A program made the position numbers and the translations under genes. From contig CP075492.1 in the NCBI GenBank assembly GCA_021613535.1, positions 7,688,001 to 7,752,000 of the forward strand: a stretch of DNA of 64,000 nt. The letters run 5' to 3'. Below the pieces are notes generated by a model. It saw nothing but the letters and a program-made list of their open reading frames with translations, was not told where the DNA came from and searched no databases. Positions within the stretch are counted from its first letter, which is position 1. Each line of letters begins with the position of its first letter. This DNA comes from Adineta vaga. Its lineage: Eukaryota > Animalia > Rotifera. Positions 1-64,000 of the stretch are shown here, in pieces.

Positions 1-89
1 ACACGAAATGCATCTTGCTGTCTACGAACAGCTAATGTTTGAGTAATAACTCGAGTTAAATTTGCACGTGAACGTATAACTGGTAACAT
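1..89 (-). CDS. 5' end of a gene running off the window; N-terminus resembles a mitochondrial targeting peptide
   Basis: ATG at 89-87 preceded by acceptor-like ttag; reads MLPVIRSRANLTRVITQTLAVRRQQDAFR (Arg-rich, acid-poor); divergent from the RPA1 paralogue about 285 bp away. Confidence 0.5.
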   Translation of the reverse strand, partial: MLPVIRSRANLTRVITQTLAVRRQQDAFR

Positions 90-373
90 CTTCTTCCTAA
101 TAGAATAGATTTTGAATAAGTTCCAAGAAGAAGAAGAAAATCAATTGATTGATGTAAGTAAATAAAAAACACACAACCAATCAGACGATCGATTGAATGA
201 GATAATAAACAATTGGATTAGTTTCAAAAGAAAAGATTTTATTCAGAAGAAAAATCAAATATAATCTTGTTTAAAAAATTGTTGTAAAACAATGTTAAAC
301 AGCGCCCTCTGTAATTGCATAGATTGAGCATTGTATAATATAATATACGGTATTGATTCGTGCTTTTGACACA

Positions 374-2813
374 ATGACATCAACAAGTTTAAGTTTAACT
401 ACAGATGCAATTGCTGTATGTTTGATAACTTTATTTGTTTTATTGAATATTTAAACAAACGATTTTTCTAGCAATATAAAAATGGAAATACTCAACAAAC
501 AGCAATTGTTAAAATTACTGTAAATAGATGAATTTAGTTGAAAAGAAAAGCATGTTCTTCTTAATCTTTCAGAGTATACGACTGTGTGAAACTACAGCAA
601 CAAGTAGTAGTGATACTGAACGTTATCGTCTATCCATTCATGATGGTCAAGATACATTCAATAGTTTGTTTCTTAAGATGTTCATGTAATGATTAAAAGA
701 TGAACTTTCATTCTTGTTTAGGTTGTATATTATCACCTGAATTGAATAAACTGGTAAAAGAGAAACGTTTACAAGAAAATTCTATTGTTAGACTCGACAA
801 AGTTGCACATGATTCTACAAGTACTGGAAAGTATGTTCAATTCTACAATTATGTCAATTAAATCTTTCATTATTCTATAGATCGTTTTTAGTTTTAATTG
901 ATTTAACAATCTTACCTGAACCTTCCACGACAACTTCTAATAATAATACCAATAAACAAGGAACTACTAATATTTGTCCAATAGGAATGATTACACCTTA
1001 TTTAAATGGAATGTAAGTTCTTGTTATGTTCAAATGAAAGAAAGGTGTTTTTCATCCAATTTGATTTTCTATTAGATGGAAAATTCGTGCACGATGTTTT
1101 GCTAAAAGTGCTATTCGACCTCATCCTGTATGTAATTTTGATTTTCATGACGCTAGTGGTGAAATTCGTATAGTGGCATTTCGTGATGAATGTATGCGAT
1201 GGCATCCAATAATTGAAATTGGAAAAGTAAGTTGAAAAACACGAAGAAATGATAAACTTATAAAAATATATCTTTTCAGGTTTATGATATAATAGGTGTA
1301 CGAGTTAAAATGGCTGATAAACGATGGAATAGTCTTCATAATACATATGAATTAACACTAACAACAGGTTCAGTTATTCGTTTAATTGATGATCCGACTA
1401 TTAACGAAAGTATTCCTGATACACTCTTTAATTTTGTTCCACTTCGAGATATTTCTAAACACACGAATGAATCTTTTGTTGGTAAATTTCTTTTCTTGTC
1501 TTTTTCATTTAATTTCACATGATCTCTGTATTTAATGAAGATGTTATTGGAATTATTGACACCTGTTCAGATGCCATTCCATTTACCAATCGTACTTCTA
1601 ATAAAGATTCCAAACGTCGTGAAATTACTTTAATTGATGAAGACTCAAGTACTTCAATAACTCTATGGGATGATCAAGTAAGTTTATTTGAATGGAAATT
1701 TTTCAAAAAAGAATAATTGGATTGGTTTTAGGCAGAAAATTTCGATGAAGAATTGGCAGAAAATCATGCAGTCGTAGCATTTCGACGTATTCGAGTTGCC
1801 ATTTTTAATAACAGTAATACAAAGATAATAATAATAGTTCAAAGAAAGAAATTAAACTTTATTTTTTCATAGAATATAATCTATCTGGTCATAGAGATAT
1901 GATTATTAAAGTTAATCCTGATGTTCAAGAAGCAAAACATTTGAGAATATGGTACAACGCTGGTGGACGTGTAAAAAATAATCGGATAACAACAAATCGT
2001 CCAATAGCAGAAGGTTTACCTGAGACAATTGTTTAATTGTACTCTAATGTGTGATTTATTTTTTTAGCTTCATGGAAAACAATTGGACAAATTGAAAATG
2101 AAAAACTTGGCAGACAAGGTCGACCTGATTATGTCTCAGTTAAAGCAACATGTATGCATATTGCTAATGATCGAATTGTTTATATGGTTTGCTATTATCG
2201 GTTCATATAAACATTTGACATGATAAAATCTTTTATAGAGCTGTTCAAGTGATGATTGTTATCGAAAAGTAAACAAACTATCATCAGGTGTCTATCATTG
2301 TGATAAATGTCAAAAGGATTTTAAAGAATGTCGATGGACTTATATGCTTCGTGTATGTTTTACTTTTCTTGGAAGAAGAAGAAGATATAGAATTGAAATT
2401 TAGGCTGAAATTGCTGATTCAACTGGTACAATTTGGGTTTCATTTTTTAGACATTTAGGTGAACAACTTATGGGCAATGTAACAGCTGAACAATTTGCAG
2501 AAGCTAAAGAAAATGTAATGAAAAATAGATTATGTATTGATACACATTTATTTTTCTTTTTTCTTTCTAGTCTGATGAAATTCTCATGCAAATTTATTTA
2601 AATAAGAATACATTTCGTGAAAAAATCTTCCGTTTACGTTTTAATGAAGAAACCTTCAATGTGAGTGATACAAAAATTTCTACAATCTCTCTTCATTTTC
2701 GGCTTTTTTTGCAGGATATGACTACAGTTAAAATATCATGTGTGTCAATCAATGATATTGATTACAGTGAATATGGTCAACGTTTAATTGGAATTATTCA
2801 AAATGAATTTTAG
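374..2813 (+). CDS. RPA1: Replication protein A 70 kDa subunit, divergent paralogue A (multi-exon)
   Basis: Spliced model gives OB-F (RYRLSIHDG), OB-A (WKIRAR...DASGEIRIVAF), OB-B (KRREITLIDE...ITLWDDQA) and OB-C with a C4 zinc finger (CSSDDC...CDKC) and ADSTG; ends DYSEYGQRLIGIIQNEF*. Confidence 0.9.
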
Positions 2814-2932
2814 TCTTTGTTTTATTGTAATATTTCGCTTTGTTTCGAAATAATTTTAAATAATATGTTTTTATTTGTAAATATGAATAATATTCAATAA
2901 TTCAGAATGTATTTATTCCAGATTAATTGAAA

Positions 2933-5730
2933 ATGACAGATCAACGACTTACAACCGGTGCTCTTTTGGTAAATGTTCATTTCATTCTATCGGAATACAT
3001 TCATTTTACCAATATGGTTTTTTTCTCAGAGATATTTACGTGGAAATACAACAGAAAAAGCAATATTACAAGTTGTTGTATGTGTTTGTTTGGAAGTTAT
3101 TTTTGAATAAGAAATACGATTGATGAATGTTTAGGGTATTAAAACAATTGATAGTAAAACGGATGATTCGTCAACAGCAACAAAACGTTATCGTCTTATG
3201 TTATCCGATGGAAAAAGTACATTTTCATGTAAGATATTCGTTTTATTATTTCAATGCAAAATTCATCCAGTTTCTGTTCTATATCAATGTTTAGCATGTA
3301 TGCTTGGTACACAAATGAATCATTTAATTGATGATAAATCCTTGAAAGACAATTCTATCGTTCGTATTGAACGTGTTATGGTGAATGCAATTGATAAACA
3401 AAATGGACGGTAAAGTTTCTATGTCGAGAAATCTATCATTCAAAAATTCATGAATATATTGTAGAGTTATGTTGATGATATATGAACTTGAAGTAATTCG
3501 AAGTGATAATGAACGAATCGGAGATCCAGTAGCATTACCATTAACAGATATCATCAATAGTAGTAGTAATTCAAATCGTTTAGGTAAAATTTAGAGAAAT
3601 ATACTCAATAAGATGTTCTATTGGAAATATTTTTAGAAGCAACAAATGATAATCACGCATCCATATCTACAGCAACAGTTGCAGGTATGAAACTTTCGAA
3701 AAAATATTAGTTAGAAGAGCTATATAATAATATAGAGATTTCTCAATCATATCTTTTTCAGCACCTCCAGCTACAAATGTTATTCGTCAAGGTTCCAAAG
3801 CATTACCGACATTAGATGATCGAAATAATGCACAAAAGCCAACTGGTGATAATAATCGTGCTGCTGCTCCCAAAGCAAACAATGCTATTGATAAAGAACG
3901 TATTATCAACATCACTACAATCAACCCATATATGAATAAGTTCGTTTTTTAATAATTTTATTTTCCTTTAGAGAAAGTGAAATTCAAATTTAGGTGGGTC
4001 ATTAAAGCTCGTGTGAGTAGCAAAGGTCAGATAAGAAATTATCAAAATGCACGCGGTCCAGGAAAATTATTCAGTTGTGATCTCGTTGATCAATCGGGTG
4101 AAATTCGTGCGACAGCATTTAATGCAGAATGTGATAAAATATATCCTTTATTAGAAGTTGGCAGGTTTACATTTCGTTTTCAAATACAATTAAATAAAAC
4201 AAGAATTTCTTTCTCTCTATATACTAGGTCTATTATATATCACGAGCATCACTTAAACCAGCAAATCGTCAATTTAATGCATTAAATAATGATTATGAAA
4301 TGACATTTAATCATGATACATGTATTGAAGCATGTGATGCTGGAGAAGGTGATAGTATTCCTCAATTACAATTCAACTTTATACCAATAAGTGAGGTAGC
4401 AAATCGAGAACCAAATACTCTTTGTGGTAAGTATCAACAATCTGAAGTTATTATTACATTGATCTATGAAATTTATCTACGAGAAAACGAACTCATATCT
4501 GGATTTTAAGATGTTATTGCTGTTGTTAAAAGTACGTCAGATATACAAACAATTGTTGGTAAAGCATCACAAAAAGAATTCCATAAACGTGATATATTGT
4601 TAGTTGATGAAAATGCCTCAATCACAGCTACACTATGGGGAAAATATGTAAGATCATTTGATAATAATTCGTTAGAATTACGTATGTGTGTTTTGTTAGG
4701 CTGAAGAATTTAATGGCTCATCGAATCCTGTCATTGCTTTTAAAGGAATTAAAGTTGGCGATTTCAATGGTCGAACATTATCATGTATAAATAGTACATT
4801 GATTTGTGAAGATCCAACAGATACATCACGTACTGCTGAACTTCGAGCTTGGTTTGATCGAGAAGGCAAAACAATGGATTTACCAGATTTATCCAAAGGA
4901 GCAGATATTGGAAATCGACAGACACCATTTAAAACTTTCTCACAAATTATTACTGAGGGTCTTGGCTTGAGTGATAAACCGGATTATATTAACGTGAAAG
5001 CATTAGCTACAATAATTAAAAAAGATTCAGCTGTTTATATGGTAGTTGAGAATATAACTAAATATTGAAATATGCAAAATTATTTTGCATATTTAGATGT
5101 GTCCAGAAAATGGATGTGGAAAGAAAGTTGTCGACGAAAATAATGGCACGTATAGATGTGAAAAATGTAGTAGAAGTTATAAGAATTTTAAATGGGCATA
5201 TATGGTTTCGGTATGTATTATAGGACTGAAAATTATCAATGAAAAGAGAGAATAATATTTCTTCTTCGAAGCAAAATAGTGATAAGTTTAAATGATTTTT
5301 CTATAGGCTGAATTCTCAGATTCAACTGGATCTCAATGGATTAATATATTTCGTAATGAAGCTGAAGCATTATTGGGCATTACTGCTGACGAATTCGGAA
5401 ACTATAGAATGAATGTATGTAATTTCATATTGAATTATACTATTGAGAAAGACTCTTTTGATTGTTTTGTTTCTAGCAAAATGAAAGTATTATTGATGAT
5501 GTTGTTGGTAAAGCAATGAATTGTGAACGAATATTTAAACTTCGTGCTAAAGTTGATCAATTTAATGTAATCAAAATGTGATTTTTAATTTCATAATCGA
5601 TCAAATATTCTTGTTTTAGGATGAGCGAAAAGTTCGTTTTACATGTGTTAGTGTTAGTGACATTGATTGGGCATCAACTAGTCGACGATTAATAGAAGAA
5701 ATCAAACAAATGGAATCGATTCAAAATTAA
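2933..5730 (+). CDS. RPA1: Replication protein A 70 kDa subunit, canonical paralogue B (multi-exon)
   Basis: RYRLMLSDG; WVIKARVSSKGQIRNYQNARGPGKLFSCDLVDQSGEIRATAF; ATLWG; DFNGRTLS; CPENGCGKKV...CEKC zinc finger; stop TAA at 5728-5730. Confidence 0.95.
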
Positions 5731-6459
5731 TCACATCATTTTTCATCGTATTTTTCTTTTTTATTGTACAGATAGAAAAGTTATTTTTTTGTTAATCTTG
5801 AAAGATACTTTTTCCATATATATATAAACACACACACACACAACTGATTGATAAAGAGAATAAAATAGTCTAGAAATGACATGAACAACTAATAAGTCAT
5901 ACATGTGCCTATGAAAAGAGTGTAATGCTTCGTTCAGAGAAATAATCATGAATGCACACAAGCGTTATTAAGTGTTGTGACAATTATGTCAATTGTGCTC
6001 AATATATACAATTTTGCTGTCTTCCGGCAGCAAAAATGCATTTGATTTATCAGATTCTTATTAATTACAGGTAAAAGTAAAACAGTGACGTCAGTTTTTT
6101 CCTTATATTCTCTCTATTCTCTAGAAACAAAATATGTGGTGGGTTAGAATTCAATATATTTCTAATTGACTTATTCAATACAAAAGCAGGCTCTTTCATT
6201 TATTTTTTAGTTAAATTTTATTTCCTGCCATGAGTAATGTCTATAGAGGTAGTATAAATTGTCTCTGTTAGTGTGATCTATAGGTAATCAACGAGAGAAC
6301 AATGCACGACATGTGTATTTCTCACGGTTAATTGAGTCTAATGTCAGGAATTTACTCCCCTCAAATCGTGAAAAAATACTTTATGCATTACTTGACAAAC
6401 TTTTCCAACATACTTAACGATGTGCTTTCATTTTCTGTTCTAGACTCAAACTAACACTG

Positions 6460-6723
6460 ATGGCACGATGGTTTTATTTGGATTTAATTCTCTTTATATG
6501 TCTATTCAGTACTATAAAGATGATGGAATTACCTGATCAACATAATCTTTCAGATGGCGATACAGATGCAGCAAGAGAATTATATTACCCATCTGAACAA
6601 CATGATACAATGATTTATAATGATCTGAGATTTGCACCTGAAGAATCCTTGCCTTCACCTGAATATATCCGTGCTCGTTGGATTGAATTATATCACAAAA
6701 TGAAACAAAATAATCGGAGTTAA
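6460..6723 (+). CDS. small secreted protein of unknown function (87 aa)
   Basis: Single ORF with hydrophobic signal peptide (MARWFYLDLILFICLFST), acidic middle and basic amphipathic C-terminus; acceptor-like ttctag shortly upstream of the ATG. Confidence 0.6.
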   Translation: MARWFYLDLILFICLFSTIKMMELPDQHNLSDGDTDAARELYYPSEQHDTMIYNDLRFAPEESLPSPEYIRARWIELYHKMKQNNRS

Positions 6724-6816
6724 TTTTATTCAAAAAAATCAAAATTTTCTTTTCAATAATGTATCTTAATCTTTGAAAAAAAAGCAGCAAATCAAATAAA
6801 AAAAGATGCAATTTTA

Positions 6817-9084
6817 TTATCTTCTTAATCCCGTTGTATTTGTTCGTTGTATTGATGATTTATTCATATAATTTTGACCAAGTTGAGAGATTTTATTTGC
6901 AAATGATTTCCAAATATTGCAAAGCTGAAAAGGAAGAAGATTATTTCATGAATTTTTTTGTTTAGAGAAATTTACATCGGATGATCCTTGATATTGACTA
7001 TTACCAAGACTACTTAGAATATAAACAAATGCTTCCAAATTTGCATAAACTAATTGTGTTTCAATTTGTACACATTTTAATGCATGTCGATTTCGTTTTT
7101 CAATCATATCAAGATTTACTTCATTCTAAAAACGTATTTAAAATCAATTGTGAGAAAGAGAATTAGCGTACAGAAAGTATTTACCTTTGATGATGTATCT
7201 GTTGTTGATAATGAACGTCTCTGTTGATTATTTGTTTTTTGCATTGCTTTCTGTTCAATTGTTAATGCTTCTTCAAATCGTTTACATAAATCCTAATAGA
7301 TATATATATATATATGTAAAAGAATTGATTTATAAGATAAAGAAAGTTACTTTGTATCCTTGAAGTAAATCAATTAGCATATCAACATGATCATTAATAA
7401 CATCGTCATCACGTTTACATTGCTCCTGAATACGTTCAGATACTGCATTCATTTCAACAGGTAAATCAGCAAGACCAAGTTGAATAGCTGGCCAATAATC
7501 ATTAGCACCTGTTGCCCATTGATCAATACTTGTGGAGTCCGAACTTAATGCTCTACAGAAAATGAATGAAATCTTTTTGATGATAATAATCAAATTTTTG
7601 ATTCTAACTGTAAAGTTTTCTCCATATTTGAAAAATCATCAGCATTTTTTTCTTGTTTTTCTTTAATACTTTTCAAACAATCACGAATTTGAGTTATTTG
7701 TTGATGAATAAATGACATATGCGTTTGACTTATACGAAACATTCGATTACCATCAGTATCTCCTCCGTATTTCTAAACGAATAGAAAATATTATACGAAA
7801 AGAAAATTTTCGAATTTAATTTATTACATCACCGTTCTCATTCGTATTGTACGATGATTTTGGTTCAGAACTGAATTCATCCTGAACATTTTTATATGTT
7901 GCTTTCATATTATCTCCACATGACTATGACAATAAATGCAAGTAAAGATATAGTTTGTTTTGGTTAATATGAAAAGAAACGAACTGTTCCTTGAAATGTG
8001 AGAAAGAATTTGATGATCTCTGTATCACAAATAGTTGGATGACGACATAAAATTTGTAAATATCGTTTCAATGCTCGACGACGTTCTTCGATAAATTCTT
8101 TATCAACTATAAAAACAAAATATAATCGATAATTAGCAGCAATTGAACAAAAAAGAAAAGAGAGACCATTCACAGTTTTCTTTGGTGGAAGTAATGGTAT
8201 TATTCGATATGGATATTTTATAGTTAACAATTCATGTAATGCAAGAAAATCATTATAACGACGTAAAACTTTGTTATTTTGACGCTATCATATATGACGA
8301 AGAAAGAAAGTAAATAGATGATAATACCGAACAATGAAGAAGGTGAAATACGACTTACCATACTGCTAATTTCATATTCGACATGTCGTATAATAACACC
8401 TAAGAAAAAAACGGAAATCTCGTATTAAAGACAATTTTCATAATATAAGATTACTGGTCTTGGTTACCTTTTTTCTCAGATACTACATCTACTTGAATAG
8501 TATCAAGTGCACAGAGATCATTATAACGAAAACATAGTGTAGTTTTTCGTTGATCATTTCGAAGTAGATGTATTAAACGATTTTCTAAAGTATTGATACT
8601 GTCAAGTGTTGGAATAGGTAATTCTAGAATAATAATAAAGAAAAACAAATTATTATATGACTTTCTACGAACCCAAGTTACCTCTATGTGCATAGTTATC
8701 TAATAACTTCTCATCGATATTTTTGCCTTGTTGAGCTAATGCCATCAATGCTAGACATTTATAGAAATCATTACGTGAATTTATTGAATTTGTCTTGATT
8801 ACCATATACCAAATCTGAAGAGAAGATTTCAAAGTAGAGCAATCGATTACCTGTAAAAATTATTCAGTATTCAACGAACTGACTTGATTTAAAGTATTTT
8901 TTGTTAAAGCGTTTGCTTCGAACAAAGGTGCAAACACAGGAAATGTTAACTTATCCAGTCCATGTATACTGATCATTTCATAGAGATCACGATAAAGCGC
9001 TGGAATTGAACCTAAAAGCAATCATTAGAAAATTATGCAAGTTCAGTCGATTCTATAACTACCTCCAACTAAATCTACTGGCAT
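6817..9084 (-). CDS. SNX8: sorting nexin 8 / Mvp1-like PX-BAR protein (multi-exon)
   Basis: N-terminal LALMALAQQG; PX domain EKKG...RHVEYEI...VLRRYNDFLALHELLTIKYPYRIIPLLPPKK...FIEERRRALKRYL...RHP; helical BAR region follows. Confidence 0.9.
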
Positions 9085-9468
9085 TTTCAAACAAAAATGT
9101 CGGCGTTAACGAACACTTTGTAATGAAAGAAGTTTGAAAAGGATAACAACATTATCTAGAATGATAAAGAGTAGTGAAATACTTCAAAATAAGTTTTTCG
9201 ATAGATGACGCTCATTTACAAACTAAATAATAAAATTTAATACGACGAAAATAATTGATTAATACATAATAAACTACTTTCTTATCTTGAACTATAGTTT
9301 TAAACTAAAAATATTATTTAGTAGTAAATCAATTGATACAAAAATGAAGTCCTAGTAACTACAGAAACGAACTCACTCAATCAATGGCTGAATATTCTTT
9401 AAAGCTTTGTTCAAAATAATATCTCGTGGTTTTCAGGTTCATTTGATTACGAATCTATTCAATAGAAT

Positions 9469-12400
9469 ATGATGGCATCGGAAAATGAATTAGATCGAAA
9501 TACTATTTTTGAAAAGTAAGGAATATTTGTTTTACTTTTGAAACGATTCATTCCAATCTCTAGATTTGCTTCTATCAAACGAATGCACGATGAAGTTGGT
9601 CGACAACAAACAGAAGATTATCAAAGACGTTTACAAAAATTGAAAGAAGAAGAAGTGAGCTGTTTTCTTTTTTTATAATTAAAACATTTGATTCTTCAAA
9701 AACCAACATGAAATAGATTGGATTGAAACTATGATATTCTTTTGTTTAGTCTAATTATATGACGAAATTATTGTCACAACAAATTCCAAATCCACCACAA
9801 CAAGATATTTCTGGTCGTGCACAGAATTCTGCACGGTAAATAAGCACTCAATTCGATCAAAAACTGTATTTAAACAGAAAGGATTTGTATGACTTCACTT
9901 AAACAGATGAAACTGTAGAATTGAACATTTCTTTTCCTAATCTTATATGTCAATAAATATTAGGAGGAAGAGTGATCGTTCGAAATGTAGGAGAGAATTG
10001 AAGAGAGGAATTTATCCATAAAGTCTTAAGATTTGATTTATAAACATATCACATAATTATTTGTTTATGAATTTTTAGCCGTGATCTATTTCTAACATCA
10101 AAAAATGATACAAATCAATCGAATATATCTCAATCACAACAGTATCCTCACCGTCAACAACAACAACAACAACAACATCATCATCATCAACCCTATAAAG
10201 TAAATATATATAGAAGAAAACGAACTTAATAATTAATCAATTTATTATAGGCATCGACTCGATCATCTTCCTCATCTCATACTCATCATCAAGATTCATA
10301 TGAAAATATTGATCATGATTGGAATATCGATGATGATATTCAACCATTAAATATTACTGATAATGATGGTTTTGAGGAACGATTACCAAATCGTTTATCC
10401 AATGATGACGATGTTGAAGATTCATATCTAACTGCTTATCATCAATTATTGCAAAATCATCAACAACAACAACAACAAATGATGCTTCAACAAGAGCAAG
10501 AAAATATGTTATCAACCATATTAGAAGCGTCATGTGAAGATGCAACACCAATGACATCACTGGTTGATGTACATCAACAACGAGTACACTTATCACCAAC
10601 ACGTCGAACACCAGTTGCAACAGTTCAGTATGAAAATGTTGAAGAAGAAGAAGAAGAACAAGAAGACGACGACGATGCAGAAGAGGAAGATGAATTAACA
10701 GATCGACCACGAGCACAATCATTTGCTTCAATTGATGATATACCTGTTTCAACGGTTTTTTCCAAGAATGAAAGTAAAAAATCATTGTCGAATTCTTTTC
10801 TTCTATGTTTAATTCTACCGATTCTAGACTTGAAATACAGTGAATACATTCATCAAAAACTGCAAACGGAGGTAAATAATTACTCACGATATATTTATTT
10901 TACAGACTAAAACTTGTTGAAAAAGACAAACAAGGTCTTTTTTCATTTTAAACTGATGTCATGACTTTTATTCATAACAAAAAAGAAAAACCCAGGATAA
11001 TGTTAAGTAAGAGCGTGTAAGAACGGCAAAAACATTTCTCTGTCGACAATAACGATACATCGTCGTCATCATCATCATCGACAACGACTTTATTTTTTCT
11101 TCTTTTCTTTCTTTCAATGAAAGAACGAGCAAAAAAGAAGGAATAAAACCTTATCACACGTTATTTCATATATTTTAATTTTGATGTCATTCACATCATC
11201 AGCTGTATATATAAATACAAAAGACAAGAACAAATTAAAAGATTAGATTCATTCTTTTATCGAAATGAATACATCATTACAATCAAACATATGTAACTCA
11301 AACAACGTATCCAATACGGACAGTAAGTTAACTGATGATTCATGAGAAACTCCCACGAATGTTGGAAAAACTTTGACTTCTATTTAAGTGTCAAATTCAA
11401 TGATTCCAACTAATTCTTCGCCTACAAAATTAGCTTATTCATATTCAAATATTCAAGATATTCTTCAATGTCCAATCTGTCTTGATTGTTTTAAAGATCC
11501 ACGTGTATTACCATGCCAACATGTCATTTGTTATTTATGTCTACCATCATTAATATCAAAAAATAAACTTTGTTCTATCATTACTTGTCCATTATGTCGT
11601 CTAATATTTCCATATACAGATTCTGATCAATTTCCTGTATCATACACACATATTCAAATAAGTGATTTAGTTCCTACGAATTTCGATATTAAAGGACGAT
11701 GTTCGAAATGTAAAGAAATTCACGTTTTGAAGTTTTGTCCTTGCTGTGATTATCATCTATGTGAAAAATGTTACAAGAATGATCGAGGAAATGCAATAAT
11801 TCATTTGGAAAATATTTATCAAACGTTTCAAAATGATTTTGATTATATTCAGACCTTTCAACCAATGGAAGTCAATGAGTTGATGCAAAAAGCGGAGACT
11901 ATGTTAAAAAATTGTCAGCATGTAGCGTATAATGATATTTTATTACTGTTCTATCGTATGAAATACATTCATGAACAAGTCAACAAACTCCCTGTAACAA
12001 AACTCAAACGAATTCATGAAGATAATACTCAAGAGGATACATCTCCAAAAAAACAAATGCGAATTGAATCAGTACAACTCAATGATGATGATGATGATGA
12101 TGATGACGATGGGATCATTTATATAGACACATTAAAACCTTCATCCGTACCCAATGAACTTAGAACTGCTTAAATGAATTAAATAAAAACGATTTTCACT
12201 TCATATAGTACATATAACCAGGATATCTAGTCTAATATATGTTTGTTTTTCTAAAACTATAAATAAGATAATATGTAGAGAAGAAATAAATCTACTTGTT
12301 ATTTTTAGAAAAATGAAGAATACAATCAACAAAATCAAGGAACGAAAGAAAAACGACCATTTTTACGTAAACGTCAAGGTCTGACTCATTATCAAGCACC

Positions 12401-15400
12401 ACCAAAACGTCGTCAATCGTGTCCAAAAAATAATGAAAATAATACGAATACTAATATAACTACTACAAAAAATGAGGTAACTACTTAAAAAAACCATGAT
12501 TCACATAGTTTTGCACGTAATCAGTCACTTAAACATCATATTTTATAAAAATTTCTTTTAGACGACGAAACGACCTACAAGTGCGAATAGTACAAGTGGT
12601 AATTCTCGTTTAACAGCAGCAGCAGTAACAACGAACAACTCATCAAATCAACGAGCTCGTTCTCAATCATCATCTACAACTGGTCGACAAACACCGACCA
12701 ATACTCGTCCATCTTTGAAAACTAAACCAAGCAAACAAGTGAATAATTCCAATTCTGTAAAATCAGCTGCACCATCTTCAACTACAAGTAACCTCTTAGG
12801 TAAAGTTGATTTAGATGATGAAGACGATTTATTAACAAAGTATCAATCAAAAAAAGTTCCAACGGAATTAAATCATCGTGAAGATAAATTTCATTCGAAT
12901 ATTCAAACAGTGATTGATACAAAATGGAATACGTATAAATCATCATTACATCATAGTGAAGATGAACAAGATATTAACCATGGTAATGATGATGCTCGTA
13001 ATGATGATGACGATGAAATCGATTTATATTCAACAGCTCGACAACGTACATCAAGTCGCAGTAGTGGCATCCAATCAAAAGTTTCATATGTGCAACCGAA
13101 AAAGGTATGATTTAAAATCGAGTAGTTCAGCAACATTCTTTATTGTACTGTTATTTACTTTAGGATCTCGATGATTTTGAAAAAATTGAACAGTATGTTG
13201 AAGAACATCCATCCATGATTAGTACTGCTTCCTATGTGGAGAAAGTTGTTTTTAAAGTAAGATTGTATTTTCTAAAACAAGACATTGAAATTTTTATCAT
13301 TCGTTTCCTTTTGTCTATTGTTTACGTAGGATCATCAACAAACGAAAACAGCGGATTTATTTGTTAATCGTTTAACTCGTTTTCATGACGAAATTGAAGA
13401 TGATGAAACTCATTTACATCATGAAGAAACAACTGATATATTAATAAATTCAAATCGTATTCGACAGCGAAAAGTTATTCCATTTAAAAATAAAGTGAAT
13501 GCTCGTATTGAACAATTAACAGCTACGGCTGTCCTAGCTAGTGACAAAGACGAGGATAATGATGATGACGATGACGACGACAATGATGATGATAATGATG
13601 ATGATGATGAAGATCGTAAATGGGATGATATTGGTGTTGCTAAGATCATACCTGTTACTGGTGATGAATATAATAGTGACAGTGGTATTAGTTCGTTTAA
13701 AACTGACTTTCCAAAACAACAACAACAACAACAGCAACATAAGAAAGATTCTGCTCGTTCATCGGATTTTGGTGATGATCATTCATGGGCTGATCGTGTT
13801 ATGACAGCACCACAACCATCATCACAACTTAATTCATTAATGCTTAATACATTTCCTGGTTTACGACATAATATACCAAAATCAGCACCTATACCAGCTC
13901 CACCACCACCACCTCCACCACCATCACAGATTTTGTCTGAACATAATCAAGATTATAGTCGTTTAGTACGTGAAAAAGCCAAAGAACTCGAGAAACAAAT
14001 TGAAATATTTGAAAAAGAAAATTCGAAATTAAAATCCCTTTGTGATGAACGAAACGCAGCAATTAAAAAACTCAAACAAGATCGTGATGATTTCGAAAAA
14101 GGTAAACAAAGAGATTTAGAAGAATTTAATCAAATGAGAGATGAAGAAATGAAAAAATTGAAACAAGAAAAACGTTTATTTGAACAACATCGACAACAAC
14201 TTCGTGACCATCCCGATAAGCGTGAACGAGAAGAAATTGAAACACTAAAAAAACAAGTAAGCACAAAGTGAAGAAGAATAAAAAACGAAAGACAAATCTC
14301 TCGCATTGATTTCTTTTAGGTATTAACATTACAAGAAGATTTAAAACAACGTGAAACACGTTGGTCAACAACAATCAATCGTTTAAAAGAACGTATGGAA
14401 ACATTAGAATATGAAAATGCTGAATTAAAACAAGAAAAAGAAATTATTGAACGAAAACGATTAGACCTTATGCATCAGTTACAAACAATGCCGAAACTAC
14501 AACAACAACAACAACAACAACTGTCACAAGATGATACATTATCATTGTCAACAGCAAGAAAATCAATTGCAGAATTTTCTCAACCAAAACAACGACCGAA
14601 AAGTAATGTAACGACAACATCGAAAGCTCAATCATTACCAAAAACCATGGTGGTGAGAAATTCTGAACCATCAATGAAGCCAAAAGTTGCTTCCAATGGA
14701 CGACGAACTCCGACTACAACGACAACTGTCGGTGTAAATGGTATTAAGAATAATGTTGATACATCACGAAAATTATCGTCCATGCCAGCAACAAAACGTC
14801 CGCCATCCATGAATGAATTCGGTGGAACAATTGAATCAATACCAATGCCAATAACTATTGAACAACCATTGGCAATATCAGAAAGAGCTGATTCAGGAAA
14901 TGGAGAAAGTGATGAAGATATCAATCGATTTGATCGAGCCAATGATGATCGTATTTCACCGTAAGTAGTTCTTGTTTTTCTGTACATATTCTTCATTAAA
15001 CATTAATTTTTCTTCACAGCTCTCTATCATCTCTTCTTAATTCTGATTATCCAAAATCTTTCGTTGATGATGAAGAATTCGATCAGCCAGCTACTCTTGA
15101 TTATAAATCATTATTAACGATGGCATCACGTACATCATCATCAGCCACAACACTTCTCAAAAGACATCAAGAAACTTTATCACTTCTTGATCAACCACAA
15201 ATCAAACGACAACCATTAACAATGAGTAATAATGATTCAATCAATCCTACACCTCGTTTCACAATTCCAATGAATACAAAAGGGATAACATTTAAAGAAA
15301 ATCTTCCATCATTATCAAATGATGGTATCATCGAAGAAATTCGTCATAATGATGGACGTATTGAACGTATTAAATCAGATCAATCGAAACAAATCATCTT

Positions 15401-15878
15401 TCCAAATGGTTCCAAACAAGATATTAGTGCTGATGGTAAACAGATACGTGTTCAATTCTATAATGGTGATTATAAAGAAAAATTACCTGATGGTCGTTGC
15501 GTATATAAATATGCGAGTACAAATACAACTGAAACAGAATATCCAGATGGAACGCGTATATGTGAATTTGCCAATGGACAAATTGAAAAACATTTACCTG
15601 ATGGAAAACAAGAACATATATTACCTGATAAAACAAAAAATATCTATTTACCTGATGGAACTATAATTTCAATAAAAACGAATGGAGAAAAATTTATTCA
15701 ACATCCAAATCAAACGAAAGAAGTACATACGGATACATATAAAAGAAAATTATTTCCAAATGGTTCTATTTTAACAGTATTTAATACAGGCGAACAAGAA
15801 ATTCGTTATGCAAATGGAAAAATAAAAATTAAAGATGCACAGGGCAATATTATTGTGGAAAAAAAGACTCCGAAATAA
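9469..15878 (+). CDS. CENPJ: centriolar protein CENP-J/CPAP/SAS-4 (multi-exon; intron 10872-12308 hosts another gene)
   Basis: PN2-3-like segment (IDDIPV...YSEYIHQKLQTE|...KRPFLRKRQGL), coiled coil (LEKQIEIFEKEN...REEIETLKKQ...ETRWS) and C-terminal TCP10/G-box repeats (FPNG, FYNGD, YPDG, HLPDG). Confidence 0.88.
11206..11217 (+). promoter_or_regulatory. TATA box of the nested RING gene
   Basis: TATATATAAATA about 50 nt upstream of the ATG at 11265. Confidence 0.5.
11265..12173 (+). CDS. TRIM-like RING finger (C3HC4) plus B-box-like protein, nested in a CENPJ intron
   Basis: Exon 1 MNTSLQSNICNSNNVSNTD, intron 11323-11388 (gtaagt...taag), then CPICLDC...LPCQHVICYLC...CPLCR and CSKC...CPCCDYHLCEKC; basic PKKQMR, poly-D tract; AATAAA just after the stop. 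Confidence 0.85.
13555..13610 (+). repeat. imperfect (GAT/GAC)n trinucleotide repeat encoding poly-Asp in CENPJ
   Basis: gataatgatgatgacgatgacgacgacaatgatgatgataatgatgatgatgatgaa. Confidence 0.8.
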
Positions 15879-16610
15879 ATCAAAACAGTTTTCTTTTCTT
15901 CTTCTTCTTGTTGTTTCTCAGGTAGTTATTCTATGTGTGCTTGTGGAAATCCGTCCAACTTTCTCTTCTTTTTTTCTACTCTCGGCAAGTTCAATGTATT
16001 ATTATTCTATCTTAATACTCTTTGTAAGGTTTTTCTTTCTCATTTAATGATTGTATAAACAATCGTAGAATAATAAATTTATCGTATAAATGCAATATGA
16101 TAAGTATTCCATGCTTTGTTAGTGAAGTCTATAGATCAGATTATTGCATGAAATTTCATTCTGTGCGCAGGAAACGAGATGACGAAGAGAGCATGTTCTA
16201 TACTAGACTAGTATATAAAAAAGTACGAAATCTGATTGTCAGGAGCGTGCTTGTCCCTATTGTGGAAAGTGTCGTGACTGATATTGGCAATTAAATGATG
16301 TTAAAATATTTTGAATACAATAGTGGAAATGTAAAAAAATGATTCTAAAAATAATAGTTCATATGAGAGTAATCAATGGTGGAAAATGATCTAATAAAAA
16401 TTTGTACATAGATATGCACTGCATTATTAATTTTAAAAGGCTTTTGTCGTTCTAAATGAATATAATCTTGAATGTATGAGAAGATTTTAATGTATAATCT
16501 ATCAATAGAAATCACTTTTTCAAACTTCACTAGTTTTCACACTTTGCAAACTAAGAAATCGTTTAAACTATGAATATTTTAAAACAGTTTATGCGCATCA
16601 CTCGGCGATT

Positions 16611-17570
16611 TTAATTTTCGTCATTATTGCCCTCAATTTCTTCAGCATTGTCATCATCATCATAATCGTCGTCGTCATAATATTCATTATAATCAGGATC
16701 ATAATTAAACTCATCATCACTCTTTCAGTTTATAGTCACGACAGGTAAAGCAACCTTCGGATCTTCATTGATTTTTGTAATCATAGTTTTAAATAAAGGT
16801 CCAATACTTTTATATCTTTCAGAATATTATGAAAGTCAATAAATGAGAAATTGTTATATGAAGATGGAATATCCAGACTAAATCCGATCACATTTGGAAT
16901 ACACAGTAAAAATGAATCAAGCCACTTCAATGTTGTGTAACGATCGAATTGAAGCTTTATAGTAGACGCAGTTGATGATGAAGAATGCCGCGAAAATGAT
17001 GTGTTGCAGTTGGCACGAAAAATGGATGTTTGTCATCTTCAGACATGGAACGGATTTCAACTAGCTGCATATTAGCAGTTTAACACTGCGAAGTGTTGGA
17101 CAAGAAACAGTTGGAGTATTGGTCAATCCTTAGCATAACATCGAACAAGTTGTCTGGCATAGTGATACTCGTTAGGTTCTATGAACTCATTCCAAGCAAA
17201 TTTATCCCAAGCGAATTCTATAAATTGCAAGCGAGGTAGTTTTGCTGGATTGATGTCAGACAATGAAAATGGATATGCAATGCCGAGAACTCGAAGAATT
17301 CGAAGATAGGGAAAGTAAGGAATGCATGGAAACCATCGTCTCGTAAGGACCAGTGGAACAACTTGACTGCGTAGAAACAGAGTAGCTTCGGCGTAATCTT
17401 TAGTAACGTTTCTCTGTACAAGGCGTATCGTATAATCAAGCGAGAGAACAAGTTTATTGAATCGCGCATTGATGTTTAACGAACTACTGACTAAATCATC
17501 TGGTGATAGTTCTAATAGAAATTCTCGAAGAATTTCGTTCGGTAAATCTTCAATACAAGTCGGTGAAATT
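16611..17570 (-). pseudogene. F-box protein pseudogene
   Basis: Manual translation gives an F-box (IEDLPNEILREFLLELSPDDLVSSSLNINARFNKLV). Protein-like segments then continue in shifting frames (TPTVSCPTLRSVKLLIC; KWLDSFLLCIPNV; RYKSIGPLFK...) with stops at about 17123-17125 and 16725-16727, ending in an acidic tail. Confidence 0.7.
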
Positions 17571-19183
17571 ATGTGATTTTAATATATTATCTAGAAAGTA
17601 ACATAACATAAGTCTTGATGTAAGATTAAAGATGAGAAAGAATGATAGTTTTACTCATTGGAATTTTTCTGTCACTGAATACGAACAAATTTGCTTATAC
17701 TATGTGTTTTCTTTTTTTTGATTTTCATCGAAATAGACCCTTGGAATTAAGATAGAAAATATTTCTGATAGGGTGATACATCGAATATAGAACGTAAAAG
17801 TCTCAAAAGAAACGAGAAAAATAAAAGAAAATATTGCATACATGTACGAAGGTAAAGTCGTGTATGTAAGAATAGCATCATGAATGATTATATATCTCTA
17901 TAGTTTTGGAGATACCCCTTATCTCATATAGTTGTAACCATGGTTTTGTTGTCTACGATTACTTTGTGATCTTCTTGATATGTGTCATCTTTATACCACT
18001 GAAACTGACGAACTTTTACTTGAATTTTTTCACTCTTTCATCATAAGAGGTTCCACATTAATCAACTCCCCCTTTACTACAACAAAATAGACATCGTTTG
18101 TTAAAAACATATCGATAAATTTGAAGTATTGATTGAGTCATTTAAAGCGTATTTCGGTTTAAATTAGTCAAGATTTTATTATTCTCATTAAATAATATCA
18201 TGAATGTAACGACTCGACTAAATCTCTACTGAAGGTTATAAAAAAATACGAGGAAACCTGTTAACATACATATTTTTAAGCTCTACAATTTCTTTTATGA
18301 ATCGCTCGTCCACAAAATATTCTTTTCACATGTTTCGTTATAAACATTGATAGAAAAAAAAACCATTACCAATTTCTTTTTCTTCTTCCTTCATGAATAA
18401 AATCAGCTCGATATTATGCATGAAATCAAATGAAAGTCTTGCAAAGTTGATAAACAAAAATAGGCGTAGTGTAATCGTGATCGAAAGAAAGAAAGAAGAG
18501 AAGAGAAGAAAGAAAGAAAGAGCTCCATAATAGACATGCCAACATATAATAAAAATAGAAAACGACATTACAACAACAACAACATTTCACCATCCATAAA
18601 GGTAAGATGTCAAAATCGAAATGTATCTTTAAACGAAAGGAATGTTCGAAATTTATCGAAAAAAAACATATCTTTTTTTTTCTATGAGTAGTAATTAATA
18701 CTTCTTAATTTGCATATTCTTATCTGATCAGTTTTCAATCAAACGAACGAAACAATCATATGCGATTGATATCGGACAGGTGTACGATATAGAACAAAAC
18801 CGAGAGATAGAGAATTCATATTCATTTCGAATAGTAGGAAGAAATATGTATACGTATATGCCTACCAATAATGATCTCTATGAAATACCATCGAAATTCG
18901 ACAAACTTTTTCATCCACATCAGTATTACGATGAAGAAGATAATTTCATCAAGTAATTCATTATTTTTCATATTATGTAGTATTCGAGACGCATAAAGAA
19001 CATATTTGTTTTTTGTCTGTCTATTGAGTAATCCAATTGTTTTGCTTCTCGTTCTTTTTCTTTTATGAATGAACTCATCAAACACACGTCCGAACATGTA
19101 TGTGAATTGATAATAAAAGCGAGTTCACACTTAAACTAATCGAAGGCTATTCATTTTAAATCATATCTAGTTTCGAGATTTAA

Positions 19184-20142
19184 ATGATGGATCATAAATG
19201 TAATTCAATAGGTAAGATTCAGATATTTATGTCTAGTAGAAATGAAGAGCTCAATTCATTTTCAAATTATCATCGTGAAAGTTGTTAGATGAGATAGTCC
19301 TATTTTATATAAGATGTTTTATACACTTGTTAAGTTATTTTCGTATACAGATGCACAGTGAGTTATTCTTATGTTTTTTTTGTTGAGGATATATTTGTTT
19401 ATGACGATGATTTAGAGAACAATTGAACGATTTACCAACGAAATTGCAAGGACTTGACAATTATTGTCCATCATCTATTGATTTTATTCGTACAACAACA
19501 CCATCTTCTCGTGATAGTGGTATTCCTATTCGATCAACATCAACATCATCGTGTACTTCACCTAGTATTGAAACAAAACACACCAGCAAATCTTCAACTG
19601 GACGTGTTCTCGAATTTTTTCTTCATCCACCTGCTCGTCATCTGAATCATTCTGTAAAGAGACCAATGTCTTCTATCTATGACTTAACTTCACATCCTCA
19701 TCATAGTTCATCTCCTCGGCGTAGTGTTCATTGGAATGAACAATCAATGATTTCATCAAAAGAAGAAATAGATCATCTAAATTCTCATGGGAAAAAATCT
19801 GGTCGACATATATTATTGAATGCTAGTTTACCATTCTATTCCAAATTGAATATTCGTATTCGTACTCGTCGTGATGAAAATAATGAAAATGATCATGTTA
19901 CAGCAACTGCAAAAATTGAACGAATAGATCCACGACGTGATCATAAACATATCGATTCATTACGCAATGCTCATTTTCATCATTATTCAACATTATCATC
20001 AAATGAAAGTCGACGTACTGATTCTTCTATTTTAGACAAGCGTTTACCAACACATCATCAAGTTTCCTTACCTGCAGATTTGCCTATTAATCAACAACTT
20101 GTTTTATATATTAATAATGGAGAAGTTTATGCTAGATGTTAA
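19184..20142 (+). CDS. Ser/His/Arg-rich protein of unknown function; includes a 7-nt microexon (19351-19357)
   Basis: Exons 19184-19211, 19351-19357 and 19416-20142 join in frame (MMDHKCNSIDAQEQLNDLPTK...); C-terminus QQLVLYINNGEVYARC*; AATAAA downstream. Confidence 0.7.
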
Positions 20143-20288
20143 ACTGACTTTCAATTATATACTTTTATCTTCACTAATAAATCTTTTCTTCTTTCTCTTG
20201 TTTTGTTCTTTCATCAATTAAACATATGTTCTCATTCTCATCGTCACTGAGTAGTTTTCAGTAAAACTACCATTTTATCATAGACAAT

Positions 20289-21331
20289 ATGTTTCGTTAC
20301 ATCAATCTAATTTTCATTGTTTTAATTCTTCATCATATTCCTGGAGAATCAAAAGATACAAATTATTATACCTTTGCTCTTCTATCCGATATTCATATAG
20401 GAGATACAGGTGCTAATGCTTTAGGTAGAGCTCGTTCAGCAGTCACGAAAATCAATCAACTTGCTGCAAATGCATCAACGAATTTACAAGCTGTTTTTAT
20501 TACTGGCGATCTAACAAATTCAGCAATGCCATCTCAATATGATACAGTTCGGGATGTTTTAAATAATTTAACTGTACCTTATTTTCCAATTATTGGCAAT
20601 CATGATCAATGGTTATACAATTCAACATGGGAAGATACAGCACCTGTAGGTGATCAACTATTTGCTAAAACATTTGAACATATTCTCAATCAATCTAATA
20701 TTATCAATTATCCCAATGGAACTGTATGGAATCCAACACATTCGTGTTCATCATGGTTTCAAAATTATCGTTTACAAATATATAATAATGTAAAGTTTTT
20801 CAATTTTCTATTCTTTTCTCTATGACTAATTTCATACAGATTTTCATTGCACTCGATTGGAATAGTCGTCATCATGCTGCTGCATCACTTGGTTATAAAG
20901 GTTCAATGCCCGGTGCTGACTTATATGATTTTCCTGGTGGAACATTTTCATGGTTCGAAACTCAATTAGGACAAGTTGAGAAACAAAACTCAACGATTGT
21001 TCTTTTACAACATCAACCCTATCGTGCACCATTCTATATTCCTGGTGAAATTTATGCATTTGGTGAAGCAAAACGTTTACGCGTTGAACATCTATTACGT
21101 CAGCATTCATCATTGAAATATTTCGGTGTTTTTGCTGGACATTTTCATATGTGGTCAGATGGCAAAGCATTTGATACTATGCCAAAATTTCGACAATTTG
21201 AAACCGATGCTTGTAAAGTTGCACAAGCAATTGCTTTAGTCACCGCAAATATGCAAACAGGAGAAATTATGAAAATTGAAAAACTCTATGGCGATGAACC
21301 AACATATGAAAATGAAGAACTAGAAAGTTGA
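20289..21331 (+). CDS. secreted calcineurin-like metallophosphoesterase (CpdA/Icc-like); one intron about 20790-20840
   Basis: Signal peptide; motifs SDIHIG, ITGDLT, IGNHD, LLQHQP and AGHFH. Confidence 0.88.
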
Positions 21332-21412
21332 AAAAAAAATAAAGATAATTTCATTATATTATGTTTTGATAAAAATACACGAAAAAAAGAGAGGAATTCA
21401 AATCATATACTT

Positions 21413-21874
21413 TCAAGTACAAATAAGACCAACATGAGTAAAACGATTACATGATAAAGATTGACTAAATAATGGAGGAAAACGACATTCATCTAAATTA
21501 ATTGCTGATTCAGCACAATTGATCTGATGTATGATATATTCACATGGTATGACACTTTTATACGATTCAGTATTCATAATACATTCTTGTCCAGAACCAC
21601 TAGCTGGTTCTTGCCATTCAATATTAGAAACAAGGACAGCATTTCGAAAATTTTGTGAACGACATGCTGCATTAGCAGCATTTTGATCGAAACCAATTTG
21701 ACATACCATACCTTCGACACTGAATGGAATAGATCTTGATGAACCTTGAGCTAAGAGATAAACTCGAATGCGAAGTGGTGATGTTCGTGATTGTGCATTC
21801 AAATTGTAGAGACTATTCGCTGTGATCGATGCACAGATGGCTAAAAATACGAGAACGATGAAATTGCTTTGCAT
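21413..21874 (-). CDS. secreted single SRCR (scavenger receptor cysteine-rich) domain protein
   Basis: Signal peptide MQSNFIVLVFLAICASITA; GMVCQIGFDQNAANAACRS...INCAESAINLDEC...C...HVGLICT; intronless; TATA-like element at about 21934-21944. Confidence 0.8.
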   Translation of the reverse strand: MQSNFIVLVFLAICASITANSLYNLNAQSRTSPLRIRVYLLAQGSSRSIPFSVEGMVCQIGFDQNAANAACRSQNFRNAVLVSNIEWQEPASGSGQECIMNTESYKSVIPCEYIIHQINCAESAINLDECRFPPLFSQSLSCNRFTHVGLICT

Positions 21875-22210
21875 TGTACTGGCAATGAGAAGATGTTGAA
21901 AGTGAAATGCTGTCAAATTAATTCATAGCCTCTTTTATATAAAAAGTTCGCTTCATAGATTAGTCAATGAATTGTTCTAGTATATTTCTCATAATTAAGA
22001 TCGTAGATGTCAGGTTTTCAAAATACAAAACAGACCTGACAACCACCATCCGTTCCTCCTACACTTGCCTTTCCATTGATATGAAATGTGGTCGTTGTTG
22101 AAATCTTATCAGTCATTATTTTTACATAAGAATAATTTATTTAGGTTTTTTCTCTCTCTTTATAACAAAAACAAAAAACGAATAATATCATTCACCAAAT
22201 CACTGAAAAT

Positions 22211-24562
22211 TCATTGTAATTTCGTATCTTTTAATCTTTCATTATCAGAATTTTCTTGAGATTCAATTTCATCCGTAGTCATCGATGTTGATACTAAACG
22301 ATACATACGATTTCGTTGCCATTTTCTACTTACATATAAAATCATTAAAAATAAACTAATCAATAAACCTAAACCAATAAATAAATAAAATTCAACCAAA
22401 TATTGAATTTTATCCATTAATAACATCGGAAAAATCATCTCACTAAGAAGAATTGTAAATAAAATTAATCGAATAAAGATTTCATTTAAATCTAAATCAC
22501 GTTCGATCCAAGTTAGAAGTAAACTTGCCAATGACATTAAAAGAAATCCCATAGAGAAGAATAGCAAATAAATTTTCGAATGAAATAAATTCAAAAAACT
22601 AATCGTAAATAGAACAATCAAACGAAGAAGTATATGAAATCGAATTGGAATTATAGTCAATGATTTCTTCTTATATTTATCTAATAATAACCACATATAA
22701 TTCATCAATAAATCAATAAAACGACCAGCTAGATAACAAATTTGTAAGATTAAACTTTCCTTTTCCGTTAGATTGAATTTTATACCAAATGAATATGTTA
22801 AATAAATACATAAATTTTCAAAACCTGATAAGATAAAATAGAATAAAAGAATAAGAATAATAAATATCAATGATGATAGATCAGATAATATCGAAATTTG
22901 AGTATTTGAATTACTAATTATTGAATAAGGTTTAAGACATATCAATCCTAATGAATTGACATTTGTTATCGAAGATGAATTGAGATTTTCACCACGCATT
23001 GCTAATATTGAATAGGAAATACCCAAAAGAAAAAAGATACATGTAAGAAATAAATGAAGAATATGAGTATATGTAATTGTTTGAATGAATGAACGAATTT
23101 TTAAATAGAAGAAATTTTGTGACAGATCATCGTTCGCCGAATCAGCTGTTGGAGGTTTATGACGATAAATAACTTGTATATGAGCTTTTGTTCTTGGTAT
23201 CATACTAGTCATGTTTGTTTTGGATACTACAAAGCAACATCGATATTACATTTGCTTAAAATTCAGAAGATAATTCTTACTTATTGGTATTGTACTTGAT
23301 TTCATCGTGTTTTCATTGATAGTTAGATTAGTTAATTCGATTGAACAATTTAATTTCGTTTCATTCGCACATTTTCGATCAATTTGACACCATGTATTAT
23401 TATTTTTATCAGAATAACAAATTTTTGAATCAAATATTTGACATAATGAGAAAACATTTTTACAAATGTTTGATTGATTTTTTTCCGATTCTCGACAAAC
23501 TAATGTATTATTTCTATCATAACAACACGAGGATTTAATACATCGAGCTTTTTCTTTTGCATCAGGTGGTTTTGTATACAATGATCCTGATAAAATATCT
23601 GACGCTACAACTGCTGGTTTGGTTACAATTTTAACAACTGTTGATGATGAATTTAATGTTAATGTTGTTTCATTGATATTTGCACGACGTAATCGTTGAG
23701 AATCTTTTAACATATTTGTTGTTAATGAAATATTAGTATTAGTTGAGATCGTCGATGGAAGTAACATTAATGTTGAAAGAATAGCACCGAAAGCTAAGAA
23801 TAGATGTAACCAACGAATAGTTGATGTTGACGAACGAGTCCATAGACGATTGTAAAGTAGATCAATACCTTGAAAGAAAAATGACGAATAGACAATCGGA
23901 TTATTCTTGTTGTTTTCGTTACCATTGTATGATAAACCAAGACCAATTCCAAGTAATAATGAAGTTAAATAAAATGCAGTTAGATCAGTTATAAATGCAA
24001 GTGAGCAAACACCGAAACTTATTGATAAACACGATAAACCAAGTAAACAACATACATTAAACCTATTTGACGAAAAAAAAAAGAATAAAATTATTCGATC
24101 AAACATTTGTTTTCCTACCATGTATAGAGATATGAACTGAAACAGGTTGCAACTAGGAAACCGAATGCCTTGATAGTAACGAGACGTATAATTGAATGTG
24201 ATTCAGTTGAAAGATTTTCAGCAAGAAAAGGAAATATAGGTCCCAAAAGACCAATAATCATCCCCTATACAATAAATTTCTTTTTCAAAAAAACAAAACA
24301 ACTAAAGAAGAATTTTAATGACGTACAAACGATGTAAACGTAATAGCTAAAAGAATGGTTTTTTCGCGAGATAAATCATTCGGATCATGAGTAGATTCTA
24401 TTGTATTGAATTGATTAAGATCAAGTGAAGTGAGACGAGATATATCATTTGTTGGTGATATGAGATTTCGTTGATCAAGTATGACTGTTTCATCCTCAGT
24501 ATCATCATTAAACTATATGAAGATTAAATATAGGATGTAGAATAAAACTATTTACTTACCAT
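22211..24562 (-). CDS. MFS transporter, MFSD4/NaGLT1-like, with a large cysteine-rich loop
   Basis: ATG-only first coding exon (24562-24560) then FNDDTEDE...; GMIIGLLGPIFPFLA, LLLGIGLG, LHLFLAFGAILS, GFENL...YLTYS, AGRF; about 12 hydrophobic segments. Confidence 0.75.
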
Positions 24563-25017
24563 TTTATCATGAGAAACGATCGACTCCACTTATTTTTCAA
24601 TATGTTTCGAAAGGCAACAGACGTTACTGATGAGTCATGATAAGAATCTCCCATGATAGAAAATGAATGAATGCATGCAAAAAAAGCACTTAAGGAGGAT
24701 AGGTTAAATGCATCTGTTCTCTAGTAGAGAGCGCTATATATGATAACAATGATCAATTTATCGGAATCATTTTATCGTGATGAATTCATTCTCTTTCAAA
24801 CAATTAAATTGTCTTATTAACATTTCAAGAGATACTTGTCACGTCATACTTCTTTTATTTCCGTAAATTATGATTAATGACATAAGACCCATCAAAGTTG
24901 ATCTGAAATAGATAATTGTTTTTTTTCTCCAGTTACTAAAGAATTTATTTAGTTCATATCAAAAGAATGATGAAGACAACATCTATTTTAATGAACGTGC
25001 CAGTTATAAAAGTTTAT

Positions 25018-25449
25018 TTAAGAATTGTCAGGTGTTACGACCCTTGTTGCATATGATCCACCAAGCCAAAATGCTGTAAAAAGTGATGCTATATAGCATA
25101 AGAAATGTGCAACTACCATTAATTTAAATGAATAACCAATTATTGGATCGACATATGATGTATATGCTGCTAAAGTAAAAATGGTTGCGGAAAAAAGACC
25201 TCCAAAGGCCATGGCACGAAGTGATTTAGGGAAAATACTGAGTGCTAATAAAGTTAGAATAAGAATCGAAGCAAGTAATAAAATAAAAGCAATCACTGAA
25301 AGACCAGCGGGCGCTGATGGACAAATATTACAAAACAAGCCGTATGGTGCTGTCCAATTTGATGTACCCAAAGAGATGACACAGAATAAGGCAGCTATGG
25401 TCGTAATCACAGCTGTAATAAGAAGCAAGATTTTTTCGGTGATTTGCAT
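25018..25449 (-). CDS. claudin/PMP22-like four-transmembrane protein
   Basis: Four hydrophobic helices; SLGTSNW...YGLFC motif after TM1 and GYSF motif before TM4; intronless. Confidence 0.7.
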   Translation of the reverse strand: MQITEKILLLITAVITTIAALFCVISLGTSNWTAPYGLFCNICPSAPAGLSVIAFILLLASILILTLLALSIFPKSLRAMAFGGLFSATIFTLAAYTSYVDPIIGYSFKLMVVAHFLCYIASLFTAFWLGGSYATRVVTPDNS

Positions 25450-25817
25450 GTTTGCAATACGACGTTTCTATTTCTATGACTGATAATAGTACCGAGAAGA
25501 ATCTTCAAATAGAATAGAGAAAAAAAAGAAAGAAAAATGCTCAACATAGAATAGATCTTTTTCTTTTCTAAAGGGTTGATATAGAAACGGTTTACGTGAT
25601 AGTCTCGTCGAAAAAATGATAGAAGGAGAAAATAATAGATTATCTCACCTAGAAAAGTATCTAGAACTATTGTCACTATTCAGAGGTCACACCAGAGTTC
25701 ATGTTCAGCTTCTTTAAGAAGATAAGAGAAATAAAAAAACCTAATGCCTATAACTTATAGAAATTCTATTCTAATGAATGACTTTTCGTGATCAATTTTT
25801 GATTTCAAACATTTTAT

Positions 25818-26306
25818 TTATTCAAAAAGCATAGCTAAAACAAGTTCATCAACATAATGATCTTCACAAGCTCGTTTGAAACTGTTTTTTAAACAAGCTT
25901 CTACTTGAAAGCCAAGTTTCTTATAAAAATTCACACCAATTTCATTATCGGCTTCAGCGAAAAGTTCAATACGTTTAATCCTTTTATCTTTTCGTATTTC
26001 GTCAATTAATTCTCGAACAAATTTGGTTCCAATACCTTGCCGTTGACAATTCGGATTTGTTGCAAGTGTTGATAAACATACTGTATGTGCACAACGTCGT
26101 GTTTGTTGAGCTACAATGCATGTTGCTGCTACTTGCCCATTGACATCTTCATAGATATACAATTTATCAGATTCAATTAATTCTTGAAATATGGGTAAAA
26201 AATCTTCTTTATTCATTATTTCAAAACTTAAATATGGATTCACTGTTGAATGCATATAAATTGGATAGAGTGCATCGAAATCTTCATTTGTACCTAAGCG
26301 TAACAT
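25818..26306 (-). CDS. GNAT family N-acetyltransferase, bacterial type
   Basis: Motif A QRQGIGT; motif B RIELFAEADN...FYKKLGF; C-terminal YVDELVLA; intronless 162 aa. Confidence 0.9.
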   Translation of the reverse strand: MLRLGTNEDFDALYPIYMHSTVNPYLSFEIMNKEDFLPIFQELIESDKLYIYEDVNGQVAATCIVAQQTRRCAHTVCLSTLATNPNCQRQGIGTKFVRELIDEIRKDKRIKRIELFAEADNEIGVNFYKKLGFQVEACLKNSFKRACEDHYVDELVLAMLFE

Positions 26307-27479
26307 TGTTTTGATGGAAAAAGAGAGGCGTTGATGTGCTGTGAATGTGCGTTAGTGTTACTTACTTGAGCTTTCGTCTCATTCGTTTGTCTTATCTTTA
26401 CCAATTTATCGAAAACTACGTAGATGTCACTTGACTTATACAAAAAAAATGCACCTTGAAGATTTGTCCGAGAAATGTATAATACATATGATTTCTATTT
26501 CTCTTTTAAATACCTTTTTTAAGGATCATTCTAATGTGTGCTGAAAAAAATAAGATATTCTATCGGCTCAATGTTTCTTCAAGTATAGTAGAGCTTTGTA
26601 TTAGTTTGAAGAAAATTGTTTCAATACTCTATTAAATTCGTATTAAAATAAGGGTGATTATATACAAGTAAGAGGATTTTGAAGTTTCATCTTTTCAAAA
26701 TTGTTTCCTTATGAATGAAAGGCATCAAAATTTGAATGTTGCTTTATTGTATATCGGACTATCGAAGAGATATGTATTCATTCATAATTGAACAAAGCAT
26801 AAATATGTTTTTGTTCTACAAGATTTCATTCAAGCGAATTCTGCATGTTACACAATACTAAAAAAAACGGTTATTTTCCTGGTTTTATTTGATCTTTTCT
26901 AATTTACTGCACTTTCTATTCATTCATAACATATTTTGTCTCTCTCTCTCTCTCTCTTTTTGTTTTGCCTTACTTTTACGTTTCTAATGCAGTGATACGT
27001 AAAGAATTATTCATTTATATGAAAGCACTTTCCTTCTAATAATACTAGATTAGTGATAATCTTTATAATCAATAGATGTGTAATTTTTTACTCTTTTTCT
27101 TTATCTAAATAGAGGAAATTATTGTATGAGTAAGAAGTAATGAAAAAACACGCTCAAGCTATACTTTGTAGGTTAAACTCATTATATTTCATTTGATTTT
27201 AATTACTAGTTGAATTGGCATGTAGTATGAAAGTAGACATCGAAATGTTCTTTAATTGTCATCATTTCTAATGAGAACAAGCTATCGTTTAAGAATAGAT
27301 TATTAATAATTAAACTTAACGAGACAGATTAATCCAGCAGTGTGTTGTTTTTTTTCTGTTTTATATCACGAACAAAACAGATTAATATTAATGTTCATTC
27401 ACTTTCAAATATTTACTTAATCGATAGAAGAAAAGAAGAAGATATTAATCAATATTTTTTAACAATTGCCATTTCTTCG

Positions 27480-28451
27480 ATGATCAACTTTCTATTTATC
27501 CGCGATAGTTGTCTCCTTCTTCTCTATACATTCACAGCTTTATTAGCATTACTTGGCAATGGAGTCGTATTTCGTGTAAGTTTTCTACGAAAACAAGCAA
27601 ACTATCTACCATTAAGTACAACAAGTATATTTCTATTAAATCTTGCTTTTTCTGATGCATTATGTGGATTAACAATTCCTATACAATTTCTATTTTGTTC
27701 AACATATTTTCTCGAAAATATTCCTTATAGTTCTTATCTATGTATATTTAGTAAATCGACACAAATTTTAGCGTATAATGCTTCAACATTAACAATGTGT
27801 GTAATTGCATATGATCGTTATCGTTTAATACAAAATCCTTTACGACAATATTCTCGACGAAATACTCGACAAGCTATTTTATTTACTTGGAGTTTTTCGG
27901 CTTTATTTGCAATCAGTTGTTTTATTTCAATGAAAGTTCATACGTATTTTATTTCTAAACAAAAACTGATCAGTTGTCAAATACTTTTTCCTATCAAAAA
28001 TTCATTCGTATCGATTGATCTAATTCGTAAAATTCGTGTAATTTGTTTAGTTCTTCTATTTTATATAATTCCACTTGTAATTATTAGTCTTTTTTGTTGT
28101 TTTACAATGCGTACGATTGCACGACGATCAATTATTGGTGTACAACAATTTTCAACATTTAAACAAACGCGTAGTCGTTCAATACGTTTATTAATAATCA
28201 TGGTTCTTGTTTTTGCACTATCTCATCTGCCCGTTCATTTCTTACATATACATGATTTTTTTATGCCAACATCATTATTACATGGTTTAAAAGTACATAA
28301 ATGTAATGATACAACAATCTATTTAGTTTGTTATTGGTTGGGTATTAGTAGTTGTTGCCATAATCCGATTATATACAGTTGGTTCAATAGAAAATTTCGA
28401 ACAACCGCTCTGAATTGTTTTCGATCGATTATATTTTGTGGAGGACATTAA
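27480..28451 (+). CDS. rhodopsin-family (class A) peptide GPCR
   Basis: GN (TM1), LLNLAFSD (TM2), IAYDRY (TM3), W in TM4, FYIIP (TM5), SHLP (TM6), NPIIY...FR (TM7/helix 8); intronless; ATG at 27480 preferred over the GTG in the ORF track. Confidence 0.92.
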   Translation: MINFLFIRDSCLLLLYTFTALLALLGNGVVFRVSFLRKQANYLPLSTTSIFLLNLAFSDALCGLTIPIQFLFCSTYFLENIPYSSYLCIFSKSTQILAYNASTLTMCVIAYDRYRLIQNPLRQYSRRNTRQAILFTWSFSALFAISCFISMKVHTYFISKQKLISCQILFPIKNSFVSIDLIRKIRVICLVLLFYIIPLVIISLFCCFTMRTIARRSIIGVQQFSTFKQTRSRSIRLLIIMVLVFALSHLPVHFLHIHDFFMPTSLLHGLKVHKCNDTTIYLVCYWLGISSCCHNPIIYSWFNRKFRTTALNCFRSIIFCGGH

Positions 28452-28797
28452 TTTGAATGTATTCAATAACTTTATCAAGTTTAAACATATGTTTCGGAAA
28501 TATATTTATTATAGAACATGCAAACAAGTCATTGATTATAGGAAGAAAAAAACATTTTTTTCTAAAACTATTGTAGGTATCTCAAAAGCAAGAGAAGCAA
28601 GGAAAAAAATCGTTTCATTCATGTGTATCTTTTTTTTCGTATTCATTCAATGAAGTGCCTATTGTATATGATTGTATCGTTACACATGATTGAGCATAAA
28701 AAACGAAAGAAATACTTACCGTGTATTGTCATTTCTTATTTGTATTTGTATTTCTTTTGCCTTTGTTATTGAAGAAAAGTTTCTACTTTATTTCCAA

Positions 28798-29398
28798 ATG
28801 CCTAAACTACCTGTTGAACAATTAACAACACAATGGATATACAATAATTATTATCAATATAAGGATAAACCCTTATCAAGTAGTGTTATAAATAAATATG
28901 CTAAAGCACTTTTAGATGTTGCTGGTGCTGATGGTGTACTTAGTGAAGCAGAACGAAAATGGGTTATTGGTTTTGCAGCAGCTCATGGTGAGTAACTTGA
29001 CTTTTTGATTTGAATAAAATGAGAAAATAAACGAAAGATTTTACATTTCAGGTGTTGGTCAAGAAGAACTTGATGCGTTGAAAGAATATAAATTGAAAGC
29101 AGAAGATTCAACAGCAGTTTTTAGTAGTGAAAGTAAATTAAAAATTGGTGAACATTTTCAAGCTGAACTTATCTATAATGGACTTCGTGCAGCAGCTGCT
29201 GATGGTGCTTTGAAACAACGTGAAATCGATGGCATATCTGCCATAGCAAAAAAGCTTGGCATTCCAGACGACAAATTTCAAGCTATTTTAGCATTACATA
29301 AAGAAGAAGAAGATGAACGACAAAAACGAATTGCATTTCTATTTCCCAAACCTTATGGTGAAACTATTGAAGCAATTGATCATCATTATGGACGTTAA
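28798..29398 (+). CDS. TerB-like (tellurite-resistance B fold) protein; one intron 28989-29051
   Basis: Two ADG repeats typical of the TerB fold: ALLDVAGADGVLSEAERKW and GLRAAAADGALKQREIDGISAIAKKLGI. Confidence 0.75.
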
Positions 29399-29828
29399 AA
29401 TGATGAGTTTTTCTATTGACTTTTCGACTGTTAAGTTAAGTTAGCATGCGTAGATCACAGAATTTAATCATTAAACTTCATTTAATAAAATAAGGATCTA
29501 TTTTTTGTCTTAAAAGTATTGTTATTAATTGAAGAGGATAAAAGAAAATGGTTCTTCTATATCTTGAACTTGTTATCCAATCATAATAAAGACATTTGAT
29601 AAAAATCTGAAGTCAGCTGTTTCAAATATCAAGTTGTCTTTTTTCTTCGAGAAATGAATGCAAGACTATCATTGGAGCTGTTTCAGTGCTTTCATCACTA
29701 TCACCCATCGTTGACGAATATATGAAAAAATATTTCTTTCGATTTATTTTTTAGTTTATTTTACGTAGTAATTATCTCGAATAAAATATATGATTTAAAG
29801 TAAAACAAAAAGTTTATTCTCCTGTTTA

Positions 29829-30341
29829 TTATTTGAAGATATTCATGATTGTTCCAGAGATAATTGAAATCATCAACGAACTCATATGCAGTTTTGTCAT
29901 GGCATGATTACAATAGTTTGTATTACAACAATGTCGATAACCAAGAAATACAGTTGCATTACAGAACGAAGCTTCAGCTAAATGCAGTTCTTTCTAAAAA
30001 TATTATTAATAAAAATTTCAATTCAACTTACCGCAACCTCGAATAGCCATACCGAAAACATTATCTTCTTTCTGCAAGTTAATCAAAAGAGTTTTTCTTG
30101 ATAAAAAAAACAATGAAATTTAACTTACAAAACAATATTTATGCTGTATATCAGTACAATTCTTTTTATTCGCTTCAGTTGTGCATGCTGGTGTATATAG
30201 ACATTGATGATGATGTTCGTAACAGGAAATTGCTAGAAACAACAGAATAGAATTGAAAACAAAAAAAATTCCATTGAACAAACCATGTGAAGTAGAGACA
30301 AAGATTGTTAATACCAGCAACGAAAAAATCAGATTATTCAT
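29829..30341 (-). CDS. Ly6/uPAR (three-finger) protein, probably GPI-anchored; 4 exons
   Basis: Signal peptide MNNLIFSLLVLTIFVSTSHG; ISCY...C...C...C...YCF|K...IRGC|...FC...CCNTNYCN, then a hydrophobic tail. Confidence 0.85.
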
Positions 30342-31140
30342 ATTGAAAGCAATTGACAAATGATCGAGAATATATTTTACTAAGATCCATGTTGACATAC
30401 TTGAAATACAGTGTCTATTTAAAGATGCAAAATAGATATGAAGATTATTCATTGTAAATATTATTTTATGTTAGTGAATAAATATGTCTGTTATTTTCTT
30501 TTTGAAGAAATTCAAATGATTATAAGAATATTATTCCTTATCGAATCTTTAATGGAAGATCATGGATGTACACTTTCGAGAACTGGAATTTTATTGAATG
30601 ACATTGATGATTAAAAAACTCTATTCATCTTTTAATTACTGATAAAATGAAAACCGATTTCGAAAATCTGACAGTGTTCGTTACTCTCTTTTGAATCTTT
30701 GATAATATTTCAAATGAAAGTGTACTGCTATGGGATGCATTATTTGCCTTAACAAGTTTTCTTTGTGAAAAATAGAGGGTTTTCACGTCAACAATTTACT
30801 TAAACCGGGTATACGTCATATTTTGCGGAGAAAATTATATGAAGATGCATAATAACATATTCTTTTATGAAAAATAGAACATTTCTTTTGTAATTGTATC
30901 CTGAGTTAAGAGTTGTTGATAAATCTGAGGTTATGGAAATTGCACTTCTTTTTGTTCTAAAACAAAGCCTGTCGTTACAATTAGAACTTTCTATATAGTT
31001 TTGTGATTTTCATGGAAGAATTTCTTCGAACACACTTATTTCCGATTTAATCAACCAACTAAGTAGGCAAAAATTCTCGCAACTAGATGTTACGGGTAGT
31101 CAAACAAGAATTTCATGCTCTCATAAGACTTTTCTATTGG

Positions 31141-31147
31141 TATAAAA
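31141..31147 (+). promoter_or_regulatory. TATA box of the Amt gene
   Basis: TATAAAA 60 nt upstream of the ATG at 31201. Confidence 0.55.
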
Positions 31148-31200
31148 GGACGCAAAAACAGAAAAAGCTTATACTAGTTACTTCATTTATACTTCTAATT

Positions 31201-32680
31201 ATGAATACTACAGATTGCAATGGAAATACTGCATGGGTGCGTCATATCTATTTACATATTTGACACATATTTACATTGTTCGTTCTAGGTATTGACATCA
31301 ACTGGTTTAGTTTATATGATGACACCAGCTCTTGCATTTTTCTATGGTGGTCTTGTCGAAAATAAGAACTTTCTCAATCAACTCTTTCTTTCCATTGTTT
31401 GCATGGCTGTTATTCCTGTACAATGGTGTCTTGTTGGTTATTCATTCACTTTCGGACCAGGAACTTCGATATTTGGTTCATTTGAATATGCAGTCCAACG
31501 TAAAGCAAGTCTTGTTTCTCTTCTTGGTGATAATCTTCATGATTCAAATCCACGATCAATTCCATCATTGGCATTTGTTGCTTTTCAATGTGCATGTGCC
31601 ATCGTTACATCAGCATTAATTAGTGGTGCAGTGGTCGGTCGAATGAAATTAATTCCATATATAATCTTTATATTTCTTTGGACGACATGTTGTTATGATC
31701 CATTAGCACGATGGACTTATTATAAACAAGGTTGGATTCATCAGTTAGGTTTGATTGATTTTGCTGGTGGCTTAATGATTCATGTATCAAGTGGAATATC
31801 GGGTTTGATTGCTGCTTTTATTTTAGGATCTCGTGCACATTATGATCCAGATGTAATAAATACAGGTCAAACAAATCTACCATTTACTGTATTAGGTACA
31901 GGTCTATTGTGGGTGGGATGGATGGGATTTAATGGTGGATCAGCACTTATCGCCAATGGTAAGATATTTTCATTGTCGTAAATATATCCGTATTAATTAT
32001 TTATGTTGATCATCAATAGGTATTGCTGCTCTAGCTATTGTCAATACAAATGTTGCTGCAGCATCGAGTATGATCATTTGGATTATTCTCGACATTATTC
32101 ACGGAAAATTGAAAGGACAAACTTCTGCTTTCGTTTCCATTCCTGGTGTTTGTTCAGCAACTGTTGTTGGTCTTGTCGTCGTCACTCCTTCTGCTGGTTA
32201 TATTCAACCAGGTTATGCAATTCTTATTGGTTTCATAGGTGGTTTTGTTATTCATACATTTCTATCGGGAAAAAAACATTTCTTTCATATCGATGATACT
32301 CTTGACGTTTTCAGTTGTCACGGTCTAGGTGGTTCAATCGGTACTATTCTCACTGGAGTATTCGCTCAAACTGATGTTAATGAGAAGATTAAAAACGGTG
32401 CAGTATATGGTAATATTCTTCAATTAGGATATCAACTGATTGGCGTACTATAACTATTGGTTATTCTGCTATGTGTACGGCAGTCATTCTCTTGACAATG
32501 CATCTAACAATTGGCATTCGAATCAATCGAGTAGATCAAGTTCGTGGTTTAGATAATGTTTCACATGGAGTCATTGATATTGAACTACTGCGAAGACCTC
32601 ACGCAATTACATTACCTACAATGAAACGTAGAAAATATGAACTAAATCATTTACCAATAACAACTATTGAAATCGCCTAG
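31201..32680 (+). pseudogene. amt: AmtB/Mep-type ammonium transporter with a 1-bp frameshift near 32451 (pseudogene or assembly error)
   Basis: NTAW|VL...MTPALAFFYGGLV, DFAGG...H, WVGWMGFNGGS, DDTLDVFSCHG, C-terminal GLD...HG; two short introns; the reading frame breaks at GVL*/TIGYSAM. Confidence 0.8.
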
Positions 32681-33606
32681 TTACACATATTTCCCTTGTT
32701 TTAATTATGTTTTTCAAACACTTCAACATTAATACATATACAAAAACAAAAGGAAGCTGATATGTATCTATTCGTATATTCAAGTATTTTACTTGACGAC
32801 TTGAAAAAAGTAATTTTTTTATCGTCAAACTTATTAAATTAATTTACAACAAAATTCTAGAATCCTTTTATCCATTATTCTTTGAGATTCATATTCTACT
32901 CTCAATTCATGAATGATGTAATAAATAAATCGACAAAGTCATCATAAAAGAAAAATATCTTGAATGTAATTGAACTGAAAAGCTTTTATAGATATTACTT
33001 TAAACTGTTATTGAGTACTTATGATTTCCTCATGAACACAGCACGTCTCATCTATGCAGTTTTAAAGTAATCTAAAATTTTAAATTGTTAAGTTTTTCAT
33101 ACTAAAACTCGTAGTATTATAAAGTAAACTATAACAAACGACTCTACAGTCTAATAAGTAGATTTTTTAATGTTAAACATTCATTCTAGTGTCGCAAAGA
33201 AAAGACTATTCTCTCTCCTTCCACTTCTTTCATGCGTTTATCGTAATATGTTAATTACAATATGCTTGCTTGATCAAGACATATACAATATTATTCTTTT
33301 TTTTTCTTCTTTTTTTTCAATTTCCACTTGACTCTATCCCATATTCATATTTGCATCCGACGTGTATATAAAGACCCTGAAAGTTCTGCGTCGTTCTCTT
33401 TATGATCATACACTGTTGAATGGCCTCTCTGTCAATAAAAAAAAAGAGTGCACACAACCGTCTAACACGTCCATGTGATGATGATGATGATGAAAAAGAA
33501 AGAGCGATTGATGTATAAATCAAGACCTTCGTCTATTTGAACGAACGTAGAAATCATAGTAAAAAAATCGGCATAGTACAAAATAAAAAAAAACGAATAT
33601 TATGCT

Positions 33607-34885
33607 TCACACTAAAAATGATACTATCAACGAAATACTGACGAGAATATTATATGAATATATTTGAAATAATGAAGTAGAAGAAGACGAATAGTAAAGT
33701 GCACTTCTTGAAAGGCTTATGCTAGATCGTATAAAACTATTATAAGTACCAACACGTGTGTAAACGCCAGGTGAATTTGCTTTACCGCTAGGAACGAAGA
33801 AAAAAAGATAGAATTATAAAATTATTTCCTTCTAAAATATGAAACTTACCAGGATTTACCAAATGATGTAATACCTACAATTTCCCAACGACCATCGGCA
33901 TTTTCTACCATTAATGGTCCTCCTAGAGAATGAAATAGAAATTTAATTGAGAAATTATATAATGAGCTTATTGAATCTAACCTGAGTCTGCCTGACATGT
34001 ATCAGCTCCACCACTTAATTCACCTGCACAAATTTGTCCCTGAGCATAAGTCACAAAGATATTACATGGCCATTTATTCGTTTCAAGAATTGGTAGAACA
34101 ACTTGTTTAAGAGATGTTGATGGTCGACCACCAAACGTTGTCGAACCCCAACCGATTGCTACTCCTGATGATTTCAATGCAGGATAATTTTTTCCCATCA
34201 TATCATCCGGTGGTAAACAAATTGTTCCAATTCTTGGATCATTTTCTGGTATTGAAGAAGCTAACGTTACAACAGCTACATCATTAGCAAATGTTTCAGA
34301 ATCATATTGTGGATGAATATCAATCGTTAATGCTGAAATTGGATTGTTCTTTTCACTTGTATAATGCATACCAGCAATAATATTCATATCGGATACACCT
34401 TTGAAATCTTCCATACAATGTGCAGCTGTAAGAACATGACGTCTCGTTAAAAGTACTCCACCACATAAATGCAAGTTATTTAATGAACGTTTGGCTAATG
34501 AAACCATCCATGGATATGAATGAGGTGTAGCATCGCGTCCACCCATAATACGAGAAAATCGATTAGTAATTTGAGTTCGTCCACATGCCCAATTCGATAA
34601 TTGATCAACTTGATTCAATGGTAGAGTGTTTTTATAAAAATTCGATGATGGAACATCATTATTAGTCCAATACCAAGAATAACCATAGGGTTGTTGATTC
34701 GATGAATAAAACCATTTTTGATCTCCAACTGCCACTGGCTGTTGCTGTTGCTGTTGCTGTTGTTGATAATAATATTGTGGAACATTAAAAATATTTTGAT
34801 ACTGTCTTGATTGAGGTTTACTATTAATATTAAGAATGATGAAATTGTAAATAAAAATTTGTATAAATGACATATGATTCATCAT
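33607..34885 (-). CDS. trypsin-like S1A serine protease 1 (signal peptide, poly-Q prodomain, hydrophobic C-terminal tail); 3 exons
   Basis: R-IMGG activation site, LTAAHC, NDVAV, DTCQADSG|GP, GITSFG, PGVYTRV. Confidence 0.92.
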
Positions 34886-35696
34886 TAATACAATTTTTTT
34901 TCGATTTTCTTATACATCAACCAACTGTATTTGTCAGTTGATATATTTTTTCATAAGGGCACATTATTTTTAAAGTGAAAAAAAAAGCCTCCTACGAAAG
35001 AGAAGTAGAAGACAAGAATCTATTTCAAGTTATAATTATTTCTCTTACTTCTGTGTTCCGTTCTTTAATATCGTGACAGAAAAAGAAAAAACGCCTTCTT
35101 TCTTTCTTTCTTTCTTTTTCTCTTTATGTTTCTTGTTCGTCGTCATCGTTTTTTGTTGTAAACGGAGGACACGATTACGTTATTCTAATAATGAATGACA
35201 CACAATCTTGACCGAATGCAAGTAACACAAGAAGGTAGAAGTTGCCTCGATGTTCTATTTCCTTCAACGTTGTTCGCCTACATTTACTAGTTCAGTATCA
35301 AACCGATTGAATATATAACAACTGAATAAAAAACGAAAAGCAAAGTCAATATGTATGTATATATATACATATATTCTATTAAATAAACTGTATCATGATT
35401 GTAAGAATGATGTAATAAAATTGATTTGATAGAAGAAGTATAGAGAGTGATTTAAACATTCGAGTTGACCTGTTTTTGCGCTCAATTAGAGATCTAATCA
35501 AATGAAAAATTTATATATAATTTCGATATATCATCTATTCTTTCGTATAATTGTGTTATCGATGTATTATTTAACGATTTATATGCTATAGGCAATTATT
35601 TCTCACTTTCGAAAAGCGAAGTCAGGCACATCGATCGAAAAAGTGCATGAGTTGATAGTAGGTGCAAAATCAGACATGATCCAACGATAGTCGATC

Positions 35697-35733
35697 TATA
35701 TAAACAACTCTGTTGGTATGAAGTAAATCAGTT
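35697..35733 (+). promoter_or_regulatory. TATA plus initiator core promoter
   Basis: TATATAAA at 35697-35704 and TCAGTT at 35728-35733, canonical spacing of about 30 nt; ATG at 35758. Confidence 0.7.
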
Positions 35734-35757
35734 CAGTTTCATTTCATTCTTGCCAAC

Positions 35758-36355
35758 ATGATGAAATCAACCATCGTTGCTCTATTACTGGTTAGTATTT
35801 CTTTTGTGTTATGTCTCTCTTTCTTTTTGCAAACTTGTTTCTATTTCAGATTGTTTCAGTTGCTGCTGTATTTTCAGCACCGGCTACTTCTGGTAGTCGT
35901 AATAAACTCCTTCGAGTATCTGAAACATCAGATGATACTGAAAGTCAATCTTTGGCTGCTAATTATGGTTTGTTCCAAATATTTAAACCATTAACTGGTA
36001 CTGATGGACAAATTCAAGGATTTATATTGGCAAACAACGATGGTGAGAAGAAACTGGAACAGTCACCTACTGGATTGCCATTAAAGGTTGGTACTCACTC
36101 TGCAGTTGATGTCACTGCCCAACCAGGTGCATTTTTGCGTCCATTACCCGCAATTAGTAATCAACAAGGTATACAGTATTGAACAATTGAAATATTATAA
36201 ATAGAGATAAAATTTCTATTTTTAGGAGAATTAACTGCTGCTGCACAAATTATCAATGCTGTTCGGCCAGGTAAATTTTCGTAGTGAATTCTATTCTGCA
36301 AAACAATTATCTGTCATTTTTTTATCTTTCAGCACGTAATAATCAACGTATATAA
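35758..36355 (+). CDS. secreted protein of unknown function; 4 exons
   Basis: Signal peptide MMKSTIVALLL|IVSVAAVFSAP; exons join in frame to ...QIINAVRP|ARNNQRI*; no cysteines. Confidence 0.75.
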
Positions 36356-36443
36356 ACGGAATATATTTCAAGTGATCAATCTAACTATATTACTGCTTAC
36401 TATATCTGTAATCTTATCAATAAATAGAACAATACACAAAATT

Positions 36444-37501
36444 TTACATCTGATCACAAATAGATTTTGAAATAAACGCGAATAAGAACCATAGAATTTT
36501 GTTTGATTCTTGCAGTTTAGAGGAATGAGATGATACATGCGCATGTTCACTAATCCAATCAATAAACACGCTTACTCGTGTATAAACACCTGGATAATCT
36601 GCTTGAGCACATCCAGATCCGTATGAAGTAATTCCAGCAATATGCCATGTACTCGTTTTTCCATCAAAAATCATCAAAGGTCCTCCACTAAAATATAACC
36701 TTTTTTCTTCAATCAAAATCAATTCTCTCTCTCATCCTCTCTCTACCTGTCGCCTTGACATGTGTCCTTTTTGCCTTGAATAAATCCCGCACAAAGGTGT
36801 ACAAGATTGTCACTTATTTGTTGACTACAAATGTAATTTTTATTTGAAATAATTGGTAGACGAACTTGTTGAAGTCTATATGACAATGAACTATTTTCGT
36901 TTAAACGTCCCCATCCAATTGCAATAGAATTTATTTTTTCAGATGGATACGATGCACTTGCTGTTGGCGGTAAACAAATAGAACCAACAGTTGAATTTTT
37001 CATGTTAACTTTCTGTGAAAGTTCTATTAGAGCAATATCATATGAAAATAAATTATGATCATAATTTTCATGGATTTTTATTGATTGAATTTGAAAACGT
37101 TTGGAATTTGTATCATTAATGTAGTGTGCACCGATAACAATAAAATAATTTGATAATAAGAGATGATTTATTTCATAGAAACAATGTGCAGCTGTTAAAA
37201 CATATTTTTCATTAATTAAACTTCCAGCACATATCATCGTACCAGGATCATTGAATGAGTTACTTTGACGAATACTTACTAAGAGAGAATAGACGATTAA
37301 ATTTATCAGCAATTCATCATACTTACCGATCCATGGCCAAGAATGTGGTCGTGCTGAAGAACCTCCAACAATTCTTGATGATGTTAATGATGAAATATTC
37401 GGTTGTTGACTTTGACACCCACATTGTTTGACTGAAGGTGTACATTTAGATGAAACTAACTGAACGTGCAAGAAAATACTTAGAATGAAAAAGTACGACA
37501 T
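36444..37501 (-). CDS. trypsin-like S1A serine protease 2 (hydrophobic tail); 3 exons
   Basis: R-IVGG, HSWPW, LTAAHC, YDIAL, DTCQGD|SGGPL, GITSYG, PGVYTRV. Confidence 0.93.
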
Positions 37502-37623
37502 TTTGTAAAATAAGTTTGTTCTCTTGTTCTTTTTTTATTCTTTTCAAAACATTTTGATAAAATCAAAACATCTGTTGAGTTTTCTCATACAGAATTTACA
37601 CGAAGAAAAAAATAGATTTGTAT

Positions 37624-38273
37624 TTATTTATGATACTCTGGATGTTTAGCGAAATATTCTTTGACTAATTCCAGGGATCGATTTCGATGACTAATACGAT
37701 TTTTTTCTGTTTTAGCCATTTCAGCAAATGTTTCAGTTCCCGGTTGACCTTCATCATTATCTGGTTGAAAGATTGGATCCCATCCGAAACTATTCGGACC
37801 ACGAGCTGGTACAATTCGTCCAGGACATCGGCCATCAAACACAATTGGTTCACTGTTAGGTCCAGCACAAAATGAAAATACACATTGAGCATAAGCCGTT
37901 TTATCTTCATAACCAGCCAATAATTTATTTAAACCGTCATGACCAATTTTATCTAAAAACCATTTAATATATGGTCCCGGAAGACCTTTTAATGCATTGA
38001 AACAAAGAGATGTATCTTCGATTAATACAGGACCATTAACTTGTTGAGCAGCTAATTTTGCTTTCTCTTTTGAGATTTCTTCGGCTTCACCTTGATATTC
38101 CGGTACTATTTTATATTTATAAAAAATTATTCGAGAGCATTGAATTTCATGCACTATATACGTTTTTACTTACAATCAAGATGTTGTGATTTCAAATCAG
38201 GTAAAACATCGTGTAATATCGCTTGAACTTCAGCTAATTTATTCTTATTTCCTGTCACAAATGTCACTACCAT
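37624..38273 (-). CDS. ITPA: inosine triphosphate pyrophosphatase (HAM1/ITPase); 2 exons
   Basis: [57 protein letters not shown]. Confidence 0.96.
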
Positions 38274-38544
38274 TGTTTCTTATATTTCTAACCAATGTAC
38301 AAAATTTCTTTGTTACATGTGATTTCAAAATATCATTTGCTTTCATAGCATGATGAGATGAATGTTATGTGCAATGTGATTGGTGCAACTCTTAGTAAGA
38401 AAAGAGAGCGTTGTATGTTGTCTTTGTGAAATCGTGTTTTATTATTAGAAGGAATACATATACAATACAAACGATCGTCCACACGAACGGTGGTAAAAGG
38501 CACATCATAGAAAAACTTAATCGATATAAATTCAACAAAAAATA

Positions 38545-39434
38545 TTATATATCGGCATGTGGAAGATATTCTGTATAGATTTGCGGTTCTTTTAGAAATG
38601 ATTTTAATCGTAAAGGCAAGTCAAGATCATCAATACGATCTCGACGTATTTGTCGATGAATAAAAAACCGGGTGATATGTTTTAATGATGCCATATATGT
38701 ATGACGTGATACTGGATATAATAGACGAACAGGAATCATTGGTTGACCTAAAGAGAACAATACGATCAAATAAGCTTTCATATTATCATAGAAAAACTAA
38801 ATGAATATGTACCAGGTACATTTGATCGAATAAAAAACATAAATTGACCCGAATTTGAATGTTCAATGATACTTTCAATGAATTCTACAACATCGGATGA
38901 TGTACATTGTGATTTAGTTGTACTCTGATGGAAACCAAAGGAATCTATAATAAACAACAAAAAAAAGAAACTTTTTCAGTCAAAGAATAAATCTAATATC
39001 AAAACTTACTGTTACTATGTTCAATTCGAGTATGATGAATATTGCCTTGAGATTTAAACGTAATTGCAAGAAAATAATGACGATGATTACTATCTCGAAC
39101 AATAAATGAATAATCTTGTTTATCTTTAAGTAATCGTTCAGCATCAAGCCAATTTAATGGACCCCAATACCAACCAACCTAGATATGAACAAATGAGTGC
39201 AAATAAATCGCCAAGAGAAAAAAAAAGATGGTAGTATACTTCTCTCAATCGTTGTAAACTATCAAGTTGAGCAATCATTGATGAACAATTTTCATTATCT
39301 ACGTAGAAATGAGTATCTTGATTTTTTTTCTATTTTGAGAATTTACACACGCATGATATCTTACTCATTTTAATTTGCTTCTGTTCGATCGAATTTTCTT
39401 CGTTTATTAATTGAAAATGAGCAACACAAGACAT
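38545..39434 (-). CDS. SOCS7: suppressor of cytokine signalling, SOCS7-like (SH2 plus SOCS box, very short N-terminus)
   Basis: GWYWGPLNWLDAE...FIVRDS...FKSQGNIHHTRIEH; VVEFIE...HSNSGQFMFFIRSNVPG; LLYPVSR...SLKHITRF...IDDLDLP. Confidence 0.85.
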
Positions 39435-40702
39435 TTTGTCGGTAATGCATACCGTCTATTATACAAATATACAATATAAGTATAAAGTGATGTGCATAGT
39501 GATATGAGTATTTCTCTGTTCATTGGTGTATTTGATGGTCATTCAATGAGTAAAGAAATTGACCAGTTCATGTAGTGATCAATAGATGACACTGGATGAA
39601 CGTGAATATCTTGAGAGAATAATAATGAACAGATGTACTCCGTTGTTTAGATTACTAAAGGAGTTATAGTTACAACTGCAACAGTAATAAGAAACAAATG
39701 TTCATATACATGTATAACTTGAAATGTGAATTCAACTAGTCAACTATGAGGACAATAGCTGAGTGACGTTTATGTATTGCTACTTTAGCTGGTTATTTTC
39801 ACTATAGGACAGTGCAACAAGTTTGGTTCATCAATGGTATCGATCTATAGAAGGATGCTGAATGTGTTTTTAGTAATGGAATGGATGATTTTTATTCGAG
39901 ATTTGATTCTTACAATTTTTTTAAATACTTCCGATGTTATGTATTCTAATTACAAATAACGATTATTTTATGTATTCCATGATGACTCTAAAGCAATCAA
40001 ACACTTTCAGAAAGAAATACGTAAACGTTACGAATGTTACAGTCTCCACAGAGAAATCGAAGTTAGGACCATTATTTACTAACCAAAAATTTTTTTTAAA
40101 ATTCTTTCTCTTTTATTGTATTATTGTATCATTTTCTGTTCCATATTTGCATCTTTTGAAATACAAAAGAAATAAATACAAAAACTATGAAGTTTTATAT
40201 AACAGCTCTCTCACAGATGGTTTGATACAATGACGAATAACAATAATTTTGGGAGAGAGTATAACTAACTCTTACAATTCTATTTTGTCATATCCAAACT
40301 TTGATTGCTTTCAAAGATTGTTCAGTATTAGAGATTGATGAAAAAATACCTCTAAATTTGTTAGCTTCTGTTGTCTGCCATAATTTTCACGATTCACTAA
40401 TGTTTGTTAACTGTATTTTATGAAAGATAACTTTTCTTAAATGATGTATCTATTTCCGAAAATGTCTTTTTCTTTCTATCACATAGCATAGACGAGAAAA
40501 TTTAGTAACTAGCGACATAAAAAATCATTGGTCTGTGAGCGCATCAAATAATAAAATATGTGTCACGTTAAATACTTAAATACATGCGTTTCTTTCACAA
40601 TGAATGCACTTTTCCTGAAAGTTTTTTTCGATTATATAATCATTCCAAGATGAAAATAACATTCTTTCTTTTGAATTCACTTTCTAGTATCTGTTGCATA
40701 CA

Positions 40703-43700
40703 ATGAATGAAGGAACGACAGACTCTAATTCATCAACAATCGATGATAATGAAGAAGAAAATCATATTCCAGAAAAATTCAAATTAGATCGAAAAAAAAT
40801 TCAAACAGCAGCCTTAGTTGATGAAAATGATGAAATCAATCAACTTGGTTTAAGTGTTTTTAATGAAGCAGATCTTGAACAAGGTCTCTTTCTATTTTCA
40901 TTCCAATCTTTTCATTCTCAACAAAATATTTTGTTTTCAAATAGGTCTGATTGATCAAGTTGATAATGTTGTATCAAGCCAAGAGCGACAACATAAATCT
41001 GCCAATATTGAAAAACAAATTCAATCACTTGAACAAACTATCAGGTGGAATATTGTCTCTATTTTATATATTTTTATATTGATTTTCGTTTCAAAAACTA
41101 GTTCACTTCGAAGTAATATATCAGCTAAACAACAAATTTTTTCTACGATTGATAAAGCTACTTATCTTGCATCGAGAAAAGATGTTCAAAAAGCAAATAT
41201 TGAAAAAACGATTAAAGAATTAGTAATTTTATTTAATAGAATAAATACAAAGGTTTTTTTTTGACAATCTCTATGCTTTTATAGAAACAGCAATTAGCAA
41301 AAGATCTTGTCAAAGTTAATTCATTAAAAACTAAACTAATTGGTTTATCACCAATCTATGATGAAGAAGCAGCTCATGAAACTAAACGTATGTCTAATAT
41401 TACTATCCAAACGTATCTCAATAATGTCATTTAGGATCAAAGACATCGAATAATTTACTGGATACATTAATGCCAACACTTCGTGATTATGATGAAAATG
41501 GATTGATTAAATCGAAAACTGATCAATCAGAACGTTTAACATCATTTGATTCATTTATGCAAGGCCTTGATCAAGAATATGACAATCGTAAACAAACAAA
41601 AAATCAAACACTTAAAAGAAAGTCATCGGAAATCAAGAAAACAACAGCTCCACCAGCACAGGAAGCTCCCTTGACACTTGATGGTCCAATAGAATATCGT
41701 GATCAAAGAATCAAGAAGAAACAAACGCCACCTTCACTACCAACATCATCATTGTCAGCTACAACGACTAAATCGAAATCGAAAGTAAAACCAAAAACGA
41801 AATCAAAATCGAAAAAAACAGCTGTATTAAGTTCTTCTTCGTCGAATGATGACGACGCCGATGAGGAAGAAGAAGGTGAAACAGATCCAAGTAAAATGGT
41901 TTATGATGAAGATGAAGCTTGGTAATATCGAATACAACTGATATCTATATTTATTAATTTGTATAATAGGTTTGAAAGTGATGAAGAAGAAAAACGACGT
42001 TCAGTAGAAGATAATGATGATTATTATGAACCGAGAAAAAAGAAAAAACGTTCAATAGCAAAAGATGATGGTGATGATCATCAATATTTTACACGTTTAC
42101 AAGATTTTTATGCTGATCGAAAACCTCCATCTCATACGAACAATGGAGAAAATGAAGATATTGAGGTGGATACTGGATTTTGGGTACCGTTAAGTATATG
42201 GAATAGATTGTTCAAGTAATTCTATCTATTTCATTTTCGATTTTGTACAATTTCTTTGTTTTTGAAGTTATCAACGAGCTGGTGTCAAATGGTTATGGGA
42301 ATTACATGAACAGAAATGTGGTGGAATTATTGCAGATGAAATGGGTCTTGGAAAAGTATGATTTGCTTAATCGAGTATCCAATGTTGAATATATATATAT
42401 ATCTATTTATTGTTTTCTAGACTATTCAAATCATTGCTTATCTAGCATCATTTCATTATAGTCGTGTACGAGATCCTCAACATCGGTAAAATCTATTGTT
42501 TTTTTCTACTTCTTTTCGATAAAAGTTTTATTTTTTTTTCACTCATTTAGTTTTCGTGGTCTTGGTCCAGTACTTATTGTATGTCCATCAACATTACTTC
42601 ATCAATGGGTCCATGAGTTTCATGAATGGTGGCCAGAATTTCGTGTTGCCGTTCTGCATGAAAGTGGTTCATATCAAGAAAAAAAAGGCGTAAGATTTAC
42701 AATCTAAATGCTAAAAAGAACATCGATTTTTACAGAATCATCTCATTCAAAAAATTGGTACAACAGCTGCTGGCATTCTTATTACATCCTATGCTAATAT
42801 TCTTATTCACTATGATACACTCATCTCCTATCAATGGCATTACTTCATCTTAGATGAAGGTCATAAAATTCGTAATCCAGATGCGCAAATTACATCCGCT
42901 TGTAAATCAGTAAGATGATCTTTACTTGCATATTACAACATTTCATTTTCAAATTAATAATTTTAGTTTCGAACACCACATCGAATTATTTTATCTGGTT
43001 CACCCATGCAAAATAATCTTCGTGAACTTTGGTCTTTATTTGATTTTGTTTTTCCAGGAAAATTAGGTACATTACCAACATTTATGGAACATTTTGCAAT
43101 TCCAATAACACGTGGTGGTTATGCTAATGCCAATCCAATTGAAGTTCAAACAGCTTATAAATGTGCATGTATATTACGTGATACAATTAAAAAATATCTT
43201 ATTCGTCGAATAAAAGCAGAACAAAACGTTGTCTTAAAATTACCGACGAAAAATGAACAAGTTCTTTTCTGTCGTTTAACAAAAGTTCAACGAGAAATCT
43301 ATCGAGAATATTTAAAATCACAGCAATGTAAAGATATTCTTCATGGAAGTGCACAAGTATTTGTTGGATTAATTAATCTACGAAAGATTTGTAATCATCC
43401 AGATTTATTTACTGATTGGACACAATATCGTCCAGAATATGGTGAAAATCCTAATGAAGTTGGAGAGTATGGTTATATAAAACGATCAGGAAAAATGATT
43501 GTTCTAGAAAATTTATTAAAAATTTGGTTCAGACAAAATAATCGTTGTTTATTATTTACTCAAAGTAAACAAATGTTAAATATTCTCGAAGCATTTCTCA
43601 TTAAACATAAGTATTCTTATTTAAAAATGGATGGAACAACATCCATTGCATCTAGACAAGGACTTGTTTCACAATTTAATTCTGTAAGTTGTTTTTCTCT

Positions 43701-45062
43701 TCTAGAATATCGTTTTCTATCGAATCTCTTCAAGGACTCATCGATATTTGTCTTTCTTCTCACAACACGTGTTGGTGGTCTTGGAATCAATTTAACTGGT
43801 GCCAATCGTGTCTTAATTTTTGATCCTGATTGGAATCCTTCAACAGATATGCAAGCTCGAGAACGAGCATGGCGTATAGGTCAAACAAAAAATGTGACTA
43901 TTTATCGTTTATTAACATCCGGTACAATTGAAGAAAAGATCTATCATCGACAAATATTCAAACAATTTCTTACAAATCGTGTTCTTCAAGATCCCAAACA
44001 ACGACGATTTTTTAAATCAAATGATCTGCATGAATTATTCCGTTATGATGATGATAATGATAGTGATAATGATGAACGAACTGAAACATCGATATTACTA
44101 GCAGGAACTAATTCAGAAATTAATCTCAAAGAAAAATATGATAAACGAAAACGACAAAAAAATGCCAGTAAGAAATAAATCTTAGTAACTATTTCGCAAA
44201 AATTTCCTTTCTGTTGTGTAGAATTCGAAGGGCAACGTGTACCAAATTTAACAAAAGTGGATAGTAAAACAACTGCACCCGCATCAGATGTACCAGTTGA
44301 TACAGATAAAGAAAAAGATGATTATGTCTTAAGCAAATTATTTAAAAAGTCAGGTGTTCATAGTGCACTTCAACATGATACGATCGTAGATAATTCAATT
44401 AATGATTATGTTTTTATTGAAGCTGAAGCTCATCGTTATGCTGAAGAAGCTGTTAAAGCATTGAAGAAATCAGCACAAGATTGCTATTCTGCTGAAAGTG
44501 GAATTCCAAATTGGGGAGCAAGAAATATTCAACAGTACAGTTTTGTTTTTTGTACGAACATATCCGAATAATTTGATCTTTCTTATTTAGAATTCGTCGA
44601 TTTGGTTCTCGTACAAATAGAGATGTTGTTATTGTTAATAAAGAAGAAGAAGAAGAACGACCATCGTCATCATCATCCAGTTCTGTTGTACGACGAAATA
44701 ATACTCGTCCATCAAGTGCATCAAATAATTTATTGAAAGATATTCGAGAACGAAAACGTGAACAATCAGAATTTGTTGTACACACAAATGCAGAAACAAC
44801 AAATAATCATGATGAAGAAAATCATTCCAATGATGAAGGTTTTGTTTTAATTCGAGATTTAAAAGATTATTTATTAGCTGGAGGATCAATTCAAGGCAAA
44901 GCAACAACAGCAGAAATTATTGATCATTTTCAAACACGTATTAATGGTAAACCTGGGCTTGTTCCAAAATTTAAATCTTTATTAAAAGAAATTGCTGATC
45001 TTCATCGAGCACCATCTGGCATGGGCTTTTGGGTTTTAAAAGACGAATTTCGCGAAACATAA
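40703..45062 (+). CDS. ERCC6: Cockayne syndrome B / Rad26 SNF2 translocase (multi-exon)
   Basis: [67 protein letters not shown]; C-terminal [21 protein letters not shown] and a winged-helix region ([12 protein letters not shown]...WVLK). Confidence 0.96.
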
Positions 45063-45207
45063 TACATCTCTTTCTATTGTTTACATGTTTTCTTCTATTT
45101 TATTCTAATCAAGCACAAGGTGTTTCTCATGCACTTTTTGTCTCAGGAATTAACTGTTTAATTGAACAAATGTAATTTAAAATGTTGCTTATTTTATTCT
45201 TTCAGAT

Positions 45208-47271
45208 ATGTCAGCTGATCGAATAGGTCGAGCTGAAATGGGTAAGTCATACATCAAGTTTTCTCTTGTAGATAAAAGAAATTTACTTGAAATCATTAGA
45301 ATTTGGTACATATCAGAAATTAGGGTAAAAGTTCTCTATCCTTTTTTCAAAGCTTAATTGGCTGATGGAATGGCTTTACTTGCTGAGAATGCGATTTGTT
45401 GTGTTGATTCTTTATTCGATACATAGAGATGCACAAATCATTGAGATAAATTTTCTAAACTTGCAATTAAAAGACTTCTATGAATAAAATGAATATACAA
45501 ATTACTAAGATATTATCTTCCAATACTCTTCTTTTTATTCAAATTTGATCCCTTGTTTTTCTTGATATTTAGTTATTCTAACTGGAAATTCTTATCCAGA
45601 ATTGGCAGAAAATATCGCACGGTAAGTAATCTTCTCTAATCAAATAGAAGTTGCTTTTTTCACTTATAGAAATAAAGTTTTAATTTTCACAATTTATTTA
45701 AACTAATTTTATTTAGACAGAATATTTAAATTTATCTGTGTGTAAATGTATGGTGTATTCAATTTTCTTCTTCTTCTTCTCATTATAGAATTGTTTATTC
45801 GTACAAAACAGATGCTAGCCGGTACGTATCTCTCACTGTAATGAATATCGTTATGTTTTGCATATTCTTGTTGTTATTGTTGTTGTTATTATTTGATTTT
45901 CTTCATTTTGTAGTGGACTGAAACCACTTGGTGAATGTCGAGTTTTTAAAAATTCCGATAAAGGTGAAATAAAAACGATCACTTGATTATTTAATAAATG
46001 TCTACGTTTTATTTTAGAGACTCATGTAGAAATACGTGAATCTGTTCGTAATAAAGATGTATTTATAATTCAAACTGGTTCAACAAAGTAGAATGACTAT
46101 CATTGATTTATTTAATTGTATTTGTTTTCTAAAATAGAGATCCAAATGATAATTTAATGGAACTTATGATTATGAGTTATGCATGTAAAACATCATGTGC
46201 AAGAAATATTATTGTAAGTTAAAGAATAGTTTTCATATTTATAATGTAAGTTTTCTGATCTTTTAGGGTGTTTTACCATATTTACCTTGTGAGTTGATTT
46301 TAAGATAATATAGTATCATTCGTATGAAGTTGTTCAGATAGTAAACAAAGTAAACAGAAAAAACGTGGATGTATTGCAATGAAACTTGTTGCACAAATGT
46401 TAGTAAAAGCAGGATTAACACATTTAATTACAGTTGATTTACATCAAAAAGAAATTCAAGGTTTTTTCGATATTCCAGTTAATAATCTACGTGCTTCATC
46501 ATTTCTCGTGGATTATGTTCAAGAACAAGTAGGAAAATGAAGCTTTTGTTCGATGCTATCTGATCTATAATAGGTACCTGATTGGCGTAATGCGGTTATT
46601 GTTGCACGTAAACCTAATCAAGCTAGACGTGTGACAGGTTTTGCTGAAAGATTAAAATTGAATATCGCAGTTATTCATGGTTTTCATGATCGAGAAAGTG
46701 AAAATGAAGAGGCCGATGGAAGAAATTCACCACCGCTATTGATTGCATCTGGTTTAGATGTTACTCTCGTACCTGTTTCAGAACGACGAAGTGTTTTTAC
46801 TATACCATCACTTGTCCTAGGTGAACGTAAGTATTCATTCCATCTGCATCATAATACTACATATTGTTGTTCTATTTTCGTTCGCATTAATAGAAGTCAA
46901 TATCAAAGGAAAATTGCCAATGGATGTTGTGTCGGCGATGTAAATGGTCGAATTGCAATAATATTTGAAGATATGATCGATGATGTACCAGGTCTTGTTC
47001 ACGCAGCAGATGTACTTTTCGATCGTGGTGCATATAAAGTATATGTATTAGCTACACAGCTCTATTTACATGTGATGCTCCAATATTAATCGAAAAATCT
47101 CGTATTTCAGAAGTCGTTATTACAAATACTGTTCCACATGAATTTGCTAAACTTCAATGTTCAAAAATTAAAACAGTAGATATAAGTTTACTTTTATCGG
47201 AAGCGATTCGTCGTATACATAATCAAGAATCGATGAGTTATTTATTTCGAAATATTGAAGCAAATGATTAA
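45208..47271 (+). pseudogene. PRPSAP: PRPP synthetase-associated protein with two frameshifts in the last exon (pseudogene or assembly errors)
   Basis: [53 protein letters not shown] insertion, [37 protein letters not shown]; extra gt at about 46929 and a missing base at about 47058. Confidence 0.82.
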
Positions 47272-48169
47272 AACTAACAATAATGTCGATTATATAGATG
47301 TAGTCTTTTTTGCTTTTTATGTATCCAAATAATAAAGAAGAAAAAACCTCGCAATACAATTGTTATTAGAATAATATTCTGAGAAGAATAGTAGCAAGAT
47401 TTCGTCGTTAATTTGATCATCCTAACGCAATAATCTATTGATCTGTTCTCAATAAATTCTGATTATTAATTAATGTAATAATCATTCTTATAATCAAATC
47501 ACCTTTGTATTTTTGGAAACAAAGTCATTTTCTTTCATCCTTCACTAGATTGTACAAGATGATAATCATCGGTACGTAAATAATGACAAATACAACAAAA
47601 TATTTATTGCACATATGAATAAACTAATATGTTGAGATATTATACTTCATTGTATATAAAAGCAGTATTTATTTCTCTCAACATATGATTATTCTAGATG
47701 TTTTGAATACAATCATCGAAATGTAATATGCCATGTCAATAACGATTTTTTCTATCATCATCACGCTTTAGGTGGTCTTGATATTGTCTATGAATAAATT
47801 ATTCATCCTAGTTTTTGTGTAGATAAGCAATATGTAAAGATTACATTGATATTGTTGTAATGAAAATTAACCAAATCAGCAGTCCAATAATGAAGGAAAA
47901 ATCTTTGTCATGTATTTACTCTTCCCTATTCAGTTACATATGAAGTGATAAAACAGAACAAGCAACTGATTCATTTGTTTGAAGAGGTCATTTCGGAAAG
48001 CATATTTTTTACAAGGATAGGATTGAGTAGATACGTAAGTTTTGATCTGTAGAATAAAGTATGCTTCTCAAATGAAAACATAATTTTATGATTAAATAGC
48101 AAACAAGATTTGTGAAGTATAAAAATATACAGTAGAAGACATTTTTCGAAAAGTTAGATATGATGATTT

Positions 48170-50119
48170 TCAAAGATATGTTGTAATATGAAAATTTTTA
48201 TGATAGGGATCATGTGCTAATTGTTCATCGTTGGAAGAAGTTGTTTGATTGAAATGATAAATATTTGAGGATGACACTGGATAGAAACCATTTTCTGATG
48301 CAGGTAAAGATGTTAAAAATGCTGATTGAACGGACGCAGGATTTCGTGGAGAATGATGTTTATTTACTTTGATTGGATTAAGATACGGCTGTTGTCGACG
48401 AAGATAATCATAAGTTCTTGGTGATGAAAGACCTGAAAATAATTATTGTCAATTATAGAATATAACAATTGTATCTCGAAAGCAAATTGATTCATTCCAA
48501 AGTCTTCAATGTTGTATGTATTGTTTATATCAAAATTCAAGTTTGTCTTCGAAAGCTAATAATTTTAGAAATCTCAATGAATACAACTTACCAGAACTAG
48601 GTGAAGCATAGAGATTGTATGGAGGAATTTGTTGTTGATATCTATTTCCTCTTTCTCCTCCACCATTCATATAAGGTGAATAATAAGATGGATAAACTAA
48701 TCCATTCATATAACTACTATCTTGAACTTGTGGTATTCGTCGATCATCGAAAAGAGTTGGAGGAGGAGGAGGAAGAGGTGGTGGTGGTGGATATTGATAA
48801 TGTCGATTGGATGGTTTACTCGATTTTGGTAAATAATTTGGTGATCGAATGAAATTCGATGCTGCTGGTTGATATAATACACGAGATTCAAACATCTTTG
48901 AGTTTCGTGTATCTGGTATGCCTGCAGAGGAAAGATTTAACATTGATTGATGAAATTGTGGAGCATTTTGTCGATGACGATTATGATGATGATGATTATG
49001 TAGAAATTCATTATTATTAACTAAATGATTGCTGGAATTAGTTATTCCAATATGTACATTTGGTTTATGATGCGGTTCAGTTCGTTTAGAATGATTTATT
49101 GGAGTCGGATGAATTTTTGCCGATGATCCATTTTTATTTGATCGAAGTGGTTTAAATGCACTATTGTTTTGTTGATGTTGAATATTAGTTTCTGTTAAAC
49201 GAGCTACAGGTGCAGATTTTGGTTTAGCAGGTATGATGACAGTTGGTTTAATAATTTTATGTGCATGTTTTACTTGATTGGACGACGTTGGTTTGAGATA
49301 AAATGGATCTGACTTTGTTTTTGATCGTTGTTGCTGTTCAATTTCAGGTTCTTCCTTCAATACTAAGTCAGTTGTTGTCGGTGGAATAAAACGATAGCGT
49401 GGTCTCGATGCTGAAATTTTATCGAGAGAAGTTAAATCAATTAAACTAGCACTTGTTCCACTCGTTTTATCAGTTAAAGCTGAAAGACGTGTATGACGTG
49501 AGAAGTTTTTCCAAGTAGGTACCGTTGATAGATCATCTGTCGATACTGCACTTTCTCGGTTATGTTCAGGTAGTGATGGTTTTTGTGAAAGTCTTTTCGG
49601 TTTTAATACTGGACTTAATTGATTAAGATTATTTTCAGACGTATAACGACGAACATTAGATGTTGGAATAGCTATTGGATATTTTTCATGTTTATTCCGA
49701 CAATGAATGTAAGCTGGACGTTGAGGTGATGATGAAGATAAAGGAGCAGAGATATTATGTACTTTTTTTGATGGAATACCCTAGAAAAGAGAAGTTTCTT
49801 TTCATGAAACGACGGAATAATAATATTAACTTCGAATGTACAATACATATTGTATAAGAGGAAGTTATTTAATGGAAATATTCTCGTTGAAAAGAAAGAA
49901 GAAGATTGGAGTAGAAAATATTCAACTTACATTAGAATTGTATTTGATTTGTTGAATAGCTAAACTATTCGTAGGAATCAATTGTTGATCAGATTTTTTC
50001 TCCATAACTTCTTCATCTTTAAGATATGGATCAAGAATTGAATCAAAAAAGTTTAAAGTTTTTTCAATTTGTTCATCATCAATATTTTCTTGTTTGGAAT
50101 ATTTATTTTGTTTATTCAT
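48170..50119 (-). CDS. disordered Ser/Pro/His-rich protein ending in a PDZ-binding-like motif; 3 exons
   Basis: Exons about 50119-49930, 49780-48591 and 48432-48170; N-terminal helix [16 protein letters not shown]; poly-P and poly-H tracts; ends ITTYL*. Confidence 0.65.
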
Positions 50120-52708
50120 TGTTTCACCAGTTATTCTAAAAAAAAGTAAAGAAAGTTTTTCATTAGATTTATTAAATTCAAACGAAGAAAAATACGTTCA
50201 ATGTTAACATGTGGTGTTTTTTCTCGTTAAACGTTTCTAATGATTGAATTAAGAGACAAAAAAAAGTATATTTATGACATTTAACATTGTTAATGAACAA
50301 CTGTCTATGAAAAGGAGATTGAATATCGAATGACGATGACCTTCGTGATCAAAGCGAATGAAAGTTTTTTATCATGACCTTTATCTCTTTCGATTTAGTG
50401 TTTAACAAGTTTATTCAGTTGATCGTCTAACAAAGAGATTAATTTTTCTATATGATGATGTTTTTTTTCCTTCTTCTTCTTCGTCTACAACAAAAACATT
50501 CTATTCTACAGTGGTTAATATATGGCATTAATCAAGATTATGAATCTATTCAGTAAAAAACAACATCAAGAAAATATTCGCATGATTGATTTTTTGAATA
50601 TTTCTTCTTCTTGTCTTTCGAATAACGGAGAAAGTAAAACTCACATTCTACTTACTTTATGATTATTGATTGAGCACGACTAGACGACGATGATGATAAT
50701 AATAATTTTTTTTATCAATCATTGATAATTATAGGGATTAGATATAAAACAAAAGTATGAAATCGAAAATATACATATATAGAAGAAATAAATGAATAAG
50801 ACTATATTCTCTTCAAATGGAAGGTCAACTGAGATGGATGCATATATTTCACAAGTGTATTTGCGTGAAAAAACACAGTCTCTTCTTTGCTAGTTGTGTA
50901 TGTATATATGCGATATAATTTCTGCTTTACGGGTTTTTGCATCGGTGTATGTATACACTCCTACTTCATTTTCTTTATCCCACAATCAGAAAAAAACGAC
51001 GAAAAAAAGACGTCAATTGAGTACTCTCAACTGTTTCTTACATATGCACATATACATAGACGAAAAAAAAAAATTTTTTTTTTGTATATAGATGAAGATC
51101 AATTTCATCATTGTGTCGTTGGATGATGATAGTCAAACACCTGTTTTATTCACTTGCTGATAAGAAGAAGAAAGAGAAAAAAATAAGAGTAAGAAATATC
51201 TAAATACAATGACATTTACGATGTTATTACATGTACAAGGTTGATGTTTTGTCTATAAAGATTTGAATAAAATTCGATTTGATACTAAAGAATTCATCAG
51301 TCGATACTTTCCTTTCTTTTCTCGTCAAATAAAATTTTTCTTTCGATTATATCACATTTATATATATACATCTATTTGATCTTTCGATGAACACGATGTA
51401 TATTAATGCATTTATAAGAGTCTTCATTGAACAATTAAGAGAAGTGTAATAAGCAAAAACTATCATACAAGTAATAGTGAATATCAAATACTTACAAAAA
51501 AAGTATTTTAAAAGAAAAAGAAAATCTTTAATTATTCGTTAGAAATGCAATGTTTTATAACCCCTTGATAAGATTTGTTATTTGTTTACCTAAAACATGG
51601 AATTTGAGATATTAGATAAGTAATTGACTAAATTTTCTTGCTTTGTTATTCGATATTTATAGAAGAATAAGGCAATGTCATTTTGTTCTGTCTGTTGATG
51701 AAATACTATCTTTCGTCAATAGATTTGTCTATTTCATCATTACATTATATTAGACTAACTACATTACAGAAATGACCACTCTTCATAGTATCCTTCTTTT
51801 AGCAAATGAATATCATTTGATTCGAAAGTAAATCCTTGCTGTGATCATTGATATGTCTGTATCAATATATAATTATTCTTTTTGTTTCTTAAACTAATCG
51901 ATGTCCTTCTTAATCAAATAAACTCATAATATATTATAATACATCTTCATTCAATGTCATCAGTCTGTCTTACATTTTCCTCGTTGAAATTGTCTCTCCT
52001 TTTTTTCCATCATCATTATTTGTTCAATATATATTAAATAACAATAATAGTTAATATGATCATATAAGAAAATATTTTTTCGCTTCAATTCACATATCAA
52101 TATTCAAGACAATGAAGATTCTTTGTTTTTATTGATATTAACTATGATAATATTAGCTGTTTACATCTAATATCAAATCCTAAGATTAATATTAACAGTT
52201 TTGCAAAAAATGCAAACTCAAAAGTTTAAAATATGCAAAATCTATCACGCGTCAAGTATTACAGCACTTTCTACACCCTAAAGACTATTCATATGTATGT
52301 GTGCAGACAAACCCGTGTCACACGCAGGCGGTCTATGCATTACTATTATTATTACAAACGGACATACTAAAGCGAGCCCTGAAGCGCATTAAAAACGATG
52401 TAATAGAATATCCTTGACCAATCATCATGGTCGAATAGAATAAGAATCGTACAATTGCGTATAGAGAGAACGAGAGAAATACCGATCGAGCGTTTATACT
52501 CATACAAAAAAAAGAGAACATAACGAAGCGTACCTATTGCTAATCGTGATTATTATTTTTCTCTACTCATATATATATATATATACATACGCATCTTTGC
52601 GTTCATTCGGCCGTTTTTTTCTATCTCCTTCATTGTCACACAATTGAAAGGCAAGTGAATCTTTTTATATAATACTCAAACGATCAATCTTATTCGAACA
52701 CATTATAC

Positions 52709-53526
52709 ATGGGTGACACATTCGATTATGGATATTTGACTACACCAACTGGTCAGTTAAATATTGCGGAAATTGTATGATGATATTTTTATTATTTCAT
52801 TGAGTTCATATTGTATTACCGTTTAGGTTTGTTTAATTGGAGCATTGATTAGTGTTGGATTTACCTCACGTTTATATTGTGAATTAGTCGATAATTTACA
52901 ATCGGTTTATCCCGATTTTAGTACATTACTTGTTCGAAATGTTTATCAAACATTTACTATTTTTTGTTTAACAGTAACTATTGTTATACTTATTGTACAT
53001 TTATATGGTATACGTTTCACAGGTAGACATTATTCACATATCAATCAAATAGTAAGAAATTGAATTTATTATTTCAAAAAAATTTAAATTAATAAAACAA
53101 AATAATTTCTTTTTAGTGTTTAGGTTTTAATATTCTTATGGCACTTATGATGATATCTATTGGTATATGTGCTGCATTTTGGGAAGATAAACTCCGACGT
53201 ACACCGGGTATTCTCCGACGAGGTTATTTAGAAAATCAATATCATTATATTTATAATGAATGGACACATCCACGACCGGGTGCAGCAATTGCAGCTTCTG
53301 TAAATATATCTTTGAAACGAAATAGTTATTTTATTTGTTTATGTTATTCTAGATCTTTGCTATTCTAAGTGGTATTCTATTTATTCTTGAAGCTTGTTCT
53401 CGACCAATGTTAAATACAGGTGCTAGACGTATTCCAACAGAATATACAATTCCAGTTACTTCTCAACGTGTTGTGATAAAGAATAACAAAGGTGAACGTA
53501 TAATACCGATTGAAAGAATAATATGA
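52709..53526 (+). CDS. MARVEL-like four-transmembrane protein; 4 exons
   Basis: FDYGYLTTPTGQLNIAEI|V start, typical of MARVEL/CMTM proteins; four TM helices; AAIAAS|IFAILSGILF at TM4. Confidence 0.75.
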
Positions 53527-54095
53527 CATACTCGAGTTTCAATAGATTCATATGTAATTTTTCCTATGCTTTTATTATATTTTAAAATCAATACAGAAAA
53601 AAAAAGAAGAGGAAACGAACGAAATTTTACAATTGACAATATCTAAAACAATGTTATATTTTACCTACTTCTTGAAAGATTATATAATCATACAATCACT
53701 TATGAATGAACCATTATTTATAACACGTTATTTCGACAAGGACTTAACCAGATAGAGAAGAGTTTGAAATGAAATTGTTTCATGTATGACTTATTATCAA
53801 TAATGTTTGACATCTATATGATCTAATAATGATAAAGAAGTTTTATTGATGATGTATAGAATTTGTTATATTGTTTCGAAGATTTGTCAATGAATTAATA
53901 AAGAGATATTGTTATTGTTAATATTCTCTTCTTTGATGATTAATATGTGATGTTTTGATTCGAAAGTAATTCTTTACTTGAGAAGAGTTTTATACGAATA
54001 AAATTTTACTTGAAAGAGGCCAGTGTCGATGATTCGATTAGTAGTCAATAATAAAAGATAAAAACAAATATACATAAGTAGATTTCGCCGAAAAA

Positions 54096-55147
54096 ATGTT
54101 ACACGAAGAAGATGCATTGATATGGATCGATTTAGAAATGGATGGATTAGATTTAAAAAAGAATTATATTCTAGAAATTGCTTGTATTGTTACAGATTTT
54201 AATTTAACAACGATTCATGAAGGTATATATTTTCTTTTTTATCGAGAACTTTTTCTTCTCTTTTGCTTTTTCAAGGTCCTGATCTTGTTATTCATCATCC
54301 AAAATCATTAATGGATGCTATGGGTCCTTGGTGTATGGAACATCATACAAAATCAGGTCTTGTTCAACAAGTTTTAGATAGTAAACTATCGATGATCGAT
54401 GCTGAAACCGAAATCATAAATTTTATTGAAAAAATAACTTCATCAACAACGAATAGCAAACGTCTTATACTTGCTGGTAATTCTGTTTATGTTGATCGAT
54501 ATTTTTTAGAAAAAGATATGCCACGTTTAAATGCAATGCTCAATCGATCTATTCTCGATTGTAGTACATTAAAAGAATTAATTCATCGTTTTAACTATCG
54601 AATTTATTCTCAAGCACCAATCAAAGGTGGAAATCTTCATCGAGCATTGGATGATATACGAAATAGTATTGAAGAATTTCGATTTTATCAAACAACAGCA
54701 TTTGAAGAAAAGCAACAAATTCAAAATAATCAATCTTTACAAAGCAAACAAGATTTTTCTCAATATCTTGTATGGATTAATGTGAATAACAACTTAGTAC
54801 ACGGTATTTTAACCGATGGAAATTTGAATATAGTCGATGAAATTATTGATGCAAAGACAAATGATGATTTAATGAAATTTTTTCAACGAAATCACATTCG
54901 TCATCAACGAATGATCGTTGTTGCAGGAAAATTCTTAGGTCCAATTCGAGCACAATTGAAAAATGTTGCTTCTGAATTTAATGAATTTTGTCATTATCGA
55001 TCGATTGATATTGATGTTGTTTCTCTTATTTGTGAACGATGGTTTCCAGAGACTTACAAACAACGGCCTATGAATAATAAGCAAGAGAATGATTTAAAAA
55101 ATTCCATTGAACTTCTTCGATTTTATCGTTCAAGAATATTTAAATAG
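54096..55147 (+). CDS. REXO2: oligoribonuclease (Orn/REXO2, DEDDh) fused to a second, degenerate Orn domain; one intron about 54223-54275
   Basis: LIWIDLEMDGLD, EIACIVTD, WCMEHHTKSGL, AGNSVYVDR, HRALDDIRNSIEE; second copy LVWIN...LTDGNLNIV...VAG...HYRSID...ERWFP...DLKNSIELLRFYR. Confidence 0.92.
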
Positions 55148-55198
55148 AAATATATATTACAACAAAACATAAACGATTCTTGTTTGATTTCTTTTCTT

Positions 55199-58019
55199 TT
55201 ATAAAACATCGAAAAACAATGGAAAAACACTTTTTGTAATTTGTTTTGTTTTATCATCATTATTTGTTGTTGCTGAAGAAATTACTGAACGATTAAACCG
55301 ATTGGAACGTTGTTGTTGTCGCTGTTGAGATGAAGATGTTTGAAACGATGATTTCAAATTACGAATACAAATATTCACGAGTTGAGTTACACTGTCGAGT
55401 AGGGATGAAGTATCAGGAAATTTACGTTGAGAAAGAAGAAACATCGCTTCAGTAAAAGCAGAGAATGGTAAACCTGGGAGAAAAAAAAGAATTTCTAAGT
55501 CAATCTCAAATTGTTTTTCTCCTTCCCAATATAATTACTTTACCTGATAGAGGAGTTCGTGATACAAATTGTTGCCATTTTCTTAATATTTGATAGTAAA
55601 GAATATCAATAGATGATGTTGTAATCATTTCATCAATAATTCCACATGTACTATTCAAAGATACAAGGAATAAAGTTAGTTTTTTAGAAATATTTCTATT
55701 GTACTTTGTAAATGTTCGAAATTGTACATTATTCATTGTTTTATATCCATGAATAACAACAAATTGAATATATATATAAGCAATTTTATCAATTAAAACT
55801 AGATGTTGATATTTTGTTTTCTCAGTTGATGGATAGATCAATCGTAATTGTTTTACTAGGTTGTTTTTGGACGGTGATCTTGGGCGACTAGTAGCAGATT
55901 TAATCATCGAACGTTTCATTTTAAATGCTGATCGTCCACGTTCATCTTCGGCGACTATTTCAGCAAGAATTTTTGTCTGTTTTAGTTTATTATCTGGTAA
56001 GATAGAACGCTGGGCATGACTAGTAGATTTAATGAGATCAATGTCTTCAAATTCTTTTGATTTTGGATCTGGTGGTCGAGAAAAGTATGGATTTCGTTTG
56101 ATATCAAAACGTGATTTTTGTGCACTTTTAATTCTTTCATTTCGTTCTTCCACTCGACGTTGAGCTACTTTTTCAAGACGTTGTGTTAACAATTCATCAT
56201 TGATTTGAAATTGAGCATGACGAGTACTAATTTATTGAAGAAAAAAACGTTCTAATAATAAGCAATTCAAATAATAACTCACAATGTTTCTAATCTTTTC
56301 TTTGGTAATGCTAATTTCAATGTTTCTAATATTAATGTTTTTTTAATTTCTTCATCAATTGGACTTGTCTGATAGATACGCTTTCCTATAAATAAAAAAT
56401 TGATTCTTTCAAAGACATAATTCCGATTTTATCTTACCTGCATCATTTTCTTTATCAAAATCAATTCGAAGCGAAGGATTAGCATTGACTTCAAGTAAAA
56501 TTGGTTTCAATTCATCAGTTAGAATAATATCAAAACCAACAATCTACATACAATTAATAAAAATCAAATAAGAACATGAAGAATTTCTATTGTCATACTT
56601 GAAAACATGAAACATTCTGTTTTCGAGTTAATGGTATTTCCATTTCATATTCCACTCGTAAATTAGGTAAAATTGCTAGAATTGTTTTATTAATCATTTC
56701 AACAATTAATAATTTGATTTCTTCGATTTTTACACTTCCATACATGCGAGTTAATTGTGTCCAAACAGTACTTAATTTACGTTTACTTCCATCTGTTTGT
56801 TGACTATCTAAGACATGTTTATAAGTTGAACTACGTTTATTTAAAGCATAATTCGTTAAATGCATATAAGTTTGATGAAGATTGTCTGTTGATGGTGCAT
56901 GATAAATCAATGTAGCAAAACGAACAAGTCCTTCATCATATAGAAAAATTTCTAATGGATAAAGATTTAGAATTAAAACATAGATTCGTAAATCAAATTT
57001 TAATCCATTGATTAATAATGGTCGATCGATATATTCTAGAAACAAACGAATCAAGATGAATGATGATTGTTCATTGAAACAAACCTTGAACGACATGTGG
57101 ACGATTAGTAATAGTACAAAGAGCTGGGTCTCGAAGTAAATAGATACCTTCACCTTGAGAACCATCTAGAAATAAAAATTAAAGAAGATCTGTTAGTTGA
57201 ATTTCTTTTGAAGAAAAATCAACCTGATGGTTTAACAATAAATGTTGTTAATGATCGATGATGTTTTTTATCTTGTTGATGAATATAACGTATATCATCT
57301 TTGAATTGTTGATTTTGTTCAGGAAGAAACCATGTTTTGGGATAAAAATCATATTCATTAGGAAATAATAATCTCATATTATTTAATAGACGTGTTAAAT
57401 GAACTTTACGTAATAGATCATTCATACCTGGAAATTTATTAACTCGTCCTGAAGTAAATGCAAAGTTTATATTTCCTTCATGAAATGACGCACAATGCCA
57501 ATAGATATCCGAATCCGGTGTAGTCGTAAATGTACACTATAGAAACAAACAAAAATCAATAATTATTCTGTAAAATACTTTGATGATACTTACTTCTTTC
57601 CATCCAAGTTCTCTGATACATATGCGAACAACATCAAGATTTGATCTTGCTTTACTTGTATCTACTGTGACGGACTTTTTTCCAATATGATGATCATCCA
57701 TTTTTGATGTTGATGAAACAAGTCGTGTTGTTGATGTAAACTCAGTTTTTAATGATGATGCAACTGTTTTCGATGAAAATTGACTCGTTGCCGATTTGAT
57801 TTGTCTTTGACGTTTTGGTGACTTAATTCTTTTCTTTTCTTTTATCTTTCGGAAATTAACTTGACTTTCTCGATTGATCAATAACTTTTCTCGTTCAATA
57901 TTATCGTCAACAATCATATTTATACTTGTACATTGTAATATCGGATCATCATCTTGGTCATGATTTTTCTTTTTAGATATTGAATTAATCGAAGAATTTA
58001 ATAATACTTCTTCTGCCAT
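55199..58019 (-). CDS. TTLL11: tubulin polyglutamylase, TTLL11-like (multi-exon)
   Basis: VTVDTSKARSNLD, VNKFPGM, YDFYPKTWFLP, FIVKPS|DGSQGEGIYL, KFDLRIYVL, HLTNYALNK, CFQ|IVGFDI, LLEVNANPSL. Confidence 0.9.
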
Positions 58020-59420
58020 GATAATAAACTGGTTAATTCCACGAAAATTCGATTAAGTGCTATTTAACATTTTGTATTTGTGACACACTTGTTTACATTA
58101 TCGACAAGAGTAGAAAAAAAGCAACGTCTACACTTTTTTCTTTCTCAATTCTTTCAACATTTGTTACCATTGCCAATGTTATAATCTCATTTAGTGAATT
58201 CATAAGTAAAGTCAACAAGATATATTGATAGAAATACTAAGACAAACAGAGAAAAAAAGAATCGAAACGGATAATAGTATACTTATGATCTTTCTTCGAG
58301 AAAATAATGGAAGAAGAAAAAGAACGTGTATTTTATTTTTCTCAATAAATATTGTCGACATTACTTATGTAAAAATGCTTTTATATTTTGATTTTATAGA
58401 AAGAGAAAAAGCAAAGTCGTCAATGACAACGATCTTTCATGGGTTTTATTAAATATATAAATTCCATTGATAAAAAAAGAAAAGAACAAATACATTTTTT
58501 TTGTATTCGTTTTGAGAGTAAACGATTGGAATACGTATACAAGCATATGCAGATAATCTATTCACATACTCTATAAATATAATAACGAGTAATCCTCAAA
58601 AAGAAAAGTCTTGTATCAAGAGCAACTTCTACTCTATATTCATGACAATCTATTATCTCTAAGAGTTTCAAAGATTTACAATTCCTCTTTTTCACAGAGA
58701 ACATCTTGTACATGCAAAACTCATTATGGAAAACATTGCTTTAAATTACATTGCACTGATAGATATTTTCTTATAAATTTGACTATGCATTTATTTAGAA
58801 AAGAAAACCATTTGCCGCCGTGAATGGACGAAAATGATTCGTTCCTATATAACATCTATGAATTTTGAGAAAATATTCTATAGACAAAAGATCAGCTGTT
58901 TAAGTGCATACTTGCCTTAAACAAATGCATTTGCAAGAATCAACCAATCGAATGACGAATAATATCATATGGCTCGGTTTATTGTATTGTATACGCATAC
59001 ATTCAGTCAGTTGAGTCTTGTCTTTCATCTATCGGTCATTCCGTTGTTCATTCGGGTTTTTTTTCTTTCTCTCCTTTTAATAACTACCTATTGAATAATA
59101 AATTTTATCATACATATTTCATCTTTACTTCTTTTAGATTAATAAAATTGATTCATACATTTTTGTGTGACAATCTTTTTTTTTCTTTCGTCGCATATCT
59201 ATTAGCAATACATATTATCAACAAATATCTAACACGAATATACACACACACACACGCGCATATTCGTTTTTTTATTTGACACTCAATTTTTCTCACGTAA
59301 TACTTTACTTTATCGATAATATTGTTTGTATTTGTAAATTTCTTCAATCTCTAGTATGTTCAATGTCTCGGAACAACAATAACAGCATAGTTTTCTTTCG
59401 AATGTCCAACTTCGTCTCAA

Positions 59421-62400
59421 ATGGCTCATATACACAACAGTTCGAGCTCCTCAACTAGACGGTCACTACGCTTATTAACGTATGTTAAACAAGAAAAACA
59501 AACATATTTTTCTCAAATATTTATTTATCATGTTTTCTTTTCTTTGATCATTCAGAGCCGAACGTAAATCAACCGCAACGATTGCACACGAGTCGAACGT
59601 TGACGGTAGTCGTCTTTTGCTCTGAAAACGATTTCTATATACAACTTTTTTTCTCTCTCTTCTAGACGAAGAAGAAGAAGAAGGAGAAGAACACGAACAA
59701 GAATCACAACCGACATTACGTCAAGCTAAATTTAAAGCACTCGAAGCTATATCAATTAGTAATAATAATAAACGTCGAAGTGAACTTGATATAGATACGA
59801 ACAACGATCAACTAGACGTCGGAGTGGAATCCGAAGAACATTCGACTAGTCGAAAACGAACACATTCAAAACAAGCATCATCCTCATCATCTCATCATAG
59901 TATTCGACATGTTTCGAATACTGTAAGACGTCAGAAACGTAGTAAAAAATCGAAATCACCAAGTGAAAAAACTTCTTCAAAAACATCGAAACGTCAACGA
60001 CAGTCCTCATCTGAAGACGACGACGTTGAGAGTAATAATCGTTCGTCGGTACATTCAAAAGTTAAAAGAAATTCAGCACCTATTGTACCAAATCGTACAC
60101 GATCCAAATCAAATCTAAGAAAACGAAGTGATTCAAATACTGATTCAGAACAACAAACTGAAGGTGCAGACACGGGGAATCTTTGTGTACGACGAGGAAC
60201 AGGTAAAATGACGAATTAATTTTCAAATCAATGATAAATTTTATTCGTAGGCGGAAGAGAACTTCATAGTGTTGTAAGTGATCCATCGACGACTAGTAGT
60301 AATCGACGATCACGTGTTACTACTCATCATCGTCGATATTCAAATAAAACACCTATTGGTTATTTGACAACAGGTCAATCGTCTTCCAGGTAAACAAAAT
60401 CATACTTAATCGGATTGAAATTTTCGAATATTCATATTACTTACCGTCAAGGACGTTTTCGAACGACATTAGAATAATACAATTTCGAAAGAAAGGGAAA
60501 ATAAAGAAGTCATGTATAGTTTTGGTGATTTTGAATTAATTTTAAGTCAGCTTTACTACCTAGTAGAAGAAAAACATATAAACAATCAGATGCTATTTAT
60601 CAATAAATGTAATTAAGCATGACGGCGATTGAAGTGTAAAGAAAAAATAGTTTGTCATTGGATTCTATGAATAAATTCAACCTTGTATATGCAAAACATG
60701 AAACATTTTTCCTCCTTCTCGTTTCAGTTAAGGACGAAGTTTTTTTCTTCTCGCTCTCTCTCTCTCTCCTTTTCTTCTATTTATTATGCGCTTGCGAATG
60801 AATTTCTCTTCTTTTCTACCCATATGACAAGCTTATTGACCTTATTACTTTGTTACACACAATATTAGAACTTTTTAAATTGAGACATTTTCTTTTTTTT
60901 CCTTTGTTATATAGCCGTTCGTCGGTGCCTGTCACCAACGCCGGCGGTATTGACGAGCGACCGTGTGATTCAAATCCTAGTGTCATATCATCAACACATC
61001 CGTTACATTTATTCAATTCATCAGCATATTATCAACAAACAGGATCTCCTCCGCCGTCATCATCATCTGCTCAATCATATTCAGGTGTTGTTCCACCTGG
61101 ATCTTATAGTTCTTCATTTGTTGCAAGTGCTGCATCTGCAAGTACACATCGAAATCTAAAACATTCATTACCTATGTCAACAGAAAGCGATACAGATCCA
61201 GATAATAATGGAAGAACGATGAGTCCATCACCACGAGATGTTCTATCAGATCCAGCTTTTGCTCGTGCAGCTGCTGCAGCCGCTGCTGCTGCTGGTGGAC
61301 CTACAAGTGCAGCATTATTTCATACATTATCCGGTCGTGTTCAACATTTAATGAGTCGAGTTGGAGGTGGAAGTTCGTTAAATGCGATGAATGGACGTTT
61401 ACAACAGTATATGCAAGGATTACAGGTAAGAATTATTTTATAATAATAAGATTTTATCACTTTTTGATCGTTAATTTTCTAGTCACCTGATCCGGATGTT
61501 CGATTGTCGACACTTAATGAATTATGTTCGGTAAGTTTCGAATAGAAGAATCGATGAAAGTTTTTGTTATGAAAACATTTGTTTTCTTGTAGCTTCTTGT
61601 AATGAGCAATGAAGAAACATTACCCGGTTTTCAATTTCGTCTTCTTTATCCACCATTACGTGATTGTTTAGCTGATGAAAATGAAGCCAATGCTGAAATA
61701 GCTCTCACAGCTTGTCGAGCATTAACATATCTCATGGAAGCTTTACCACGATCTGCTGCACAAATTGTTGAAGCAACACCCGTATTTCTAAGCAAAGTAA
61801 ATTCATTTGATTGATAATCATTCATTCATTTCTTTTCGTCTAGTTACGAAGTATTACATCAATCGATATTGCTGAACAAGCATTAACTGCTTTAGAAATG
61901 ATTTCAAAACGAAATGGTAAACAAATTCTAATGGCAGTAAGTTCATTTATTTATTCGCAGAAAAGCAAATATGATTTTTTTCTAATCGAATCTTCTAGGA
62001 TGGAATTGGTGCTTGTCTTGAATATATTGAATTCTTTTCTATTACTTCACAAAACAAAGCTTTAGCAATTGTTGCGAATTGTTGTATTCATATTTTAACA
62101 CGCAATGATTTCAATTGTATACGTGTTCATCTCGAAAATCTTTCTAATCGCTTACGATCGGATGATAAAAAAACAATTGAACATGTTTGTTCAATATTTT
62201 CACGTTTAGTAGAAAATTTTCATCGAGATTCATTAATTTTACGTGAAATCGCATCTACTCAATTACTTAAAACACTACAAACTATGCTCGTTGTTCAACC
62301 ATCTTTATTGAATAGTGTAACATTTGTTAGTATTATTCATATGTTTTATATTTTCTCTGCTTATTGTCCAATACTTGCTGTTACATTACTGAAAATGAAC

Positions 62401-64000
62401 ATAGCCGATACAATTCTATGTCTTCTAACGGGTCCATCAGAAAGTAGATCATCGTCAAAAACAATACCAATTACATATAAATCAGCAGCATTATCAACGA
62501 ATGAAGCAACTTCAGTCAATATCTCATCAGTACAACAAACAAACAGTATTGAACTTATTTCACGTACACCACAAGAATTGTATGAAATTGTTTCTTTAAT
62601 CGGTGAAATGATGCCACGATTACCAAATGATGAACCATTATTTCAAATTGATCAATTATTTCGTCGTAATACATTATCAAATAGAACTTATGATCCTACT
62701 TCTAATGGTTATACTCTCTGGCATTGGCAAGATGATCAAGGTATTGTTGCTTTTTCTGACGAATAGATACGCTTCTTGTGTAATTGTAAATATCGTCAGC
62801 TACAATATTTGGCCATTAAGAAGATAACTTCGAGCGATTCACACCTTTCTTTCCAATAGATACCTTGAGGCAATAAATGTATTTTTTCTATATCAATTTT
62901 ATCTCAATGTCGAAAGATGAATATTACTTTCTATTTGATAATATTAATGACTAATTAATTGCTATTCTTCTATTTTAGGTCAATTACGTCCCTATTCATT
63001 ACAAGATTCTCGTGCAATTGAACATGCTTGGCAACAACATGAAGAAGAAGTTCAATTAATGATATCTGGCCGTCATTATCTTATTGATTTACAACAATTA
63101 CAACAGATCAATGAAGAAACAAATCAAGCTCGATTTATTAAACGTTTTGTTACACCTGATACAAGTGAACCACCAACAGAGTATAAACATTAACAATTTC
63201 TATTCTTATTCGATAAATTCAACTTATCTTTTTGTTTTTAGTATCACTGATGAACCAACAAATACTCTACGTCAACCAACAACAACGACAGTTTCTAATT
63301 CCGATGCTCGAACTGAAATGATGAAAGATAATATGGAATTATATAGCTCATTTATACAATCATTATTCACTGTTCTCTATGAAGTTTACAATTCATCTGC
63401 TGGTCCAGCTGTTAAACATCGTTGTTTACAAGCAGTACTTCGTATGATATATTATTCTCCATCGGATTTACTTGAAATCATTTTAAAACAACAATCAATC
63501 TCATCTCATATTGCTTCTATGCTTGCTTCATCTGATTATCGAATTGTTGTTAGTGCTTTACAAATGGCAGAAATTCTTATGAAAAAATTACCACAAATAT
63601 TTTCGACATATTTTTATCGTGAAGGTGTTGTACATCAAATAGAAATCCTTATTGGTTTTGGTGTTGTTTCATCATCAAATTTAACTCTAGCCCGTAGTAG
63701 TCATACAAGTGGAAGTCGTAGTCAACTTGATCTTGCTCATTTAAATGAACATTCTTCCTCACAAATTGAGCCAATTGAAGAACAAATACCAAAAACAACG
63801 ACGACAGCAGCAGCAGCAGCAACAACAACAACAACAGCACGTCGATATTATACGACTTCGGAATCATATCCAACAACAACAAGAATTGAAACACGTTCAC
63901 AACGTGCTCGTCTTCCTAAAACATCTACTCGTTCAATGTTCGAAGATTTTTCATCAAGATCTTTAGTTGGACGAGAAACCGGTGCTTCATTTTCTACGGG
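59421..64000 (+). CDS. TRIP12: TRIP12/Ufd4 HECT E3 ligase, 5' part (disordered N-terminus, ARM repeats, WWE domain); continues beyond the window
   Basis: [64 protein letters not shown] domain WHWQDDQG|QLRPYS...[33 protein letters not shown]. Confidence 0.93.

What the first reader, a model, noticed from the sequence alone, without database searches (positions are those of the whole stretch)
54096..55147. Single-chain pseudo-dimeric oligoribonuclease with apparent division of labour between its two domains
Seen: the gene encodes two Orn-fold domains joined by a Q/N/S-rich linker (about 54704-54760). Domain 1 keeps the DEDDh catalytic residues (IDLE, VDR, HRALDD), the GLD leucine wedge, the PWC tryptophan and the AGNS serine. 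It has lost the family HYR motif (reads LNRSILDCST at about 54539) but keeps the downstream serine. Domain 2 has lost most of the catalytic DEDDh set, including the DxE pair and the histidine, and has also lost the helical lid, yet it keeps HYR intact (CHYRSID, 54992-55000). Established: Orn/REXO2 is a homodimer, and as I recall the Tyr/Arg of HYR are contributed in trans by the partner protomer to cap the 5' phosphate of dinucleotide substrates. Inference: after internal duplication, each half kept only what it contributes to one composite active site, giving a monomeric, asymmetric nano-RNase. The protein also lacks the mitochondrial presequence of animal REXO2.
Basis: partly seen in the sequence, partly recalled or inferred. 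Interest (0 to 1): 0.9.

Follow-up and report, generated by a model that had tools for sequence, protein, structure and literature searches.

The report
Rotifer two-in-one dinucleotide RNase
Bdelloid rotifers build the enzyme that finishes RNA breakdown, normally a pair of identical subunits, as one protein whose first half keeps the cutting site and whose second half keeps only the parts that the partner subunit lends to that site.

Summary
Confirmed and extended. The gene (54096-54222 + 54276-55147, one 53-bp intron) is Adineta vaga I4U23_013190, 332 aa. Spliced contigs from three studies span both domains. The same fusion occurs in about 45 protein clusters; the named ones are all bdelloid, including distant Didymodactylos. 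Domain 1 keeps the catalytic and cis-acting residues but lacks the trans Tyr/Arg. Domain 2 folds as Orn (Z 17.8), is under purifying selection, and keeps HYR in 38/38 sequences. New evidence: the inter-subunit Arg-Glu salt bridge is split between the halves. Domain 1 has Glu without Arg and domain 2 Arg without Glu (38/38 each), whereas single-domain Orns rarely keep Glu without Arg (1/74). Domain 2 has lost or shortened the three segments that are disordered in the empty subunit of human REXO2 crystals. AlphaFold2 gives pTM 0.88, with inter-domain strand contacts at HYR. Not shown: activity, monomeric state, the dimer superposition, and internal duplication (AU p=0.08; domain 2 may have another origin). 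No paper found. The scan noted a probable second copy 4.8 Mb away (s1-494502, not checked). The principle is known (tRNase ZL); this Orn form appears undescribed.

The parts
54096..54222 (+). Exon 1: start codon, motif I of domain 1 (D12 54129, E14 54135, D16 54141 in place of Thr, Leu wedge L18 54147)
54223..54275 (+). 53-bp GT-AG intron, same position in Didymodactylos and other bdelloid loci
   Evidence: removed in contigs of three studies
54276..54703 (+). Rest of domain 1 (catalytic Orn half): lid with W61 (54329), cis cap S112 (54482) and S139 (54563), D116, H164 (54638), D169 (54653), interface F185
54542..54550 (+). Domain 1 lost HYR site (N132-R133-S134); canonical Tyr 0/38 and Arg 0/38 in the family
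54575..54577 (+). Domain 1 E143, the Glu of the inter-subunit Arg-Glu salt bridge, invariant 38/38
54704..54760 (+). Linker, residues 186-204: sequence poorly conserved (0.48), length conserved, dN about equal to dS
54761..55144 (+). Domain 2: lidless, catalytically dead Orn fold under purifying selection; lacks the wedge loop and lid helices, His loop shortened
54992..55000 (+). Domain 2 HYR (H282-Y283-R284), invariant 38/38: proposed trans base stack and 5'-phosphate cap for the domain 1 site
55013..55027 (+). Domain 2 lost cis residues: D289 in place of the cap Ser, L293 in place of the salt-bridge Glu (0/38 each)
55136..55147 (+). C-terminal Ile-Phe-Lys and stop; I330 and F331 invariant, equivalent to dimer-interface I214/F215 of human REXO2

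Best explanation
A bdelloid-wide single-chain Orn/REXO2 pseudo-dimer with one composite active site. Domain 2 folds back onto domain 1 in the place of the partner subunit. Domain 1 binds the metals (D12, E14, D116, D169), supplies the base H164, wedges the two bases with L18, stacks the 3' base on W61, and gives the two cis cap serines and E143. Domain 2 supplies Y283 (stack on the 5' base) and R284 (5'-phosphate cap, held by E143), so the enzyme should cut 5'-phosphorylated dinucleotides to mononucleotides, probably in the cytosol. The second site has been dismantled from both sides. Shown: gene, splicing, conservation, folds, reciprocal residue pattern, selection. Inferred: the dimer-like geometry, monomeric state, activity, specificity and location.
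For: One spliced contig covers both domains in three studies. Fusion in about 45 clusters incl. Adineta, Rotaria, Didymodactylos, syntenic with a TTLL11-like gene in A. steineri, A. ricciae and Rotaria. Of 53 positions conserved in at least 80% of single-domain Orns, 35 are kept only by domain 1, while His, Tyr and Arg of HYR are kept by domain 2 in 38/38 and by domain 1 in 1, 0 and 0 of 38. Published Arg130(B)-Glu139(A) bridge; Arg and Glu co-vary in single-domain Orns, 109/18/1/73 (77/18/1/12 among 50% representatives); the fusion splits them. Two-domain model pTM 0.88, pLDDT 90. Strand assignments at H282-R284 and F331 appear only when domain 1 is present (vs 43). Domain 2's best matches are the lid-disordered REXO2 subunits, whose missing parts 51-59, 85-114 and 190-193 match domain 2's lost or shortened segments. 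dN/dS of domain 2 is 0.11-0.45. R130A and dimer-breaking mutants are inactive in Orn/REXO2.
Against: No coordinates were available, so the superposition on the dimer was not done; the contact evidence is indirect, and AlphaFold2 has probably seen Orn dimers in training. Plant Orns have lost Tyr, Arg and Glu as single domains, so an Orn can persist without the cap. Domain 1 has an Asp/Asn at a position that is Thr or Ser in 224/225 canonical sequences, so specificity may have shifted. No activity data. Co-variation counts are not corrected for relatedness.
Confidence: 0.78

Rival explanations
1. Same composite site, but between chains: the protein is a domain-swapped dimer or oligomer in which domain 1 of one chain pairs with domain 2 of another.
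For: All residue-level evidence fits pairing in trans equally well. The linker is the least confident part of the model (pLDDT 60 at 191-200).
Against: Linker length is held at 22-23 residues in 35/38 sequences while its sequence drifts. A single chain closes the interface at pTM 0.88.
Confidence: 0.1
2. Domain 2 is mainly a structural cover for the hydrophobic dimer face, and the enzyme has changed substrate (longer or differently ended oligomers), as the cap-less plant Orns may have.
For: Plant Orns lack Tyr/Arg/Glu. Domain 1 has D16 in place of Thr, and often an Arg at the Tyr position (26/38). I330 and F331, interface residues, are invariant.
Against: A mere cover would not need invariant His-Tyr-Arg. 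Plants lose the Glu together with the Arg, but domain 1 keeps the Glu in 38/38.
Confidence: 0.1
3. Origin rival (compatible with the best mechanism): domain 2 is not an internal duplicate but a second Orn of different origin, possibly taken from an Acidimicrobiia-type bacterium, fused to the native gene.
For: The best tree places domain 2 beside Acidimicrobiia-type Orns (84/88, unstarred). These score highest against the domain 2 profile (82 and 77 bits vs 72 for the next best) and share short motifs with it. Domain 2 has no intron, domain 1 has one or two. Bdelloids are known for foreign genes (own knowledge).
Against: Those bacterial sequences were retrieved because they share words with domain 2, so the comparison is biased. 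Domain 2 is a very long branch. Monophyly of both halves is not rejected (p-AU 0.08). No prokaryote encodes a domain-2-like protein.
Confidence: 0.2
4. Artefact: two adjacent genes, or a decaying duplicate, merged by annotation.
For: Such merges exist among other tandem hits (P0144, P0151).
Against: Both domains lie in one exon-2 reading frame. Spliced contigs span them. The frame is continuous in 9 of 10 metagenome loci. Domain 2 is under purifying selection.
Confidence: 0.01

Closest known systems
Oligoribonuclease Orn / human REXO2 (DEDDh diribonuclease; PDB 6N6I, 6N6A; NCBIfam NF003765; Pfam PF00929)
   Same: Domain 1 is 45% identical, Z 26.5, rmsd 1.7 A over 181 residues. All active-site parts exist once, summed over both halves.
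   Different: Orn/REXO2 is a symmetric homodimer of single domains with two sites. Here two unequal domains in one chain can form only one site. No mitochondrial presequence. Motif I Thr is replaced by Asp.
tRNase ZL (long tRNase Z) versus homodimeric tRNase ZS (PMC5646807)
   Same: Homodimeric nuclease turned into a monomer of two related domains, one keeping catalysis and the other the substrate-recognition part.
   Different: Unrelated fold (metallo-beta-lactamase). The catalytic half is C-terminal there and N-terminal here. Analogy only, no homology.
Marine-plankton tandem Orn-Orn proteins P0142/P0291/P0295 (unnamed)
   Same: Two Orn domains in one chain with a linker of similar length.
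   Different: Both halves keep DEDDh and HYR and are sisters in the tree (100/99): an independent, still symmetric duplication.
Plant (streptophyte) oligoribonucleases
   Same: Catalytic domain without the Tyr-Arg cap.
   Different: Single domain, and the salt-bridge Glu is lost too; no second domain to supply the cap.
Adineta steineri Rex3 homologue with two DEDDh domains (PMC12129344)
   Same: Tandem DEDDh domains in a bdelloid.
   Different: Other family (Rex3/REXO1); both active sites are canonical.

Membership tests
Orn/REXO2 diribonucleases | DnaQ/Orn fold and family profile | tested here: met
   NF003765 130.8 bits for exon 2 part of domain 1 (cut-off 106), 46.9 for domain 2; fold matches for both
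Orn/REXO2 diribonucleases | DEDDh catalytic residues | tested here: met
   Domain 1: all five invariant; domain 2: not met
Orn/REXO2 diribonucleases | Leu wedge and Trp stack with helical lid | tested here: met
   Domain 1 L18 18/18, W61 32/32; deleted in domain 2
Orn/REXO2 diribonucleases | Phosphate cap: two cis Ser plus trans Tyr and Arg | tested here: met
   Met only across the two domains: S112 37/38 and S139 38/38 in domain 1; Y283 and R284 38/38 in domain 2. Spatial assembly inferred
Orn/REXO2 diribonucleases | Single-domain protein forming a symmetric homodimer with two sites | tested here: not met
   Two unequal domains in one frame and transcript; second site lost from both sides
Orn/REXO2 diribonucleases | Partner subunit sits on the Orn two-fold interface | tested here: inconclusive
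   pTM 0.88 and context-dependent strand contacts; interface residues kept; no coordinates to superpose
Orn/REXO2 diribonucleases | Cleaves 5'-phosphorylated dinucleotides in strong preference to longer RNA | not testable with these tools
   Needs enzyme assay
Animal mitochondrial REXO2 | N-terminal mitochondrial presequence | tested here: not met
   In-frame stop just upstream of the ATG; domain starts at residue 6; no upstream exon in RNA contigs
Animal mitochondrial REXO2 | Orthology to animal REXO2 | tested here: inconclusive
   Best solved relative is human REXO2, but the tree does not resolve domain 1 with animals
Tandem-duplication pseudo-dimers (tRNase ZL type) | Both halves descend from one gene | tested here: inconclusive
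   Not sisters in the best tree; monophyly not rejected, p-AU 0.08
Tandem-duplication pseudo-dimers (tRNase ZL type) | Complementary loss of function between halves | tested here: met

The most novel reading that the evidence does not exclude
The protein is a chimera of a native REXO2 half and a horizontally acquired bacterial Orn half that together form one asymmetric active site. It fixes in sequence the one-site-occupied state seen in some human REXO2 crystals and has replaced the ordinary REXO2 in bdelloids.
Probability: 0.12. Interest if true: 0.88.

Novelty: new variant of a known kind. Interest (0 to 1): 0.66.

Why it matters
Orn and REXO2 perform the last step of RNA decay and are described as obligate symmetric homodimers. 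This natural variant separates, residue by residue, what a subunit needs for its own site from what it lends to its partner. That makes open points directly testable without engineered heterodimers: whether one site per dimer is enough, whether the two sites communicate, and what the trans Tyr/Arg and the Arg-Glu bridge add to catalysis versus length selection. It is also a clean case of subfunctionalisation within one chain, with an older, less eroded stage (Didymodactylos) and an independent symmetric tandem (marine plankton) for comparison. It raises the question of how bdelloid mitochondria clear dinucleotides if this presequence-less form is their main REXO2.

Tried and rejected
wrong frame for exon 1, corrected. 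Pfam does not detect domain 2; NCBIfam, PDB sequences and fold searches do. ESM Atlas gave only single-domain Orn clusters; small clusters are not searched, so this is no proof of novelty. The wide structure search found no solved chain that matches both domains as tandem Orn folds. No stand-alone domain 2 among the top 150 representatives or in prokaryote genomes; the one metagenome exception, L047, is a truncated fragment joined to a DEAD-box helicase piece, taken as a chimera or broken copy. Other tandem hits rejected as relatives: P0144 (pseudoscorpion, two near-identical copies around a transposon), P0151 (contains a SURF4 piece, probably a merged model). A search for long Orn fusions did not return the ankyrin-Orn proteins noted by the scan. 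A canonical single-domain bdelloid REXO2 was not among the top 120 hits or the 30 named look-ups; this does not exclude one. Trees could not fix the origin of either half. Paper searches found no description of this fusion; the library lacks most subscription papers.

Full report
GENE AND SOURCE. The ORF starts at ATG 54096, has one 53-bp GT-AG intron (54223-54275) and ends at 55147. Its two exon translations equal database protein P0001, Adineta vaga hypothetical protein I4U23_013190, 332 aa. Both Orn-like domains beyond residue 43 lie in one uninterrupted exon. Contigs from three separate studies (X1, X14, X18) skip exactly this intron and run through both domains in one piece; X14 and X18 end at 55272 and 55257. 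The runs are not on record as RNA, but removal of a GT-AG intron marks the contigs as transcripts. An in-frame stop lies just upstream of the ATG, so there is no presequence.

BOTH HALVES ARE ORN FOLDS. Domain 1 matches human REXO2 best (E 2.5e-29; Z 26.5, rmsd 1.7 A). Domain 2 matches Orn/REXO2 at E 2e-10, 1e-14 as a profile. Modelled alone (pLDDT 89) it aligns over its whole length to REXO2 with Z 17.8, rmsd 1.8 A, 127 residues; the best non-Orn is Z 11.5.

DISTRIBUTION. A search with domain 2 returned 41 close clusters (49-100% identity), then ordinary bacterial Orns; three more came from the domain 1 search. All named ones are Adineta or Rotaria; unnamed ones are metagenomic and presumed bdelloid. 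Among 1.84 billion representatives only this cluster and a Didymodactylos carnosus protein (P0143) cover the full profile. Didymodactylos shares intron 1 and the same pattern, with fewer losses. The gene lies tail to tail with a TTLL11-like gene in A. steineri, A. ricciae and Rotaria. The fusion therefore predates the split of these genera. Domain 2 has dN/dS 0.11-0.45, domain 1 0.08-0.25, and the linker is near neutral in most pairs.

DIVISION OF LABOUR. Published structures place the DEDDh residues, Leu wedge, Trp stack and two cap serines in the subunit that holds the substrate, and Tyr129/Arg130 (human 164/165) in the partner (PMC6613908; PMC6900737; PMC9676404). One paper assigns the Tyr to the same protomer (PMC6521605). 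In 38 fusion sequences domain 1 keeps every cis residue at 97-100%, and domain 2 has lost or deleted them; only the fourth acid survives, in 54%. His-Tyr-Arg is 38/38 in domain 2 and 1, 0, 0 of 38 in domain 1.

The Orn dimer has an inter-subunit salt bridge, Arg130 of one chain to Glu139 of the other (PMC9676404). In 201 single-domain Orns, Arg and Glu travel together: both 109, Arg only 18, Glu only 1, neither 73 (plants lose both; counts are not corrected for kinship). Domain 1 has the Glu without the Arg in 38/38, and domain 2 the Arg without the Glu in 38/38. One of the two symmetric bridges is kept, between domain 2 R284 and domain 1 E143, and the other is lost from both sides. This is what pairing of domain 1 with domain 2 predicts, and it argues against domain 1 pairing with itself.

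STRUCTURE MODEL. AlphaFold2 on the whole protein gives pLDDT 90 and pTM 0.88, with only the linker low. Residues 282-284 and F331 are assigned as strand or bridge in the two-domain model but not in domain 2 alone, and F185 forms a bridge too. I infer inter-domain contacts at HYR and at the two C-terminal Phe residues, which correspond to interface residue F215 of REXO2. Domain 2's top structural matches are the REXO2 subunits with a disordered lid (6j7y_A, 6j7z_A, 6j80_A, 6rci_B, 6rcl_B). The parts missing in such a subunit, 51-59, 85-114 and 190-193, correspond to domain 2's deleted wedge loop (about 51-60), deleted lid (about 83-117) and shortened His loop. Other crystals have both sites filled, so this asymmetry is not obligatory in ordinary Orn.

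MECHANISM. Most likely a single-chain enzyme with one site that cleaves 5'-phosphorylated dinucleotides, domain 2 acting as a built-in partner subunit (0.78). Rivals: the same pairing between chains (0.10); a structural cover with changed specificity (0.10), suggested by cap-less plant Orns and by D16, where 224 of 225 canonical sequences have Thr or Ser; artefact (0.01).

ORIGIN. Each half forms its own well-supported clade including Didymodactylos, but the halves are not sisters in the best tree; domain 2, a very long branch, falls beside Acidimicrobiia-type Orns without starred support. Holding the halves together is not rejected (p-AU 0.08). Those bacterial sequences were selected by similarity to domain 2, so the signal is biased. 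Internal duplication is the simplest account but is not shown; a foreign origin of domain 2 stays open (about 0.2). The tree held 38 rows and no other rotifer REXO2.

COMPARISON AND NOVELTY. It works like Orn/REXO2 and belongs to that family by fold and catalytic residues, but fails the single-domain homodimer criterion. The evolutionary route is known from tRNase ZL (PMC5646807). No paper describing an Orn/REXO2 pseudo-dimer was found, and databases list the protein as hypothetical. An unrelated marine plankton lineage has a symmetric tandem with both sites intact. The scan's own notes list a probable second copy in this genome and several ankyrin-Orn fusions; none was checked here. Whether bdelloids also keep an ordinary REXO2 is unresolved. 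Verdict: real, conserved, a new variant of a known kind; interest 0.66.

Noticed in passing
P0142, P0291, P0295; loci L003-L005: Tandem Orn-Orn protein (423-438 aa) from marine metatranscriptome-type contigs, in three independent assemblies, with both domains catalytically intact and an N-terminal extension that looks like a targeting peptide. Organism unknown; an independent duplication.
   Followed up: partly
P0061-P0141 (plant hits): Streptophyte oligoribonucleases have replaced the cap Tyr-Arg by His-Val/Ile and the salt-bridge Glu by Ala, although the cap is described as strictly conserved. No characterisation found.
   Followed up: partly
window 54141-54143: Motif I Thr is replaced by Asp in 17/18 fusion proteins (Asn in Didymodactylos), and the lid has Gly at the position of V. 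cholerae D59. Effect on substrate choice unknown.
   Followed up: partly
window 55199-58019, minus strand: Convergent tubulin-tyrosine-ligase-like (TTLL11-like) gene; a 70-bp intron at about 55473-55542 is spliced out in all four runs, and its 3' end lies close to or overlaps the Orn 3' UTR. Linkage conserved in Adineta and Rotaria.
   Followed up: partly
window 54443: All four RNA-type runs carry a 6-base in-frame insertion in the Ser/Thr loop of domain 1 relative to the window: allele or strain difference.
   Followed up: no
L047:300-760: Metagenome contig in which a DEAD-box helicase fragment runs in frame into a truncated domain 2; chimera or broken copy.
   Followed up: partly
L045, L046, L039: Intron 1 is absent in L045/L046, and reads through in frame in L039.
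   Followed up: no
P0151 (UniParc UPI00066F2A73): 539-aa model with a SURF4 piece and two eroded Orn domains, both lacking the cap Arg; probably a merged gene model, organism not identified.
   Followed up: partly
P0037, P0040 (Rotaria sp. Silwood2): Damaged-looking copies of the fusion with internal deletions and substitutions at conserved sites; possible decaying duplicates.
   Followed up: no
L007-L025: Marine Group II archaea (Poseidoniales) encode ordinary Orn-like proteins.
   Followed up: no
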